Of a DNA stretch of 64,000 nucleotides, positions 1 through 64,000 are shown in pieces. Location: contig CBDDKV010000002.1 in assembly GCA_965230395.1 (NCBI GenBank), forward strand, positions 365,905 through 429,904, given 5' to 3'. The stretch's first letter is position 1. Each line of letters opens with the position of its first letter. Source of the stretch: Bacteroidales bacterium (GTDB taxonomy: Bacteria > Bacteroidota > Bacteroidia > Bacteroidales > UBA10428). The notes under the pieces are model-generated. The model saw only the letters and a program-made list of their open reading frames with translations, ran no database searches and was not told the DNA's origin. Position numbers and translations under genes: made by a program.

Positions 1-1104
1 GAAGTAAAAGATACAAATGGTTGTATTGTTGTTAAAACGGATAATGTAACTATTAATCAGGAAGCTAACGCAAAGTATACCATGAATGTTAAAAGTGGCT
101 GTTCCCCGTTATTCTTGTTTGGGGAAAACACCTCAGTTGGAATTTCGGAAGGTTTCACTTATTCATGGTATTTCGGAAAAGAGCTTGTTTCAGACAATAA
201 AGATTTAGTGAAGGAGCTGACGAATAATTCAGATACGGATTCAACTATACAGGTGAGCTTGGTTGCCACATCAAATAGTTGTTCTGATACAGCCTGGTCA
301 GATGTTGTTGTTTTTCCAGCACCAAAAGCAATCTTTTCAACCGATAAAGAAAATGGATGCAGCCCACTCGCTATTTCTACAGCAAATAACAGTACAAGTC
401 AACAGAATAGTATTTATAAATGGTATATCAACGGCAAATTGGTCTCAGAAGAAATATCTCCGGTATTAACATTGGAAAACGGTTTGGATAGCACAGTTAT
501 AAAACAAATTAGACTTGATGTTATGAATGCAAACACTTGTTTAGATAGCGCAGTTAATTTTGTAGAAGTGTATCCTACTCCTAAAGCAATAATTGAAGCT
601 AACCCTTTTGAAGGCTTTTCGCCATTAACTGTCAACTTCATTAATAAATCGGAAAGAGCTGATAAATACAACTGGAATTTCGGAAATGGAGAAACTTCAA
701 AAGAGAAGGAGCCATCCCATACATTTAAGTCAGATAGTTTGAGGTTCTTCTTCGTTGAATTTAAAGCTGAAAATGAGAATTGTGCCGACACTTCATCTTT
801 AACCATTAAGGTTAAAGCAAAAGAAGTTTCGTCATTAGCAGAGCTAAAGAATGAAAAAACCGCTTATTATTTTGATCAGTTGTTGGATCAGCTTTATGTA
901 AATCTAAGTATAGGGCAGCAATCAGATGTTAAGGTTACAGTTTTTAACCTGACCGGAAGACTTGAAGTCAGCAAAAGTATGAAAGCGTTGCTGCCTGGCG
1001 AACATCAGGAAGTTTTATACCTTGAAAGGTTGGTTGCGGGAGCATATATTCTTCGAATTGAGACAGATAATGAAGTAATTTCAGGAAAGTTTATAAAGAG
1101 ATAA
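1..1104 (+). CDS. PKD-domain protein with T9SS type A C-terminal sorting domain (5'-truncated by window edge)
   Basis: Frame is open from base 1 (EVKDTNGCIVV... in frame with the listed Met at 82). PKD motifs (YNWNFGNGETS..PSHTF, GCSPL) and C-terminal 'VFNLTGR...LVAGAYILRIE...KFIKR' T9SS signal. Confidence 0.85.
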   Translation, partial: EVKDTNGCIVVKTDNVTINQEANAKYTMNVKSGCSPLFLFGENTSVGISEGFTYSWYFGKELVSDNKDLVKELTNNSDTDSTIQVSLVATSNSCSDTAWSDVVVFPAPKAIFSTDKENGCSPLAISTANNSTSQQNSIYKWYINGKLVSEEISPVLTLENGLDSTVIKQIRLDVMNANTCLDSAVNFVEVYPTPKAIIEANPFEGFSPLTVNFINKSERADKYNWNFGNGETSKEKEPSHTFKSDSLRFFFVEFKAENENCADTSSLTIKVKAKEVSSLAELKNEKTAYYFDQLLDQLYVNLSIGQQSDVKVTVFNLTGRLEVSKSMKALLPGEHQEVLYLERLVAGAYILRIETDNEVISGKFIKR

Positions 1105-1122
1105 GAAACCAAAATAAAAATG

Positions 1123-1150
1123 AAAGGCTGTCTGTAAAGACAGCCTTTTT
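1123..1150. terminator. Bidirectional intrinsic terminator
   Basis: aaaggctgtct-gtaa-agacagccttt hairpin followed by a T run, between convergent genes. Confidence 0.8.
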
Positions 1151-2634
1151 TATTGAGATATCCCGATATTTTTCTCAAAATCGTAAAAAGTCTTCCTGTT
1201 TAAATCAGCCAATAGAAGTTTATAGCTTATATAAGCATCAAGCCTTGATTTAAATGCTTTGTTCAGGCGATCGCGATCTAAAGCAAGTGTTTGGGCATCA
1301 ATATCACCATTAGAAAAACGGGCGCGGCTGATTTCAAAGTTCTTCTCTGCAAGTTCTACGTTTCTTTCTAAAAGTTTTAGCCTGTTTAAACTACTGTGCA
1401 GATTATTTACCGTATTCCGTATTTCTTTCTCAATGTTCACTTTTTCAAGTTCAAGCGCATACCTGTTTTTTTGTTTTGAAGCTTCAGCAACACGCTGCTG
1501 AGATTTATTTACACCCCAGTCAAGTATTGGAATATGAATATTTAGTGCTATTCCCCTGTTTCCAGGCCTGTTTTGCATATCTTCCAAGGCATTTTCGAAT
1601 GCAGGGGTACCAAAATTATTATAGCCATAACCGGTAAAATCGTAGTAGGCTGTAATCTCACCCTGAACATAACGTTGAGACTTTGCTTTCTTTATGTTGA
1701 TATCCGACAGTTCAATTTCAATTTCCCGCTGCCTGACCTCCATTCTGTTGTCAAGTCCCAGTTGCACCGCCTGCTCTACATCAACCAAAACTTCTTTGTA
1801 TTCATAATTGCCAGTGATTGAAATGCTGTCCTGCATGCTTAATCCCAGTTGTTGTTTCAGGTTGTTTATTTGCGATTCGTTTTTAGCAATTGCAATGTCA
1901 TAGCTGTTATATGCGGCTCCCAGGTCAATTTCCATTTGCAGGGCGTCTGATTCACGGATTAGCCCAGCAGTGTATTTGTTTGAGGCAATTTCGCTGGCAC
2001 TTTTCTGACGTTCAAGATCGGATTTGGCTATTTCCATACTTTCCTGCGCAGAGAGTAGAGCATAGAACGATTGACTGACATTGTAAATGAGGTTAAGTTC
2101 GGCCCGTTGTAAGTTTTTCTGCGAAAGCTCATAATTCAGGTTGGCCCGTTTAAATTCAGCCTGTATACCATTGTATGAATAAAATGCTTCAATAGGTTGA
2201 CTTAGCCCGATACGGGTATGTAAATTTAAGTTGTTCGTATCTCTGTAAAAATCATCCTCATTATAGACCCCGGAACGGATATAAACCCTTCCGTCTGTTG
2301 GTAAGGGCTGGTTGATTTCTAAATCGGAGGAATAAGATAACTTTTTCTTGGGAAAATAATATGTCCCTTCACCTACATCGTCAGACACTATTGTTTCAAC
2401 ATAATTTGGAGCTTTAATATTTAAAACAATATTGGTTTTGAACTTGTTTTTCGCAATTTTTAATCGGTATTCGGCAATTTTTAACTCTTCCTGTAACATT
2501 AGCATGTTATGGCTTTTCTCTTTCGCTATTTCAATACTTTTTTGTAAATCCAGCGTAATTGTTTCCTGCGAGTAATTATATGTTGTAGTGGAAAGTAGTA
2601 CAAGTAATATTATTATTGGGGTTTTACCTTTCAT
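1150..2634 (-). CDS. TolC-family outer membrane efflux protein
   Basis: Signal peptide from MKGKTP (start more likely 2634 than 2685). Outer membrane efflux repeats (LDLQKSIEIA, IPILDWG, NFEISRARFSNG). Last gene of the efflux operon. Confidence 0.9.
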   Translation of the reverse strand: MKGKTPIIILLVLLSTTTYNYSQETITLDLQKSIEIAKEKSHNMLMLQEELKIAEYRLKIAKNKFKTNIVLNIKAPNYVETIVSDDVGEGTYYFPKKKLSYSSDLEINQPLPTDGRVYIRSGVYNEDDFYRDTNNLNLHTRIGLSQPIEAFYSYNGIQAEFKRANLNYELSQKNLQRAELNLIYNVSQSFYALLSAQESMEIAKSDLERQKSASEIASNKYTAGLIRESDALQMEIDLGAAYNSYDIAIAKNESQINNLKQQLGLSMQDSISITGNYEYKEVLVDVEQAVQLGLDNRMEVRQREIEIELSDINIKKAKSQRYVQGEITAYYDFTGYGYNNFGTPAFENALEDMQNRPGNRGIALNIHIPILDWGVNKSQQRVAEASKQKNRYALELEKVNIEKEIRNTVNNLHSSLNRLKLLERNVELAEKNFEISRARFSNGDIDAQTLALDRDRLNKAFKSRLDAYISYKLLLADLNRKTFYDFEKNIGISQ

Positions 2635-2684
2635 TGTTGTATGATTAATGGGGGTGTTTATTATCGGTTTTTGGTGTTGAAACA

Positions 2685-3368
2685 TTAACTTTTTACTTTG
2701 ATATCTGATTTTATCCGGCCATCAAAAAGTTTGATAATCCTGTTGCTGTATTCGGCAATCTCGTTTTCATGGGTAATAAGAATAATTGTGTTGCCTTCTT
2801 TGTGGAGCTCTTCAAATATTCCCATAATTTCAATACCGGTTTTAGAATCCAGGTTTCCTGTGGGTTCATCAGCAAGTATTATTTCCGGGTTATTCACCAG
2901 TGCCCTGGCAATAGCTACGCGTTGTCGCTGGCCGCCGGACATTTCGTTGGGCTTATGGTACATCCGTTCAGAGAGGCCGACCCTACAGAGGGCTTCTTCT
3001 GCCATTTTGTGCCGTTCATGTTTGTCTACTCCGGAATAAATAAGGGGGAGTTCCACGTTATGCAGGGCATCGGCTTTGGGAAGAAGGTTAAACGTTTGGA
3101 AGATAAAGCCAATTTTTTTATTTCTGATCCCGGAAAGGGCATCGTCGTCAAGGCTGCTTACGTCAACAGAATCAAAAAAGTAATGTCCGGAAGAAGGCGT
3201 ATCCAGGCACCCCAGTATGTTCATAAGTGTTGATTTACCGGAACCCGATGGTCCCATAATGGCAACATATTCGTTTTCATCGATATTTAAATCTACTCCT
3301 CTTAGAGCAGACACAGTAATATGCCCTAAGACATATTCTTTTTTTATATTTTGAATATTTATAAGCAT
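2685..3368 (-). CDS. MacB/LolD-type ABC transporter ATP-binding protein
   Basis: Walker [10 protein letters not shown], signature [14 protein letters not shown], Walker [13 protein letters not shown]-loop ITHE. Confidence 0.95.
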
Positions 3369-3380
3369 ATGGACTAATTA

Positions 3381-4619
3381 TTATTCGTATCGAATTGATT
3401 CTATCGGGTTTAGGTTTGCGGCGTTTCGTGCTGGTAAATACCCGAACACAATTCCTACAATAACGGAAACCATAAACGCAATAAATACGGAGAAGAAGGT
3501 CACATTCGTTTGTACATCTGTTAACAGGTTTATAACCAGTGATATTGTTAGTCCAAGTACTACCCCGATAATTCCTCCGCTGAAACTGATTACCACAGCT
3601 TCGGTCAGAAACTGATCCTGGATATCCTTTTTCTTTGCACCAATTGCCCTTCGCACCCCAATTTCACGGGTCCTTTCAAGTATACTGGCAAGCATGATGT
3701 TCATAATGCCAATTCCCCCAACCAAAAGAGAAATAGCAGCAATGGAGCCCAACAGAAAGTTATAGGCTTTTCGCTCTTTTTCTTCCTGTTTTAATAGTTC
3801 ATAGGGGATGATTAAACTGTAGTCTTCATTTTTAAAGTGATGCCGGTCAATAATCCGTCTTATTAAATCGGCAACTTCCTGTAAATTTTCTGAATTGTTA
3901 ACTTTTACCGTTATCTGTTTTAGTTCACTGGACAATATGTTTTTAGAGGCAAAGCGCTTTTTAAATGTTGATAGTGGGATATAAACATCGTTGTTTAAGT
4001 CGCGGGAGGCAAGTTCTCCAACCGTTTCGGTAAAAAGGGATTTATTTTCCATAACACCAACTACTTCAAGCCACTGGTCTTCAATTTTCACTAATTTACC
4101 AATAGGATCTTCGAAGGGGTAGAGCACTTTTGCAATAGAAGCACCCAATACGCAAACCTTCAGGTGCCTTTCATAGTGGTCTTCATTAATGAATGTGCCT
4201 TTTGCCGCAGAGTAGTTTAGAATTTCTTTTGATTCCGGCGTAATACCAATTACTGTTGCTTTGCATGATTTGTCGTGATATTTTGCTTCTGAAGCTTTTT
4301 CCGATTGTGGAACGACAAATTCAACCAAAGGAATTACTTCTTTTATGGCCAGGGCATCTGTCATGCTTAGTCCGGGTGAGAACTTTGCCCTTACTTCCTG
4401 GAGTTGTTCATCGCTAAGGTTTTTGTCGCGAATAATAATGTTGTTTACGCCGAGATCTTTATATTTTGCCAGGGCTTGTCTTTTGGCTCCTTCACCAATT
4501 GAGAGCATGGAAATTACGGCAGCTACGCCAAATATTATGCCCAGCATGGTTAGGAAGGTACGGAGCTTATGATCTGTCAGACCATTTAGGGACACTCTTA
4601 TATTTTCTTCTAAATGCAT
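3381..4619 (-). CDS. MacB/FtsX-family ABC permease
   Basis: LRTFLTMLGIIFGVAAVI, SLLVGGIGIMNIMLASILERTREIGVRRAIGA and PARNAANLNPIESIRYE motifs. Confidence 0.95.
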   Translation of the reverse strand: MHLEENIRVSLNGLTDHKLRTFLTMLGIIFGVAAVISMLSIGEGAKRQALAKYKDLGVNNIIIRDKNLSDEQLQEVRAKFSPGLSMTDALAIKEVIPLVEFVVPQSEKASEAKYHDKSCKATVIGITPESKEILNYSAAKGTFINEDHYERHLKVCVLGASIAKVLYPFEDPIGKLVKIEDQWLEVVGVMENKSLFTETVGELASRDLNNDVYIPLSTFKKRFASKNILSSELKQITVKVNNSENLQEVADLIRRIIDRHHFKNEDYSLIIPYELLKQEEKERKAYNFLLGSIAAISLLVGGIGIMNIMLASILERTREIGVRRAIGAKKKDIQDQFLTEAVVISFSGGIIGVVLGLTISLVINLLTDVQTNVTFFSVFIAFMVSVIVGIVFGYLPARNAANLNPIESIRYE

Positions 4620-4623
4620 AACC

Positions 4624-5835
4624 TTATTTGTTTTCTTTTAAGTTTTTAACAGAAAGTTCTTCCATACTGATCAGCCTTTGTCCTTTTTCTATATTGCCTT
4701 GTATTGCAGAGTAGTGACTGTTAACAGCGAGTATTTCAATAGGAATTTTGTTGTCTGTACCTTCCTTAATTACAAAATAATCCGATCCGTCGGTGAAAAT
4801 GCACTCGTTTTCTATGTATAACGAATTGTCCAGTTCTTTAAAAATGAGTTCACTACTAACAGTCATCCCTGGTTTTAATGCATCATCTTTGCCCTTTACT
4901 TCCACCTCAAAGTCAAATACCCTTAAAGGCGAATCCCTTTCCTTTTCACGGCACAGACGTCCAATATATTTTATCTTTCCTTCAAAAGACTTCTCAGGAT
5001 AAGCATCCAGCCTTATAATTACGTCCTGTCCAAGGTGAATTTTGCGAATATCTGCTTCGTTAATTGCTGAGACAACTTTCATTTTGCTCATATCCGGAAT
5101 GCTTGCAATGTAGGCCCCCATGTGAATATCATCGCCGATTTGCACCATGGAACCAGTTCGCCTGTTTTTTTCCAACTGAACAATGCCTTTAACGGGACTG
5201 AGTATAACCAGTTGTTTCAGGGCATGTTCTCCTTCCAGGATGTTCTTTTGAATTTGCCGTATTTTTATTTTTTGAATTTGTATTTCGTTATCGAAAACGA
5301 TTTTTTTCTGTTTGTTCTTTTCTTTTATGTTGTCAACTTTGGTTTTGGCAATATCAAGTTCGAGTTTTTTTAATTGTCTTTTATTCTCCGACTCGAACTT
5401 AAATTTGTCTACCTGGAGCATAATCAAACTCAGGTTTGCCTCTTCTGATTGTTGTTCGGAAATAAGCTGGCTTAAGGCACTTTGGTGTTTGGCATAGAGC
5501 TTCTTCAGGTTAGCTTCTTCGGATTCCAGTTTGTTCCTCTGTTCTTCCAGGACTTTCAATACTGGTGAAGGATCAATCATAACAATAGTGTCACCAACAT
5601 CAATTCTTTGGCCATGTTTAGCCAAATGGATTACTTTATATCTCCAGCCATATTTCCAGCCAATAAAAGGCATTGGTATCATCTTGGAACGAATAGCGTG
5701 CAGTTCCCCTGTTTCTGTAATGCTGGCTTTAAAGGGACCGCTTTTTACAGTATGTTTTTTTTGTGTTGTATTTTTGCAGCCGGATGTTGCCAGGAAGAAG
5801 CAGGCAATAAGTATATATTTAAATGTATTTTTCAT
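4624..5835 (-). CDS. Efflux periplasmic adaptor (HlyD/MacA-like), lipoprotein; paralogue 3
   Basis: Lipobox ATSG-C, coiled coil, 'INEADIRKIHLGQDVIIRLDAYP', 'LKPGMTV'. Confidence 0.9.
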   Translation of the reverse strand: MKNTFKYILIACFFLATSGCKNTTQKKHTVKSGPFKASITETGELHAIRSKMIPMPFIGWKYGWRYKVIHLAKHGQRIDVGDTIVMIDPSPVLKVLEEQRNKLESEEANLKKLYAKHQSALSQLISEQQSEEANLSLIMLQVDKFKFESENKRQLKKLELDIAKTKVDNIKEKNKQKKIVFDNEIQIQKIKIRQIQKNILEGEHALKQLVILSPVKGIVQLEKNRRTGSMVQIGDDIHMGAYIASIPDMSKMKVVSAINEADIRKIHLGQDVIIRLDAYPEKSFEGKIKYIGRLCREKERDSPLRVFDFEVEVKGKDDALKPGMTVSSELIFKELDNSLYIENECIFTDGSDYFVIKEGTDNKIPIEILAVNSHYSAIQGNIEKGQRLISMEELSVKNLKENK

Positions 5836-5859
5836 GACCAGTCTAATTCTATTTGAGGT

Positions 5860-7076
5860 TTATTCCTCTGTTTGAAACTCTTCAGGAACAGAGAGGGCAA
5901 CTTCATCACCTTCTTTAAGTCCGTCTTCAACTATAATGTAATCGTTGTTCACTAATCCGGTTTTTATTTCCACTTCCTGGAAAGAACTCCCCGATTTTAG
6001 ATATACACGACTAATACTTCCTATGTTTTGAACAGCTTCAGAAGGGATATAAAACACATTGTCAATTTTATCTACTATTATCCGGCAGTTAACGGTCATA
6101 CCGGGCATTAGTTCTTTAGATATTTCGTTTAGCACAACAGCAACCGGAAAGACTTTAATTTTAGATTTTCTCTGATCTTTATATTTCGCGAGGGTGGCAA
6201 CAGAGGTAACTTTTCCAGAGAAAGAGCTGTTGCTAAAAGCATCAAGTTTGACTTCGACTTTCTGCCCCGTTTTGATTTTCGAAATATCTACTTCATTTAT
6301 TTCTGCATCCACTTTAATTTCACTTAAATCAGGAAGCTGTATAAGCGGCGTTCCTGACCAGGGTTGATCCCCGACCTGCCATTTTGAATTTGTGCTCCAG
6401 TTTTTTCCCAATATCGCAAGGCCATCGGCAGGGCTTATAACGGTCATCTTTTTTATGGTTTCATTGGCGTCTTCCAGTTTGTTTTCAAGTTGTTCTATTT
6501 TTAGTCCCTTCTGGGTTCTTTCTTCTGCATGGATTTTTTTTGGTTTTTTATTTCTTCTTCGGCTTTTTTTAGGTTAATTTTTGCCCTGTTCAGGTTTAAT
6601 TGGATTTCTTTCCTGGTTACTTCTGACTCAAATGTAGCCTGTTCAAGCTTTATCTCGGCAATTTTATAATTCAGTTCACTTATTTTTAGGTTAGACTTTA
6701 ATTCTTCAAGTTTAGATGTTTGTTCTGCAACAAGCTTCGTTAATTCAGCTCTGGCGATTTCCAGTTCTGCTTTTGCGTCAATTTTGGCTTTAAAAATTTC
6801 GGAAGGATCAAAAAGCACCACTGTGTCCCCTTTTTCAACTTCCGTTCCGTCTTCAACGATATTCGTAATTTTCAGCATGCCGAAATGCCAGGCAAGAGCA
6901 GGGGCAGAAATGTTTACGGATTTGGTAGCCTTTAACTCCCCGCTTTCAACAACATCGATGAGAAACTCTCCTTTTTTTACTTTGTAGGTTTGTATTTCTG
7001 TTTTGCTATTTGAGCAACCAACCAGGAAAAATATTGCAGAACAAACAGTGAGAAATTTTAGCATGAATAGATTCAT
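5860..7076 (-). pseudogene. Efflux periplasmic adaptor paralogue 2, split by a 1-nt frameshift (ORFs 6501..7076 and 5860..6447)
   Basis: The N-half has lipobox LVG-C and a coiled coil; the C-half has INEVDISKIKTGQKV..LDAF and LMPGMTV. Adding one A to the A8 run (T8 at 6534-6541 on +) gives a continuous ...QKKIHAEERTQKGLKIEQLENKLEDANETIKKMTVISPADG. Could be a sequencing error. Confidence 0.8.
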
Positions 7077-8275
7077 TGTAATTGTTTTGAATGAGGTTTA
7101 TATGTTGATATGATATCATTTTCTTTTAAACCATTAGAGATTACCGCCTGTGTTGTGCTGAATTTAGCAACGGAGACCTCTTTTGGTATAAATTTATTCC
7201 CCGATTTAAGATAGACAATTTTGGCACTGTCCGAGTCAAACAAGCTGGTTATAGGAACGGTAATTGTATCATGTATTTCTTCGAGTATTACATTTGCAGA
7301 CACATTTAATCCGGGCATCAATGCTCTGGGTAATGAATCGATACTTGCAATTGCTTCATAAACCTTTACTTTACTGCCTCGTTCAATGGCTTTTCCTGCT
7401 CCGGATTTTTTTTTGATTTTTCCTGTTAAAATAACTTCGGGGAAAGCATCAACCCGAACCTTTACCCTTTGTTTTTTAGCGATGCGCTTGGCATCGGCCT
7501 CGTTTGTTACCAGTTTTACCTGCATTACAGATAAGTCTGGAATGGTTAATAGTGGTTGCCTGCCCCACACCACATCTCCTTTTTCGAGTTTTCTTCCAGT
7601 AGACCAGCTTCTCTCCCGGACAACAATACCACCATTCTTTGAAGTAATTACCAGCTTATCGAGAACCTCTTTTTGCCTGTTGACTTTGTTTTTCGACTGC
7701 GTAATCTTTAGTTTCACCTTTTCCAGTTCCGACTTAGTTATTTCTTTCAGGAATTTAAGTTTGTTTTCCAGTTTTTCTTTTTCCAGTTCTGCTTTCTGTA
7801 TTTCCAGTTCGGTTATTTTTCGTCTGGTTTCTGATGAGTACAAAGTCTGAAGGGAGTCTAATCTTGATATTTCGGTTGAAGTCTCTATGGATTCTACCTG
7901 CGATTCCAACAGTAAAATTTGCAGCCTGACGTTCTGTAATGATTTTTTGTACTCTATTTTAGCTATTTCTAACTCCTTCAAGGCGTCTAAATATTTACTT
8001 TCTACTTCCGGGGCATCTAAAATGCAAACCGTGTCACCCGTTTGCACAGTGCTACCATCTTCAATAAGATATTTTACTTTTAAATCAGCCCGAAGTCGTG
8101 GACACGAAATGTTTATTGAGTTTTTTGATTCCAGAGAACCAGCAACTTTAATGGAACTTATATAATTCGTTTTTTTTACTATAAAAAGCTGGTTGTCGTT
8201 ATAATTAGAATTGCACGAAAAATATATAGCAGACACTAAAAAGAGTTTCACAATGGAACTTTTTAATAATTTCAT
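7073..8275 (-). CDS. Efflux periplasmic adaptor (HlyD/MacA-like), lipoprotein; paralogue 1
   Basis: Lipobox YFS-C, 'LIEDGSTVQTGDTV', 'NEADAKRIAKKQRVKVRVDAFP', 'LMPGLNV'. Stop overlaps the next start (ATGA). Confidence 0.9.
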   Translation of the reverse strand: MKLLKSSIVKLFLVSAIYFSCNSNYNDNQLFIVKKTNYISSIKVAGSLESKNSINISCPRLRADLKVKYLIEDGSTVQTGDTVCILDAPEVESKYLDALKELEIAKIEYKKSLQNVRLQILLLESQVESIETSTEISRLDSLQTLYSSETRRKITELEIQKAELEKEKLENKLKFLKEITKSELEKVKLKITQSKNKVNRQKEVLDKLVITSKNGGIVVRERSWSTGRKLEKGDVVWGRQPLLTIPDLSVMQVKLVTNEADAKRIAKKQRVKVRVDAFPEVILTGKIKKKSGAGKAIERGSKVKVYEAIASIDSLPRALMPGLNVSANVILEEIHDTITVPITSLFDSDSAKIVYLKSGNKFIPKEVSVAKFSTTQAVISNGLKENDIISTYKPHSKQLQ

Positions 8276-8602
8276 TCATTCAATTGGGTTAACGAAATTT
8301 ATAACGAGTTTCTAATAAATTAAAATACGGTTAGCCAATATATAAAATTATTTAGGTAGACCCTTTTATTTATTCAGAATTAATGTTAAAAAGTTCTTTC
8401 ATGATTATTGGGGTTGTTTGTACATATAAAATTAGACACTTGTTTTTGTAGAAATGTCATAATAAAATAACAATAAGTAACAGAGTGTCACTAAAAGTCA
8501 TAATGAATTACTAAAAGGAGAGTAAAGGCATGAACCGAAACGCAGAGGGGACTGGCAAAGTCAATATGAGTTGAATTGTGGGAAGCTTGAAAAGGACAGG
8601 AA

Positions 8603-9181
8603 TTAAATTTGAGCTGTTGAGATATCAGAGTCCCATTCGGGAAAAGAATGGTATGCATCCCAAAATTCTCCTGGATTATCAAACAATTTCCACATTTCCA
8701 GATGTTCTTTGTTCAGGAAGTGTTCTTGAGCCATTTTATTCAGGAAGTTGTTCAGCGGGGTATAAAAACCATTTGTGTTTAAGAGCAGGATCGGTTTGGA
8801 AAACTTCCCTAAACGTTTAAGTGTAATAACTTCAGATAATTCCTCTAATGTTCCCGTTCCTCCGGGCAGGGCAATAATGGCATCGGTGCCTTCAATTAAT
8901 TTCTTTTTTCGCTCGTGCATATCATGAACAATATGCAGGTCTTTTACTTTTGGGTGCGCCCATTCCACTTTTACCATGAATTCCGGAATGATGCCGGTAA
9001 TTTCCCCTCCTTTTTCAATGTATCTGTCAGCCAGAGCCCCCATAAGGCCGACCGCTCCACCACCATAGATTACCCTTACACTTTCTTTCAGTAGTTCATC
9101 GGCAAGGTCAACAGTGTCCTCAAAGTATTTTTTGTCAATTTTTTTGCTGGAAGCGCAGTAAACGGTAAATGACAGGCTCAT
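8603..9181 (-). CDS. LOG-family protein (TIGR00730, nucleotide monophosphate nucleosidase)
   Basis: YGGGAVGLMGALA, MHERKK and PGGTGTLEE motifs. Confidence 0.9.
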   Translation of the reverse strand: MSLSFTVYCASSKKIDKKYFEDTVDLADELLKESVRVIYGGGAVGLMGALADRYIEKGGEITGIIPEFMVKVEWAHPKVKDLHIVHDMHERKKKLIEGTDAIIALPGGTGTLEELSEVITLKRLGKFSKPILLLNTNGFYTPLNNFLNKMAQEHFLNKEHLEMWKLFDNPGEFWDAYHSFPEWDSDISTAQI

Positions 9182-9316
9182 CGGTAAAGTGATATTTTTT
9201 CAGGTAAAAGATAATAAAAATTAGGTAGTTAATTAAGTGCTCTTTTAGCGGAAGTCTTCTGAAGGTATTTTTGAAGTGGAAGGGAGGCGGGAGAACGCTC
9301 CCACCTTCTATAGGAA

Positions 9317-10405
9317 TTAGTATGAATCGTAATAGATGTTAGGCCAGGTATAAAAATATGGATTGGGTATTGAGCCGGAATCGTCATATATACCTTTCCA
9401 GTCACCATTAGAAGGCGTGGTAGCGCCTGCATCTCCATTGGTGTCACCTAATCTGGTATCATCTTTAAATGAAGTAAAAGCATTTGTGGCATTTTGGTTA
9501 AGAACACCTCCGGTTTGTATCAGTAAAGTGGATTCAGGAGTAAATTTAACAACGACATTGTTGGCTAAAGTAAGGGAGCCACTTGACTCTATCCATAAAT
9601 CACCGTCACTAATAACAAAGGGGACTTCGGTTTCTTCCCATGAAACGGCCTGGAAAAAATCATCGTTACTATAAATGAAGATTCCGTTCATGGTGTTTTT
9701 TTCTGAAGCTTCTTCCGGGTTATGAAATACGTTAGAATTGTCAATATTTATAACACTTTCAACTGAGAGTGGTATGTTATTGTTATAAAACACATTGTTT
9801 TTTATTATGGTTGAGGGTTTAGCATTTGTAGCATCAAGGGCACCGTAAAAGAAGTCGCCTGATTTTCCACCGTAGTTAAAAGCAAAAGTACAATTGGTTA
9901 TAGAGGCTGTTACGTCATATACAATAAGCGTACTGTTATCGGAGCTTTTACCCCCATAAAGAAATTTGCAGTGTTTAAATGAAGAACCATTCCCTTCAAG
10001 AAGAAGCGTGCCCCAATTCTTAGCAGCTGGGGAGGTGGCGTTTCCATCTTTGTTTACATCTCCTCCATAGGCATCATCTTTAATTGATGTAAAAATAATT
10101 GAGTCAGTGGATGTTCCGTTTGCGATAACAGTCCCTAAAGAACTCACAGACATAAATGCCCCGTCTGGTGTAAATTTTATTATAGTTCCGGGCTGGATCG
10201 TTAATGTTGCTGTAACCCAAAAATCATAGGCTTTTATAACATAAATAGAATCGGCATACCACGTAGTGTTTTTGTCTATATTACTAGTGATTTCGACGAT
10301 GTTAAGATTGTTGTTATCATCTCCGTTTCCGGAATCAGAGTCATCATTGCAAGAATAAATGAGTACCACACTTACAATAACAGCTAGTAGGGATAGTTTT
10401 TTCAT
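9317..10405 (-). CDS. Surface lipoprotein with parallel beta-helix-like repeats
   Basis: Lipobox IYS-C followed by an acidic stretch (NDDSDSG). 'TLTIQPGTIIKF..G..IANGT...IIFTS..DD' unit occurs twice. Confidence 0.7.
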   Translation of the reverse strand: MKKLSLLAVIVSVVLIYSCNDDSDSGNGDDNNNLNIVEITSNIDKNTTWYADSIYVIKAYDFWVTATLTIQPGTIIKFTPDGAFMSVSSLGTVIANGTSTDSIIFTSIKDDAYGGDVNKDGNATSPAAKNWGTLLLEGNGSSFKHCKFLYGGKSSDNSTLIVYDVTASITNCTFAFNYGGKSGDFFYGALDATNAKPSTIIKNNVFYNNNIPLSVESVINIDNSNVFHNPEEASEKNTMNGIFIYSNDDFFQAVSWEETEVPFVISDGDLWIESSGSLTLANNVVVKFTPESTLLIQTGGVLNQNATNAFTSFKDDTRLGDTNGDAGATTPSNGDWKGIYDDSGSIPNPYFYTWPNIYYDSY

Positions 10406-10498
10406 TCTAAAAAATTTTAATGGTTAACTTAAGCAACAAGTTCGTAAATTATTCTCAATCAATTGATAATAATTGCCGGTTAAATTTTTTACAACAAT

Positions 10499-10532
10499 AA
10501 AAAAAGGGACACCATTCAGAATGGTGCCCCTT
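10499..10532 (-). terminator. Intrinsic terminator of nrdJ
   Basis: Minus strand aaggggcaccattc-t-gaatggtgtcccttttttt, about 40 nt after the nrdJ stop. Confidence 0.75.
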
Positions 10533-10573
10533 AGATCCTTTGATTATGATATTATTTTAATGTAGCTAAATTC

Positions 10574-13189
10574 CTAACCACATTTAGAAGAGCCACAGTT
10601 TGTGCAAAGCAGGCACCCTTCCTGATAAATCAGAGAGTCAGAACCACATTCTTTACATTTCGAGCCTTTTTTAACTTTTGTTCCATTTGGGATATAGCGT
10701 TTTAGTGCTCTTTCTACACCATTTCTCCAGGTGTTAATATTATCGCTGTCAAGATGTAGTGATATTACAAGTCGGACAACATCAGCAATTGGCATTCCAT
10801 GACGAAGAACGGAGGAGATAAGTTTGGCATAATTCCAGTACTCTTTATCGAACATATGCGATAGTCCGCCCAAGGTATTTTTATAGCCGTACTTGTCAGT
10901 ATACTGGAAGTCATATCTTGAAACGCCACCCTCGTCCCGGGTTTTTATAATTTTCCCTTTTTTGATTGATTTAGGAATCGGGAACATTTCTTCATCTGCC
11001 AGGCCTGTGAATATTTCGTAAGGCCTGTTGTCTTTTATACCAACAAAAGCAATCCATTTTTCATCGTTATTGTTAAAGCGGATAATTTCTGCCTCAAGCA
11101 CTTTTGGGCGTTTAAAATTTTCTGATGTTTCAGCTTTTGGTTCTTCTTTCTTTTTCGTTTCGGTACCAACTAAAACTCCGGTACGGGAGCCATCCCGATA
11201 TACTGTAACTCCTTTACAACCACTTTTCCATGCCGTAATATAGAGTTCTCCAACAAGTTCTTCTTTTACGTCTTCGGGTAGGTTTATGGTAACACTAATA
11301 GAATGGTCGACCCATTTTTGTACTTCCCCTTGCATCCTTACTTTATTCACCCAGTCAACATCGTTTGAAGTTGCTTTATAATAAGGTGATTTTTTCAGCA
11401 CTTCATTTAATTGCTCATCATCATAGCCCTTAACATCTTCATGGTTATATCCATTCGTTTCCAGCCAGGTGATGAATTTATGGTGAAATACGTTGTATTC
11501 TTCCCATGAATCGCCAACCTCGTCAACAAACGCCACTTTTACACTGTTGTCATTAGGGTTAACTTTCCTTCTTCTTTTATACACAGGAAGGAAAACCGGT
11601 TCGATTCCGGAAGTTGTTTGTGTCATAAGGCTTGTTGTCCCGGTTGGGGCTATGGTCAACAAAGCAATATTTCTGCGGCCGTACTTTATCATTTCCCGGT
11701 AAAGTTCCTCATCTTCTTTTTTAATTCTCAGGATGAAAGGGTTGTTTCTTTCCAGGTGGGTGTCATAAATTCCAAAGGGACCACGTTCTTTCGCCAGGTT
11801 TACGGAAGAGCGGTAAGCTTCCATAGCAATAGTTTTATGAACTTCAACAGAGAAGTCGATTGCATCTTCGCTTCCATATCTTAGTCCAAGTGCGGCAAGC
11901 ATGTCTCCTTCTGCAGTGATGCCAATTCCTGTTCTGCGGCCTTCTTCAGCTTTTAACCGGATGTTTTCCCATAGTTTTTTCTCTACACGCTTAACTTCAA
12001 TCTCTTCAGGATCTTCAGAGATTTTATCAAGAATTGCATCAATCTTTTCCAATTCAAGATCAATGATATCGTCCATAATTCTTTGAGAAGTATGCACATG
12101 TTTCTTGAATAAATCAAAATTAAAACGGGCCTGCGGAGTAAAGGGTTCTTCTACATAACTGTATAAATTAATGGCCAACAGGCGGCAAGAATCATACGGA
12201 CAGAGAGGAATTTCGCCACAGGGGTTTGTGGAAACAGTTTTATACCCAAACTCACTGTAGCAGTCCGGAACAGCCTCGCGGACTATGGTATCCCAGAATA
12301 AGATTCCGGGCTCAGCTGATTTCCACGCATTGTGGACTATTTTATCCCAGATTTTTTTAGCATCTGTTTCTGATGTATATGTCGGGTTGGGTGAATCAAC
12401 AGGGAATTGTTGTTTATAAGGCTTATTATCCAGGACCGATTGCATGAAGTCGTCATCAATTCGAACAGAGACATTGGCCCCAGTAACTTTTCCCGGTGTT
12501 AATTTTGCATCGATGAACTGTTCTGCATCCGGGTGTTTGCTGGATATGCTTAACATTAATGCACCACGTCTTCCATCCTGTGCAACTTCACGTGTTGAGT
12601 TTGAATACCTTTCCATAAAAGGAACCACCCCGGTTGATGTTAATGCACTGTTTAAAACAGGGCTCCCTTTAGGCCTGATATGGGATAAATCGTGCCCAAC
12701 CCCACCGCGGCGTTTCATAAGTTGCACCTGTTCCTGATCAATTTTGAGAATAGCACCATAAGAATCGGAAGGTCCGTCATTGCCAATTACAAAGCAGTTT
12801 GAAAGTGAGGCTATCTGATAATTATTACCAATACCGGTCATCGGCCCCCCCTGAGGGACGATATACTTGAAATCTTTTAAAACAGCATAAATATCTTTTT
12901 CTGAAATAGGGTTTTTATATTTGTTTTCAATACGCGCGATTTCTTTAGCCAGCCTTCTATGCATTTCGTCCGGGTTCTTTTCAAATAGATTTCCAAACGA
13001 ATCTTTTAATGCGTATTTATTTATCCATACTGTTGCGGCTAATTCATCACCTTTAAAATACTCAATAGAGCTTTGCAGTGCTTCTTCGTAAGTGAAGATT
13101 TCTTGAGAGTCCTCTAGGGTTTCTGTTCTCGTTCCCTTAACATTCCTGTCTACTGTCAATTCTTTTGTTTTAATTCCTTCTGAGTGCAT
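10574..13189 (-). CDS. nrdJ: Class II (adenosylcobalamin-dependent) ribonucleotide reductase
   Basis: SLSNCFV, TNPCGEIPL (radical Cys), TIAPTGTTS, KGVTVYRDGSR; C-terminal CKECG..CTNCGSSKCG. Confidence 0.93.
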   Translation of the reverse strand: MHSEGIKTKELTVDRNVKGTRTETLEDSQEIFTYEEALQSSIEYFKGDELAATVWINKYALKDSFGNLFEKNPDEMHRRLAKEIARIENKYKNPISEKDIYAVLKDFKYIVPQGGPMTGIGNNYQIASLSNCFVIGNDGPSDSYGAILKIDQEQVQLMKRRGGVGHDLSHIRPKGSPVLNSALTSTGVVPFMERYSNSTREVAQDGRRGALMLSISSKHPDAEQFIDAKLTPGKVTGANVSVRIDDDFMQSVLDNKPYKQQFPVDSPNPTYTSETDAKKIWDKIVHNAWKSAEPGILFWDTIVREAVPDCYSEFGYKTVSTNPCGEIPLCPYDSCRLLAINLYSYVEEPFTPQARFNFDLFKKHVHTSQRIMDDIIDLELEKIDAILDKISEDPEEIEVKRVEKKLWENIRLKAEEGRRTGIGITAEGDMLAALGLRYGSEDAIDFSVEVHKTIAMEAYRSSVNLAKERGPFGIYDTHLERNNPFILRIKKEDEELYREMIKYGRRNIALLTIAPTGTTSLMTQTTSGIEPVFLPVYKRRRKVNPNDNSVKVAFVDEVGDSWEEYNVFHHKFITWLETNGYNHEDVKGYDDEQLNEVLKKSPYYKATSNDVDWVNKVRMQGEVQKWVDHSISVTINLPEDVKEELVGELYITAWKSGCKGVTVYRDGSRTGVLVGTETKKKEEPKAETSENFKRPKVLEAEIIRFNNNDEKWIAFVGIKDNRPYEIFTGLADEEMFPIPKSIKKGKIIKTRDEGGVSRYDFQYTDKYGYKNTLGGLSHMFDKEYWNYAKLISSVLRHGMPIADVVRLVISLHLDSDNINTWRNGVERALKRYIPNGTKVKKGSKCKECGSDSLIYQEGCLLCTNCGSSKCG

Positions 13190-13567
13190 TCGTTGTTTTC
13201 TTTTAAGGTGCTGGTTATTTGTTAAATAGTTTTAAATGACACATCCCCATGTTTGTTTTGCAAGTTAGTAACAGAAAGCAGTTTTGACAATTAGATTTAA
13301 GTTGTAGTTTTTAACATTTCACAATAGTTATTAACTATTATTTATAACATGCTGGAATGTTGATTTTTAGTTATTTGCAGCCCTTCTTTCACTAAGAAAA
13401 CGACACAATAAATGCAACTTTTTTTGAGGAAAAATTTTCAAATAGATATTAACAATTGCTTTTTCGCACATGTATCAACTGACTATATTTATAAGCAAAA
13501 AGTGAATGATTTTTTCACTTTATTCTGCTTTGTGTAAAAGCATTAAAAACACAACAGGAAGAAAAAT

Positions 13568-13598
13568 TTTGAGGATAAAAAACAATTCTGTATCTTCG
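13568..13598 (+). promoter_or_regulatory. Bacteroidota housekeeping-sigma promoter for tRNA-Leu
   Basis: TTTG (13568-71), 19-nt spacer, TAtcTTcG (13591-98; one mismatch to TAnnTTTG). Confidence 0.65.
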
Positions 13599-13615
13599 CA
13601 CACCAAAATTAAAAA

Positions 13616-13697
13616 GCCCAGGTGGCGGAATTGGTAGACGCGCTGGTCTCAAACACCAGTGACTTCGGTCGTGCCGGTTCGATCCCGGCCCTGGGTA
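13616..13697 (+). tRNA. tRNA-Leu (CAA)
   Basis: GCCCAGG/CCTGGGT acceptor stem, D-loop GGAATTGGTAGAC, anticodon arm CTGGT-CTCAAAC-ACCAG, long variable arm, GGTTCGATCCC T-arm; CCA not encoded. Confidence 0.97.
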
Positions 13698-13699
13698 CG

Positions 13700-13737
13700 A
13701 AAGCAGGATAGAACTTAAGTTTTATCCTGCTTTTTTT
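13700..13737 (+). terminator. Intrinsic terminator after tRNA-Leu
   Basis: aaagcaggatagaac-ttaa-gttttatcctgc followed by a T run. Confidence 0.8.
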
Positions 13738-13930
13738 ATATTTTCCGAATAAAATATAGATTATGAGCGGCTTAGTGATTGTTTCCACCCTTCTCTTTTT
13801 CTCTGTTTGTTAATTATTCTGTCAAAAGTCCTGAAAAATTATGTCAACTCTTTCCTATTTTTTTATATTGTTTGTGAAATTATATGGCATAACAGAATTT
13901 TATTGACGTGAATAAAGGAAGGTATAGTTT

Positions 13931-15301
13931 ATGAGAATTCATTTTATAGCAATAGGAGGGGCGGCAATGCACAATCTGGCATTGGCTCTTCTTAAAAAAG
14001 GATATACAGTAACAGGTTCTGACGATGAAATATTTGAACCATCACGTTCGCGTCTTGAGCAGGCAGGGATATTGCCTGAAGAATATGGATGGTTCCCCGA
14101 AAGGATTTCAAGTGGTATGGATGCTGTAATTCTGGGGATGCATGCTAAAAAGGATAATCCGGAACTTTTGAAAGCCCGGAGTTTAGGCGTAAAAATATAT
14201 TCTTATCCAGAATTTTTATATGAACAAACTAAAGGTAAAACCCGGGTAGTAATTGGTGGCAGTCACGGTAAAACAACAATCACATCAATGGTGATGCATG
14301 TGCTGAAGGAAGCCGGTGTTTCATTCGATTATATGGTGGGTTCGCAGATTGACGGCTTTGAAACCATGGTGGCACTCGAAGAAGAAAACTCAGTTGCAGT
14401 GTTTGAAGGTGATGAATATTTGTCATCGCCAATAGACCGTCGTCCCAAATTCCATTTATATAAACCCCATATTGGATTAATAAACGGAATAGCATGGGAT
14501 CATATTAATGTGTTCCCGACTTATGAAATTTATAAGGAGCAATTCAGAATTTTTATAAACGAAGTTATAGAAGAAGGGGTGCTCCTTTATAATACATCAG
14601 ATCCTGAAACAAAAGATCTGGTAGAGGGCAATCTTCGTGAAGACCTGGAAACGATTGGTTACTCTGCACCGAAATATACATCAGAAGACGGGATCTGCTT
14701 TTTAGTTTTAGGTAATAGTAAAAAAGTGCCCCTTAAGATTTTTGGGGAACACAATTTGCAAAACCTTGCCGGGGCGAAGGAAATTTGCAACAAACTAGGT
14801 GTTGATGATGGAGGTTTCTACACGGCAATATCATCATTTAGAGGGTCGAGAAAGAGAATGCAGGTACTCTTTGAGAGTGAAGATAAAATGGTAATTCTTG
14901 ATTTTGCACATGCGCCGTCGAAAGTGGAAGCTACGGTAAAAGCAGTAAAAGAACAGTATCCGGAACATGAGTTAACAGCCTGCCTGGAACTCCATACGTT
15001 TAGCAGCCTAAATAAGGGTTTTATTGATGGCTATAAGAAAACACTGGACAAAGCAGATAAGGCAGTACTGTTTTATAATCCGGATGTGGTAAAGCAAAAG
15101 CGGCTTCCGGAGATAAATGAAGAGGAGATAATAAAAGCGTTCGACAGGGAAGATTTAAAAGTTGTTACCTCAACAACAGGATTGATTGACCTATTAAAGA
15201 AAGACAGTAACAAAGAGGGCAGGAAAACATGTTTATTTATGAGTTCAGGAAATTTTGGAGGGCTTGCAGCTAAAGAGATGGTAAATTTATCGTTAGGATA
15301 A
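13931..15301 (+). CDS. mpl: Mur ligase, Mpl-type (murein tripeptide recycling ligase)
   Basis: IHFIAIGGAAMHNLA, GSHGKTTIT, EGDEY, WDHINVF and DFAHAP motifs. Confidence 0.8.
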   Translation: MRIHFIAIGGAAMHNLALALLKKGYTVTGSDDEIFEPSRSRLEQAGILPEEYGWFPERISSGMDAVILGMHAKKDNPELLKARSLGVKIYSYPEFLYEQTKGKTRVVIGGSHGKTTITSMVMHVLKEAGVSFDYMVGSQIDGFETMVALEEENSVAVFEGDEYLSSPIDRRPKFHLYKPHIGLINGIAWDHINVFPTYEIYKEQFRIFINEVIEEGVLLYNTSDPETKDLVEGNLREDLETIGYSAPKYTSEDGICFLVLGNSKKVPLKIFGEHNLQNLAGAKEICNKLGVDDGGFYTAISSFRGSRKRMQVLFESEDKMVILDFAHAPSKVEATVKAVKEQYPEHELTACLELHTFSSLNKGFIDGYKKTLDKADKAVLFYNPDVVKQKRLPEINEEEIIKAFDREDLKVVTSTTGLIDLLKKDSNKEGRKTCLFMSSGNFGGLAAKEMVNLSLG

Positions 15302-15384
15302 GTTTTTCTAAGTTCTTAAAAACAAAGAATTTTAGATGGCCTCAGAAAAAAAATCGCTTTGAGGTCAAAATTATTCGATGAAAA

Positions 15385-15415
15385 TTTGCAACAATAAAAA
15401 AAAACATTACCTTTG
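15385..15415 (+). promoter_or_regulatory. Promoter of tRNA-Glu copy 1
   Basis: TTTG (15385-88), 19-nt spacer, TAccTTTG (15408-15): canonical Bacteroidota consensus. Confidence 0.8.
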
Positions 15416-15445
15416 CACACCGATTTCAAATGTGAAATTAAAGAT

Positions 15446-15517
15446 GGTCCGTTCGTCTAGGGGTTAGGACGCCAGGTTTTCATCCTGGTAACAGGGGTTC
15501 GATTCCCCTACGGACTA
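15446..15517 (+). tRNA. tRNA-Glu (TTC), copy 1
   Basis: GGTCCGT/ACGGACT acceptor stem, anticodon arm CCAGG-TTTTCAT-CCTGG, T-arm AGGGG-TTCGATT-CCCCT. Confidence 0.97.
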
Positions 15518-15519
15518 CA

Positions 15520-15548
15520 AAGCCGCTTCAATATGGAGTGGCTTTTTT
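15520..15548 (+). terminator. Terminator after tRNA-Glu copy 1
   Basis: aagccgcttc-aatat-ggagtggctttttt. Confidence 0.75.
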
Positions 15549-15602
15549 AATAAGCAAATAGTTGGCCGACTAAAAAAAATATTTTTTTTTAAAGAGCTAT
15601 AG

Positions 15603-15630
15603 TTGAATATTAAAAAAACTATTATTTTTG
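15603..15630 (+). promoter_or_regulatory. Promoter of tRNA-Glu copy 2
   Basis: TAttTTTG at 15623-30, followed by the same cacaccgattt leader as copy 1. Confidence 0.7.
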
Positions 15631-15660
15631 CACACCGATTTCGGATATGAAATCAAAGAT

Positions 15661-15732
15661 GGTCCGTTCGTCTAGGGGTTAGGACGCCAGGTTTTCATCC
15701 TGGTAACAGGGGTTCGATTCCCCTACGGACTA
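15661..15732 (+). tRNA. tRNA-Glu (TTC), copy 2
   Basis: Identical 72-nt sequence to copy 1. Confidence 0.97.
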
Positions 15733-15734
15733 CG

Positions 15735-15764
15735 AAGCTGCTTCTATACGGAGTGGCTTTTTTT
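15735..15764 (+). terminator. Terminator after tRNA-Glu copy 2
   Basis: aagctgcttc-tatac-ggagtggcttttttt. Confidence 0.75.
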
Positions 15765-16134
15765 ATAGTAAACCTGTGTTCCAGAAACAATCTTAAATTT
15801 TGCCTTTATGCTTCTGCTTAGTAACCATCATAAACTAATAAAACGCTGATATTTCATTATTAAACGAATAAGTTTATCATTTAAAAAATTATTGTTTTTT
15901 TAGCGGAAAAAATGTCCGGCATAATAAAAACCCATATTCGAGGTTTTTATTAATTGTTTAGAAGGAGAGGTTTTCTACCGGCTATTCGATTAAGGGTTTC
16001 AATAAAATACACAAAAACCCTGGTAGTTCCGGATAATTATAAATGTTTATTAATTTACAAATACAATTCCGGAAAGGTCTTTGTGTTTTATACCTGGAAG
16101 GTTGTGTGCCGGGTATTTGGTAAATAACAGATAG

Positions 16135-19100
16135 ATGAAAAACAAAAGCCAAAAGAGACCGGATATGAAGAGGTATGTCCGGAATGTTAAAAATATCACG
16201 GTTGTTTTATTACTTCTATTATTTGCTTCTGCTAAAGCCCAGAAAGCGGGGGAAATCATCCGTTTTAGGAGTGTAACAGATATAGAGGGGCTTCATGGGG
16301 AGGTTATTGTGGCAATCCATAAAGATTCTCGTGGATTTATGTGGTTTGGGACAAATAACGGGTTAAATCGTTATGATGGCTATACAGTAAAGGTATACCA
16401 GCATGAATCCGGAAACCCCAATAGTATTCCTTCCGGACGCATAATAGACATTATTGAAGATGCTCAAGGGATTCTTTGGTTAGCTTCAACAAAGGGACTG
16501 GTCAGGTTTGATACTTCTAAAGAAACCTTCAGGCTTTTTTCTCCGGATCCCGATGATCTGTCAAATACGGTTAACTGGGCGTATAAAGTGTTAATTTCTA
16601 ATAATGGAATGTTTTGGCTGGCAACGCTTAATGGGCTGCATTTGTTTAATCCGGAAACACTGGTATTTGAAAAACACTTTTTTAGTGAAGAAGAGGGGAC
16701 GAATGATTTTCGGAGGAACCGTATCCGTAATATGTCTTTAGGGAGGTCAGGGCTACTTTGGCTTTGTACGAGTAGGGGATTGATAAAATTTAATCCTCAA
16801 ACATATGAATTTAAGCGTTTTAGGCTGAAGCAGGTAGGGAGCCTGAATTCTGCTGTTGAAGATGAAAACGGCGTAGTATGGCTGGCTTCAATTACAGAGG
16901 GTATGATGAGGTTCGAGCCGAAAACCGGAAAACTCAAAAGGTACCGGAAGACTCCCGGAAGTAACAATAGTATCAGCGATAATACTGTCAGGGTACTAAA
17001 GATGGATTCTTCGGGTAAAATATGGCTTGGTGTCGGTCGCTTTAACCTGGACTGTTTTGATCCGTTAACAGAAAAATTTAAACACTACGCCTATAGCCCA
17101 TATAACTCTGAAGGAATAGGGATACCTCCAATACATGTCATTTACGAAGATAATGAAGGGTTGCTTTGGGTGGGGACATCAAATGGGGTAGTGAGTGTAT
17201 TTGATTTAACACCTGCCGGGTTTGAAACGTACAGAAACAACCCGGAAGACCCGAATAGCCTTCGGTTTAATAATGTGTCCAGTTTGTATGTGGATAGTCG
17301 GGATAAGTTATGGGTTGGCACTGATAAAAACATGTTGGAGGTCTTTGATTACCAGAAAAAAATATGGAAGAATTTTCCGACAGAAAATGAGGATCCCGAA
17401 GGAATACGGGGTTCTGGTATTTATGGAATTGATGAGGATAATGATGGGAATATCTGGATAGCAACCTGGGGACGGTTATATTGTTATAACAGCACAACGG
17501 GAAAGTTTAAAGCATATCATAAGAACTTGTACAAAAGCCTTAACAGTAACAATATGACAGCTTTATTGGTGGATAGTTCTGGTTTGGTTTGGTTTGGTGC
17601 TTACGGAGATGGATTATACTGTCTTGATCCTAAAACAGACGTTTTTAAAAACTACCTTCACGATCCTAAAAATCCTAAAAGTATTAGCAATAACATAATT
17701 AATTCGATTATAGAAGACAACCCTCGTTATCTTTGGGTCGCAACTCTTGGAGGGGGATTAAACCGCTTTGACAGGGAGACAGAAACTTTTGAATCTTTCC
17801 AGCCGGTACCTGAAGACAACAGTAGTATTAGTGATTTAGGGACCAATTGTCTTTTGAAAGATTCTAACGGAGAATTATGGATAGGCACCCAGGCCGGATT
17901 AGACAGGTTTATCAGGGAAACAGAGAGTTTTGAACATTATAGTATGAAGGATGGGATGCCTGGAAATAATATTTCAAGTTGCATTGAAGATAATAACGGA
18001 AATCTGTGGATCGGAACATCTAACGGAATATCAAAATTAGATGTCCGGACAGGAAGATTTAAAAATTATAAGGTATCGCATGGGTTACAGGGACATTTAT
18101 TCCGAAAAAATTCTGTTACTAAGAGTAAAGATGGCACACTCTTTTTTGGCGGGACAAATGGAATTACGATTTTTCATCCGGATAGCATAAAAGAAAATCC
18201 ATATGTTCCACCAATTCTTATTACCGGCTTTAATCTTTTCAACAAACCCGTAGATGTTGGGGAGAATTCACCTCTTAAGACAACAATATGGGAAACACAG
18301 GAAATTACGTTAACACACAAGCAAAAGGTATTTTCATTTGAATTTACAGCATTGAGTTATACTACTCCGGAGAATAATCAATACAAATACAAATTGGAGG
18401 GCTTTGATAAGGAATGGAATGAGGTTGACAGTAAACAAAGACTGGCGACCTACACTAGCCTTCCTCCTGGAGAGTATATATTTCGTGTTAAAGGGACGAA
18501 TAATGATGGGATTTGGAATGAGCAGGGAGTTTCAATAAAGGTAAATATTTTGCCGCCATGGTGGAAGACGATTTGGTTTAGGGGCATAATGGCGTTGTTG
18601 GCCCTGGCGTTAATAATACTTTTATTCAGGACCAGGGTTAAAAATATCCGGCGTTACAGTAAAACGCTGGAAGTTAAAGTGGCCTACAGGACCCGGCAGA
18701 TTCAAGTTGCAAAAGAGAAGGCAGAAGCAGCCAATCTGGCAAAAAGTACATTTCTCGCGAATATGAGCCATGAACTTAGAACACCATTAAATACGATACT
18801 GGGTTACTCGGAACTCATGCAAAGAAATAAAACGTTAACGCCAAAATTAAAAAGGAACCTTGGAATAATAAACCGGAGTGGAGAGCACCTGTTATCTATG
18901 ATAAATGAAGTCCTCGAAATATCTAAAATTGAAGCGAATCAGGTGAAATTAAGACTTAAGCAACTTAATTTTTACGAGTTGATTAGAGATATGGACGCCA
19001 TGTTCAGAAGCAGGATTGAAGCCCGGGGGGTAGATTTCAGTGTGGAAATACAAAAGGGTGTTCCTCAGGTAGTTATTTCGGATGAAACGAAAATTCGCCA

Positions 19101-20121
19101 GATCATTATGAATTTGTTAAGCAATGCATCTAAATTTACACCAGAAGGAAGTATTGGGTTAACAGTCAGGGTGCTAGAAAGGAATGGGGAAATAGCCCGT
19201 TTGGCTGTAGAAGTAAAAGATACAGGTTTAGGAATTTCTAAAGAAGAACAGTCGAAGGTATTCAACTATTTTGAACAGTCTGAAAGTGGAAAAAATACGA
19301 AAGAAGGAACGGGACTGGGATTGTCAATAAGCCGGGAATATGCAAGAATGATGGGAGGGGACATTTTATTGAACAGTGAAAAGGGCGTGGGAAGTACGTT
19401 TAGTTCAGAAATAGTCCTTAATGTAGAGCAAGGTGAAGAGAAAGAGGACGTTATAGATAAAGGAAAGGTTATTGGTATTCAACCCGGGCATGATAGTTCC
19501 CGAATTTTAGTTGTTGAAGACGATACGGAAAGCCGTAACCTGCTTGTTGAACTTTTAACTGTTGTGGGCTTTAATGTGAAAGAAGCGCAAGACGGAGAAG
19601 AAGCGTTGAAGATTTTTAAAATATGGAAGCCGGATTTTATCTGGATGGATATTCGGATGCCAAAGATAGATGGAACGGAAGCATCCAGGTTACTCCGTAA
19701 ATACCAGTCCGATAAGCCTGTTTATATAGCAGCGCTTACAGCCCATGCCCTGGAGGATGAAAAGGAAAAAATACTGAAGGCAGGTGTAGATGCATTTGTT
19801 CGAAAGCCATTTAGGGAAAGGGAAATCTTTGAGGTTATGGGAAAATACTTAAACATAGATTACATTTACGAAACAAAAGAACAAGAGTTTGAGCCCCGGG
19901 AAAAGGAGGAGGGGACCGAGTTAATCAGAAGGTTACCGGAATTTTTGCAAAAAAAATTACACAAGGCTATTATTGAATATGATACGATAGCCATAAAATC
20001 AATGATAGCACAGGTTAAACAAATAGAGCCGTTGTTGGCAAAAGTTTTTGAAGAATATCTAAAGAAGCTGAATTATCAGGGTTTAAGGAAATTAATAGAA
20101 TCCTGGGAGGAAAAATCTTAA
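16135..20121 (+). CDS. Hybrid sensor kinase: beta-propeller (Reg_prop) + Y_Y_Y + TM + HisKA + HATPase + REC, no AraC domain
   Basis: Repeated 'EDxxGxLWxGT' blades, [24 protein letters not shown]-box [23 protein letters not shown] '[13 protein letters not shown]'. Real start may be 16165. Confidence 0.92.
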
Positions 20122-20538
20122 TAGAGGAATTACAAGGAAAAGAAACAAATGGATTAACTCCGGGTAGCTTTTCGAAAAATTTCATACAGGATTAATGAAA
20201 CTGCGGTTCGAAGGAAAGTAGCAGGCAATTTATAACAAACACAAAATTGTTACTTCAGTTGGTGGCAATGTTACAGATTTTCAGCCACAAGAGGTAAATG
20301 GAATTGGGAAATCCTTGATAATTCTTTTAAATCTCCATATATTCAGTATACAATTACATGCGAGAATGAAGAGCAGAAAATAATTAAGCTTCTTTAATAG
20401 TCCCTTCCTCTTATTAATTAAGTTTAATACTTATTTATGGGAATAAATAGCAGAAGAAGGAAACGGTTACTCTTATTTTAATATTATGGCAGAGCATTCA
20501 TGTAAAGCATAAAATAAACAGTAAGAGAGGAGTATAAA

Positions 20539-21549
20539 GTGATGAGAATAGAATGTATTGTAAGGGTAATAGTGCTGATTTTCATTATTGAAAATATGGG
20601 TGAGGGAGTGGCATTTGCACAAAAAGAAATCCATATTCTTACCGGAGAATTTGCCCCATATAATTTTCGGGGAAATGGTGAAATTAAAGGGATTACTACT
20701 GAAATAGTCAAAGAGGTAATGCTTCGTATGGGGTATACTCCTATAATAGAAATGTATCCTTATAACAGGGGGGGTAAAATGATATTGGCCGGTAAAGCCG
20801 AGGCCTGTTTTTCATTAATTCCGACTAAAGAACGATTAGAAATAATGTATTATCCAACTCCAATTTCAACTGTTGAATTCGTTTTTTTTAAAAGAAAGGA
20901 GGACAGTATCTCCTGGCAAACAATGACAGACATTCGGAATTATAAAGTTGGGATAATAGAAGGGCATACATACCCTGATGTTTTTGTTAAAGCGGTAAAA
21001 GATAAGGAAGTCGAAGTGGATTCCATTATTCATGGGGAAAGTTCAGATTTACAGCAACTACGGAAACTGAAATCAGGCAGGACAGATCTTGCGCTTACGG
21101 ATATAAGTCATGGAACATACCTGATAAAAAAATATGCTCCGGAATTTGACAATATTGATTTCATTGATAATAGGGTAGGTCCGCTTCTATCTTTTCATGT
21201 CGGAATTGTAAAGGACAGAGTTAATTCTAAAAAACTTTTCAAGCTGTTTAATACAGAGCTCATGAATTTCTTTATGGATGGTAAACATAAAGAGATTTAT
21301 AGTAAATATGGTGTAAACACTTTTATAAATATAAAGAGTGAAAACCGGGAAGTCACTGAGCAGTGCACCAACTGGGAGATTGAAGACAATACCTTCGGAA
21401 ACCCCTTTATTCATTACACAGTTAGCTGTAGTGACGGGGTAACGCATAGAATCGATTTTAATATGTATACACTGGAGTATACAACCAGTGACGGAAATAC
21501 CTTCTCATATTTTAACAATGCAGCAGATCACGCATGTAGCAAAGAATAA
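20539..21549 (+). CDS. Family-3 (amino-acid-type) solute-binding protein with extra C-terminal module
   Basis: Signal-like N-terminus, 'TGEFAPYNF..GEIKGITTEIV..V..RMG', 'LKSGRTDL'. About 60 extra C-terminal residues ending AADHAC. Confidence 0.75.
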   Translation: MMRIECIVRVIVLIFIIENMGEGVAFAQKEIHILTGEFAPYNFRGNGEIKGITTEIVKEVMLRMGYTPIIEMYPYNRGGKMILAGKAEACFSLIPTKERLEIMYYPTPISTVEFVFFKRKEDSISWQTMTDIRNYKVGIIEGHTYPDVFVKAVKDKEVEVDSIIHGESSDLQQLRKLKSGRTDLALTDISHGTYLIKKYAPEFDNIDFIDNRVGPLLSFHVGIVKDRVNSKKLFKLFNTELMNFFMDGKHKEIYSKYGVNTFINIKSENREVTEQCTNWEIEDNTFGNPFIHYTVSCSDGVTHRIDFNMYTLEYTTSDGNTFSYFNNAADHACSKE

Positions 21550-21568
21550 TCGTAGGACCTGAAACCAA

Positions 21569-22570
21569 ATGATGAAATTAAAGAAAATAGTTGAAATTGT
21601 ATTTCTGGTGGGCTGCCAGGGGATAATCCCGGTAGTTGCCCAGGAGAAACTTCCTCTGCTTACGGGAGAAATTCCACCCTATCATTATATGGAGGGAGGA
21701 GAACAGCTTGGTTCAGGAACGGAAATGGTTAGTCTGGTTGTAACCCGTATGGGATATTTTCCTGAGATAGGCATGTACCCATTAAAGAGAGGTTTGAAAA
21801 TGATTATTGACAGGGAAGTTTCCCTGGTCTATGCTATAACTCCAACAAAGGAACGTACGGCTTTATTGTATTATTCAGTCCCTATAATGACGGTTATGGA
21901 TGTATTTGTAAAGCATAAAAAAAATGATTTTACCTGGGAAACAATTGATGACCTGGGAAAATATACCATTGGAATAACAGAGGGATACAACTATGGGAGC
22001 TTGTTTAATGAGGCCCGCAGGGAGGATAAACTTAAATTAGATTCGGTTACAATGGGAGGGAATGCCGAATTGAAGCAGTTAAGAAAAGTAAATTCAGGGC
22101 GGGTTGATTTATGTCTAATTGATATAAATTCGTTCATATTTTTTAAAAGAAAATATGCCCCCGAGTTCGATAACCTGGTTTTTATCAATAAGCCCCTGGA
22201 GGAGGAAAAATCTTGCCATGTAGGGGTTGTGAAAACTTATCCCGGAGCGAAAAAGCTGTTTAAAGAATTTAATGCCGAATTGGTGAAGTTTATCGCTGAA
22301 GGTAAACGTAAAGAAATCCATAATAAATTTGATATTATTACATCAATTGATGAAAACTTCCGAAATGGGGAAATTAAAGATCAATATACGGATTGGGAAA
22401 TTAAAGACAATACGTTCGATTGTCCTTTTATTCATTATACCGTTACTTGTGGTAACGGTGAAATCCGGTTAATCGATTTTCATATTTATAAACGGAGGTA
22501 TACATTAACCGATGGACGGTTTTTTTCTCACTTTAACATTGCAGCCGATCATGCGTGCCAGGAGAATTAA
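21569..22570 (+). CDS. Family-3 solute-binding protein with extra C-terminal module (tandem paralogue)
   Basis: 'TGEIPPYHY', 'GITEGYNYG', 'SGRVDL'; collinear with the preceding ORF, including the AADHAC tail. Confidence 0.75.
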   Translation: MMKLKKIVEIVFLVGCQGIIPVVAQEKLPLLTGEIPPYHYMEGGEQLGSGTEMVSLVVTRMGYFPEIGMYPLKRGLKMIIDREVSLVYAITPTKERTALLYYSVPIMTVMDVFVKHKKNDFTWETIDDLGKYTIGITEGYNYGSLFNEARREDKLKLDSVTMGGNAELKQLRKVNSGRVDLCLIDINSFIFFKRKYAPEFDNLVFINKPLEEEKSCHVGVVKTYPGAKKLFKEFNAELVKFIAEGKRKEIHNKFDIITSIDENFRNGEIKDQYTDWEIKDNTFDCPFIHYTVTCGNGEIRLIDFHIYKRRYTLTDGRFFSHFNIAADHACQEN

Positions 22571-22786
22571 CTAAAAAAAATAGAACTTTATGAAAAAGGG
22601 AAGAAGGTGAAAAATTCCTGGTAAATACCGTATGTCGTTTGTTGATTTTTCTGAATAAACCCACAGGTATACAGCAGTGAAACCCTGATTCTTGTCGGGC
22701 GGTTTTCCCCCTGGTCGTTCTATTGAAAACGGAGAAGTAGTTGGGCAAATACGGATGAAGGGAACAGAATTAAGGGGAATTTGCCG

Positions 22787-22966
22787 GAACAATGCCTTGT
22801 TTTGGAAATTAGCACAAACACCTTTAAAAGTAAAATAATCCATAATACCGTTACTTGAACTAACAGTCAAAAGAAATAGACAGATCATTCTGTAGACAAA
22901 CAAACTTTTATGTCCAATAACGGGGTGAATTTTTCTCATTTTAACTTTACAGCATAACGTTTATGT
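22787..22966 (+). pseudogene. Decayed third copy of the SBP C-terminal module
   Basis: Translates EQCLVLEISTNTFKSKIIHNTVT*TNSQKK*TDHSVDKQTFMSNNGVNFSHFNFTA*RLC, an ungapped 60-codon match to the two upstream modules with three in-frame stops. Confidence 0.75.
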
Positions 22967-23038
22967 CAATTAAGACTTAAAAGTTTTAAATTTATGGTTG
23001 TGATTAGCATACGGATATTTTTTTACAAGAGATAAATA

Positions 23039-25612
23039 ATGGATATACGCTCTGTCATACAAAAAAGTATTTTCGCTAAAGTCGGCATTATCATTGTCAT
23101 GATAAGCTCACTAACAATGGTGGGTGTTGGGGTTTGGGAGTATAAAACGCTACAGTTTAAAATGGAGGGAGAACTGACCCGAAAAGCAAAAATGATGTCG
23201 GAGCGCCTCTCAGTAACATTTATGAAAATAGTTTGGGACTATGACGATAAACTGGCAGCAAGTGTAATCCGTTCAGAGATGAAAGAAAAATCGGTCGCCG
23301 GAATATTTGTCGTGGAAAAGGAAAATGACAAGCCATTATACGGAGGGCAAATAAACGAAGAAGGGAAAATTGAGACAACAAAGAACCTCCCAAAAGATGG
23401 AGATTATATTGTAACAAAGCACATCATTATTAGGAATGATATTGAAATTGGAACAGTTTGGGTATACCTGACCCGTCACTACCTTCGGGAGTCACTTAGG
23501 TCTTCTTTAAGGACTATCCTGTTTCGGGTAATTGCTCTGGATTTAGTTATTGTATTATTATTAATATTCCTTATTCGGAGAGTAGTTATAACCCCATTAT
23601 CAACCATACGAAGGGCAATGCTGGGGCTACAGGAGGGCAACCTGAAGCAAAAGGCAGAGGTTCGTTCAAAGGATGAAATCGGGCAAATAGCAGACTCATT
23701 CAACCTTATGGCACAGCAACTTATTGCACGCGAAGAAGAATTACGAAAAAGTGAGGAGAGATACCGAAATATAATAACGAATGCCACAGAAGGAATATTT
23801 CAGGTAGATCCTGAAGGGAAATTTTTGATGGCTAATTCTTCCTTGGCAGATATATTGGGGGTTGACAGACCGGAAGAGCTAACAGATAAGGGATTTGAAG
23901 GAACGAAAGAATATTATGTAAATCCGTCAGACAGGGAGTATTTATATAGCATGTTTGAACAGGATAAAAAAATAAGCGGGTATGAGTTTCAGATATATAG
24001 AAAAGATAGAAGCATTATCTGGATAGCATTTAACGGAAGGGCAATAAAAGGGAAAAATGGAGAAATTCTGTATGCAGAAGGATTTATATCGGATATTACA
24101 GAAAGAAAAGCAATAGAGAAGGATCTACGGGAGCTCAACGAAGAGTTGGAAGTCAGGGTTAAGGATCGGACAATAGAAATAATTAAAGCAAAGGAAGACG
24201 CTGAATCGGCAAACAAAGCAAAAAGTGTTTTTCTTGCCAATATGAGCCATGAACTGCGCACTCCCCTGAATGTAATACTGGGCTACTCTAAACTCATGCA
24301 ACGCAATGTTTCACTCTCAAGAGAACAACTTAATTATTTGAATACCATAAACAGAAGCGGCACCCACCTCTTAACCTTAATAAACGACATACTTGAAATA
24401 TCAAAAATTGAGGCAGGAAGGGCAACGTTTGAATTTTCAACATTTGATGCATGGGCACTGATAAATGATTTGAAAGATATGTTTAAATCAGCAGCAGAGT
24501 CAAAAGGCCTTTACCTCCGGATAACCGGTCAGGAAAATATCCCTCAGTTTATTATCAGCGATTCCGCTAAATTCAGGCAAATAATGCTCAACCTTGTTAG
24601 TAATGCCGTTAAGTTTACAAAAGAAGGAGGAATTCAAATAAAACTTCGAAAAAAGGAACACCGAAAAGGAAAACTAAACCTCATTATCGAAGTAGAGGAT
24701 ACAGGTGTTGGTATTGCAGAGGGTGAAATCGACAGACTTTTCAAGCATTTTGAACAAACAGGCAGTGGCAGGCAGGAACAAACCGGAACCGGATTGGGAC
24801 TGGCAATTAGTAAAGAATATGCCCGGCTTATGGGGGGCAACCTGAGTGTGAAAAGCAAGCCGGGATTAGGGAGTACATTTAGCCTTGAGGTCCGTGTCAG
24901 TGAAGGAAGAGGAATGGAAATTGTCTCAGAGGAAGAACATCCGGTAGTTACAGGGGTAAAGTCCGGGCAAAAAACACCAAGGATCCTGGTTGTTGAAGAT
25001 CATGATGCAAACAGGGAACTTTTGATAGAACTAATGAGTATAGTTGGATTTCAGGTGCAGGAGGCAAAAAATGGGCAACAGGCGATACAGGCATTTCACA
25101 ACTGGCACCCCGATTTTATCTGGATGGATATTCGCATGCCGGTAATGAATGGATTGGAAGCAACAAAGAGAATTAAAGAGGCAGCACAGGGAAAACCGGT
25201 GTGTATCGTCGCTTTAACAGCACATGCAATGGAAGAAGAAAAGCAGGAAATACTGGCATCAGGTTGTGACGATTTTGTCCGTAAGCCTTTTTGTGAAAAC
25301 GAGATTTTTGAAATAATGTCAAAGTACCTTCAAATAGAATATGTTTACAAAGAAGATAAATCAACATCAAAGAAAAGAAAAGCAGAAAAAGGGGAGACGG
25401 CAGAACAGCTTGCTGAATTGCCGGATATTTTTATTAACGAACTTTATAAAGCCGTAGTAGAGATAAACATTGATAAAACACAAAAATTAATAACCCGTTT
25501 AAAAAGAGAAGACAAACATAGGGCGGAGGTGTTGGAAAAATATATTCAGAAACTGGACTATAGTGGATTGGAGAAGATATTGAAGGGAAGTGGTAAAATA
25601 CATTTACAGTAA
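23039..25612 (+). CDS. Membrane hybrid sensor kinase: 2TM/periplasmic + HAMP + PAS + HisKA + HATPase + REC
   Basis: HAMP 'DEIGQIADSFNLM', PAS/PAC 'DITERK', [26 protein letters not shown] '[13 protein letters not shown]'. Confidence 0.93.
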   Translation: MDIRSVIQKSIFAKVGIIIVMISSLTMVGVGVWEYKTLQFKMEGELTRKAKMMSERLSVTFMKIVWDYDDKLAASVIRSEMKEKSVAGIFVVEKENDKPLYGGQINEEGKIETTKNLPKDGDYIVTKHIIIRNDIEIGTVWVYLTRHYLRESLRSSLRTILFRVIALDLVIVLLLIFLIRRVVITPLSTIRRAMLGLQEGNLKQKAEVRSKDEIGQIADSFNLMAQQLIAREEELRKSEERYRNIITNATEGIFQVDPEGKFLMANSSLADILGVDRPEELTDKGFEGTKEYYVNPSDREYLYSMFEQDKKISGYEFQIYRKDRSIIWIAFNGRAIKGKNGEILYAEGFISDITERKAIEKDLRELNEELEVRVKDRTIEIIKAKEDAESANKAKSVFLANMSHELRTPLNVILGYSKLMQRNVSLSREQLNYLNTINRSGTHLLTLINDILEISKIEAGRATFEFSTFDAWALINDLKDMFKSAAESKGLYLRITGQENIPQFIISDSAKFRQIMLNLVSNAVKFTKEGGIQIKLRKKEHRKGKLNLIIEVEDTGVGIAEGEIDRLFKHFEQTGSGRQEQTGTGLGLAISKEYARLMGGNLSVKSKPGLGSTFSLEVRVSEGRGMEIVSEEEHPVVTGVKSGQKTPRILVVEDHDANRELLIELMSIVGFQVQEAKNGQQAIQAFHNWHPDFIWMDIRMPVMNGLEATKRIKEAAQGKPVCIVALTAHAMEEEKQEILASGCDDFVRKPFCENEIFEIMSKYLQIEYVYKEDKSTSKKRKAEKGETAEQLAELPDIFINELYKAVVEINIDKTQKLITRLKREDKHRAEVLEKYIQKLDYSGLEKILKGSGKIHLQ

Positions 25613-25778
25613 AAAATGTATGAAAGGTGTATTGGAAATAGCTGAATAATGGATAACTTTAAATTTAAGCATGAAAATAACAAATCAGTAAAGAATATAA
25701 AGAGAGAGTTTGTATGCATACATTGCCTCTTAATATCATAATTCAGGTTTTTCAGATAAAAATAAACGGAGAACCATA

Positions 25779-27554
25779 ATGGAAACGCAGGATTTGCAAA
25801 AAGATGGTCAACCGGAGGTCGTTGTTGTAGACGATTCTCTGGAAAGTCTGCAACTTTTAACAGATATCCTGACCCATCAGGGGTATAAGGTACGTCCTAC
25901 AACAAATGGACGTTTTGCTTTGCTTTCAATCGAAAAAAAACGGCCAGACCTGATAGTATTGGACGTAAATATGCCCGATATGAATGGTTATGAAGTTTGC
26001 AGCCGTTTAAAGTCTAATAAACACACTAAGCATATACCCGTACTCTTTATAAGTGCCCATAACGAAACCCAGGAGAAAGTGAAAGGGTTTGAGCTGGGAG
26101 CAGTAGATTTTATCACAAAGCCATTTGAACCCGAGGAAGTATCGGTAAGAGTGAAAACTCACCTGCATTTAAGGGACCTCAATGAAAAACTGGAACACCA
26201 GGTCTATTTAAGAACAAAGGAACTCGAAGAAATAAACAATAAGCTTCAACTTGAAATTGAAGAACGCAAACAAACAGAAAAAGAGTTGCTTTGTAACCGG
26301 AAAGAACTTAAAAACCAAATAGAAGAGTTTCAAAATCTAAATGAGGTACACCTTGTTCAGAATAAGGAATTGAAGAAAACACTGGAAGAACTCCGGAAAA
26401 CAAATAAGCAGTTGGTGGGGGCCCGTTCAAAAGCAGAAGAAAGCGATAAATTAAAATCGGCCTTTTTAGCAAATATGAGCCATGAGGTTAGAACACCAAT
26501 GAATGGGATACTTGGATTCGCATCTTTATTAAAAGATTCGGCACTGTCAAAGAAAGAACAGATTGAGTACATTGAGATTATTCAGAAAAACAGTAAAAGG
26601 CTATTGAATGTTATTGAAGATCTGATTGATATTTCCAAAATTGAGTCTGATCAAATAGACATAAAGTTGTTGCCGACTTCCCTTAATAAGGTTTTTAGCG
26701 ACTTATACCTCATTTACAAACAACCGATTGAGTGTAAGGGTTTGGAAATCAGGAATAATACTAGTTCAAAAATAAAAGATTGTGTAATTTATACCGATCA
26801 GGCAAAATTAACCCAGGTACTTTCAAACCTTTTGAGTAATGCAGTTAAATACACCAAGTGTGGTTATATTGAATTCGGGTATTCATTTGAAAGAAATGAT
26901 GTTCTTTTCTATGTAAGAGATTCAGGTATCGGAATACCCCAAGGTCTTGAGAAAACTATATTTGAGCGTTTTCGTCAGGCAGATCTTTCTCCTTTTAGTG
27001 AAGCAGAAGGTTCAGGCCTGGGGCTTTCAATTTCAAAAGCATTCGTTGAGAAAATGGGGGGGAAGATTGGAGTGAAATCTCAGGTTGGTCAGGGCTCTGA
27101 ATTTTATTTCACACTCCCGTTTATAGAAGAAGCAAAAGATATCGTTGAGAACGAAATGAAAATAAGGGCGGGGGGTGAAGCTGACTTTTCCGGAATCACT
27201 GTTTTGGTGGCAGAAGATGATGAGGCTTCATATGCACTTTTAAGGAAAATTTTAAGTCAAATGAATATCAAGACACTACATGCCATAAATGGAGAAGAAG
27301 CAATTGAACTTTGCGGCCAGGAGCCAGAGCCACAGTTAGTATTAATGGATCTCAAGATGAAGGGGATGGATGGACTAACGGCAACCCGGCAAATTAAAAG
27401 AACTAAACCCGACCTGCCGGTAATTGTACAAACAGCCTATACTTTAACAGTAGATCGAAATGCTGCATTAAGCTCTGGATGTGACGATTATCTCGAAAAA
27501 CCAATCAAAAAAGAGGAGCTGATAAGTTGCATTGAAAAGTATGTGGTCAGGTAG
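25779..27554 (+). CDS. Cytoplasmic hybrid kinase REC-HisKA-HATPase-REC
   Basis: N-terminal REC (VVDD..PDLIVLDVNMP..DFITKP), [21 protein letters not shown]-terminal REC (VLMDLKM). Confidence 0.93.
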   Translation: METQDLQKDGQPEVVVVDDSLESLQLLTDILTHQGYKVRPTTNGRFALLSIEKKRPDLIVLDVNMPDMNGYEVCSRLKSNKHTKHIPVLFISAHNETQEKVKGFELGAVDFITKPFEPEEVSVRVKTHLHLRDLNEKLEHQVYLRTKELEEINNKLQLEIEERKQTEKELLCNRKELKNQIEEFQNLNEVHLVQNKELKKTLEELRKTNKQLVGARSKAEESDKLKSAFLANMSHEVRTPMNGILGFASLLKDSALSKKEQIEYIEIIQKNSKRLLNVIEDLIDISKIESDQIDIKLLPTSLNKVFSDLYLIYKQPIECKGLEIRNNTSSKIKDCVIYTDQAKLTQVLSNLLSNAVKYTKCGYIEFGYSFERNDVLFYVRDSGIGIPQGLEKTIFERFRQADLSPFSEAEGSGLGLSISKAFVEKMGGKIGVKSQVGQGSEFYFTLPFIEEAKDIVENEMKIRAGGEADFSGITVLVAEDDEASYALLRKILSQMNIKTLHAINGEEAIELCGQEPEPQLVLMDLKMKGMDGLTATRQIKRTKPDLPVIVQTAYTLTVDRNAALSSGCDDYLEKPIKKEELISCIEKYVVR

Positions 27555-27933
27555 CAAGAAATAATGCACTCAAAATATTTACTCAATTAAGGTTATGTGT
27601 TTTTCAATGCTTTCATTCAAACCTCCTTTCAAAATGTTCATCCTTCTTAAGGAAAACCAATATTGATACGGTAAACCGTTTTAACCGTCAATGAAAAGCT
27701 CTCTTAAATCCAGACTATGTTGTTTAAAATAAACCAGGTATGTAATGGGTTAATAATGCGATGTTTAAGACTTTTTTTCGAAAGCGGAAAAAAATTCTTA
27801 CTGGTAAAACTTACAGATTGTAAATCAAAAGGCCTATACCGTTGAAGTCGACTTAAATTTTTAAAGCTTAATGGCGGAATATTCAATATAATGAAAGCTT
27901 AATAGTTTTTTTATTTACAAATCAAAAGAAAAA

Positions 27934-27965
27934 TTTGCACATTAGTAACAAAAATAGTACTTTTG
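27934..27965 (+). promoter_or_regulatory. asnB promoter
   Basis: TTTG (27934-37), 20-nt spacer, TActTTTG (27958-65). Confidence 0.7.
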
Positions 27966-27995
27966 AAACGATAACCTTAAAAAATACTAAATGAT

Positions 27996-29582
27996 ATGTG
28001 TGGATTTTCAGTTTATACGGGAGGGGATAAGAAACTGAGGCTTGATTTTGCCTATGAATTTAAAAAGATTAAATATCGCGGTCCTTGTAATTCAATAGTC
28101 AGAGACTTTGAAGACAAAGGCTGGATGGGTTTTCATCGTTTAAGTATAATGGATACTTCAGACAAAGGAAACCAGCCGTTGGTATACAAAAATGTAAACC
28201 TTGTCTGTAATGGAGAGGTTTATAACTTTAAACAACTTCGCGAGTCGTATGAAGATAAGTTCGACTTTGTTTCTGACAGCGATTGCGAAGTGATTATTCC
28301 AATGTTTTTAGAGAAAGGCATTCTTGAAACGGCAAAAGAACTGGATGCAGAATTTGTCTGTGTAATTTATGATTCAGTGCAGAAAAAATATTTTGCAGCA
28401 AGGGATCCGATTGGAATTCGTCCAATGTTCTATGGCTACACCGAAGCTGGCGATATTTGTTTTGCCAGCGAGATGAAAGCTTTACATAAATCATGTGAGG
28501 AAGTAAAGCCCTTTCCTCCGGGGCATGTGTATGATGGGGAAAAGTTTGTTTGTTATCGCGACATTTCTAAAGTTGATGAAGTCGTTGATGATGAATTAGA
28601 AGAAGTTTTCAGTAACCTGAATACTTTACTTACCAAAGGCGTTGAGAAACGTATGGAAGCCGATGTGCCCGTTGGGTTCTTATGCAGTGGAGGCCTGGAC
28701 TCCAGTTTAATTTGTGCTATCGCAGCAAGATTGACAGATAAACCAATTAAGACTTTCGCTGTGGGTATTGAAGATAGTGCAATTGATACCAAATATGCGA
28801 AGAAGGTTGCCGATTACCTTGGAGCAGACCACACCGAAGTACTATTCAAAAAGCAGGATATATTCGATACACTTGTTGACCTTATTTACAGGATTGAAAC
28901 CTGGGACATTACCACTATTCGCGCTTCGATGGGAATGTTCCTGGTATGTAAGTATATTAGCGAGAATACGGATATAAAAGTGTTAATGACCGGAGAAATA
29001 AGTGATGAAATATTTGGGTACAAGTATACCGATTACGCCCCTTCTCCTGAGGCATTTCAACAGGAAGCAGAGAAGCGTCTCCGTGAAATTTTCATGTACG
29101 ATGTGCTAAGGGCGGACAGGTGTATTTCTTCAAATGGCCTTGAATCACGCGTTCCTTTCGGCGATCTGGATTTTGTTGAGTATGTTATGAAACTTAATCC
29201 GGAAAAGAAAATGAACTTTACCGGGGTTGGTAAATACTTAATCCGTAAGGCTTTTGAAGGGGATTACCTGCAACAGGATATTTTGTATCGTGAAAAAGCC
29301 GCATTCTCTGATGCTCAGGGGCATACTGTTGTGGATTATCTTAAGGAATATGCGGAGGAGCTTTATTCGGATGAAGATCTTGAAGCTGCAAAAGATAAGT
29401 ACATATTCAGCACCCCTTTTACTAAGGAATCGCTAATGTACAGAGATATTTTTGAGAAGCACTTTCCGGGAAGGGCTGGTGTTATAAAAGACTTCTGGAT
29501 GCCAAATAAAGAGTGGGAGAACTGCGATGTTGACGACCCAAGTGCAAGGGTTCTTCCAAACTACGGAAAAAGCGGAGAATAA
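27996..29582 (+). CDS. asnB: Asparagine synthase (glutamine-hydrolysing)
   Basis: N-terminal MCG Ntn nucleophile, FHRLSIMD, CNGEVYN, SGGLDSS, ESRVPF. Confidence 0.95.
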   Translation: MCGFSVYTGGDKKLRLDFAYEFKKIKYRGPCNSIVRDFEDKGWMGFHRLSIMDTSDKGNQPLVYKNVNLVCNGEVYNFKQLRESYEDKFDFVSDSDCEVIIPMFLEKGILETAKELDAEFVCVIYDSVQKKYFAARDPIGIRPMFYGYTEAGDICFASEMKALHKSCEEVKPFPPGHVYDGEKFVCYRDISKVDEVVDDELEEVFSNLNTLLTKGVEKRMEADVPVGFLCSGGLDSSLICAIAARLTDKPIKTFAVGIEDSAIDTKYAKKVADYLGADHTEVLFKKQDIFDTLVDLIYRIETWDITTIRASMGMFLVCKYISENTDIKVLMTGEISDEIFGYKYTDYAPSPEAFQQEAEKRLREIFMYDVLRADRCISSNGLESRVPFGDLDFVEYVMKLNPEKKMNFTGVGKYLIRKAFEGDYLQQDILYREKAAFSDAQGHTVVDYLKEYAEELYSDEDLEAAKDKYIFSTPFTKESLMYRDIFEKHFPGRAGVIKDFWMPNKEWENCDVDDPSARVLPNYGKSGE

Positions 29583-29599
29583 ATTCCACACATATATCT

Positions 29600-30538
29600 T
29601 TAAACCGGGTTGAGTGATCTTCCCGGTTTTTCTATTTTATGACTAAAACTTTTCATAAGCTTGGAAATACTGTCAAACTGAAAAGAAAACCCTTCCCGGA
29701 GAAGTCTTTCCGGTATTGCAGACTGGTCATTTAGAAATACTTCTGAAAAGTCCCCCAAAAGTTTTTTTGTAAGCCAACTACTGGTTTTTAGGGTAAGGGC
29801 CTTGCGGGGATGAACAATAGACCTTTGCAGGTCAAGTGTAGTAACAGGGTTAGGAGACACAGCATTATAAACACCAGAATTTTTATCACTGGTTAAAATG
29901 AAGCCAAAAATTTTAATAAGGTCATTTATATGAACCCATGGAACGATCTGACGGCCATTGCCAAACACAGGGTTAACTCCATATTGCAATATTTTCTTCA
30001 TCTTAGGTAAATAGCCGCCTTCATTTGAAAGTACAATGCCAATTCTTACTATCGACAAAGGAATGCCGGCTTCAGAAAACAGACGGGCACTTTTCTCCCA
30101 ATCCCTGCATAAATCACATAAAAAACCTTTTCCGGCTTCACTGTTTTCCGTTAACAATACCTTAGGGCGGTGTCCGTAATACCCTACGGCTGATGCCTGA
30201 ATAATCTTCAGCGGCCTGGTTGCTGAGTTTTTAATACTTTCGGCAAGTAAACGGGTAGATTTAACCCGGCTCTCAATAAGAATTTTTTTCTGTTTTTTTG
30301 TCCAGTACTTATCTGCAATGGAAGCACCGGCAAGGTTTATTATGAAGTCCTGGTCAGTTATCGACTTCATATCAATTAAACTACTTTCAGGATCCCAGTA
30401 AAAAGCATTTCTTTTACTGTCTTTTTTCCTGCTAAGAATTGAAACATTATAACCATTGAGAGATAAATAGCTTGTCAGTGCCCGACCAATTAAACCGGAA
30501 CCTCCGGCAATCAATACATTTTTTCGGGTTAGGTTCAT
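29600..30538 (-). CDS. TIGR01777-family NAD-dependent epimerase/oxidoreductase (YfcH-like)
   Basis: GGSGLIG, INLAGASIA, ASAVGYYG, RIGIVLS and PWVHINDL motifs. Confidence 0.9.
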   Translation of the reverse strand: MNLTRKNVLIAGGSGLIGRALTSYLSLNGYNVSILSRKKDSKRNAFYWDPESSLIDMKSITDQDFIINLAGASIADKYWTKKQKKILIESRVKSTRLLAESIKNSATRPLKIIQASAVGYYGHRPKVLLTENSEAGKGFLCDLCRDWEKSARLFSEAGIPLSIVRIGIVLSNEGGYLPKMKKILQYGVNPVFGNGRQIVPWVHINDLIKIFGFILTSDKNSGVYNAVSPNPVTTLDLQRSIVHPRKALTLKTSSWLTKKLLGDFSEVFLNDQSAIPERLLREGFSFQFDSISKLMKSFSHKIEKPGRSLNPV

Positions 30539-30774
30539 CTTTACAATGCTGTACTCTTGTTGTTGTTAAATGTTAGTTTAGGACTAAAATTGCTAACGCA
30601 AAGTTTTGAATACATTTAATATTCTGGGCGCAAATTTTTAAACGAAATTGAAAACTCCCGATCAGCTGAAGACCTTATCCTTCGGCAGGTTCCACTCTTT
30701 ACTAAACAATCCTTGGAGGATATTGTTCTTTTTATTGAGAAGCTTAAAAATACCAAAGATTTAAAGAGGGAAAT

Positions 30775-30948
30775 ATGAGTAAAGAAAAAGTTCTTGAAAC
30801 AATGAGAAACGCCGGTAAAGCTTTAAAAGCTGGTGAAATAGCAGAATTGGCCGGACTGCCCCGGAAAGAAGTTGATAAAGCAATGAAAGAATTAAAAGCA
30901 GAAGAACTCATTGTGTCACCCAAACATTGTTGCTGGGAACCCAAATAG
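30775..30948 (+). CDS. 57-aa stand-alone winged helix-turn-helix protein (absent from ORF track)
   Basis: [57 protein letters not shown]; clear HTH pattern with a wing ending SPKxCxW. Confidence 0.85.
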
Positions 30949-30981
30949 GCTATTGGCAGGGGCTTTCTTACAAACGATTCA

Positions 30982-32574
30982 CTAAAAGCCGTTTTTTTTC
31001 AGCTTAAGGCCATTTTTCGGAGGATAATCGATATTATAGTGTAACCCAATACTATCCTCACGGTGCATTGCCATTTTTATTATCAGATAGCCTACATTAA
31101 TGAGGTTTCGTAGTTCACAAAGCTTTACGGAAAGCGTAGATTTTCTGAACAGATCTTCCGTTTCAAGATAAATAATCTCCAGTCGGTCTAAGGCTCGTTT
31201 TAACCTAATATTTGAACGGACAATACCAACATAAACACTGAAAATCTGCTGAAGTTCCTTAAAACTCTGGGTAATAAGCACCATTTCTTCCGGGTGTGTA
31301 ACTCCTTTGGCATCCCAATCAGGAATGTTTTCGTTCCAAGTATAGTCTTCAAAACATTCAATGGCATCTTTTGCGGCAAGATCTGCAAAAACAATGGCTT
31401 CAATCAGTGAGTTTGAGGCCAGCCTGTTTGCTCCGTGCAGGCCAGTTGAAGAAGTTTCCCCCGCAGCGTATAGCCGGTTAATCCAAGTCTTTCCTGTTTT
31501 GTTTACTTTAATTCCACCACATAAATAGTGGGCAGCAGGAACAACAGGGATCATATCTTTGGTTATGTCAATGCCCAGTGTCAGGCACTTTTGGTATATA
31601 TTGGGGAAATGTTCTTTCAGTCCGTTGCCGTCAAGATGTGTACAGTCCAGGTAAACGAAGTCGTCGCCACGCACTTTCATTTCATTATCAATGGCCCTGG
31701 CTACAATGTCCCTGGGGGCCAGCGAACCTCGGGTGTCATAATCTTTCATGAACTCTTCGCCATCGGTGTTTCTTAAAACACCACCAAATCCCCGCATGGC
31801 TTCGGTTATCAGAAAAGAAGGTTTTTCTCCCGGGTTATATAACGACGTTGGATGAAATTGCACAAACTCCATATTTTCTACCGTTCCTTTTGCCCTGTAG
31901 ACCATGGCTATACCATCTCCGGTGGCGATTTTGGGGTTTGTGGTTGTCGAATATAAATTTCCGGTGCCACCTGTGGCCATCATTGTGACTTTTGACTGAA
32001 AAGCAATAACCTTCCCTGAATTTATGTCTAAAGCATAAATTCCATAACATTCAATATTTGTATGTCTTCTTTTTACGAGGCTTCCCAGGTGGTGCTGGGT
32101 AATTAAGTCAACAGCAAAAAAGTTTTCGTATACGTCTATATTTTCGTTTTGTAGGATTTTTTCGGAAAGGGCCCTTTGAATTTCAGCACCCGTGTTGTCC
32201 TTGTGGTGCAGTATTCGGTGTTCGCTGTGCCCGCCTTCTTTTGCCAGATCAAACCGGCCATTTTCTTCCCGATCAAATTCGGTCCCCCAGTTAATTAATT
32301 CCTTTATTTGTTGCGGTCCTTTTTCAACCACCAGCCTCACAATTTCTTCATTGCAAAGTCCATCTCCGGCAATCACTGTGTCACTGATGTGTTTTTCCGG
32401 ATCGTCCGGCTTATAAGTAACAGCCGCAATACCACCCTGGGCATAAGAGGTGTTTGTTTCAGTAAGCGAAGACTTTGTTATAATGGCAACTTTGCCTTTC
32501 TCGGCAACTTTTAGTGCAAAACTTAGTCCCGCAAGTCCTGAGCCGACAACAAGGAAATCATAGTACTGTTTCAT
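30982..32574 (-). CDS. nadB: L-aspartate oxidase
   Basis: Start MKQYYDFLVVGSGLAG (32574); AQGGIAA, EGGHS, QFHPT, HYLCGGI, GLHGANRLASNSL. Confidence 0.95.
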   Translation of the reverse strand: MKQYYDFLVVGSGLAGLSFALKVAEKGKVAIITKSSLTETNTSYAQGGIAAVTYKPDDPEKHISDTVIAGDGLCNEEIVRLVVEKGPQQIKELINWGTEFDREENGRFDLAKEGGHSEHRILHHKDNTGAEIQRALSEKILQNENIDVYENFFAVDLITQHHLGSLVKRRHTNIECYGIYALDINSGKVIAFQSKVTMMATGGTGNLYSTTTNPKIATGDGIAMVYRAKGTVENMEFVQFHPTSLYNPGEKPSFLITEAMRGFGGVLRNTDGEEFMKDYDTRGSLAPRDIVARAIDNEMKVRGDDFVYLDCTHLDGNGLKEHFPNIYQKCLTLGIDITKDMIPVVPAAHYLCGGIKVNKTGKTWINRLYAAGETSSTGLHGANRLASNSLIEAIVFADLAAKDAIECFEDYTWNENIPDWDAKGVTHPEEMVLITQSFKELQQIFSVYVGIVRSNIRLKRALDRLEIIYLETEDLFRKSTLSVKLCELRNLINVGYLIIKMAMHREDSIGLHYNIDYPPKNGLKLKKNGF

Positions 32575-32834
32575 AAACAATTTATTATACTGAACCCGGT
32601 GAGCCAACTGTTTGTTTGGACAAAGAAGTAACAATTAACTTCAGAATTGAAAACAGCCGGAAATGCTTTGGCAATGTTTCAATCCAAAACAGGTTGGCTT
32701 ATTGTCCGGGGAATGTTTTATACGAAAGAGCCTTAAATCTAACCAAAAATAGGGGTTTGATTTTATTGAAAACATGATTTTATACCTGAGAATGTTTTCT
32801 GAGGTACTTTAAAAAGGAAGCAAGACGAATAAAC

Positions 32835-34103
32835 CTATAAATCAAAACCAATATCCCGTCTGAAGTATTTTCCTTCAAAATCAATAATTTCGGCATTCTG
32901 GTATGAAGATTTCAGAGCCTCGTTAAAGTCGGGTCCGAGAGCACTGACAGAAATTACCCTTCCCCCGTTCGTTACAATTTTATCCCCTGATATTTTTGTT
33001 CCGGCATGAAAAACAATGCAATCCGAAGTTTCTTTAAGGTTATTTATCGGAATTCCTTTCGGATAGCTTCCCGGGTATCCTCCCGATACCAGCATTACTG
33101 TTGAGCAGGCCTGAGGGGTAATTTCGATATCAATGTTTTCCAGCTCTTTTTTTGCGGTTGCCACAAACAAGTCCATAAGGTCGGCTTTTAACCGAGGCAT
33201 TATTACTTCCGTTTCCGGATCCCCCATCCTAACATTATATTCAATAACCATTGGTTCTCCGTTACAGTTCATCAGTCCAAAGAAAATAAAACCGTTATAA
33301 AGAATATTATCTTTCTTAAGCCCTTCTACGGTAGGTCTTATAATGCGTTCTTCTACCTTTAAGAGAAATTCTTCACCGGCAAAAGGGACCGGGGAGATGC
33401 ATCCCATACCACCAGTGTTGAGTCCGGTATCTCCTTCACCAATTCGTTTGTAATCTTTAGCTTCCGGCAGTATCTTGTAGCTTTCTCCATCAGTAATTAC
33501 AAATGCAGACATTTCAATACCGGAAAGGAACTCTTCGATAACCACTTTCCTGCTCGCCTGGCCGAATTTTCCACTGAGCATTTCTTCCAGTTCTTTTTTT
33601 GCTTCTTCAAGGGATTGTATGATAAGTACACCTTTTCCGGCAGCAAGTCCATCCGCTTTCAAAACATAAGGGGCCTTTATTTCTTCAAGGAACCTAAGGC
33701 CTTCAGAAATATTTTCTTTTGTTACAGAAAAATAACCGGCCGTGGGGATATCATGTTTTTTCATGAATTCTTTGGCGAATTCTTTGCTGCCCTCTAGTTG
33801 TGCGCCGGCTTTTCCCGGACCGATAACCATAATATGCGATAAATCCGGATGCTCTAAGAAGTAATCTTTTATGCCGTTTACCAATGGATCTTCAGGACCA
33901 ACAACAACCATTTCAATATTGTTTTGGGTGCAGAATTTCCCTAAATTCTCAAAATCGTTAACAGAAAGATCAACATTCTCTCCAACTTCTGCTGTTCCGG
34001 CATTTCCGGGGGCAACATATATTTTGGTCAATTTAGGGCTTTGAGCCATTTTCCAGGCAAGGGCATGTTCACGTCCACCAGCTCCAATTAGTAAAACCTT
34101 CAT
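32835..34103 (-). CDS. purD: Phosphoribosylamine--glycine ligase
   Basis: GAGGREHALAW, LEGSKEFAK, KADGLAAGKGV, GDTGLNTGGMG, RMGDPET. Confidence 0.97.
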   Translation of the reverse strand: MKVLLIGAGGREHALAWKMAQSPKLTKIYVAPGNAGTAEVGENVDLSVNDFENLGKFCTQNNIEMVVVGPEDPLVNGIKDYFLEHPDLSHIMVIGPGKAGAQLEGSKEFAKEFMKKHDIPTAGYFSVTKENISEGLRFLEEIKAPYVLKADGLAAGKGVLIIQSLEEAKKELEEMLSGKFGQASRKVVIEEFLSGIEMSAFVITDGESYKILPEAKDYKRIGEGDTGLNTGGMGCISPVPFAGEEFLLKVEERIIRPTVEGLKKDNILYNGFIFFGLMNCNGEPMVIEYNVRMGDPETEVIMPRLKADLMDLFVATAKKELENIDIEITPQACSTVMLVSGGYPGSYPKGIPINNLKETSDCIVFHAGTKISGDKIVTNGGRVISVSALGPDFNEALKSSYQNAEIIDFEGKYFRRDIGFDL

Positions 34104-34129
34104 ACGTAGATATTAATTTGTTTCAGGTG

Positions 34130-34137
34130 CAAACATA
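34130..34137 (-). promoter_or_regulatory. -7 element of purD promoter
   Basis: TAtgTTTG on the minus strand, 27 nt upstream of the purD ATG. Confidence 0.6.
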
Positions 34138-34184
34138 AAAAATCCCGTTCAGATACCGAAAAAATTGTAGGTATCAGAACGGGA
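34138..34184 (-). terminator. Terminator hairpin downstream of the large T9SS gene
   Basis: Minus strand tcccgttctgatacc-loop-ggtatctgaacggga followed by a T run. Confidence 0.6.
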
Positions 34185-34359
34185 ACACCTGGGGGGTATT
34201 TTTAATTTAGGTCAAGAAAATTTTCTGCCAGACTCTTTCGGGAAGAGTTTTTTCTGAAAATAAGATATCGCCAAAATGAAGACACTTAAAAATAATAAAG
34301 AATTGATTTATATTTTTTTAGTGTCTTCGTATTCTTATTATAGTAACTCAAATGTTGAA

Positions 34360-37300
34360 TTACTCCACTATCAGCTTTTCGTTGAATGTAACTCCATTCA
34401 GTTTAATAATATAAACTCCTTTCGGTTGTGCCGATAAATCAATAGTAACCGGCAGGCTGTTATTGGAGTAAACTGCTTTTCTTTCAGAAAGAACCAGAGT
34501 TCCCGTTAATGAATATACTTCAAAAAGAACTTCTGTGTCCAATCCGGCTTCGATCTTAACATTGAATAATCCTTTTGATGGATTTGGATATATACGGGAA
34601 ACAGTTTTTTGAATTTTCTCAACCGAGTTTACGTTAATTTGCTGGGCATTTCCGGCAACAGGGCCACAGTTATTAGCGTCAGTTAAATAAATTGTATAAT
34701 CACCATTGGCCAGCGACTCAAACGTGCCGGATGTTTGCCAGTTTTCCTGGTCAAAAGAGTACTGATAAGGACCTGTACCTCCGGATGCCGTGATAACAAT
34801 TTTATTCCCTGTTACCTCTTCGTTTTCAATAAGCAATGCGCTCGGTTCGGTTACTTTTACACTAATTTCTTTTGTGCAACCGCTTAAGTCAGCAACTTCT
34901 ATGGTATAATCATTTGCTTTGAGTTTACTGAATTCTGAAGTTTCAGACCAGTCTTCCGAATCAATAGAATAAGTATAACCGCCCCACCCTCCTGTGGCAT
35001 TGACGGCAAGAGTTCCGGCAGAATCAGCATAACACCTGTTGTCCTGGTGGTTTTCTGTGATTTCGCTTAGGTTAAGAGCACTTTCGGGAGCTTTAACCGT
35101 AAATGAATAAACACTGTCTCCACATAACTTGCTATCTCTTACTGTAACAGTAAATTCACCGGCAAATAACCCGTCTACATAGTTCGTATCAAGAGTAGAA
35201 AGACTGCCCCAGTCATATGAATATGGTGGAGTTCCACCGGACATGAATACCTCAAGGTGACCGTCAGAATAGTCGAAGCAGCTTATATTTGCAGCTTCCG
35301 AGCGGTCAAGTATCATTAGTTCGGGTTCTTTCAGTTTATAATTTACATTTTTCTCGCAATTATTTTTGTCAGAGACTTGCACTTCGTAGACTCCGGCAAC
35401 TAATAGACTGGCTGTAGCCGTATTTTGTCGATTATAATCGTTCCACGAATAGCTGTAAGGAGCAGTTCCTCCAGAAGCTTCAGCCCTTAATTTCCCATTA
35501 TTGCCTCCGAAACACGAAATAGGCGAGGACTCAACAACATTAATCAGCAGAGATGCAGGCTGGAAAGTCTCGGCGGAACCAACTACCTGGCACATATTTG
35601 CATCAGTGACCGTTAGAGAATATTCGCCTGCGTTAATGTTGGCAATACTCTGTGTTGTATCTCCATTAGACCATAAAAAACGATAGTCTGGAGTACCTCC
35701 TGTTATTAAAGTACTTATTGTTGTTCCTTCTCCGTTGCAGAGGGCGTCTATTGTACTGAGAGTAATTTTTAAAGAATCGGGTTCAACTATTTTAACACTG
35801 TCATAGGCTTTCTTTCCAGTACCTGATTCGGTAAGGATTACGTGATACCATCCCGGAGACAGGGTGTCTCCCAAACTTGAATCAGAACTGCTGCTAATTT
35901 CTGTTTTATTAGAATCCAGAAATTCATATGTGTATGTTTTATCTTGCTTGCGCCCCGATTCTATTAATGCTGTAATCTTTCCGTCTTTTGCCCCCGAACA
36001 GGAAATATCAGTGCCGCTAAGAAGAACTCTGAGAGAATCTCCGGGAACAACAATGCTGGTGTCATAGGTGCATAAATTATCATCCTGAACGTGCACAGAG
36101 TACAATCCTTCATCGAGATTTGTAATCGTATCCTTATCGCCTCTATACTGACTTCCTTCAAATTTCCATTCATAGGTGTAAGGCGAAGTTCCCCCTGTGA
36201 CATCAAGCTCAATGCTTCCGTTAGAAAGACCTGATGTTTCCGGAGTTACAACCGCTGTTGAAGATATTTTCTCCGGCTGTAAAACATTTATTGAATCTTT
36301 TACTGAACAGTTGTTCTGGTCGGTTACGGTAACAAAGAATTTTCCGGCACTTAACCCTGACTGATTCTGGGTAACCGGGTCGTATCCCGGGGCTCCGGAC
36401 CATATAAAGCTATATGGGGCCAAGCCTCCTGTTACATTTGTTGTAATACTTCCGTCAGCAGACTGGTGACAAGTTAAGTTTGTAGAATCAAGGTCAATAG
36501 CAATAGGCGTTGGTTCTGAAACCGTATAATAAGTGGTAACGGTACTGTCACGGCTGTCGGTTACCGTTAAGTAGTATTCGCCGGCAGAAAGGTTATACGC
36601 AACGGAGTCGTTAAAACTGGTTACATTCGGGCTCCATTGGTACTGATAAGGACTTACTCCGTAATAAGTATACCCAACCAGTTCTGCATTAGAACTGCCC
36701 GAGCACAGGATTTCTCCCTCTTGTTTTATGGAGACTTTAAAAGGATAAGTGTAAGAAGCAATAAACCCATCCCTAAGGCCAACCGTTGTATTGGAGTAAC
36801 TGGAGTCTCCTATTTCCAGGTTATCTGAAGTGAAGTAACCGGCAACAATCGTGTTTCCGTTATTGTCAAATGTAAGGACCCTGCCAATGTCTTCACTGTT
36901 TCCTCCAAAGCCCTGTGCTCCTATTTCGTTGCCATCAAGGTCGAAAATAGCAAATCCGGTGTTAATATCTGAGGTTCCGGTTGATGTTAAGGTATCATCG
37001 TTAATAATTAACGTATCTGCATAGTTGCCACAGAATTGCACGAGGTTTTCGTTTACGTTAATTCCAAAAGCATCGTCTGCACCATCTTTCCCTTTACGCT
37101 TAACCCATAGGAGTCGCCCGTTTGTATTATATTTGGCAATAAACAGGTCGGAACCTTCAGCGCCTGTAATAGGGCTACTGGTGTGCGTTTCTGTACTGTC
37201 AAATGTAACTTCACTTTCAACTTTCCCGGCAATATAAACAAGGCCATCAGCATCAGATGTTGCAGAATTTGCATGGTCAAACCCGGATCCACCGGCGGTT

Positions 37301-38175
37301 CTGGCCCATTCTAAGGCAAGATTTTTATCCATTTTGAAAAGTAAGATACCACTGTTGGCATTACCTGTTATGGTATCGTCAGTCGGAAAGAAGAGAGTAT
37401 CGTAAAGATCGCCGGTTAAATAATAGCTGGAATCCGCAGACATATTAATGTCTTTAATAACGGTATTGTTTTTACTATCTTTTGTCCAGATATTGGTAAA
37501 CCCGTTAACGGCACCCGAGGTGTCCATTTGAGCAACAAACATATCTTTCCCTCCTGCTTGTGTTGCAACGGCTATGTCCGGATCTGAACCATCGGTATAA
37601 TGAATGTCCGTTTTAAAAAAACCGGTTACTACAAGTTCTTTTCTAAAGGGGTCGTAAGTCATATCCTTAACACGGTTGACATTGGTGCCCCAGAAAACCC
37701 GGGTAGCTTTCACAAAAGTCCCATCCAGCGTGTATTTTGAAAGGAAAACATCATAATTCCCATTGTTTACAAGGGTTGTAGCTGAGGGTGGAAAGCTAAT
37801 GTCTGAGTTTTTATAACTGCCAGCCAAATAAATAAAACCGTCTGCAATAACCAATGCAGCAGCTTCATCTCTGTTACTACTTGTTATTCGGTTTAACCAT
37901 AGCAGGTTTCCCTGGTTGTCGAACTTACAAACAAAAGCATCCCAGTTTCCACCATCTCCTGCGATCGTATTCCCCTGTATGCTTAAGCTCTGGGAATCAT
38001 ATGCACCGCAGTGGTAAATATTATTATTTTCATCAATTTGTACATCCATAACAATATTGCTACTTGGATATACGTCACCAGGGGATCTTAATTGGTTAGA
38101 CCAAGTCCATTCTCCTTGCGAAAAACTGTTGTGTAGGGTGGTAAAGGCAATTAGAATAAAAACTATATTTCTCAT
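34360..38175 (-). CDS. Large secreted T9SS cargo: SBBP-type beta-propeller + SprB repeats + type A sorting domain
   Basis: Signal peptide; 'DxFxxKyDxxGxLLW' blades; multiple 'C..DG.I...TGG..PY.Y.W...L.AG.Y.VTVTD.N.C' repeats; IYPNPSKG..LSAQPKGVYII. Confidence 0.88.
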   Translation of the reverse strand: MRNIVFILIAFTTLHNSFSQGEWTWSNQLRSPGDVYPSSNIVMDVQIDENNNIYHCGAYDSQSLSIQGNTIAGDGGNWDAFVCKFDNQGNLLWLNRITSSNRDEAAALVIADGFIYLAGSYKNSDISFPPSATTLVNNGNYDVFLSKYTLDGTFVKATRVFWGTNVNRVKDMTYDPFRKELVVTGFFKTDIHYTDGSDPDIAVATQAGGKDMFVAQMDTSGAVNGFTNIWTKDSKNNTVIKDINMSADSSYYLTGDLYDTLFFPTDDTITGNANSGILLFKMDKNLALEWARTAGGSGFDHANSATSDADGLVYIAGKVESEVTFDSTETHTSSPITGAEGSDLFIAKYNTNGRLLWVKRKGKDGADDAFGINVNENLVQFCGNYADTLIINDDTLTSTGTSDINTGFAIFDLDGNEIGAQGFGGNSEDIGRVLTFDNNGNTIVAGYFTSDNLEIGDSSYSNTTVGLRDGFIASYTYPFKVSIKQEGEILCSGSSNAELVGYTYYGVSPYQYQWSPNVTSFNDSVAYNLSAGEYYLTVTDSRDSTVTTYYTVSEPTPIAIDLDSTNLTCHQSADGSITTNVTGGLAPYSFIWSGAPGYDPVTQNQSGLSAGKFFVTVTDQNNCSVKDSINVLQPEKISSTAVVTPETSGLSNGSIELDVTGGTSPYTYEWKFEGSQYRGDKDTITNLDEGLYSVHVQDDNLCTYDTSIVVPGDSLRVLLSGTDISCSGAKDGKITALIESGRKQDKTYTYEFLDSNKTEISSSSDSSLGDTLSPGWYHVILTESGTGKKAYDSVKIVEPDSLKITLSTIDALCNGEGTTISTLITGGTPDYRFLWSNGDTTQSIANINAGEYSLTVTDANMCQVVGSAETFQPASLLINVVESSPISCFGGNNGKLRAEASGGTAPYSYSWNDYNRQNTATASLLVAGVYEVQVSDKNNCEKNVNYKLKEPELMILDRSEAANISCFDYSDGHLEVFMSGGTPPYSYDWGSLSTLDTNYVDGLFAGEFTVTVRDSKLCGDSVYSFTVKAPESALNLSEITENHQDNRCYADSAGTLAVNATGGWGGYTYSIDSEDWSETSEFSKLKANDYTIEVADLSGCTKEISVKVTEPSALLIENEEVTGNKIVITASGGTGPYQYSFDQENWQTSGTFESLANGDYTIYLTDANNCGPVAGNAQQINVNSVEKIQKTVSRIYPNPSKGLFNVKIEAGLDTEVLFEVYSLTGTLVLSERKAVYSNNSLPVTIDLSAQPKGVYIIKLNGVTFNEKLIVE

Positions 38176-38327
38176 ATTTTTGGAATTTGTACAGGCACAC
38201 TCAATAATATTATATACGCAACTGAAAGTAAAAGAGTTTGCTCTTTAGTGGAAACAATTGGACGGTTCGTCTTTTGGTTTAGTGCAATACTCTAAATTAT
38301 TATATTTATCATTTAAATACAAATACA

Positions 38328-39302
38328 TTGGTCCAAAGTAATTATAAAATAGCGGTTATTATAGTGTTTTTTGGCGAATGGCCTGAATGGATACGCTATT
38401 TCCTTGTTTCCGTTTGTAAAAATAATCTGATTGAATACCTTATTTTTTCTGACATACAACTAAAAGGGTATGTACCGAACAACGTTAAGCAGCGTCGTTT
38501 CTCGCCTGGCGACTTTTGTAGCCTGGTGAAAGAGAAGCTTGGAATCACCCTTTTGATGGATAACACCTATAAAGTATGTGATTATAAACCGACATATGGA
38601 AAAGTATTTGAATCATATCTTAAGGATTTTGACTATTGGGCATATTCAGATATTGATTTATTTTATGGAGATATGGCTGCGTCTCCCATTTTTCCGTTAT
38701 TGGGGAAATATGATATTATTTCGGGGTTTAGTGGTTTTGCGTCCGGCCCCTTTTGTATGTTCAGGAATATTTCACGGGTGAACAATCTTTATTGCGGCAT
38801 AAAAAATTATAAAACAATTCTGGGATCACCGGAGTACCATGGTTTTGATGAGCATATTGTAAAAAAGGAAAACGAAGGGATATCGCTCCTGAAAATTATC
38901 CTTTTAATTCGGTTTTTAGCAGGAAGTATTTCCAATGTCCGAAAATTCCTGTTCAACATTAAATTATTTAAGTATGAATTCCAATGGTACGTAAAGAAAA
39001 AAACAATAGATGTGCCAGTGGACTTTACTGAAGCGATTGAATCTCGTTCAAAAAAAGGTGCGGTTTCTTCTTGCTTTTTTGATTTTGTGTTGAATGATTC
39101 TGATCTGCTTCGTATGAATGACAGGAAATGGAGGGTTGTGTATGCAGACGGCAAGCTTATTCATTCAAAAACCAATAAGGAAATAAGCATTTTTCATTTT
39201 AGGGAAGCTAAAAACTATAAAAATTTTATGATTGAGAAACCAGGCAAGGATATTGATTGTTTTTCAATTACACCTGGGGGGATTGAATATGGGAGAGAAT
39301 AA
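38328..39302 (+). CDS. DUF6625-like putative glycosyltransferase
   Basis: FFGEWPEW, YKVCDYKPTYG, YWAYSDIDLFYG (DxD), terminal FHF. Confidence 0.7.
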   Translation: MVQSNYKIAVIIVFFGEWPEWIRYFLVSVCKNNLIEYLIFSDIQLKGYVPNNVKQRRFSPGDFCSLVKEKLGITLLMDNTYKVCDYKPTYGKVFESYLKDFDYWAYSDIDLFYGDMAASPIFPLLGKYDIISGFSGFASGPFCMFRNISRVNNLYCGIKNYKTILGSPEYHGFDEHIVKKENEGISLLKIILLIRFLAGSISNVRKFLFNIKLFKYEFQWYVKKKTIDVPVDFTEAIESRSKKGAVSSCFFDFVLNDSDLLRMNDRKWRVVYADGKLIHSKTNKEISIFHFREAKNYKNFMIEKPGKDIDCFSITPGGIEYGRE

Positions 39303-40224
39303 AGTATGTCTGGTTGTTCCATATTATGGGGAGTTTCCGTGGTGGCTTGTTTTTTTTCTTGAAAGCGTCAAGCTTAACCCAGCTTATTCCTGGCTGTTAG
39401 TATCTGATAAAAAACCGGAGACTGAGCTTTCGCCTAACGTGAGTTTTCTCAAATTATCTATTGAAGAATTTCAGGATCTCATCTCAGAGACGTTAGGGGT
39501 ATCACCTCAACTGGATTTTCCATATAAAATTTGTGATTTTAAGCCTGCCTTTGGTAAAATATTCAAGAAACAATTAACAGGATTTAGTTATTGGGGATAT
39601 TGTGACCTTGATTTGGTTTTTGGAAATATAGGGCATCTTCTTGATGATATTCTAAATAAAGGTTATGACGTTATTTCTCCTGACAAGGATTTTTTTCCTG
39701 GGCATTTTTGTTTATTCAGGAACAGAGATTTTGTAAATAACCTGTACAAATCAATAGATGGCTACAAAGCTGTTTTAAGTTCGGAGAAGGTCTTTCTGAT
39801 TGACGAATTCATTCACAGACAGGGGATTTTACCTGCTAAGAAAGAAATAACGCAAGCCGTTGATGCAAAAATAAGAAGGCATAAAAGGTTGAGCCGGGTT
39901 AAAGCAAATAAGGTGTTAAGGCTGCTTTTGCCCGTTTACAGAATTTTAAAGAGGGTAAAACCGGGAAGCAATACAAAAACGATAGATTTTAATTCTGTAT
40001 TGAGAACTGCGGAAAGAAATAATGAGTTGAACGTATATCGATGTTCTATGTATGACAGTGATGTGCGTTTTTTTTGTGATGAAGTTAATTCGGCTGTTGT
40101 GAGGTGGAGAGATGGCCGCTTGTTTTATGACGGGGAATTACTGTATTTTCATTTTCAGCTTTCCAAAAAGAACAATATGTTTAGGATAGAGAGGGTTCAG
40201 GGTGGTTTTGATTTAAAGCTGTAA
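39289..40224 (+). CDS. DUF6625-like putative glycosyltransferase (tandem paralogue)
   Basis: Start MGENKV at 39289; PYYGEFPWW, YKICDFKPAFG, YWGYCDLDLVFG, YFHFQ. Confidence 0.7.
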   Translation: MGENKVCLVVPYYGEFPWWLVFFLESVKLNPAYSWLLVSDKKPETELSPNVSFLKLSIEEFQDLISETLGVSPQLDFPYKICDFKPAFGKIFKKQLTGFSYWGYCDLDLVFGNIGHLLDDILNKGYDVISPDKDFFPGHFCLFRNRDFVNNLYKSIDGYKAVLSSEKVFLIDEFIHRQGILPAKKEITQAVDAKIRRHKRLSRVKANKVLRLLLPVYRILKRVKPGSNTKTIDFNSVLRTAERNNELNVYRCSMYDSDVRFFCDEVNSAVVRWRDGRLFYDGELLYFHFQLSKKNNMFRIERVQGGFDLKL

Positions 40225-40309
40225 TAGACGGTATTCTTTAAAAAAATGTCTGATTTTTCTTAACAGGGTTCTTGTCACCGAACGTTTTTTTGGAGGCTCC
40301 ATAAGTTTT

Positions 40310-40816
40310 CTATGATACCGTCGAAAGATTGGCAAGGGTTGTATCGTTATCCTTTAGCCTTGTCAGGACGGTCATGAGAATTTTTTCCAACACGGGGGTT
40401 TCTGCCTGAAATTCGAATAGCCTTCCAAACAAATTTCGGGTCATATCTCCCCGGTTAATATTAAAACTGTACATCCCGTCCCAAAGCGGAATGACCTCAT
40501 TATTTTTTAACCTGGAAAGTCTTTCTTTATTCAGTTTCAGATCATACATGAGCAGGTTTGTGGCCCATAGCTTCTCGAAGTTGGCAATAAGGGATATGTA
40601 CAGCGCATTTCTTTGCTCTGTATTGTTACCGTAATCGGCAAAAGTATCGGCAACAGAAACCAGCCACCGTGTGTCAAAATGGAGGCATATTTGTTCTATA
40701 TTTTGTGTTACAAGTTCTTGAAATTCCGGCCAGTTTTCGTGAACATTGTCCTGTCTTCTGAGCCGGACAATTAATGGTTTTATTTTTTCTGTCAGAAGTT
40801 TGTCTGGATCAGTCAT
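40310..40816 (-). CDS. Hypothetical protein of glycan locus
   Basis: ATG at 40816 overlaps the sulfotransferase stop; contains DTRWLVSVADTFADYG. No function recognised. Confidence 0.65.
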   Translation of the reverse strand: MTDPDKLLTEKIKPLIVRLRRQDNVHENWPEFQELVTQNIEQICLHFDTRWLVSVADTFADYGNNTEQRNALYISLIANFEKLWATNLLMYDLKLNKERLSRLKNNEVIPLWDGMYSFNINRGDMTRNLFGRLFEFQAETPVLEKILMTVLTRLKDNDTTLANLSTVS

Positions 40817-41654
40817 CAAAAGTATAGTGTTTAAGAAATTCGCATTGAGAGAGCCTGGCGTAAACAAGCTCTTTAAGTTCTTCCGGCCAGTCTATTTTAT
40901 GGCGGCTTTTATTGGGGCTCTTATAGGTAGTTTGTGAACATTTTTCCAGATAGTTGTCAACGTCTTGTAAACCAATGAATTTTATAATTCGTTCAAGGTT
41001 GGTTTTAGGAGAAGCGATAAAGTCTTCGTGGTATACATCAAGTATGGAGAAACCGCTTTTTTTTCGCAGGCTATCATTAATTGCAACCTTTTTGAAATAT
41101 AAGTCAATTTTGTTTTCGAATACAGAACGATTAATTTCATTACCTTTTTCAGCATACCTGATAAGCATGGTACTTATATTGTCGTATGGGTTTCTGATAA
41201 CATGAATTATTTTTACAGGGAGGTTCGTCAGGGTTTGTAATTTTTTCAATAGTTCCGGGTTTTCACCCAGGCGAAGGGTACTTTTCCCCCCTTTTTTGTC
41301 TCCTATGGTTAGAAGTTTATCATATCTTCCCTGAGAACTTCCGGGGACTGCATAAGAATATCCTGTCCAGACATTTTTTAGTACCCGGGTAAAAATTCGC
41401 GCATTATTTGTCAGGCAAAAATAGACTTGATTCCTGCTATATCCTAAACCCACCAGGTTCAGTGCATCAACCTCCATCCCGACAGATGCATTTGGGTGTG
41501 CATCAAGTAAGGCCCCGATGTAACTGTGCCCGCTTCTTTGGTAACCAATGAACATGCAATAATTTTGCAAACTGGTATAGTCTTTTTTATGTAGCTGCCC
41601 GTAAATAAGCGATTTCCAGTACCGTCTGGAGATTAGGTTTTTAGTTTTTGGCAT
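40809..41654 (-). CDS. PAPS-dependent sulfotransferase family protein
   Basis: 5'-PSB FIGYQRSGHS..LLDAHP, 3'-PB IHVIRNPYDNIST, YHEDFIASP. Confidence 0.85.
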   Translation of the reverse strand: MPKTKNLISRRYWKSLIYGQLHKKDYTSLQNYCMFIGYQRSGHSYIGALLDAHPNASVGMEVDALNLVGLGYSRNQVYFCLTNNARIFTRVLKNVWTGYSYAVPGSSQGRYDKLLTIGDKKGGKSTLRLGENPELLKKLQTLTNLPVKIIHVIRNPYDNISTMLIRYAEKGNEINRSVFENKIDLYFKKVAINDSLRKKSGFSILDVYHEDFIASPKTNLERIIKFIGLQDVDNYLEKCSQTTYKSPNKSRHKIDWPEELKELVYARLSQCEFLKHYTFDD

Positions 41655-42582
41655 AAATGAACTGCTTTAGATGAAAAATAGCTTTTTTCCGTATCACGGA
41701 CAACTTAAAATTTAAATATTCAAAGGAAAAAGTAAAAAAAGAAAGCGAGGAGGGCCGTATATTCTCGGGTAACGGGTAGTTTAGTTTTTTCAGGTATTTT
41801 TTAGAGCTAAGGTTAATTAGTTGTAGGTCAGGTGTTTTAAGTTCTTTTTTCCATGAGTCAACTCTGGTGGCAATTGGTTCTTTGGTAATGTTTTTATGTA
41901 TTTCCAGGTGCGAAACCGGTATTCTTTGTTCTAGATCCCCTGTCCCTAAGTCAGGCTCAATGCTTATTCTGCAAACATTGGAAATGAAATTGATAAGACT
42001 TTGGGGAAAACCAAGAATTAAATCTTCATAAAGTAGAGTAGCATTCAACTGGTGTTTATGCTCCAGAAAAAACTTCACAAAAGAATTCCAGTACAGGGCT
42101 GTATGAGCAGGGTTCATGGAAAATGGCCTATTTATGCCAGGCAACAAAGTATGAAGTTGCGAATTGCATACTCCGCGTACGTCCCTGATTATACTTGTAA
42201 ATATGATGTTCTCTTCTTTAGTCTTTATTTTATACAGTTGTTTGTGCAACTGAAACAGTCTTTCAGCTTTATAAACAATAAACTCTGCCTTTGAATTCTG
42301 TTGAATTCTGTAGGCTTCTAAAATGGACTTAAAGTATTCAAAATTGGTTTCTTTTTTTGTTATAGTGGATAAATCCAGTTTCCATGATCTGAATTTATTG
42401 TCGGTTGATATGGCCTGGTCTAAATCAACAGAATCTTTAATTGGTGAGCCGGGACTGACCAGGAGTTTGTCGGCAAGTATATCGGCTTCAGGACATACCA
42501 TTAACCTTTTGTACCTGCTTAATTGTTGGCAAAGGTATGTTGACCCGGAACGGTTTATATAATAGAGAAAAACGATATTCAT
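41641..42582 (-). CDS. PAPS-dependent sulfotransferase family protein
   Basis: YINRSGSTYL, IIRDVRGVCNS, YEDLI, SWKKEL. Confidence 0.85.
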   Translation of the reverse strand: MNIVFLYYINRSGSTYLCQQLSRYKRLMVCPEADILADKLLVSPGSPIKDSVDLDQAISTDNKFRSWKLDLSTITKKETNFEYFKSILEAYRIQQNSKAEFIVYKAERLFQLHKQLYKIKTKEENIIFTSIIRDVRGVCNSQLHTLLPGINRPFSMNPAHTALYWNSFVKFFLEHKHQLNATLLYEDLILGFPQSLINFISNVCRISIEPDLGTGDLEQRIPVSHLEIHKNITKEPIATRVDSWKKELKTPDLQLINLSSKKYLKKLNYPLPENIRPSSLSFFTFSFEYLNFKLSVIRKKAIFHLKQFIYAKN

Positions 42583-43703
42583 GTTTTCAGGTTCAGTTCC
42601 TGCTCAAAAATATTCCTTATGGTCATTTCCTGTTGTTTTAATGTAAAATATTTTTGAAACAATTCGCGGGAATTTAGCCCCATTTTGATTCGTACATCCG
42701 GGTTATGGATAAGATAATCAATTTTTTCGGATAAAGCTTTGACATTGCCCGGAGGAATTAAAAAGCCGTTTACTTCATTTCTTACCATATCGCTAATGGC
42801 CCCGGTATCCGTAGCAATAACAGGCAGGTTTGCCGACATTGCTTCAAGAATAACCAGGGGCATGCTCTCTTCGGCAAACTCCGTTGGCAGAATAAAAAGA
42901 TCAGTAGAAAAAAACAGCTTCGATTTCTTTTCAGAAAAACATTCTTTATGGAACTCAATATGAGGGAGCAAATAGGGCTTCTGATACTGAATTTCCTTCA
43001 TAAAAGCCTGGAATTCTCCCGTGTGGCTGCCGCCAATAACCAGTTTTAGGTTGGTGTTTTTGTTTATTATAAGTTCCAATGATTCAAAAGTAGTTCTTAT
43101 TCCTTTATGCATGAAAAGGTTGGAGAAAAACAGTATCCTGAATTCATCCTTTTTTTCTACAGAAAACCTGGACCGGTCAAGTTCTGGTATCCCATTCGGA
43201 CAAGAATGAAGCTTAACCTTTTTATTAAACATATTTAGTTCTTCTTTTACTAATTTATTGGAGAGGTGGATAATGGAACAGTTTTTAAATACTTCTTTAT
43301 AAAAGAAATGAAAAAGTGGTTTCCTATAATACCTGGGAATGCCCCTGTTGTGAAGGTGGAAAACCAGTTTTCTCTGAAAAAGTTTAATGATAAAAACAAG
43401 AACAGCGTCTTTGATAAATCCGGTCCCAACGGGCATGATGGCAAAGTAGACTAAATCGGGCCTGAAAAAAACAAGGTTGAAAATCAATTGGAAACACATT
43501 TTGATAAATGCCAGGGCTTTTTTTAAAGAGAACTTTCGGAGTTTATTGATTTCGTCTGATAAATTCAGTCGAATAAATCGTTTTTCCAGTTTGTAATTAA
43601 CAACAGGGCTTTCAAAAATCTGTTTGCACACAACACTTACCCCGTGCACAGGAGGGGGCATATGAATCATATATAGTATCTTCTTATTCTTTTTCACATA
43701 CAA
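42579..43703 (-). CDS. GT4 glycosyltransferase
   Basis: PPPVHG N-terminus, 'ESMPLVILEAMSANLPVIATDTGAISDMV..NGFL' (EX7E). Confidence 0.9.
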   Translation of the reverse strand: MYVKKNKKILYMIHMPPPVHGVSVVCKQIFESPVVNYKLEKRFIRLNLSDEINKLRKFSLKKALAFIKMCFQLIFNLVFFRPDLVYFAIMPVGTGFIKDAVLVFIIKLFQRKLVFHLHNRGIPRYYRKPLFHFFYKEVFKNCSIIHLSNKLVKEELNMFNKKVKLHSCPNGIPELDRSRFSVEKKDEFRILFFSNLFMHKGIRTTFESLELIINKNTNLKLVIGGSHTGEFQAFMKEIQYQKPYLLPHIEFHKECFSEKKSKLFFSTDLFILPTEFAEESMPLVILEAMSANLPVIATDTGAISDMVRNEVNGFLIPPGNVKALSEKIDYLIHNPDVRIKMGLNSRELFQKYFTLKQQEMTIRNIFEQELNLKT

Positions 43704-43710
43704 TTATTAA

Positions 43711-44862
43711 TTACTTAAATAGAAATGCGTTCAGGCGCTCAATGACTACTTCAAAAGAAGCTTTTTTCTGAATAAATGCCGAAGCCCCTGCAATAATATG
43801 TTCTCTTAATCCCTTGTTTTCTTTTATGCTTTTTATTGCGGAAATCAATTCCTCTTCTGTTTCATAAATCAGACAGTTTTCTCTGTTAATAAGGTAAGTT
43901 CCGGTTAATCCTTTAATTGGGGCGCAGATGACCGGGGTTTCAGAAGCCATTGCTTCAAGGAGGACATTGGGGAAACCTTCATTTGTTCCGCCATGAACAA
44001 GCACATCAGCACAACAGAGATATTCATTTATATTTTGTACAAAGCCCGTAAAAACAATGTTGTCCCTAAGAATCTCTTTACCGAAAGAACAAAGTGCATT
44101 TGCTTCGGTATTTTTTTTCTTTAAAAAGTGAGTGTTGTTGAATTTGTGCTCACCCAGATAATAGTATTTATAATTAAAGTCTAGTTTTGAAATTGCGCTG
44201 AATATTGAATTTATCCCTTTCCGGTTTATTAGAAATCCGGCGCTAAGGACAATGAAGCTATCACTTGGAATGGACAGTTTATTGTGCAGGTTAATTTTGA
44301 CTTCCTTGCTGCATGATGAAAAGCTTTTGTTATTCACCCCTTGTGGACTTAAAAAAACTTTTTGCCTGTTATGCATGGTTTTCAACCAGGTATTTTCAAA
44401 GTCTACATTAATTGCGAAATAACCATCAATCATTTTAAATAGTTTCCTGTAAAGAAGTCTTGACAACTTTGACTTTTCTGCAATAGTCTCAACGTCATCT
44501 ATTTCGGGTAGAAGAGACTGAAAAACTATTTTTCTACGCAATAATCCGGCGATTATGGCCGCAATCTCCCAGGCAATTATTTTACTGCCATAAATAAACA
44601 GGATGTCTGTTTTAATGATGAAAAGAAGATAGTAGGTTATAATTAGTGGCAGGCTTAAGATTTTACCTGCTAAAGTTCCTGAAAAATATGGGATCCTTTT
44701 TACAAGCTTATCCTTTTTGAATTTGTGTTTTCGTTTGAAACTTAGTACCTGAGCGTGGTGTTTTTGGTTAAGTTCCAGGGCGAAATTGTAAGCATGTATC
44801 CCGCTGCCAGATGTTTCCGGCCAGGTGTAGGAAGATAGCAACAGGTATTTCTTTACCGCCAT
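43711..44862 (-). CDS. GT4 glycosyltransferase
   Basis: RKG motif, 'EGFPNVLLEAMASETPVI'. Confidence 0.9.
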   Translation of the reverse strand: MAVKKYLLLSSYTWPETSGSGIHAYNFALELNQKHHAQVLSFKRKHKFKKDKLVKRIPYFSGTLAGKILSLPLIITYYLLFIIKTDILFIYGSKIIAWEIAAIIAGLLRRKIVFQSLLPEIDDVETIAEKSKLSRLLYRKLFKMIDGYFAINVDFENTWLKTMHNRQKVFLSPQGVNNKSFSSCSKEVKINLHNKLSIPSDSFIVLSAGFLINRKGINSIFSAISKLDFNYKYYYLGEHKFNNTHFLKKKNTEANALCSFGKEILRDNIVFTGFVQNINEYLCCADVLVHGGTNEGFPNVLLEAMASETPVICAPIKGLTGTYLINRENCLIYETEEELISAIKSIKENKGLREHIIAGASAFIQKKASFEVVIERLNAFLFK

Positions 44863-44891
44863 GAATAGCTCTTGTAAAATTTAGACTTGTT

Positions 44892-45503
44892 TCAGGTTAT
44901 TGATTTAAAGGTATAGCCTTTTTCACTAAAATGCTCAATGAAGCGTGGAAGAGTGTATAACAAGTTTTTTGATGCTTTGACCGAATCGTGAAAAACCACA
45001 ATTGAACCATTTCTGGTGAAACGCAGAAGAAAACGGAGGATCAGCTTTCCCGGAATTCTTTTATTATAGTCGTGGCTTAAAACATCCCATAAAACAATTC
45101 TGTATTGTTGTCGAATATATTTCGATTGGAGCATACTTATCCTTCCGTAGGGGGGCCTGAAAAGATCTGATTTAATATATTTTTTTGCCAGGTTGGTATC
45201 GTGGATGTACATTTTGGCAGGGGTGCGCCATCCTTTTAAATGGCTGTAGGAATGATTACCGGTGGCGTGGCCTTCAGATATAATTTTTTTGTATATCTCG
45301 GGATGTCTGTCAACATTTCTTCCAAGGCAAAAAAAAGTGGCTTTCGCATTGTATTTTTTAAGAATGGTCAGTACTTTTTCTGTAATATCCGGTGTTGGGC
45401 CATCATCAAATGTAAGATAAATCACTTTTTCATTCCGGTTACCATGCCATTCAAAGTTTTTAAATATTCTCGCAATAATTTGGGGTGTTCTCCAATATAT
45501 CAT
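44892..45503 (-). CDS. Polysaccharide deacetylase (CE4/NodB)
   Basis: LTFDDGP, HSYSH, FRPPYG, VFHD motifs. Confidence 0.93.
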   Translation of the reverse strand: MIYWRTPQIIARIFKNFEWHGNRNEKVIYLTFDDGPTPDITEKVLTILKKYNAKATFFCLGRNVDRHPEIYKKIISEGHATGNHSYSHLKGWRTPAKMYIHDTNLAKKYIKSDLFRPPYGRISMLQSKYIRQQYRIVLWDVLSHDYNKRIPGKLILRFLLRFTRNGSIVVFHDSVKASKNLLYTLPRFIEHFSEKGYTFKSIT

Positions 45504-48500
45504 CTTTGTTGAGTTGAAAGAATGGGGGCATATTTCTCAAGATTAGAATTGCACATTGAAGTCAGTTCGTTTTCTCCCATTTCAGTTGTAAGTTTTGAAA
45601 TTTCACTTAATGCATGTAAGGCTTGTTTTTTTTCTGTATTTAGATAATTTTTAAATCTGTTTTTTAATCGGGAATAATAATTAAGCTCTGTTTCAATATT
45701 GTCATGGATTTGCCTCAATACGTCCAAAGCACTTTGTTTATTCCCTGCTTTGTAATACGATTCAGCCATTTTTACCATTATATTATCGTATGGAAAGATA
45801 TCGTCTGGGAATAATTCCCGGCAACGGTCCATTAAGGAAACGGCTTTTTTCTTTTTACCTTCCGAAACCATTTTAGCCGCAGTCAAAACAAACGTGTTCC
45901 TAAGCTTAGTGAGCATCTCTCTTGTGCCATTGTCATAGAACACTTCAGGGTCTCCAATGTTTCCGTATTGAAAATCATTCATCAACCGATTGTACATTAG
46001 TTTTGTGTTAATCCCTCCAAAGTGACAAAAACTATCTTTCATTTTAGCAGGAACAATACGATATGTAAGTCCTGCCAGTTCAAAATAACTGTCCAACCCA
46101 AGGTAATTAGAGTCAGAAACACTAACCGCGTAATAAATTGGGCGTTGCCATTTATTTGTCGCTAAAAGATCCATTACCATCAGGTGGTTTTTAGCAATAT
46201 ACTTCTTGTTAACAGTAAACTCCATCTCTTGGACAAACAGCTTTTTTACTTCAGGTTTAATAGTCTTATTTTTAACAACGCTATCCTGGTTGGCTTCAAT
46301 AGTAAAGCTGTTTTGGGGGATATAATGAATCAACCCTTTAATATCTGGCACAGACTTGTATGCTTTATCGTCGTGAGCGACAAAATCAATGGCTTCTTCT
46401 AATGAAATAGCCCTGTTGACCCTTTCAATCAAATAAACTTTTTTGCGGTCTGAAAACTGATATTTCTCTTTTTCAAGACTAAATGGAATGGGGGCTGACT
46501 TATTAAGCTGTTTTTCCATTTGTTCAATGTACCAGCAAGAATTAAGGTTATTCAGATTTACTACCCGGACATCGGTGCGAATGCCTTCTACTTCCTGTGC
46601 GTACCTTAAAGGGAAGGTGTTGTTGTCATTATCCGTAAAAAGAATACCGTTTTCTTCACAGGAGTTCAGGTAGTTAATGGCCATGTTTTTAACACAATTA
46701 TAATTAGACCGGTTGTGGTCATCCATGTTCTGAAAAGCCATAAGGAGTGGTATCGGGAGAGCAATAATTATAGAAACTATAGCTATTGTTTTTTCTGACT
46801 TTATTCTGGAACTTAAATAAATTATTCCCGAAATGTAAATGTATGCGACCAGTATCGCATAAAAAGCTGTTGGAGAAATAACCGGGGTTTTATTTATTAC
46901 AAAATCAAAAAGAACAACAACAGCAAACGGAATTAATGCTTGAATATAATACGTCTTTTTAGGTCGATTGAGCCCTTTTGAAGCAATTCTGAAAAATGTT
47001 AAGACCGATAAGCCCGTCCATATTGAAAAAGCATAAAAAGAGCGAGTAAATATGAAATCACTTTCTTCGGACTGAAGGGGGGACTGATTTAAGTATAGAA
47101 CGAGAGCTATTCCGTTAAAAAAGAAGAAAACAAGGATTGCCCAGAAATCTTTGTTGCCGTTCCTGAACTGGAAGAACATTCCTATCAGGCCTAATATGAA
47201 AGGCAGCATGAAATATTTGTTCCGGGCTTTGTTTTCTTTTAAGTCATGGGGCAGCTCTGACTGGGAGCCAATTCGAAAACTATCAAGGAACCCGATTCCG
47301 GTTATCCAGTTTCCTTTATTAATTTCATCTTTGAAATAGGCCTGAAAATCATTTTGCCGACCGGAAAAGTTCCACATAAAATATCGGAAAAACATGTGAT
47401 TAGCCTGATAATCAAAAAGAAAATCTAGGTTAGATAGAATGGATGGGCTACTTTTGGGGCTTCCATAATCATATTTAATACTTCCCTGCCCATCTTTAAC
47501 AGGCTCTCCGTTTTCATCTACCGCATAATTATAAAAGTCATCTTTATTCAGCCCTGTCCATTTGAGATATGCGTCAATATGGCTAATTTTATTGCTCCAC
47601 ATTCTGGGCAAAAATGTCAGGAATTCTTTCTCATAATGTCTTTTCAGTTTTTTATCGACAGGTTCATACCTGTTATTTACAGGAGCATAAATCACCCCTT
47701 TTTTTTCTGTTGCCAGTATCGGGGAATTAAAACTTTGCCCGAGGATTAAAGGTGGGGCAGCTTGGCGTTCTCCAATAATATACGATGACAGCCTGAAAAT
47801 ATTTTCCGGGTTGTGACTGTCAATTGGAGGGTTGGCAATTGAACGGATGATTAATGTTGCATAAGATGAGTAACCGATAAAAATTACGGTTAGTGTCAGA
47901 AAAACCGAATTGAGGATCACCTTTTTCCTGTTATGACTTATGACAATGCCAAAGGCCAGTCCGGTAAATAAGAGGGCGAGATAAAAAATGACACCGGACC
48001 AATAGGGCAGGCTTAGCCCGTTAACAAGCATGAGTTCGAACAGAGAGGCAACCTTCACGAAGCCGGGGATAATGAAATATATTAAACTTAAGAGTATAGC
48101 AATTGATATTCCTGAAACAAGCAATACACCTCTGAAAGTGGCCTTGTATTTTTTGAAGTAGTAAATCAATGCAACTGCAGGTATGGCCAGCAGGCTAAAT
48201 GCATGAACTCCGGCAGATAGCCCGGTTAGATATGCTATTAATATTAACCACCGGTTTGCAAATTTTTTATGGGCATGGTTTTCCCATTTAAGAATAGCCC
48301 AAAACATTAAGGCGGTAAATAATGATAAAAAGGTACTTGTTCTACCCTCTACAACGGAAAACCAAAAAGTGTCGGAAAAAGCCAGACAAAGGCTGCCAAC
48401 CGTGGCGCTTCCTATTACAGAGATTATTTCTCCGGAGCTATATTTTTTCTTCTTGCCAACAATTTTAAGTGCGAAATGGGAAATAGTCCAAAATAGAAAA

Positions 48501-48775
48501 AGGATTGTAAAAGAACCTGCAACAACCGACAGAGAATTAACCATGAAAGGAACAAGTTCGGCTTTTTCTCCCGCAATAAGAGAGAAGATTCTTCCAACAA
48601 GCAAAAACAGGGGCGAGCCGGGTGGATGTCCAACCTGAAGCTTGTATGACGTTGCAATTAATTCCCCGGAACCCCAAAGGCCGGTTGTCCGGTTTACTGT
48701 TAAAAAGTATACAATTGAGGTAATGACAAAAATAAGCCACCCTGCCAGGATATTAGATAGCCTTAGCTGTTTCAT
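45500..48775 (-). CDS. DUF2723 / TMEM260-like GT-C membrane protein (motif-degenerate)
   Basis: 'KLQVGHPPGSPLF', 'RYFMWNFSGRQND', 'QEVEGIRTDVRVVNL', many TM helices; adjacent to a deacetylase. Confidence 0.88.
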   Translation of the reverse strand: MKQLRLSNILAGWLIFVITSIVYFLTVNRTTGLWGSGELIATSYKLQVGHPPGSPLFLLVGRIFSLIAGEKAELVPFMVNSLSVVAGSFTILFLFWTISHFALKIVGKKKKYSSGEIISVIGSATVGSLCLAFSDTFWFSVVEGRTSTFLSLFTALMFWAILKWENHAHKKFANRWLILIAYLTGLSAGVHAFSLLAIPAVALIYYFKKYKATFRGVLLVSGISIAILLSLIYFIIPGFVKVASLFELMLVNGLSLPYWSGVIFYLALLFTGLAFGIVISHNRKKVILNSVFLTLTVIFIGYSSYATLIIRSIANPPIDSHNPENIFRLSSYIIGERQAAPPLILGQSFNSPILATEKKGVIYAPVNNRYEPVDKKLKRHYEKEFLTFLPRMWSNKISHIDAYLKWTGLNKDDFYNYAVDENGEPVKDGQGSIKYDYGSPKSSPSILSNLDFLFDYQANHMFFRYFMWNFSGRQNDFQAYFKDEINKGNWITGIGFLDSFRIGSQSELPHDLKENKARNKYFMLPFILGLIGMFFQFRNGNKDFWAILVFFFFNGIALVLYLNQSPLQSEESDFIFTRSFYAFSIWTGLSVLTFFRIASKGLNRPKKTYYIQALIPFAVVVLFDFVINKTPVISPTAFYAILVAYIYISGIIYLSSRIKSEKTIAIVSIIIALPIPLLMAFQNMDDHNRSNYNCVKNMAINYLNSCEENGILFTDNDNNTFPLRYAQEVEGIRTDVRVVNLNNLNSCWYIEQMEKQLNKSAPIPFSLEKEKYQFSDRKKVYLIERVNRAISLEEAIDFVAHDDKAYKSVPDIKGLIHYIPQNSFTIEANQDSVVKNKTIKPEVKKLFVQEMEFTVNKKYIAKNHLMVMDLLATNKWQRPIYYAVSVSDSNYLGLDSYFELAGLTYRIVPAKMKDSFCHFGGINTKLMYNRLMNDFQYGNIGDPEVFYDNGTREMLTKLRNTFVLTAAKMVSEGKKKKAVSLMDRCRELFPDDIFPYDNIMVKMAESYYKAGNKQSALDVLRQIHDNIETELNYYSRLKNRFKNYLNTEKKQALHALSEISKLTTEMGENELTSMCNSNLEKYAPILSTQQR

Positions 48776-49052
48776 AAGAAAGCGTATTATGCATCACAAA
48801 TAAATGAAATAATTGTAAGAATAAAAACTGTTTTGTTAATCAGAAGAAGCAATAAATTTTCATCCCTGATTCTCTGTTATATAATAAATGCAACTCCTGG
48901 AGATTTGTGTGTCAATTTATCTGTATGGAACAGCTAACACGGATACCTAGGCTTATTTCTCCTGCGATGTTTCATTTCTTTAATTCCCTGTTTTAATCCC
49001 GACAGATTTATGCGAAACCAGATGAAGTAACAGCTCTGTTGTAATGAGCTCT

Positions 49053-50621
49053 TTACTCTTTTACCTCATTGCGGTTTCGACCAAGGATGAAAACGGATAG
49101 AAAAAAAGCAAAAATAGTAGCTCCTGCCTGAGTTTCGAAAGTATCTTCATAGGTCATGGAGAAGGCCATTAACAAAAGAAAGAAAAAAGTCCCCAGATCA
49201 ATATTTTTCCTTTCATACCATAAGGAGGCAAAAAGCAGAACAGTTATTAAAAGAAAACCGATAACCCCAAAACCGACAATAAGAGTTAGGTATTGGTTAT
49301 GAGGGCGGTGCCGGTGTTTTGGATTTAACACAGATTGATTGATGATGTATTGTTGTTTTATTGCGTCATCCACATCTCCGGTACCTGTGCCAAACCAGAT
49401 ATTATTTTTTGCTGTGTTATAACCGTTTTTAACAAATTCAAATCGTTGTGTAATCGAATGGTTATTTGGATCTCCATATTTTGCGTACATTTCGATTTGC
49501 CAAAATATCTGATAGAGTTTGGGATATACGGAAAACCGTTTTGTAAACAGATGATTTGCGTAGCCCCCCTCAATGTAATGGATATCGTCTTCATTTAGGG
49601 CAGAAACCCCAACGGAGTCTTTTCTGTAACCCAGAGAAGTTAAATATCGGATTAAAGTGTATCGAATCGCCTGTCCTTTTTCATCCAGCCCGTCGATATG
49701 TATTTTACTTCTTTTGTTCCATTCCTGTTCAAGTTCCCGAGAGCAAACATATGTCCAGACCAAATCTTTATTTTCGTATTCCGTTTTATTTAAGTGGGTG
49801 TATTGATTTCCGTTCGGGGTAAATTTTTCAAGCAATTCAAGGTTAACAACGGTACGGTCAGTATATTTCTTAAACGATATGTAAACGTATCCCAGACAAA
49901 AAATAAAAAATAATACTACCAGGTATTTGAAAATATTTTTGAACGTTTTATTCAGGTTAAATTCTTTTAGAAAGAAAATCAAGAAAGGAAAAGTCAGAAT
50001 AAAAAGAGCCATGCCGGTAAAAGCCCCAATAATGAAAATAAAAGTAAGCAGCCATGCTAAAATTAGAAGGAGTATTTTTTTATTAAAGATTCGGGGTGCA
50101 TTATCGTCAACCATCAACCAGACCAGGAAATATATTACGATATCAACTAAAACAGCAAGCCTTATATGTGAAATGAAGATTGAAGAAGCTCTCGGGTCAT
50201 AAGCGGGATACTCAGAAAACCCAAAAAATAAATAAGAACTTACTAGCGTTGATGACACAACTCCTGCAATAATACTGTAAATAACAATTTTGAGTTCTGA
50301 TTTACTGAACGGAGGGGTAGTCCCATATATTAATGGCAAGATTAAAAGCGGAAGTTTTATCTTTAAGTCGTGAAAGGCATAACCGAAATTGGCTGAATTA
50401 ATCAGCCATATGATATGTATAATATAAATGCTGATAAACCCGGCAATACTAATTCTTTTTTTCAGGAGCAGGATTTTTTGTCGGAAGTTAAATTCCACAA
50501 GCCAGTTCCCGGCTAAAATAAATTGGCCAAGACTGGTAAGAAAAGGAGAAAGAGGTAAGCCTACAGCAATTACAATTGTTCCAACTATAAAAATATATCT
50601 GTGATAAATAGCTTTAAACAT
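49053..50621 (-). CDS. O-antigen ligase/Wzy_C-family membrane protein
   Basis: Polytopic; 'SHIR', 'WFGTGTGD', 'PHNQYL..GVIG'. Confidence 0.8.
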   Translation of the reverse strand: MFKAIYHRYIFIVGTIVIAVGLPLSPFLTSLGQFILAGNWLVEFNFRQKILLLKKRISIAGFISIYIIHIIWLINSANFGYAFHDLKIKLPLLILPLIYGTTPPFSKSELKIVIYSIIAGVVSSTLVSSYLFFGFSEYPAYDPRASSIFISHIRLAVLVDIVIYFLVWLMVDDNAPRIFNKKILLLILAWLLTFIFIIGAFTGMALFILTFPFLIFFLKEFNLNKTFKNIFKYLVVLFFIFCLGYVYISFKKYTDRTVVNLELLEKFTPNGNQYTHLNKTEYENKDLVWTYVCSRELEQEWNKRSKIHIDGLDEKGQAIRYTLIRYLTSLGYRKDSVGVSALNEDDIHYIEGGYANHLFTKRFSVYPKLYQIFWQIEMYAKYGDPNNHSITQRFEFVKNGYNTAKNNIWFGTGTGDVDDAIKQQYIINQSVLNPKHRHRPHNQYLTLIVGFGVIGFLLITVLLFASLWYERKNIDLGTFFFLLLMAFSMTYEDTFETQAGATIFAFFLSVFILGRNRNEVKE

Positions 50622-50737
50622 AAATTTTGTATTTTTCGAACCCCATTTGTTTACTAAACAGATACCCTGATTTATAAGGTATCTTCAAAACTACAAACAA
50701 ACAAAAAGAAACAATAGAAAAAAATCATTGCATTATT

Positions 50738-50770
50738 TTTGTTTATTTAATAAAAATAATTGTATTTTTG
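50738..50770 (+). promoter_or_regulatory. rplM operon promoter
   Basis: TTTG (50738-41), 21-nt spacer, TAttTTTG (50763-70). Confidence 0.75.
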
Positions 50771-50835
50771 CACTCCATTATTTTTCAGGTGGTTTATATA
50801 AAAAAGTATCAAGGTATTAATTAAAATATTTAAAA

Positions 50836-51291
50836 GTGGATACACTGAGTTATAAAACAAAGTCTGCAAACAAAGCAACAGTAAAAAAGGATTGGTATGT
50901 TGTAGATGCAACAAACGAAGTGTTGGGCAGACTTTCGTCGAAGGTGGCAAAAATATTGCGGGGAAAAAATAAACCTGATTTTACACCTCATGTTGATTGT
51001 GGTGATAATGTTATTGTTATCAACGCAGATAAAATTAGATTGACAGGTAAAAAACTTACAGATAAGCAATATATACGTCACACCGGATATCCCGGAGGGC
51101 AGAGAATAGAGAAGCCGGTTGATGTTCTGGAAAAAAAGCCGGAAAGGGTGATAGAAATGGCTGTTAAGGGAATGTTGCCAAAAAGCAGATTAGGCAAGGC
51201 AGTTGCAAAAAACATGTTTGTTTATGCTGGATCGGAACACCCTCATGAAGCTCAACAACCGAAAGAATTGAATTTAAACGATATTAAATAG
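50836..51291 (+). CDS. rplM: 50S ribosomal protein L13
   Basis: WYVVDA..LGRL, FTPHVDCGDNVIVINA, HPHEAQQP; GTG start. Confidence 0.98.
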   Translation: MDTLSYKTKSANKATVKKDWYVVDATNEVLGRLSSKVAKILRGKNKPDFTPHVDCGDNVIVINADKIRLTGKKLTDKQYIRHTGYPGGQRIEKPVDVLEKKPERVIEMAVKGMLPKSRLGKAVAKNMFVYAGSEHPHEAQQPKELNLNDIK

Positions 51292-51296
51292 AAATC

Positions 51297-51686
51297 ATGG
51301 AAGTAGTTAATACCATAGGTAGAAGAAAAGCTGCGATAGCCCGTATTTACATTAAAGATGGCAAGGGTGAGATTTTGATAAACAAACGCGATTATAAAGA
51401 ATACTTCCCTTTAGAGCAACTTCAGTATATTGTTAGCCAACCATTGGAACTTACTGATAACCTCGGAAAATATGATATTCACGCTAATCTTGACGGAGGA
51501 GGGATTAAAGGACAGGCAGAAGCTTTACGTCTTGCAATTTCCCGAGCGCTAGTCAAAATAGATGAAGAAAATAATAAAGAAGTACTGAAATCAAATAAAC
51601 TTCTTTCACGCGATTCAAGAGCAGTTGAACGTAAGAAGCCAGGAAGGCCGAAAGCAAGGAAGAGGTTCCAGTTCAGTAAACGTTAA
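51297..51686 (+). CDS. rpsI: 30S ribosomal protein S9
   Basis: GRRK, GGGIKGQAEA, C-terminal KARKRFQFSKR. Confidence 0.98.
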   Translation: MEVVNTIGRRKAAIARIYIKDGKGEILINKRDYKEYFPLEQLQYIVSQPLELTDNLGKYDIHANLDGGGIKGQAEALRLAISRALVKIDEENNKEVLKSNKLLSRDSRAVERKKPGRPKARKRFQFSKR

Positions 51687-51785
51687 TGATAGTATAACAG
51701 ATTGTTTAGTATCTAAACTCTGGGGACTTCCTTACACCGGAACTACTTCAGGGTTGATTATTAAAGAATGTAAACAGATAATAAA

Positions 51786-52640
51786 ATGCCAAGAACGAAT
51801 TTTAACGAATTATTAGACGCAGGCGTACATTTTGGTCACCTGAAAAGAAAGTGGAATCCACAAATGGCTCCTTATATTTTTATGGAGCGCAACGGAATTC
51901 ACATTATTGACTTACATAAAACTGTAGTTAAGATTGATGAGGCTGCCAATGCCCTTAAGCAAATTGCAAGGTCTGGTCGTAAAATCCTTTTTGTGGCTAC
52001 AAAGAAACAAGCTAAAGATATTGTAGCAAATCAGGTTAAAGAAGTAAAAATGCCATATGTAACCGAGCGGTGGCCAGGAGGTATGTTAACAAACTTCCCA
52101 ACCATTCGTAAGGCGGTTAAGAAGATGACAACTATTGATAAAATGGCAACTGACGGGACTTTTGATAATATGTCAAAAAGGGAAAGGTTACAGATCACAC
52201 GTCAGAGGGCTAAACTGGAAAAAACTCTTGGAAGTATTTCAGACCTTACACGTTTGCCTGCAGCCATGTTTGTTGTAGACATCTCGAAAGAGCATATTGC
52301 AGTGAGAGAAGCTAAGAGACTTAACATTCCTGTATTTGCAATTGTGGATACAAACTCAGATCCAAATGCTGTAGATTTCGCAATTCCTGCAAATGATGAT
52401 GCTTCTAAGTCAATCTCTTTGATTGTAGATATATGTTGCAAAGCTATATCGGAAGGATTAGAGGAAAGAAAGATGGAGAAAGAGAAAGAGGCAGCGTCAA
52501 AAGAACAGGAAAAGAAAGCTAAATCGGAAGAGAACAAGTCAGCAGCAAAAGAGCCTGCAAAAAAAGAAGCTGCAAATAATTCTGAGGGATCTGCTGTAAA
52601 CGATTCCAAAAAAGATAAAGAAGAAACTCAAGAAGATTAA
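51786..52640 (+). CDS. rpsB: 30S ribosomal protein S2
   Basis: AGVHFGH, RWPGGMLTN, VDTNSDP, IPANDDA. Confidence 0.98.
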   Translation: MPRTNFNELLDAGVHFGHLKRKWNPQMAPYIFMERNGIHIIDLHKTVVKIDEAANALKQIARSGRKILFVATKKQAKDIVANQVKEVKMPYVTERWPGGMLTNFPTIRKAVKKMTTIDKMATDGTFDNMSKRERLQITRQRAKLEKTLGSISDLTRLPAAMFVVDISKEHIAVREAKRLNIPVFAIVDTNSDPNAVDFAIPANDDASKSISLIVDICCKAISEGLEERKMEKEKEAASKEQEKKAKSEENKSAAKEPAKKEAANNSEGSAVNDSKKDKEETQED

Positions 52641-52663
52641 AAACTTTTAAACTCCTGAATAAA

Positions 52664-53491
52664 ATGGCACAAATCTCTGCTGCTGATGTAGGAAAACTAC
52701 GTAAAACCACCGGAGCCGGAATGATGGACTGTAAAAAAGCCCTTCAGGAAGCCGAAGGTGATTTCGATAAAGCGATTGAAATCATTCGCAAAAAAGGTCA
52801 AGCTTTAGCTAATAAGCGGGCTGATCGCGAAGCAAGTGAAGGGGCGGTTATTGCCAAACCAAATGCAGATGCTACATTTGGGGCAATAATAGCACTAAAT
52901 TGTGAAACGGACTTTGTTGCTAAAAACGAAGACTTCGTAAAACTTGCTTATTCTATTCTCGACAAAGCAATCGAAACTAAGGCTGCTGATATGGATAGCC
53001 TTAAAAATGAAACTATAGATGGAAAGTCTATTAGTGAAATTATTGTTGAACAAATTGGTGTAATTGGAGAGAAGATTGAGTTGGCGTATTATGAGACAAT
53101 TGAAGCTGACCAGGTGGTACCATACATACACCATGGAAATAGACTGGCTACGCTTGTTGGACTGAACAAAGCTGTTAATACGGAAGTAGGAAAAGATGTA
53201 GCTATGCAGATTGCTGCTATGAACCCTGTTGGTATTGATAAGGGCGATGTTTCTGAAGATGTTATTAATAAGGAAAGAGAAATAGGAAGAGAGCAGGCTA
53301 TAAAAGAAGGTAAACCAGAAAACATTGTAGATAAGATAGCCGAAGGCAAGCTTACTAAGTTTTTCAAGGAAAATACCCTTTTGAATCAGGAATTTACAAA
53401 AGACAGCAAAAAGACAGTACGTCAATTTTTACAAGAAGCTGATAAAGAATTAACTGTTACAACATTTAAGCGTTACTCGCTTAGTGTTTAA
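52664..53491 (+). CDS. tsf: Elongation factor Ts
   Basis: LRKTTGAGMMDCKKAL, NCETDFVA. Confidence 0.98.
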   Translation: MAQISAADVGKLRKTTGAGMMDCKKALQEAEGDFDKAIEIIRKKGQALANKRADREASEGAVIAKPNADATFGAIIALNCETDFVAKNEDFVKLAYSILDKAIETKAADMDSLKNETIDGKSISEIIVEQIGVIGEKIELAYYETIEADQVVPYIHHGNRLATLVGLNKAVNTEVGKDVAMQIAAMNPVGIDKGDVSEDVINKEREIGREQAIKEGKPENIVDKIAEGKLTKFFKENTLLNQEFTKDSKKTVRQFLQEADKELTVTTFKRYSLSV

Positions 53492-53508
53492 TCAAAATAT
53501 TTCTTTAC

Positions 53509-53544
53509 AAAAAAGGCCCATATTTTTATATGGGTCTTTTTTTT
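53509..53544 (+). terminator. Terminator after tsf
   Basis: aaaaaaggcccatat-tttt-atatgggtctttttttt. Confidence 0.85.
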
Positions 53545-53593
53545 GCCTAAATTCTAAATAACTAAATTAGCTTAACATTAATATCTGATAGAA

Positions 53594-54307
53594 ATGCTTA
53601 ATTATAAAAGAATTTTATTAAAGCTCAGTGGTGAAGCTTTACAAGGAAATAAAAGTCACGGAATTGATGAAAAACGACTCGAAGAATATGCACTGCAGAT
53701 AAAGGAAATTCAGGATCTGGGTATTGACGTCGGAGTAGTCATTGGAGGAGGAAATATATTTAGGGGTATTTCTGGTACTGAGGCTGGATTTGACCGGGTG
53801 CAGGGAGATTACATGGGAATGCTTGCAACGGTTATAAATGGGCTTGCGGTTCAAGGTGCAATAGAGAAGCTGGGAGGAAAAGCCGCTTTGTTTACTGCCA
53901 TTGAAATGTCCCCGGTCGGAATTCGTTATTCCAAACGTCAGGTCTTAAAAAGCTTTGAAAATGATGAGGCTGCAATCTTTGTATTTGGTACAGGAAATCC
54001 ATTTTTTACTACGGATACTACGGCTGTATTAAAAGCTGTAGAAATAGGTGCAGAAGTCCTTTTAAAAGGCACACGTGTTGACGGGGTTTATTCTGCAGAT
54101 CCGGAAAAAGATCCGACAGCTACAAAATACCAGACCCTTACTTTTGACGAAGCTTATTCCCAGAATCTGAAAGTAATGGATCTTACAGCATTTACAATGT
54201 GTAAAGAAAATAATTTGCCGGTGGTTGTGTTTGACATGAATAAGAAAGGCAATTTAAGACAACTTATCGGTGGCGAAAAAATAGGCACTTTAATAACGAA
54301 TGGTTAA
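53594..54307 (+). CDS. pyrH: Uridylate kinase
   Basis: LLKLSGEAL, GGGNIFRG, DYMGMLAT, GNPFFTTD. Confidence 0.97.
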   Translation: MLNYKRILLKLSGEALQGNKSHGIDEKRLEEYALQIKEIQDLGIDVGVVIGGGNIFRGISGTEAGFDRVQGDYMGMLATVINGLAVQGAIEKLGGKAALFTAIEMSPVGIRYSKRQVLKSFENDEAAIFVFGTGNPFFTTDTTAVLKAVEIGAEVLLKGTRVDGVYSADPEKDPTATKYQTLTFDEAYSQNLKVMDLTAFTMCKENNLPVVVFDMNKKGNLRQLIGGEKIGTLITNG

Positions 54308-54385
54308 GAAAACTATTTGTGGAATAGACCAGTCCAAATCGATTGATTTTTATATTTTTGTTTAAAGACAAATAATTTAAATTAA

Positions 54386-54949
54386 ATGGAAGAAGAAATT
54401 CAATTATACCTTGACGACGCAAAAGAGAAAATGCAAAATGCTTTATCACACCTTGAAGACGAGCTCTTAAAGGTAAGAGCAGGTAAAGCGTCTCCCAGTC
54501 TCCTTGATGGTATTACTGTTGACTATTACGGAACAATGACTCCATTGAGCCAGGTTTCAAATATCAATACTCCGGATGCAAAAACAATTTCAGTACAACC
54601 ATGGGAAAAGGGAATGATTGAGCCCATTGAAAAAGCCATTTTAGCTTCAAATATCGGTTTAACTCCAATTAATAATGGTGAGTTAATCAGGATTAACATT
54701 CCACCATTAACTGAGGAGCGAAGAAAGGAATTGGTTAAGCAAATAAAGAACTTCGGAGAGAATACCAAGGTAAGTGTTAGAAGTGCGAGACGGGATGCAA
54801 ATGAAGCATTTAAAAAAATGCAGAAGGAAGGGTTATCTGAAGACCTGGAAAAAGATGCGGAGGCTAAAGTGCAGGACATGACAAATGAGTTTATTGGTAA
54901 AGTTGATAAAGTTCTTGAGGTTAAGGAAAAAGATATCATGACAATATAA
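54386..54949 (+). CDS. frr: Ribosome recycling factor
   Basis: RAGKA, VDYYG, PPLTEERRKELVK; TAttTTTG at 54353-60 upstream. Confidence 0.97.
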   Translation: MEEEIQLYLDDAKEKMQNALSHLEDELLKVRAGKASPSLLDGITVDYYGTMTPLSQVSNINTPDAKTISVQPWEKGMIEPIEKAILASNIGLTPINNGELIRINIPPLTEERRKELVKQIKNFGENTKVSVRSARRDANEAFKKMQKEGLSEDLEKDAEAKVQDMTNEFIGKVDKVLEVKEKDIMTI

Positions 54950-55000
54950 TTCATGAGATATCATATTTATCATATCCAATTATTCAAATAAGCTACTAGT

Positions 55001-55285
55001 ATGAAAAAAATAGTTTTTGCTTTTGGGATTTCAGTACTATTTATCTCCTGTAAAGGGGTAAGTCAGGAAGTAATTAATAAAATGGCAGACGAGATGTGCG
55101 AGGCCATGGAACTTCTCAATAGCGATAATCCTATGGGGGATATTGAGGCTGTAGGAGCAATCGTTAAGGTAAGGGAGAACGAAGAATACTCCGATGTGTC
55201 CGAGGAAGATTTAATAAAAGCAATGGAGAAGAATTGTCCTAAGGGGGCAGTAAAGATGAAAGACAATTACATGGAGGAAGAATAA
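55001..55285 (+). CDS. Small hypothetical lipoprotein
   Basis: MKK + hydrophobic stretch + FIS-C lipobox; two further Cys (MADEMCEAM..EKNCP). Confidence 0.75.
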   Translation: MKKIVFAFGISVLFISCKGVSQEVINKMADEMCEAMELLNSDNPMGDIEAVGAIVKVRENEEYSDVSEEDLIKAMEKNCPKGAVKMKDNYMEEE

Positions 55286-55320
55286 ATATAGGCATTCCGA
55301 TAGTCTGGAAGTTATTATAA

Positions 55321-55351
55321 AAGGTCTGGGTATTATTGCCCGGACTTTTTT
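55321..55351 (+). terminator. Terminator after small lipoprotein
   Basis: aaggtctgggta-ttat-tgcccggactttttt. Confidence 0.75.
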
Positions 55352-55400
55352 ATTCCTTATGAAAAAGGATTAAATAATGACCAGTAAAAAAGTGCCTATA

Positions 55401-55433
55401 AAAAGAAAAGCCGCTAATTTAAGCAGCTTTTTT
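55401..55433 (-). terminator. Terminator of the Sia-like operon
   Basis: Minus strand aaaagctgct-taaatt-agcggcttttctttt, 30 nt after the 55463 stop. Confidence 0.65.
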
Positions 55434-55462
55434 AATATAATAATGTATTCCTATTTCCTCAA

Positions 55463-55909
55463 CTAAAGCCTTTCTATAAATGACATTATACCGACAGCTT
55501 CTCCTGCCCGTCCTTCTTTAAAGGAGATAAAAATGTGATAAACCCCTGTTTTTTGACACTTAAAATCAAAAGAGGGATAATCTTTACCTGTATCGGCAAT
55601 ATATGTACTCCCTATCAGGTTGTTCATTTCAAAGAGTTGTAACATGGCTTCTCCGTCCGAGTCAGGAGCTGTACAAATTGTAAACCTGTAAGCCGTGTTT
55701 TTACTAAGTAGCATCGAGAATTTTGCCTGTGGAGGTTTTCCCCCGGGGGTACCTGCGTCAAGTTTTACGGGAAAATCTTTAAGATATGTAACATCTCCTG
55801 CACTGGCAGCACATTGCCCAACAAGTTCCATGTTGTCTTGAGAATGAAGTAGTTCAGGCAGCCCGAAAAAGAAAACTGAAATAAATAGTGCTCTTATTAA
55901 TTGTTTCAT
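55463..55909 (-). CDS. Small secreted hypothetical protein (probable beta-sandwich, 3 Cys)
   Basis: Sec-type signal peptide ending HS-Q; strand-like pattern 'LSKNTAYRFTIC..FDFKCQKTGVYHIFISF'. Confidence 0.8.
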   Translation of the reverse strand: MKQLIRALFISVFFFGLPELLHSQDNMELVGQCAASAGDVTYLKDFPVKLDAGTPGGKPPQAKFSMLLSKNTAYRFTICTAPDSDGEAMLQLFEMNNLIGSTYIADTGKDYPSFDFKCQKTGVYHIFISFKEGRAGEAVGIMSFIERL

Positions 55910-55990
55910 CAGATATTAATTTTAATAATCAAATGCTTTAATGATTCGAGAAGACTATGTGGTTTGAATAAGAGTCATCTTCTAAAAAAA

Positions 55991-56902
55991 TTAAAGGCTT
56001 ATTAACTTATTACGAATAGTTTCTGTCTTTTCAATAATGCTTACAACAAGTTCATCCGTCAATTCAATAATACTCACATCATTTTGAATAATAATCAGCG
56101 TGCCGTCCTTTTCAATTGCTTCGGGCTCGCCCTTCTGAATTGTTATTGAGACCTGTTTTAAATCTTCCTGCAAGATTGAAAGTTCTCTTATAAGGTCTTG
56201 AAAATACCGATCATCTTTATAGTTTTGAAGGAAAATCATAAGTTGGTCGAGAATGATTTTTTGCTCTCCAATTCTTTCTTTAAGTTCCGGGTGTGGTTTG
56301 TCGTTATAAACCTGTGTTGCAAGGTACATACCTTCAATCCAGACTCCTGCAACGATTAATACACTAAGGTTGGTCCTCTGGTTATTTCTTAAGTACCTGT
56401 CCATTTGGTTGAAACTTTGAACAGAAATCAGCATTAGCGAATCCAGGTTCTGGTTATTTTGGGCAAGCCGTTTAAGCGTTGTGAAATCAAAAAACTGGCC
56501 TACATTGATACCGTCTGAAAGGGTTTTTATAGCACTAATGTAATCAAGAACGGTGTTTGTTTTATTATACATGTTCAGATACCCTAAATCGGCACTGTAA
56601 ATACCAAGGTTAAAAGCTTGCTGAACATTTGTTGTAAAATCTTCTATTTTATCTGTATTTGCAAGATACCTGTTTGAAAAATCAACCTCCAGGTGTTTTA
56701 TGAGAGCGGCCATCTCTACCGGAGAAGACATATTGTCTATAAAACCTTCCATTATGTCTTGACCTATTTCTACTACTCCGTGTGTGCTGACGGTATCCGG
56801 AACATCTAATCCCTTACCGGAAGAACCTCCCTGATTTTTACAAGATCCGAAACTAAATAGCACCAACACGCCCAATAGCATATAAAAAGCATTCTTAACC
56901 AT
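55991..56902 (-). CDS. Helical lipoprotein of unknown function
   Basis: Lipobox FGS-C; 'SSPVEMA', 'AFNLGIYSADLGY', 'GVWIEGMY', 'RIGEQK'. Confidence 0.85.
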   Translation of the reverse strand: MVKNAFYMLLGVLVLFSFGSCKNQGGSSGKGLDVPDTVSTHGVVEIGQDIMEGFIDNMSSPVEMAALIKHLEVDFSNRYLANTDKIEDFTTNVQQAFNLGIYSADLGYLNMYNKTNTVLDYISAIKTLSDGINVGQFFDFTTLKRLAQNNQNLDSLMLISVQSFNQMDRYLRNNQRTNLSVLIVAGVWIEGMYLATQVYNDKPHPELKERIGEQKIILDQLMIFLQNYKDDRYFQDLIRELSILQEDLKQVSITIQKGEPEAIEKDGTLIIIQNDVSIIELTDELVVSIIEKTETIRNKLISL

Positions 56903-56979
56903 AGCGTTATAAAAATTAATCTAATAAATCGACCAAAAATCTATCTATAAATATATTAAAAATATGTATTCCTGAAAAT

Positions 56980-59900
56980 CTATTTTTTAGTTAGCTTTTC
57001 ACCAAATACGAGTAACCTTTTAAATACTTCGTAATACAGACTAAAATAAAGTATGCCCGTTAGTATCCATATCGCTACCATATTATAGCCAAATGTATCA
57101 AAATACCTGCCAAATAAAGGTTTACGAGGCGCATAAAAATGGGTGCGAATGTTAAACGGCTTAAGTACGATAGGATCCTGAAAAATTGGGTCTGTATGCT
57201 GAATAAGGTTGTTTTCGTATTCCAGGATTTTATTTTTTTCGTATACTTTCTTCAGGATGTCTGATATATTCTCATTATGATACCTGTCCCGTATTTCCTT
57301 ATATATCTCAGGACGGTGTTCCATCAGGTACGAAATTTTGTTTTGTCTGATTTGATTCGCAATCTGAAATACCTGGGTATAGTATTCATCCAACTGATCT
57401 ATATATTGGTGAACCTTTCTTCCTGCTTTGGAGTCAAATTTTTCAGGGGTCAAAGATTCAACACCTTCAAACATTACCGGCTTAGGGAAAGTGATTTTTT
57501 CCTTTTCTTCTTTTATTTTGTTTTCTTCCAGAACAATTTCAGACAGTTTGTTTTCTTCTCTGATTTCATTATAAATAACCTCAAGGTCATTTCTGGTTAT
57601 ATCTACCTGGTTAATATTCCGGAGTTCTTTATCAACCCTTTCCAGGCGTTCTCTTAATTCTGGTATTAGGTATACTTTTCTAAAGTCGGCTTTACTTTCG
57701 TCTTTTAGTAAAGGATAAAACTCTTTATTAAACTTGTTGTCTTTAAATTGCTTCACCATCAGGGCTTCATAGGACCACTTTGTAGGCATAAATTCAGCGA
57801 TAAATGGCACTTTATCTACCCGTCCTACAGTACGGTTAAGTTTGTCAAAACTAAACATGGCACCACTTAGGATCATCATCGGAATCATAACAAGCGGTAT
57901 AAGAATATAAATGGTAACAGCAGAGTCAAAAGTAGCTGAAATGTTAAGTCCCAGCATATTTGCGAAGGCGGCAGTTGAGAATAAAGCCAGCCAGTAGGAG
58001 AAATTCATGCCTTTTAATCCCAGAATGTTATTTCCAATTAACACAAACAGGAATGCCTGAATGGCACTTATAAGAAACAAGATGCCTATTTTGGAAAGAA
58101 GGTAACTGGATTTACTAAGGTTTAAGAACTTTTCCCGTTTCAGAATTTTTCGATCTTTAAAAATCTCTTCAGCGCTAACCATGAAACCGAGAAATAGAGC
58201 AACAATAAGAGCCATGAAAATATAGATGGAAATATTCTCATTTTCCCTAAAAATGTAAACCTTTGAGTTTGGATCTTCAATGTACCTTATGATATAAGAC
58301 AGAATAAATCCCAGAACCGGGGCTTCCAGTAAGTTGAGGGCGACATATTGTTTGTCCCCTATTTTTGACAAGAAATCCCGGATAGCATATATTCTAAATT
58401 GGGAAAACCAGTTTGGAATATTGAGTGATTTGGGAGGGCTTTCTTTAATTGCTTTTATTTCGTCGTGGAAGAAATTGTTTTGATAGTTTTCTTCCCATTT
58501 TTCAGGTGATACTTTTCTTGTATCGGTATAGTTACCGAATTCATCTACTACATGAGCTTCTATGATGTTGAACAACAATTCGGGATTAACATTACCACAG
58601 GTAGGGCACTCTCCGACATCACTGTTGATTTGGGCATCCATGCGTTTGAAGTACATTACGGCTTCAACAGGGTTGCCATAATATATTTGGTACCCTCCGG
58701 TATCCAGAATAATCATCTTGTCAAACATTTTGTATATGTCTGAAGATGGTTGATGGATAACCACAAATATTAATTTCCCTTTTAAGGCCAGCTCTCTTAG
58801 AAGATCCATTACATTTTCAGAATCTCTGGATGAAAGGCCCGAGGTGGGTTCATCGACAAAGAGAATGGATGGTTCCCGTATTAATTCGAGGGCGATATTT
58901 AGTCTTTTCCGCTGTCCTCCACTTATTGTTTTCTTAAGGGGGGAGCCCACTTTAAGGTCTTTTCTGTCATACAGTCCCAAACTTTGCAGGGTTTTATCCA
59001 CAAGGTCTGTAATATCCTTTTCAGATTTGTCTTTAAAGCAAAGTTTTGCATTAAAGTACAGGTTTTCAAAAACGGTTAATTCTTCGATTAAAAGGTCATC
59101 CTGTGGAATTAGACCGATGACACCTTCAAGTTTGTCTTTTTCGGTGTGTAAGTTTATATTGTTTATTAGAACGTCTCCGGTTGTTGGGGCTTCAATACTT
59201 GACAGGACATTAAGCAATGTTGTTTTTCCGGCCCCACTTGCTCCCATAATCCCAATTAGCCTTCCATGTCCTTCGGAAAAAGAAATATTTCTTAACCCGA
59301 GGTTCCCGTTAGGAAACTGAAAGCTAACATTCCGTACTGTATATGATATTTTACTCGATGTGATATCTGCCATGAAATGGGATACAACATCACTATAGTA
59401 AATAGGGGAGCCTTTAGGCAGTTTAACCGTACTACCATTGGCGAAAAGATATATTCGTTTGTTGCTTATCGGTAATCCATTAAGAAACAAATCTTCCTTT
59501 CCGGTATATTTTAAGAAGTAAAGATCAACGCTTTTTACCCTTAGCAAAAAGATGTTTGTATCAAGGTGCTTGGTATGTATGCGTTTCGCTTTTTCGTATC
59601 GCTCGTGTTTGTCGTTTATTATCAGGATATTATCATTGTCTAGCTCCGCCGATTCATTTTTGATAACAAACAGTTCAATACTCTGAAATTCTTCATGAGA
59701 AATATTAAATACTTCCGCAACGGTGTTAATAATTGCCATCCGCTGATCCGAAAATTTGCGGTCAACGTTAACAATTTCAAAAAGGCGTACAAGCGAAACA
59801 ACCTTTTGTTTCTGGGTTAGTGTTTTATTAATTTTTTTACATAATCCCAGAATTCGGACCGAATCTTTTACGGAAGTAAGTTTTCGTTTCTTCGGGGCAT

Positions 59901-60078
59901 CATCAGTAAGACCAGCATGCTTTTCAAACAGAGCAAAATATTCAGCTACTTTATCAGCAGTAATTTGCTGTTCCAGAAAGTTTTTTACATACTCAACCTG
60001 GGTTTTCTCAACACCTTCATCCTGCTTAGCTATTATAGCAAATAGCTGCATCAGCGCTTTCAGAATTTCTTCACTCAT
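56980..60078 (-). CDS. ABCG-type (NBD-TMD) ABC transporter with TerB-like N-terminal domain
   Basis: Walker A GASGAGKTT, ISGGQRKRLNIALEL, LFVDEPTSGL, VIHQPS; ABC2-type TMD C-terminal to the NBD; about 240-aa N-terminal extension. Confidence 0.88.
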   Translation of the reverse strand: MSEEILKALMQLFAIIAKQDEGVEKTQVEYVKNFLEQQITADKVAEYFALFEKHAGLTDDAPKKRKLTSVKDSVRILGLCKKINKTLTQKQKVVSLVRLFEIVNVDRKFSDQRMAIINTVAEVFNISHEEFQSIELFVIKNESAELDNDNILIINDKHERYEKAKRIHTKHLDTNIFLLRVKSVDLYFLKYTGKEDLFLNGLPISNKRIYLFANGSTVKLPKGSPIYYSDVVSHFMADITSSKISYTVRNVSFQFPNGNLGLRNISFSEGHGRLIGIMGASGAGKTTLLNVLSSIEAPTTGDVLINNINLHTEKDKLEGVIGLIPQDDLLIEELTVFENLYFNAKLCFKDKSEKDITDLVDKTLQSLGLYDRKDLKVGSPLKKTISGGQRKRLNIALELIREPSILFVDEPTSGLSSRDSENVMDLLRELALKGKLIFVVIHQPSSDIYKMFDKMIILDTGGYQIYYGNPVEAVMYFKRMDAQINSDVGECPTCGNVNPELLFNIIEAHVVDEFGNYTDTRKVSPEKWEENYQNNFFHDEIKAIKESPPKSLNIPNWFSQFRIYAIRDFLSKIGDKQYVALNLLEAPVLGFILSYIIRYIEDPNSKVYIFRENENISIYIFMALIVALFLGFMVSAEEIFKDRKILKREKFLNLSKSSYLLSKIGILFLISAIQAFLFVLIGNNILGLKGMNFSYWLALFSTAAFANMLGLNISATFDSAVTIYILIPLVMIPMMILSGAMFSFDKLNRTVGRVDKVPFIAEFMPTKWSYEALMVKQFKDNKFNKEFYPLLKDESKADFRKVYLIPELRERLERVDKELRNINQVDITRNDLEVIYNEIREENKLSEIVLEENKIKEEKEKITFPKPVMFEGVESLTPEKFDSKAGRKVHQYIDQLDEYYTQVFQIANQIRQNKISYLMEHRPEIYKEIRDRYHNENISDILKKVYEKNKILEYENNLIQHTDPIFQDPIVLKPFNIRTHFYAPRKPLFGRYFDTFGYNMVAIWILTGILYFSLYYEVFKRLLVFGEKLTKK

Positions 60079-60116
60079 TTAGTAGCTGGTTTAGTGACAA
60101 TTACTCTTGGTAGTTA

Positions 60117-60497
60117 TTATCCGGAATAAGGAACTTGCTCAAATGGAACATCTACAATATCAGCATATTCTTCTCCGGCTTCTTCCATATCTTCATCGTC
60201 TTCGGGGTAATGCCAGCGGATCAAAACATCGTTTCCTGCTTCATGTATTTCTTCGAGTTTCATTAGAATGTCAAGCAACAGTTTTGAAGAGGCGGTATTG
60301 AAATAAACGAGCTTAAAATTGAATACTGTTTTCCCATTAGGAGCGTCAGCATATTCATCAAGCCAGTTTAATATAGGTTCAAAAAAAGAAGCCACATCTT
60401 CGGGCAGGGAACGCCCTGATATCTCCATTACTTCATTATCCTTATCCAAAATCACTTTAGGAGTATCTTCTGTGCCCTGTATTTTTATTGTTTCCAT
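60117..60497 (-). CDS. siaC: SiaC-family (DUF1987) phosphoacceptor protein
   Basis: 126 aa; 'TPKV..GRSLPED..FFEPILNWL..YFNTASSK..WHY..DEDMEEAGEEY'; the Thr of the NT motif is residue 68. Confidence 0.88.
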   Translation of the reverse strand: METIKIQGTEDTPKVILDKDNEVMEISGRSLPEDVASFFEPILNWLDEYADAPNGKTVFNFKLVYFNTASSKLLLDILMKLEEIHEAGNDVLIRWHYPEDDEDMEEAGEEYADIVDVPFEQVPYSG

Positions 60498-60542
60498 AGC
60501 AACGATTATGTTTTTTATTATCTAGTACTTTTTTTTCAATAA

Positions 60543-61121
60543 TTATTCGTCTCTTCCAATGGTCGAAGTTAATAAAAAGAAGGAAGTATCATCGGATATT
60601 GGTAAGAAGTGGTATTCTAAATCGCGACCTGTTTTTCTTTTTATGTCGATAAACCCAAGACCGGCACCACCTTTTTCAGAAAGGCGCCCCTCCTTCATTT
60701 GCTTCTTATAAAGGGCCTTAAGTTCGTCTTTATTCATTTTATTGATATTCTCAAGCATTTCAGTGAGCTCTTCAATACGGTCATTATCTACAGCATTTCC
60801 GGTAGTCACACTATATTCGTTATCCCCTTTACTTACCAGGAAGATCCCTCTCCCGGAAAATAAGAAGTCGCTTGAAGTGAAGTCGTCTGCATGTTTACTG
60901 ATATTTTGCAGGCATTCGACCATAACGTGGAAAACTTTTCTTTGTACCGTGCCGGGTTCATCTTCTTTTGCCATATTTGACTCAGTTAATGAAGTAAAGG
61001 CCTTGGTAATCTGGTGGGTTATTTCTCCCTCATATACAAGAGTAATCTCATGCGCTTTCATGGATTTGTAGAACTCATAAACAAACTCCAGGAAACCTTT
61101 TACATCTTTTTTATTATCCAT
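60543..61121 (-). CDS. siaB: SiaB-family (DUF6272) GHKL protein kinase
   Basis: 'YEGEIT', N-box 'VMVECLQNISKH', G-box 'GGAGLGFIDIKRK'. Confidence 0.85.
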   Translation of the reverse strand: MDNKKDVKGFLEFVYEFYKSMKAHEITLVYEGEITHQITKAFTSLTESNMAKEDEPGTVQRKVFHVMVECLQNISKHADDFTSSDFLFSGRGIFLVSKGDNEYSVTTGNAVDNDRIEELTEMLENINKMNKDELKALYKKQMKEGRLSEKGGAGLGFIDIKRKTGRDLEYHFLPISDDTSFFLLTSTIGRDE

Positions 61122-61139
61122 AGTTTAACCGTTTTAATA

Positions 61140-63764
61140 TCAACTTAATTCAATACCGATAAGTAATACATCATCAATTTGTTTATTGTCGGCCATCCAT
61201 TTTTCAAAATCTTTTGCAAAAAAAGTATTAAATTCTTCCATTGTCAAGTTTTTATTCTCAACAATTTGTTCTCTGATTCTTCTGGGGGAGTATTTTTTTA
61301 TGTCTGGTCCCCCCAGTTGGTCGGGTAGCCCATCTGAGAAATAGAAAATTTTATCGCCTGTTTGATATTGTATTACATGATTAGTAAAGTCTTTTTCAAC
61401 TTTTTTTCTGTGTGGAATTCCTCCGATAGCCTTTCGATCTCCTTTGAATTCTTGTAATTCCCCGTTTCTTAGAAGGTACAAAGGACGGTGAGCCCCACTA
61501 TATTGAATCTCTTTTTTGTTTTTGTCAATCCTGCATAATGCTATGTCCATTCCGTCTCTTGCTTCCGCATTACTATGATCTTGTTTCAGGGTTGTTCGCA
61601 CACGGTGATGAAGTTCATCTAAAATGCTGGAGGCGGAATGTTCTTTATCGTGGTCCACAATGTTGTTTAACAGGAAGTATCCTATAAAAGACAAAAGTGC
61701 CCCCGGAACTCCGTGTCCCGTACAATCAACAGCCGCAATATAGGTAATATCTTCTTTTTGGAAAAACCAGGGAAAATCTCCACTAACCACGTCTCTCGGA
61801 CGGTAAAACATGAAAGATTCAGGAAGATACTCCCGTATTACCCTGTTATCGGGAAGAATAGAAGTCTGAATCCGTTGAGCATAGTTTATGGAATCTTCAA
61901 TTTTCCTGTTCTTATCCTGAATTTCCAGTTCTATTCTCTTGGCTTCTGTTATGTCGTGGCCAACAAAAAGAATGGTTTCCAGTTCGTTTTCATTAAATTC
62001 CGGTATGGCATCAAAGCTCATTATTCGTTCTTCTTTCTTACCTTCTTTAATAACAGGGATTGTTATTTCTGCATTAGCTTTTACCGGACTGTTTTTTATT
62101 TGTTCAATTGTTTCTCGAAAGTAGTTAAATAGTACTTCGGAGAATTCAACTTCATTTAGTGTTTTATTTATTAAATCCTGACTGTCAATTCCAAGATAAT
62201 CCTGGGTAACCGGGTTTGCGTAAAAGAACTGTCCAACAGTGCTTAACCGCATTATCATATCAAGGGAGTTTTCCGATAATGCCTGCATTTTGCTTCGCAT
62301 CCGTTCTTCCTTTTCGGCCCTTTTTCTTTCGGTTATGTCGGTTGAATTGAGGATAATCCCGTTTATTGCTTTATCGTGTAAGAGGTTACGGCCTGTAGTT
62401 TCAAGGTATATTTTCTGGCCGTTCTTTTTCATGTATGTATACTGGATAGTAACAGGCTGCTTGGGTTTTTCAATAAGTTGATTGAACATATCCCGCATGG
62501 CTGTTTCCCCTTTTCTGGTTAGGCGGTCCATATCTTTACCGCTCATCATTTCTTCAGGTGTATATCCAAGGATGCTGACTACAGAGGGGCTCTCGTAGAT
62601 AATTTGGAAGTCTCTATTGTATATTGATATAATCTCGGATGCATTTTCAAGGAGAGAGTGGAGTCTTTTTTGGGCATCTTCCACCTTCTGGATATTTGCT
62701 TCGAGCTGTTCATTTGATTTTTGAAGCTCTTCCTGGGTTGCCCTCATTTCTTCTGCATTCTGCCTTAACTGCTCTTCATTTTCCTGAAGTTCGGCCGTCA
62801 TTTTCTGGGCTTCCTGAAGAAGTTTCTCTGTCCGGCTGTTTACCTTAAGGTTAAAAACAGTTCGGGCAATTACTTCACCCAGTTCTTTAAGAAACCGTAT
62901 GGTTAATTCGTCTAATTTTTCTTTAATGGAAGCAAATTCTATAACACCATGCAGTTTTTCATCGGCGATAAGGGGAACGAGTAATATGCTTTTGGGTTTT
63001 TGTTCTCCTAATATACCGGAAGTGATTGTTGTATAATTATCAGGAATTTCTGTCCGGTAGATATAATCCATTTCGTAAGCACACTCGCCAATTAAACCAT
63101 GTCCGATTTTAAATTCCTGGTTTACAAATTTTTTTCTGTTATAGGCATAGGTGGCTACGTTTCTAAGAATTTTCTTCTCATCATCATAGATATACATAGC
63201 CCCCTGAACAACGTTAAGATATTTTACAAGCTCATGTATTACCTTTACAGATAGTTCTTCAACCTTGTTGTGTTTCCTAAGAATATCGGAAACAACTTCT
63301 TTTCCTTCAGCTATCCAGCTTTGTTGTGTTTCCTTTTCGTTGTTCTCAGACAGGTTATCACGCATTAGTAAAAGTGACTGGGCTAATACGTTATTGTATT
63401 TATCGGTGTTAAGTGTTGAGTTGAAATTCCCTTCTCCAATTTGCTTTGCGAATTCAGCCATGGTGTCCATGAGCTCTTCCCGCTTCTTAATTTCTTGTTT
63501 AAAATTGTCTTTTTCGGCTTTTTTCTGAATCATAAGAACAATCACAAGAGCATATGCAACAAACGGGAAAATATCAATTAAAAGAAGTGATGGACTAGTC
63601 TGGTGAATATTTACAATCCCACTAAATGTAATAGGTGTTTTGGTTGTAACAAATTGGACAACCCACGAAAAGAATATGAATATAATTCCAAGGGATAAAA
63701 CCAAATGAGACAGATTTGTCTGACTTTCTGTTAGTTTATTGAATATGTTTTTATTGTCCTTCAT
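61140..63764 (-). CDS. SiaA-like membrane PP2C/SpoIIE phosphatase (2TM-HAMP-like-GAF-coiled coil-PAS-PAS-PP2C)
   Basis: YAQRIQ, VSGDF, DCTGHGVPGA, DGMD, FSDGLPDQ and DDVLL PPM motifs; GAF 'GHGLIGECA'; two 'DITE' PAC ends. Confidence 0.9.
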   Translation of the reverse strand: MKDNKNIFNKLTESQTNLSHLVLSLGIIFIFFSWVVQFVTTKTPITFSGIVNIHQTSPSLLLIDIFPFVAYALVIVLMIQKKAEKDNFKQEIKKREELMDTMAEFAKQIGEGNFNSTLNTDKYNNVLAQSLLLMRDNLSENNEKETQQSWIAEGKEVVSDILRKHNKVEELSVKVIHELVKYLNVVQGAMYIYDDEKKILRNVATYAYNRKKFVNQEFKIGHGLIGECAYEMDYIYRTEIPDNYTTITSGILGEQKPKSILLVPLIADEKLHGVIEFASIKEKLDELTIRFLKELGEVIARTVFNLKVNSRTEKLLQEAQKMTAELQENEEQLRQNAEEMRATQEELQKSNEQLEANIQKVEDAQKRLHSLLENASEIISIYNRDFQIIYESPSVVSILGYTPEEMMSGKDMDRLTRKGETAMRDMFNQLIEKPKQPVTIQYTYMKKNGQKIYLETTGRNLLHDKAINGIILNSTDITERKRAEKEERMRSKMQALSENSLDMIMRLSTVGQFFYANPVTQDYLGIDSQDLINKTLNEVEFSEVLFNYFRETIEQIKNSPVKANAEITIPVIKEGKKEERIMSFDAIPEFNENELETILFVGHDITEAKRIELEIQDKNRKIEDSINYAQRIQTSILPDNRVIREYLPESFMFYRPRDVVSGDFPWFFQKEDITYIAAVDCTGHGVPGALLSFIGYFLLNNIVDHDKEHSASSILDELHHRVRTTLKQDHSNAEARDGMDIALCRIDKNKKEIQYSGAHRPLYLLRNGELQEFKGDRKAIGGIPHRKKVEKDFTNHVIQYQTGDKIFYFSDGLPDQLGGPDIKKYSPRRIREQIVENKNLTMEEFNTFFAKDFEKWMADNKQIDDVLLIGIELS

Positions 63765-63769
63765 AAAGT

Positions 63770-64000
63770 CTACGACCTAATAGTTTGTGATACTTTTTCT
63801 GATATTTTCTTCAAAGCACCTTCTAACACCAATTTGTCTGTTTCATCAAAATTAGAAAAAGAAGCTAATTCAAAAACACATAAAACACCAGAGTTTAGAA
63901 CAACTGGTGCTATTATTAGTTCTTTAGGTTTTGCTTCACCTAATCCTGACTCAATTTTAAAGTATTCTTCAGGTATGTCGGAAATATAAGAAATTTCGCC
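63770..64000 (-). CDS. 3' end of a GAF-domain protein (truncated by window edge; absent from ORF track)
   Basis: Open frame GEISYISDIPEEYFKIESGLGEAKPKELIIAPVVLNSGVLCVFELASF...TIRS*, ending 5 nt before the phosphatase ATG. Confidence 0.85.
   Translation of the reverse strand, partial: GEISYISDIPEEYFKIESGLGEAKPKELIIAPVVLNSGVLCVFELASFSNFDETDKLVLEGALKKISEKVSQTIRS

Follow-up and report, generated by a model that had tools for sequence, protein, structure and literature searches.

A SiaABC-type phospho-switch that seems to dock SiaC onto an ABC transporter in Bacteroidia

The last part of the window, by which we mean the whole 64,000-nucleotide stretch of DNA that was analysed, holds seven co-oriented open reading frames on the minus strand between positions 55463 and 64000 (Table 1), separated by 5, 18, 45, 38, 77 and 81 nt from the GAF-protein fragment down to the 148-aa gene. 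An earlier note on this DNA had described a seven-gene unit with tight gaps, headed by a GAF protein and closed by a single terminator. Orientation, spacing and terminator held up, and the first gene does encode a GAF protein, but the window contains only the last 76 of its 258 residues and four more tightly spaced genes lie past the edge (gaps of 4, 12, 17 and 0 nt from the 258-aa GAF gene outward). The operon is therefore one of about eleven genes, conserved in Bacteroidia, and joins three modules: input, switch and output. The one strong terminator-like hairpin lies 32 nt past the stop codon of the last gene; the scan that found it gave 13 matches in all versus 10.0 +/- 2.8 in shuffled sequences, the remaining 12 being at chance level. 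With such gaps and only one terminator, the genes are presumably co-transcribed.

Table 1. Features of the operon. Positions are those of the window, except where given for L024 (window position = L024 position + 54095).
Feature	Position	Strand	Remarks
CheR, 279 aa	L024 14064-14903	same orientation as operon	beyond window
TM sensor, 731 aa	L024 11868-14063	same orientation as operon	GAF + heptad helix; beyond window
CheR, 273 aa	L024 11029-11850	same orientation as operon	beyond window
CheB, 186 aa	L024 10456-11016	same orientation as operon	beyond window, upstream of 258-aa GAF gene
GAF-protein fragment, 76 aa	63770-64000	-	C-terminal end of 258-aa two-TM GAF protein, clipped by window edge
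Membrane-anchored SiaA-like phosphatase, 874 aa	61140-63764	-	2 TM, GAF, heptad helix, PAS, PAS, PP2C
Heptad "signalling helix" after phosphatase GAF	62715-62813	-	EExxA[ST]-type site NAEEMRAT; candidate CheR/CheB substrate
SiaB-family GHKL protein kinase, 192 aa	60543-61121	-	Pfam DUF6272, 5.3e-43
SiaC-family phosphoprotein, 126 aa	60117-60497	-	Pfam SiaC/DUF1987, 1.7e-42
YFNTASSK motif of SiaC	60282-60308	-	Thr68 codon 60294-60296
ABCG-type half transporter, 1032 aa	56980-60078	-	TerB, unclassified domain, NBD, six TM helices, large periplasmic loop
TerB-like N-terminal cytoplasmic domain, aa 1-135	59674-60078	-	Pfam TerB, 5.7e-08 over aa 8-134
Segment LTSVKDSVRILG, aa 67-78	59845-59880	-	core of predicted SiaC interface
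Periplasmic loop TM5-TM6, aa 743-995	57094-57852	-	between hydrophobic helices 719-741 and 996-1019
Lipoprotein, 303 aa (Lipo303)	55991-56902	-	signal peptide; Cys21 invariant in 69 sequences
Small exported beta-sandwich protein, 148 aa (Sec148)	55463-55909	-	signal peptide
Terminator-like hairpin	55406-55431 (L024 1336-1311)	-	10-pair stem, 4 G-C pairs, then T run

The switch proteins proposed from the letters alone, a SiaC with Thr68 in YFNTASSK, a SiaB-type kinase and a PP2C phosphatase, were all confirmed. The SiaC profile matches the Pseudomonas aeruginosa SiaC chains 6KKO_C, 6K4F and 7E6G end to end (E 1.8e-20), Thr68 aligning to the threonine of the solved protein, and no residue from Y65 to K72 varies among 73 sequences. 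The kinase, at 175 bits, exceeds the cut-off (85) of the NCBIfam model SiaB_fam_kinase and matches PDB 6KKO_A at 6.6e-13, with its N-box and GGAGLG box conserved in 73 sequences. The label PP2C turned out to be correct but incomplete for the phosphatase, a protein that is itself GAF-PAS-PAS (GAF_2, 8.7e-14; PAS folds; SpoIIE/PP2C, 3.5e-18) with TM helices at residues 21-39 and 61-79; the acidic motifs of its PP2C domain are conserved across 65 sequences and its C-terminal 260 residues match the SiaA model NF038263 at 3.8e-49, under the equivalog cut-off. If the roles known from P. aeruginosa carry over to these homologues, the kinase would phosphorylate Thr68 of SiaC and the PP2C phosphatase would remove the phosphate.

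The input module would consist of three membrane-anchored GAF proteins, one of them the phosphatase, together with two CheR methyltransferases and a CheB methylesterase. Most positions of the heptad helix that follows the phosphatase GAF domain are at least 90% conserved among 65 orthologues, and the 731-aa sensor has a similar segment, MEELKAT, after its own GAF domain. A genome-wide scan for the same kind of motif returned five frames with an MCPsignal match plus a CheB-CheR fusion protein; none of the operon proteins has an MCPsignal domain. CheR and CheB would methylate and demethylate glutamates in the heptad helices of the phosphatase and the 731-aa sensor and so set phosphatase activity adaptively, and methylation of the conserved phosphatase helix probably tunes the input. 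A precedent is the CheR-like RsbM, which methylates the post-GAF helix of RsbK and does so upstream of a partner switch with a PP2C (PMC4574943).

On the output side, the 1032-aa protein, previously noted as an ABCG-type transporter, was confirmed as such (ABC_tran, 2.8e-30; ABC2_membrane, 8.9e-24; best NCBIfam model ABCG/White TIGR00955, 2.5e-79, below its cut-off) and carries a TerB domain at its N-terminus. The residues of its Walker A, signature, Walker B and H-loop motifs do not vary across 73 sequences, and homologues of equal length and architecture are 68-86% identical. The TerB domain has a median identity of 72% among orthologues; the most variable part of the transporter, at a median of 38%, is the loop between TM5 and TM6, which we place outside the cytoplasm because Lys and Arg are in excess ahead of TM1, in the loop joining TM2 to TM3 and in the C-terminal tail, and which gave no match in a profile search against PDB sequences. 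The lipoprotein and the small secreted protein that follow were also correctly recognised, both having signal peptides and the lipoprotein an invariant Cys21; neither matches a Pfam or NCBIfam family. The lipoprotein belongs to a family of 3014 clusters at 50% identity (E <= 1e-3), and its model (pLDDT 84.3), which combines a helical bundle with a sheet of four strands and a helix at the C-terminus, has no match above noise among PDB folds. The 148-aa protein, in which Gln24 and Cys33 are invariant (65 sequences), is modelled as all-beta beyond its leader (pLDDT 91.8), and Foldseek relates it to PPC, PliG and GOLD-type sandwiches (E 1.5e-4 to 9e-4). The transporter, with its 250-aa periplasmic loop, would work with these two proteins to move some envelope component, probably a hydrophobic one.

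This SiaA/SiaB/SiaC-type switch is present without its usual c-di-GMP enzyme. A search for GGDEF domains gave no match in the organism's own genome (98% complete), where the control of that search was positive in 8 of 14 genomes, or in any of five other cluster-bearing genomes, and the region past the window edge, where the effector of SiaC might have been encoded, contains the GAF protein, CheB, CheR, the GAF sensor and the second CheR, with no GGDEF or other effector. The statement that Bacteroidota largely lack c-di-GMP enzymes is valid for the class to which the window belongs (of 49 genomes sampled there, 2 match, one weakly), but not for the phylum, where 109 of 201 sampled genomes match.

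The association of the transporter and lipoprotein with siaABC is conserved. Among 80 species-level transporter-bearing loci (transporter 55-86% identical), SiaC is directly upstream of the transporter in 74 of the 76 that have enough flank. SiaB occurs in 72 of 73, PP2C in 66 of 67 and CheB in 61 of 62; the lipoprotein gene lies downstream of the transporter in 67 of 72 and the small-protein gene follows the lipoprotein gene in 65 of 69. Since these loci come from related lineages, part of the conserved order is inherited. SiaC does not adjoin the transporter at two sufficiently flanked loci, L097 and L103, which yet retain most of the transporter interface segment described below; L103 consists of transporter, lipoprotein and small protein, with no Sia genes nearby. 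Three Flavobacteriia-type loci (L096, L100 and L101) keep SiaABC and the transporter, with no lipoprotein or small-protein gene within 10 kb. A second sample comprised 20 other loci, with TerB-ABCG paralogues or distant orthologues, and in 16 of them a lipoprotein-family member is beside the transporter. Transporter and lipoprotein are a module of their own, also found without Sia genes.

The operon seems to dock SiaC onto this transporter. When SiaC, without phosphate, was modelled with transporter residues 1-545, the complex passed with a median ipSAE (model confidence) of 0.64 versus 0.00 for the best of three controls, from unpaired alignments that lie outside the tool's calibration, in which 58 of 80 solved complexes attained the pass mark, as did 2 of 110 mismatched pairs. 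Contacts agreed to at least 98% between runs, and partner pLDDT was at least 90. The predicted interface comprises SiaC residues 63, 65-72, 75, 102-104, 106-108, 110-111 and 113-114 and transporter residues 67-78, 81 and, in the stretch 112-123, 112, 115-116, 118-119 and 122-123, all within the TerB domain, and Thr68 lies at its centre against the invariant TerB segment. These residues are among the most conserved of both proteins: in 73 sequences, Y65 to K72, L75, E102 to M104, A107, G108, E110, Y111 and I114 of SiaC are invariant, as are D72, S73, V74, Q112, R113, I116 and T119 of the transporter, and within LTSVKDSVRILG conservation is at least 90% at L67, T68, S69, V70, L77 and G78. A related interface motif, S..(.)SV[KR].L, occurs in 9 of 9 transporters with an adjoining SiaC versus 1 of 12 without, a post hoc comparison, the motif having been defined after the sequences were viewed, and not corrected for relatedness.

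We consider it rather probable that SiaC, when unphosphorylated, gates the transporter by binding to its TerB domain. SiaC would dock by its Thr68-bearing face, phosphorylation of Thr68 would break the contact, and binding would alter transporter activity, in either direction. As a precedent, SiaC phosphorylation precludes SiaD binding, and the authors of that work suggest that DUF1987 proteins modulate adjacent proteins (PMC8457831). Another is the STAS protein MlaB, whose interface with the ABC ATPase MlaF has Thr52 in the middle and whose binding is weakened by a phosphomimetic (PMC7367683). The conserved neighbours, the GGDEF results and the complex prediction together support the proposal of a c-di-GMP-independent Sia system with a transporter as output, in which c-di-GMP would play no part. 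If true, docking of SiaC on an ABC transporter would be a new way to switch a membrane pump.

It is possible, though we think it unlikely, that the linkage is transcriptional only, the Sia and transporter genes being co-expressed for one physiological response, with SiaC acting on another protein, such as the phosphatase, the kinase or the GAF proteins, and the predicted contact being a false positive like the two mismatched pairs of the calibration. L103 fits such a scheme, as do the 12 of the 20 loci in the second sample that have no SiaC nearby. The genome also contains 17 SiaC-family genes, some with no evident partner adjoining and some beside unrelated genes, so adjacency is not always a pointer to the target. 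In the other eight loci of that sample, however, SiaC adjoins the transporter, and at these distant paralogous loci SiaB-SiaC is still next to it in differing gene orders: SiaC is upstream and co-directional in L150, L153 and L156, SiaB and SiaC are duplicated in L159, and SiaC is convergent, at the transporter 3' end, in L151, L162, L163 and L164, an arrangement that makes co-transcription impossible there. Also against it are the predicted interface of invariant residues on both proteins, phospho-site included, and the value of 0.00 for all three controls.

The contact itself is silent on the direction of information flow, and the transporter could instead be the sensor, its transport state acting through TerB to sequester or release SiaC, which would then hit a target encoded elsewhere, much as flux-sensing ABC transporters signal to kinases. 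The number of SiaC genes and the five TerB-ABCG paralogues in the genome make cross-talk possible, and at L149 a PAS-histidine-kinase-receiver pair directly upstream of the transporter, on the same strand, could be a sensor-transporter pairing. We find this improbable for an operon that is already rich in sensory input (three GAF proteins, PAS domains, CheR and CheB), has no other output domain and, across the 80 loci, has no conserved gene for a DNA-binding protein, sigma factor, cyclase or further enzyme. Chance juxtaposition or an annotation artefact with no functional coupling, whose only support is the general point that genes may keep an inherited order, is hardly credible and already contradicted by the same order in 74 of 76 loci of different species down to 55% transporter identity, by gaps of 0-81 nt with a single terminator, and by the strong family match or conserved orthologues of every open reading frame.

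Our analysis showed that this Sia-type gene set has no GGDEF gene, as the earlier note had proposed, and that the gene directly after siaC encodes an ABCG-type transporter with an N-terminal TerB domain instead. The GGDEF domain (PF00990) had no match in the whole genome of the window, which is 98.04% complete (the control was positive in 8 of 14 genomes), nor in any of the five other genomes with the cluster or a paralogous one. The broader view that Bacteroidota largely lack c-di-GMP enzymes holds for the window's class, where only 2 of the 49 genomes of families marked 'same order' or 'same class' gave a match (one at E 6.4e-4), but not for the phylum, which is not uniformly free of these enzymes: 109 of 201 genomes in the phylum sample have a GGDEF match. 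One large family of another class (f25) carries it in 38 of 39 genomes, usually once per genome. To our knowledge, SiaC-type (DUF1987) proteins are widespread and the cyclase SiaD is their only known target, and the literature that we searched held no description of SiaC or DUF1987 with an ABC transporter, nor of this cluster. An ABC transporter in the place of the target gene, in GGDEF-free organisms, offers a defined and testable second output for the SiaC family.

The gene content and conservation of the operon are secure. Seven co-oriented ORFs are present in the window, with intergenic gaps of 81, 77, 38, 45, 18 and 5 nt from the end of the 148-aa protein gene to the truncated fragment, but the unit of seven genes first described proved too short. 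Behind the 258-aa GAF protein cut by the window edge lie four more genes on the same strand (gaps of 4, 12, 17 and 0 nt), which makes a unit of about eleven genes; a divergent carbamoyltransferase gene adjoins its upstream end. An effector just beyond the edge had been named as a possible SiaC partner: the genes there provide sensory input, with no GGDEF or other effector among them. A terminator-like hairpin (10 pairs and a T run) lies 32 nt past the last stop codon of the operon; the remaining terminator-like matches in the scan were at chance level (13 found against 10.0 +/- 2.8), as were the matches of the promoter scan (56 against 44.4 +/- 8.4), which covered sigma-70-type promoters only and may not suit this organism. 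Converging on the operon end are the gene for ribosome recycling factor (4.1e-66) and an ORF of 94 aa that matches no family; these two have a terminator-like hairpin of their own.

Features of the operon, its surroundings and related loci. Positions are window coordinates unless prefixed (C2, contig CBDDKV010000002.1; G000, the genome of the window, which spans G000:C2:365905-429904). The last column refers to 80 species-level transporter loci and counts those with enough flank; the species are related and the counts are not independent.
Feature	Position	Strand	Description	Loci with the gene
Operon, part in the window	55463-64000	minus	ORFs of 148, 303, 1032, 126, 192 and 874 aa and a 76-aa fragment cut by the window edge	
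Small exported protein		minus	148 aa	65/69
Lipoprotein		minus	303 aa	67/72; in a 68th (L044) present after a frame-split transporter
TerB-ABCG transporter		minus	1032 aa	
SiaC		minus	126 aa	74/76 directly upstream of the transporter; missing in L097 and L103
YFNTASSK motif with Thr68 of SiaC	60282-60308	minus		
SiaB-family kinase		minus	192 aa	72/73
PP2C phosphatase		minus	874 aa	66/67
Heptad segment of the phosphatase	62715-62813	minus	about aa 318-350	
GAF protein	cut by window edge	minus	258 aa, two transmembrane (TM) segments	62/67; in 3 of the 5 misses the ORF is present and scored best as the other GAF protein
CheB methylesterase	past window edge	minus	186 aa; PF01339, 3.9e-50; without receiver domain	61/62
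CheR	past window edge	minus	273 aa	59/61
Sensor	past window edge	minus	731 aa; two TM segments flanking an outside domain of about 250 aa, then GAF	34/55
Second CheR	past window edge	minus	279 aa	50/55
Region read past the window edge (L024)	C2:420000-439999			
Ribosome recycling factor gene and 94-aa ORF	54386-55285	plus		
Their terminator-like hairpin	L024 1224-1255			
CheB-CheR fusion protein	C2:4379990-4384360		1457 aa	
Three large ORFs with a closely similar heptad segment	G000:C2:1776233-1779568, 4065381-4068059, 5474756-5476423			
L149, paralogous transporter locus	G000:C2:4844715-4858315			
L159, distant transporter locus	G363:C11:462221-475821			
L011, SiaC locus	G000:C2:345565-361900		about 12 kb before the window start	
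L017, SiaC locus			SiaB-SiaC, then MacB-like FtsX permease	
L020, SiaC locus			SiaC, then MscS channel	
L021, SiaC locus			two SiaC genes, then TauE exporter	
L023, SiaC locus			SiaC convergent with AI-2E transporter	

The labels given on first reading to SiaC, the SiaB-type kinase, the PP2C phosphatase and the ABC transporter were all matched in Pfam and NCBIfam. The 126-aa protein belongs to the SiaC/DUF1987 family (PF09345, 1.7e-42), and its profile aligns end to end with the Pseudomonas aeruginosa SiaC chains (E 1.8e-20), threonine on threonine, the PDB matches being 6K4F, 6KKO, 6KKP and 7E6G, the last of which we take to be the SiaC-SiaD complex. Thr68 is invariant in 73 SiaC sequences. 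The NCBIfam equivalog for P. aeruginosa SiaC was missed (90.4 bits versus a cut-off of 150), so the protein is a member of the family and not an orthologue of P. aeruginosa SiaC. The 192-aa kinase matches DUF6272 (5.3e-43), the SiaB_fam_kinase model NF038262 (175 bits versus a cut-off of 85) and chain A of 6KKO (6.6e-13), an entry that also holds a SiaC chain; its N-box and glycine box are kept in 73 sequences. The 874-aa protein has a GAF domain, two PAS domains and a C-terminal SpoIIE-type PP2C domain (3.5e-18), with the acidic motifs kept in 65 sequences; the SiaA model covers its C-terminal 260 aa only (167.8 versus a cut-off of 700 bits), the sensor half being built differently. By homology, the kinase would phosphorylate SiaC on Thr68 and the phosphatase would free it again.

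The transporter carries an N-terminal TerB domain (5.7e-08) and ABC_tran (aa 262-413) ahead of ABC2_membrane (aa 560-778) in Pfam, and in NCBIfam it scores best with the ABCG/White model TIGR00955 (2.5e-79, aa 238-785, below the subfamily cut-off). With the nucleotide-binding domain (NBD) first, an ABC-2 domain and intact ATPase motifs, the Walker A, signature, Walker B and H-loop residues being invariant in 73 sequences, it is an ABCG/White-type (ABC-2) half-transporter. Hydrophobicity and charge give six TM helices (579-597, 616-634, 664-682, about 695-717, 719-741 and 996-1019) and place the loop 743-995 outside the cytoplasm. This loop is the least conserved part (median identity 38%, versus 72% for TerB, 75% for the membrane domain and 81% for the NBD), and its profile found nothing in the PDB below E 0.9. 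An FHA domain at aa 136-246 was considered and dropped as unsupported: Pfam gave an FHA match in 0 of 37 members at E <= 10, the Atlas returned only unnamed or TerB clusters, none above 0.85, and the best PDB profile match (E 0.5) was a chain named meiosis-specific kinase MEK1, presumably its FHA domain.

A prediction of SiaC with the cytoplasmic part of the transporter, a check that the earlier note had suggested, was passed. With transporter aa 1-545 (alignment of 73 rows) and SiaC (72 rows), the median ipSAE was 0.64 versus 0.00 for the best control, at least 98% of contacts are shared between the runs and the partner has a pLDDT of at least 90. In the calibration of the method, the mark was reached by 58 of 80 solved complexes and by 2 of 110 mismatched pairs, counts that are only roughly valid for our own alignments. 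The result supports binding only, without showing it; a pass through model memory seems unlikely, since no solved structure that pairs SiaC with a TerB domain is known to us. The predicted interface comprises SiaC residues 63, 65-72, 75, 102-104, 106-108, 110-111 and 113-114 and transporter residues 67-78, 81, 112, 115-116, 118-119 and 122-123, all in the TerB domain; the NBD (aa 247-480) has no confident SiaC contact in this complex. SiaC Thr68 touches Ser73 of the transporter in the model. Y65 to K72, L75, E102 to M104, A107, G108, E110, Y111 and I114 of SiaC are invariant in 73 sequences, as are D72, S73, V74, Q112, R113, I116 and T119 of the transporter, with L67 to V70, L77 and G78 nearly so. 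Support for the SiaC-TerB contact comes from this one prediction and from residue conservation. Since Thr68 lies in the middle of the predicted interface, only unphosphorylated SiaC would bind the pump. Across paralogues, all 9 transporters that have a SiaC neighbour carry a motif of the interface segment, versus 1 of the 12 that have no such neighbour, a pointer only, as the motif was chosen post hoc and the sequences are related. L097 and L103, orthologous loci with no adjacent Sia genes, keep most of the segment, and no relaxation of their TerB domain was seen.

One of the closest known systems is SiaABCD of P. aeruginosa, with which the operon shares the gene order of PP2C phosphatase, SiaB-family kinase and DUF1987 protein, an output gene directly after siaC, and Thr68 with its surrounding motif. 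In the available text on that system, the Thr68 face of unphosphorylated SiaC binds its partner, as shown for SiaD and predicted here, phosphorylation of SiaC precludes SiaD binding, and DUF1987 is described as related to STAS, SiaC structurally so, such proteins being ones that may modulate adjacent proteins (PMC8457831). The differences are the TerB-ABCG transporter after siaC in a genome with no GGDEF protein, the architecture of the phosphatase (two TM segments, GAF, heptad helix, PAS, PAS; SiaA score far below the equivalog cut-off) and the added CheR/CheB/GAF input module. With no SiaD, this is not a SiaABCD system, though it is SiaABC-like in working. The predicted contact also resembles that of MlaB with MlaF in the Escherichia coli MlaFEDB transporter, where a small STAS-type protein sits on the cytoplasmic part of an ABC transporter with a phosphorylatable threonine at the centre of the interface: Thr52 of MlaB lies at its interface with the ATPase MlaF, the two bind less well when a phosphomimetic is introduced, and the available part of the report leaves open whether phosphorylation of a STAS protein can regulate an ABC transporter (PMC7367683). 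Unlike MlaB, which contacts the NBD, SiaC is predicted to contact an extra TerB domain, on a transporter of the ABCG and not the MlaE type. We know of neither a kinase nor a phosphatase for MlaB, whereas dedicated genes for both are present here. The operon is a natural system for the MlaFB question, as it brings together kinase, phosphatase, phospho-site and predicted interface, and could be addressed with a few purified proteins. The available texts on Rv1747/PknF of Mycobacterium tuberculosis describe an ABC exporter with extra N-terminal regulatory domains under the control of a Ser/Thr kinase from the same operon (PMC3138270, PMC3908365). In Rv1747, however, the domains are of the FHA type and a Hanks-type kinase phosphorylates the exporter itself, whereas here no FHA domain is detectable, the separate SiaC is the phospho-protein and the kinase is GHKL-type.

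The input genes point to methylation. Two of the proteins have CheR domains (PF01739, 4.8e-25 and 1.6e-37). The GAF domain of the phosphatase runs to about aa 301 and is followed by a heptad segment, most positions of which are at least 90% conserved in 65 orthologues; the 731-aa sensor has a very similar segment (about aa 585-615) after its GAF domain (aa 431-564). Both contain Glu-Glu-x-x-Ala-Thr, and the classical CheR site consensus is of the Glu-Glu-x-x-Ala-Ser/Thr type. The phosphatase and the sensor would then be reversibly methylated. The operon shares with chemotaxis adaptation the CheR and CheB catalytic domains and such heptads in a coiled coil; it differs in having no MCPsignal, CheA or CheW and a CheB without receiver, the MCPsignal domain (PF00015) matching none of the operon proteins, which have only the heptad helix with Glu-Glu pairs. 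A CheR-like protein upstream of a PP2C partner switch has a precedent in Bacillus cereus, where, in the available text, RsbM methylates the 'signalling helix' that follows the GAF domain of RsbK (PMC4574943). The RsbK-RsbM-RsbY-RsbW-RsbV system has in common with ours a GAF domain followed by a conserved coiled-coil helix, a membrane sensor and a CheR-type gene in the same operon. Methylated RsbK, however, is a histidine kinase acting on a receiver-PP2C protein, with no paired methylesterase and sigma B as the output, whereas here the helix lies in the PP2C protein itself and in an enzyme-less sensor, a CheB gene stands alongside and the output is no sigma factor.

Genome-wide, a three-heptad regular expression matched 13 times in 12 frames. 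Five of the matches share their frame with MCPsignal, 2 fall in the CheB-CheR fusion protein (1457 aa), 1 is that of this phosphatase and 5 lie in other proteins, three of them with a closely similar segment. The three large ORFs with such a segment may be further substrates of the operon CheR/CheB or of the fusion protein. MCPsignal matches number 22 in the genome, spread over about 20 genes (one on the second contig, of 130 kb), and there is a separate CheR. This points to a sizeable chemoreceptor set in an organism whose relatives are named Bacteroidales and, since the chemotaxis set is separate, makes the CheR and CheB of the operon extra copies.

The transporter has at least 120 homologues at 68-86% identity, nearly all of about 1000-1070 aa with the same domains and mostly named as Bacteroidales metagenome bins. 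When one genome per species was scanned (567 relatives), the best 80 loci were kept with 10-kb flanks and the operon proteins were scored against their six-frame ORFs. In this survey, which the earlier note had called for, SiaC and the lipoprotein, like the other neighbours, proved conserved beside the transporter (table). The operon defines a highly conserved transporter-lipoprotein pair, the transporter at 55-86% identity across the 80 species and the lipoprotein with about 3000 clusters (3014 at E <= 1e-3). A search with the first 250 aa of the transporter matched 13 of 401 sampled phylum genomes, among them the genome of the window, which has five TerB-ABCG paralogues. Among 20 more distant loci, scored with profiles and Pfam, a lipoprotein-family gene adjoins the transporter in 16, which makes these two the core pair. 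SiaC adjoins it in 8, in varied arrangements: co-directional upstream with the full input module (L150, L153, L156), as SiaB-SiaC convergent on the transporter 3' end (L151, L162, L164) or found there alone (L163), and in L159 within a series of PP2C, two DUF6272 kinases (SiaB), SiaC, a 365-aa protein with a SiaC domain as its last 120 aa, and the transporter. Co-transcription cannot account for a Sia-transporter adjacency that persists through inversion. L160, a second transporter in the genome of L159, has the interface motif with no Sia genes beside it. In L096, L100 and L101, which are Flavobacteriia-type and have SiaABC with the transporter, no lipoprotein or small-protein gene was found within 10 kb, even with profiles, and L103 has no Sia genes beside its transporter, lipoprotein and small protein; the existence of loci with only one of the two modules makes the transporter the hub to which either attaches. 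A SiaC tree built to see if the transporter-linked members group together left 21 of its 33 inner branches unresolved.

Both exported proteins have a signal peptide and fall into no Pfam or NCBIfam family. Cys21 of the lipoprotein is invariant in 69 sequences, and in its model (pLDDT 84.3) a small sheet accompanies a helical bundle. The best Foldseek match in the PDB had E 0.69 and a profile search of PDB sequences gave nothing below E 0.25; a wide VIA-align search reached a best Z of 7.6, within helical-bundle noise, leaving no credible PDB relative. The small protein is modelled (pLDDT 91.8) as a beta sandwich of the PPC, PliG or GOLD kind, a common fold that names no function. Its residue 24, right after the predicted signal peptide, is a Gln invariant in 65 sequences and recalls the preference for Gln after the signal peptidase I site reported in Bacteroidetes. 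A lipoprotein and a periplasmic sandwich protein encoded next to an ABCG-type pump whose outside loop is large suggest the hand-over of a hydrophobic envelope component. Of two small ORFs after the lipoprotein gene in paralogous loci of the window's genome, one is a possible distant relative of the small protein (hhalign probability 53%, E 1.4e-4) and the other is not. At L149, a paralogous TerB-ABCG transporter with a lipoprotein-family gene has another signalling module directly upstream on the same strand, composed of a multi-PAS histidine kinase of 1792 aa, which also has receivers, and a receiver-histidine kinase of 404 aa.

Taken jointly, these elements allow a tentative reading, one that we hold possible though rather unlikely in its entirety, in which a CheR/CheB adaptation unit is wired to a transmembrane PP2C phosphatase and the SiaB/SiaC switch gates an ABC exporter post-translationally, unphosphorylated SiaC clamping the TerB domain with Thr68 buried. 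If true, this would represent the first natural example of an ABC transporter controlled by a STAS-like phosphoprotein that has a dedicated kinase and phosphatase, and a function as docking platform would be a first for a TerB domain. The operon points to a role for this poorly understood domain and would link CheR/CheB methylation to a PP2C phosphatase.

The same genome has 17 SiaC-family matches at 16 loci (L009-L024). L011 holds a second complete Sia-like set, co-oriented genes for a receiver-PP2C protein, a TPR-PP2C protein, a DUF6272 kinase and SiaC, and no output gene is evident behind SiaC. Besides the TerB-ABCG case, four SiaC loci adjoin membrane transport genes (L017, L020, L021 and L023), others being orphans beside unrelated genes. 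Because SiaC paralogues adjoin genes for a MacB-like permease, MscS, TauE and AI-2E proteins, phospho-dependent control of membrane transport may be a general task of SiaC proteins in Bacteroidia that lack GGDEF.
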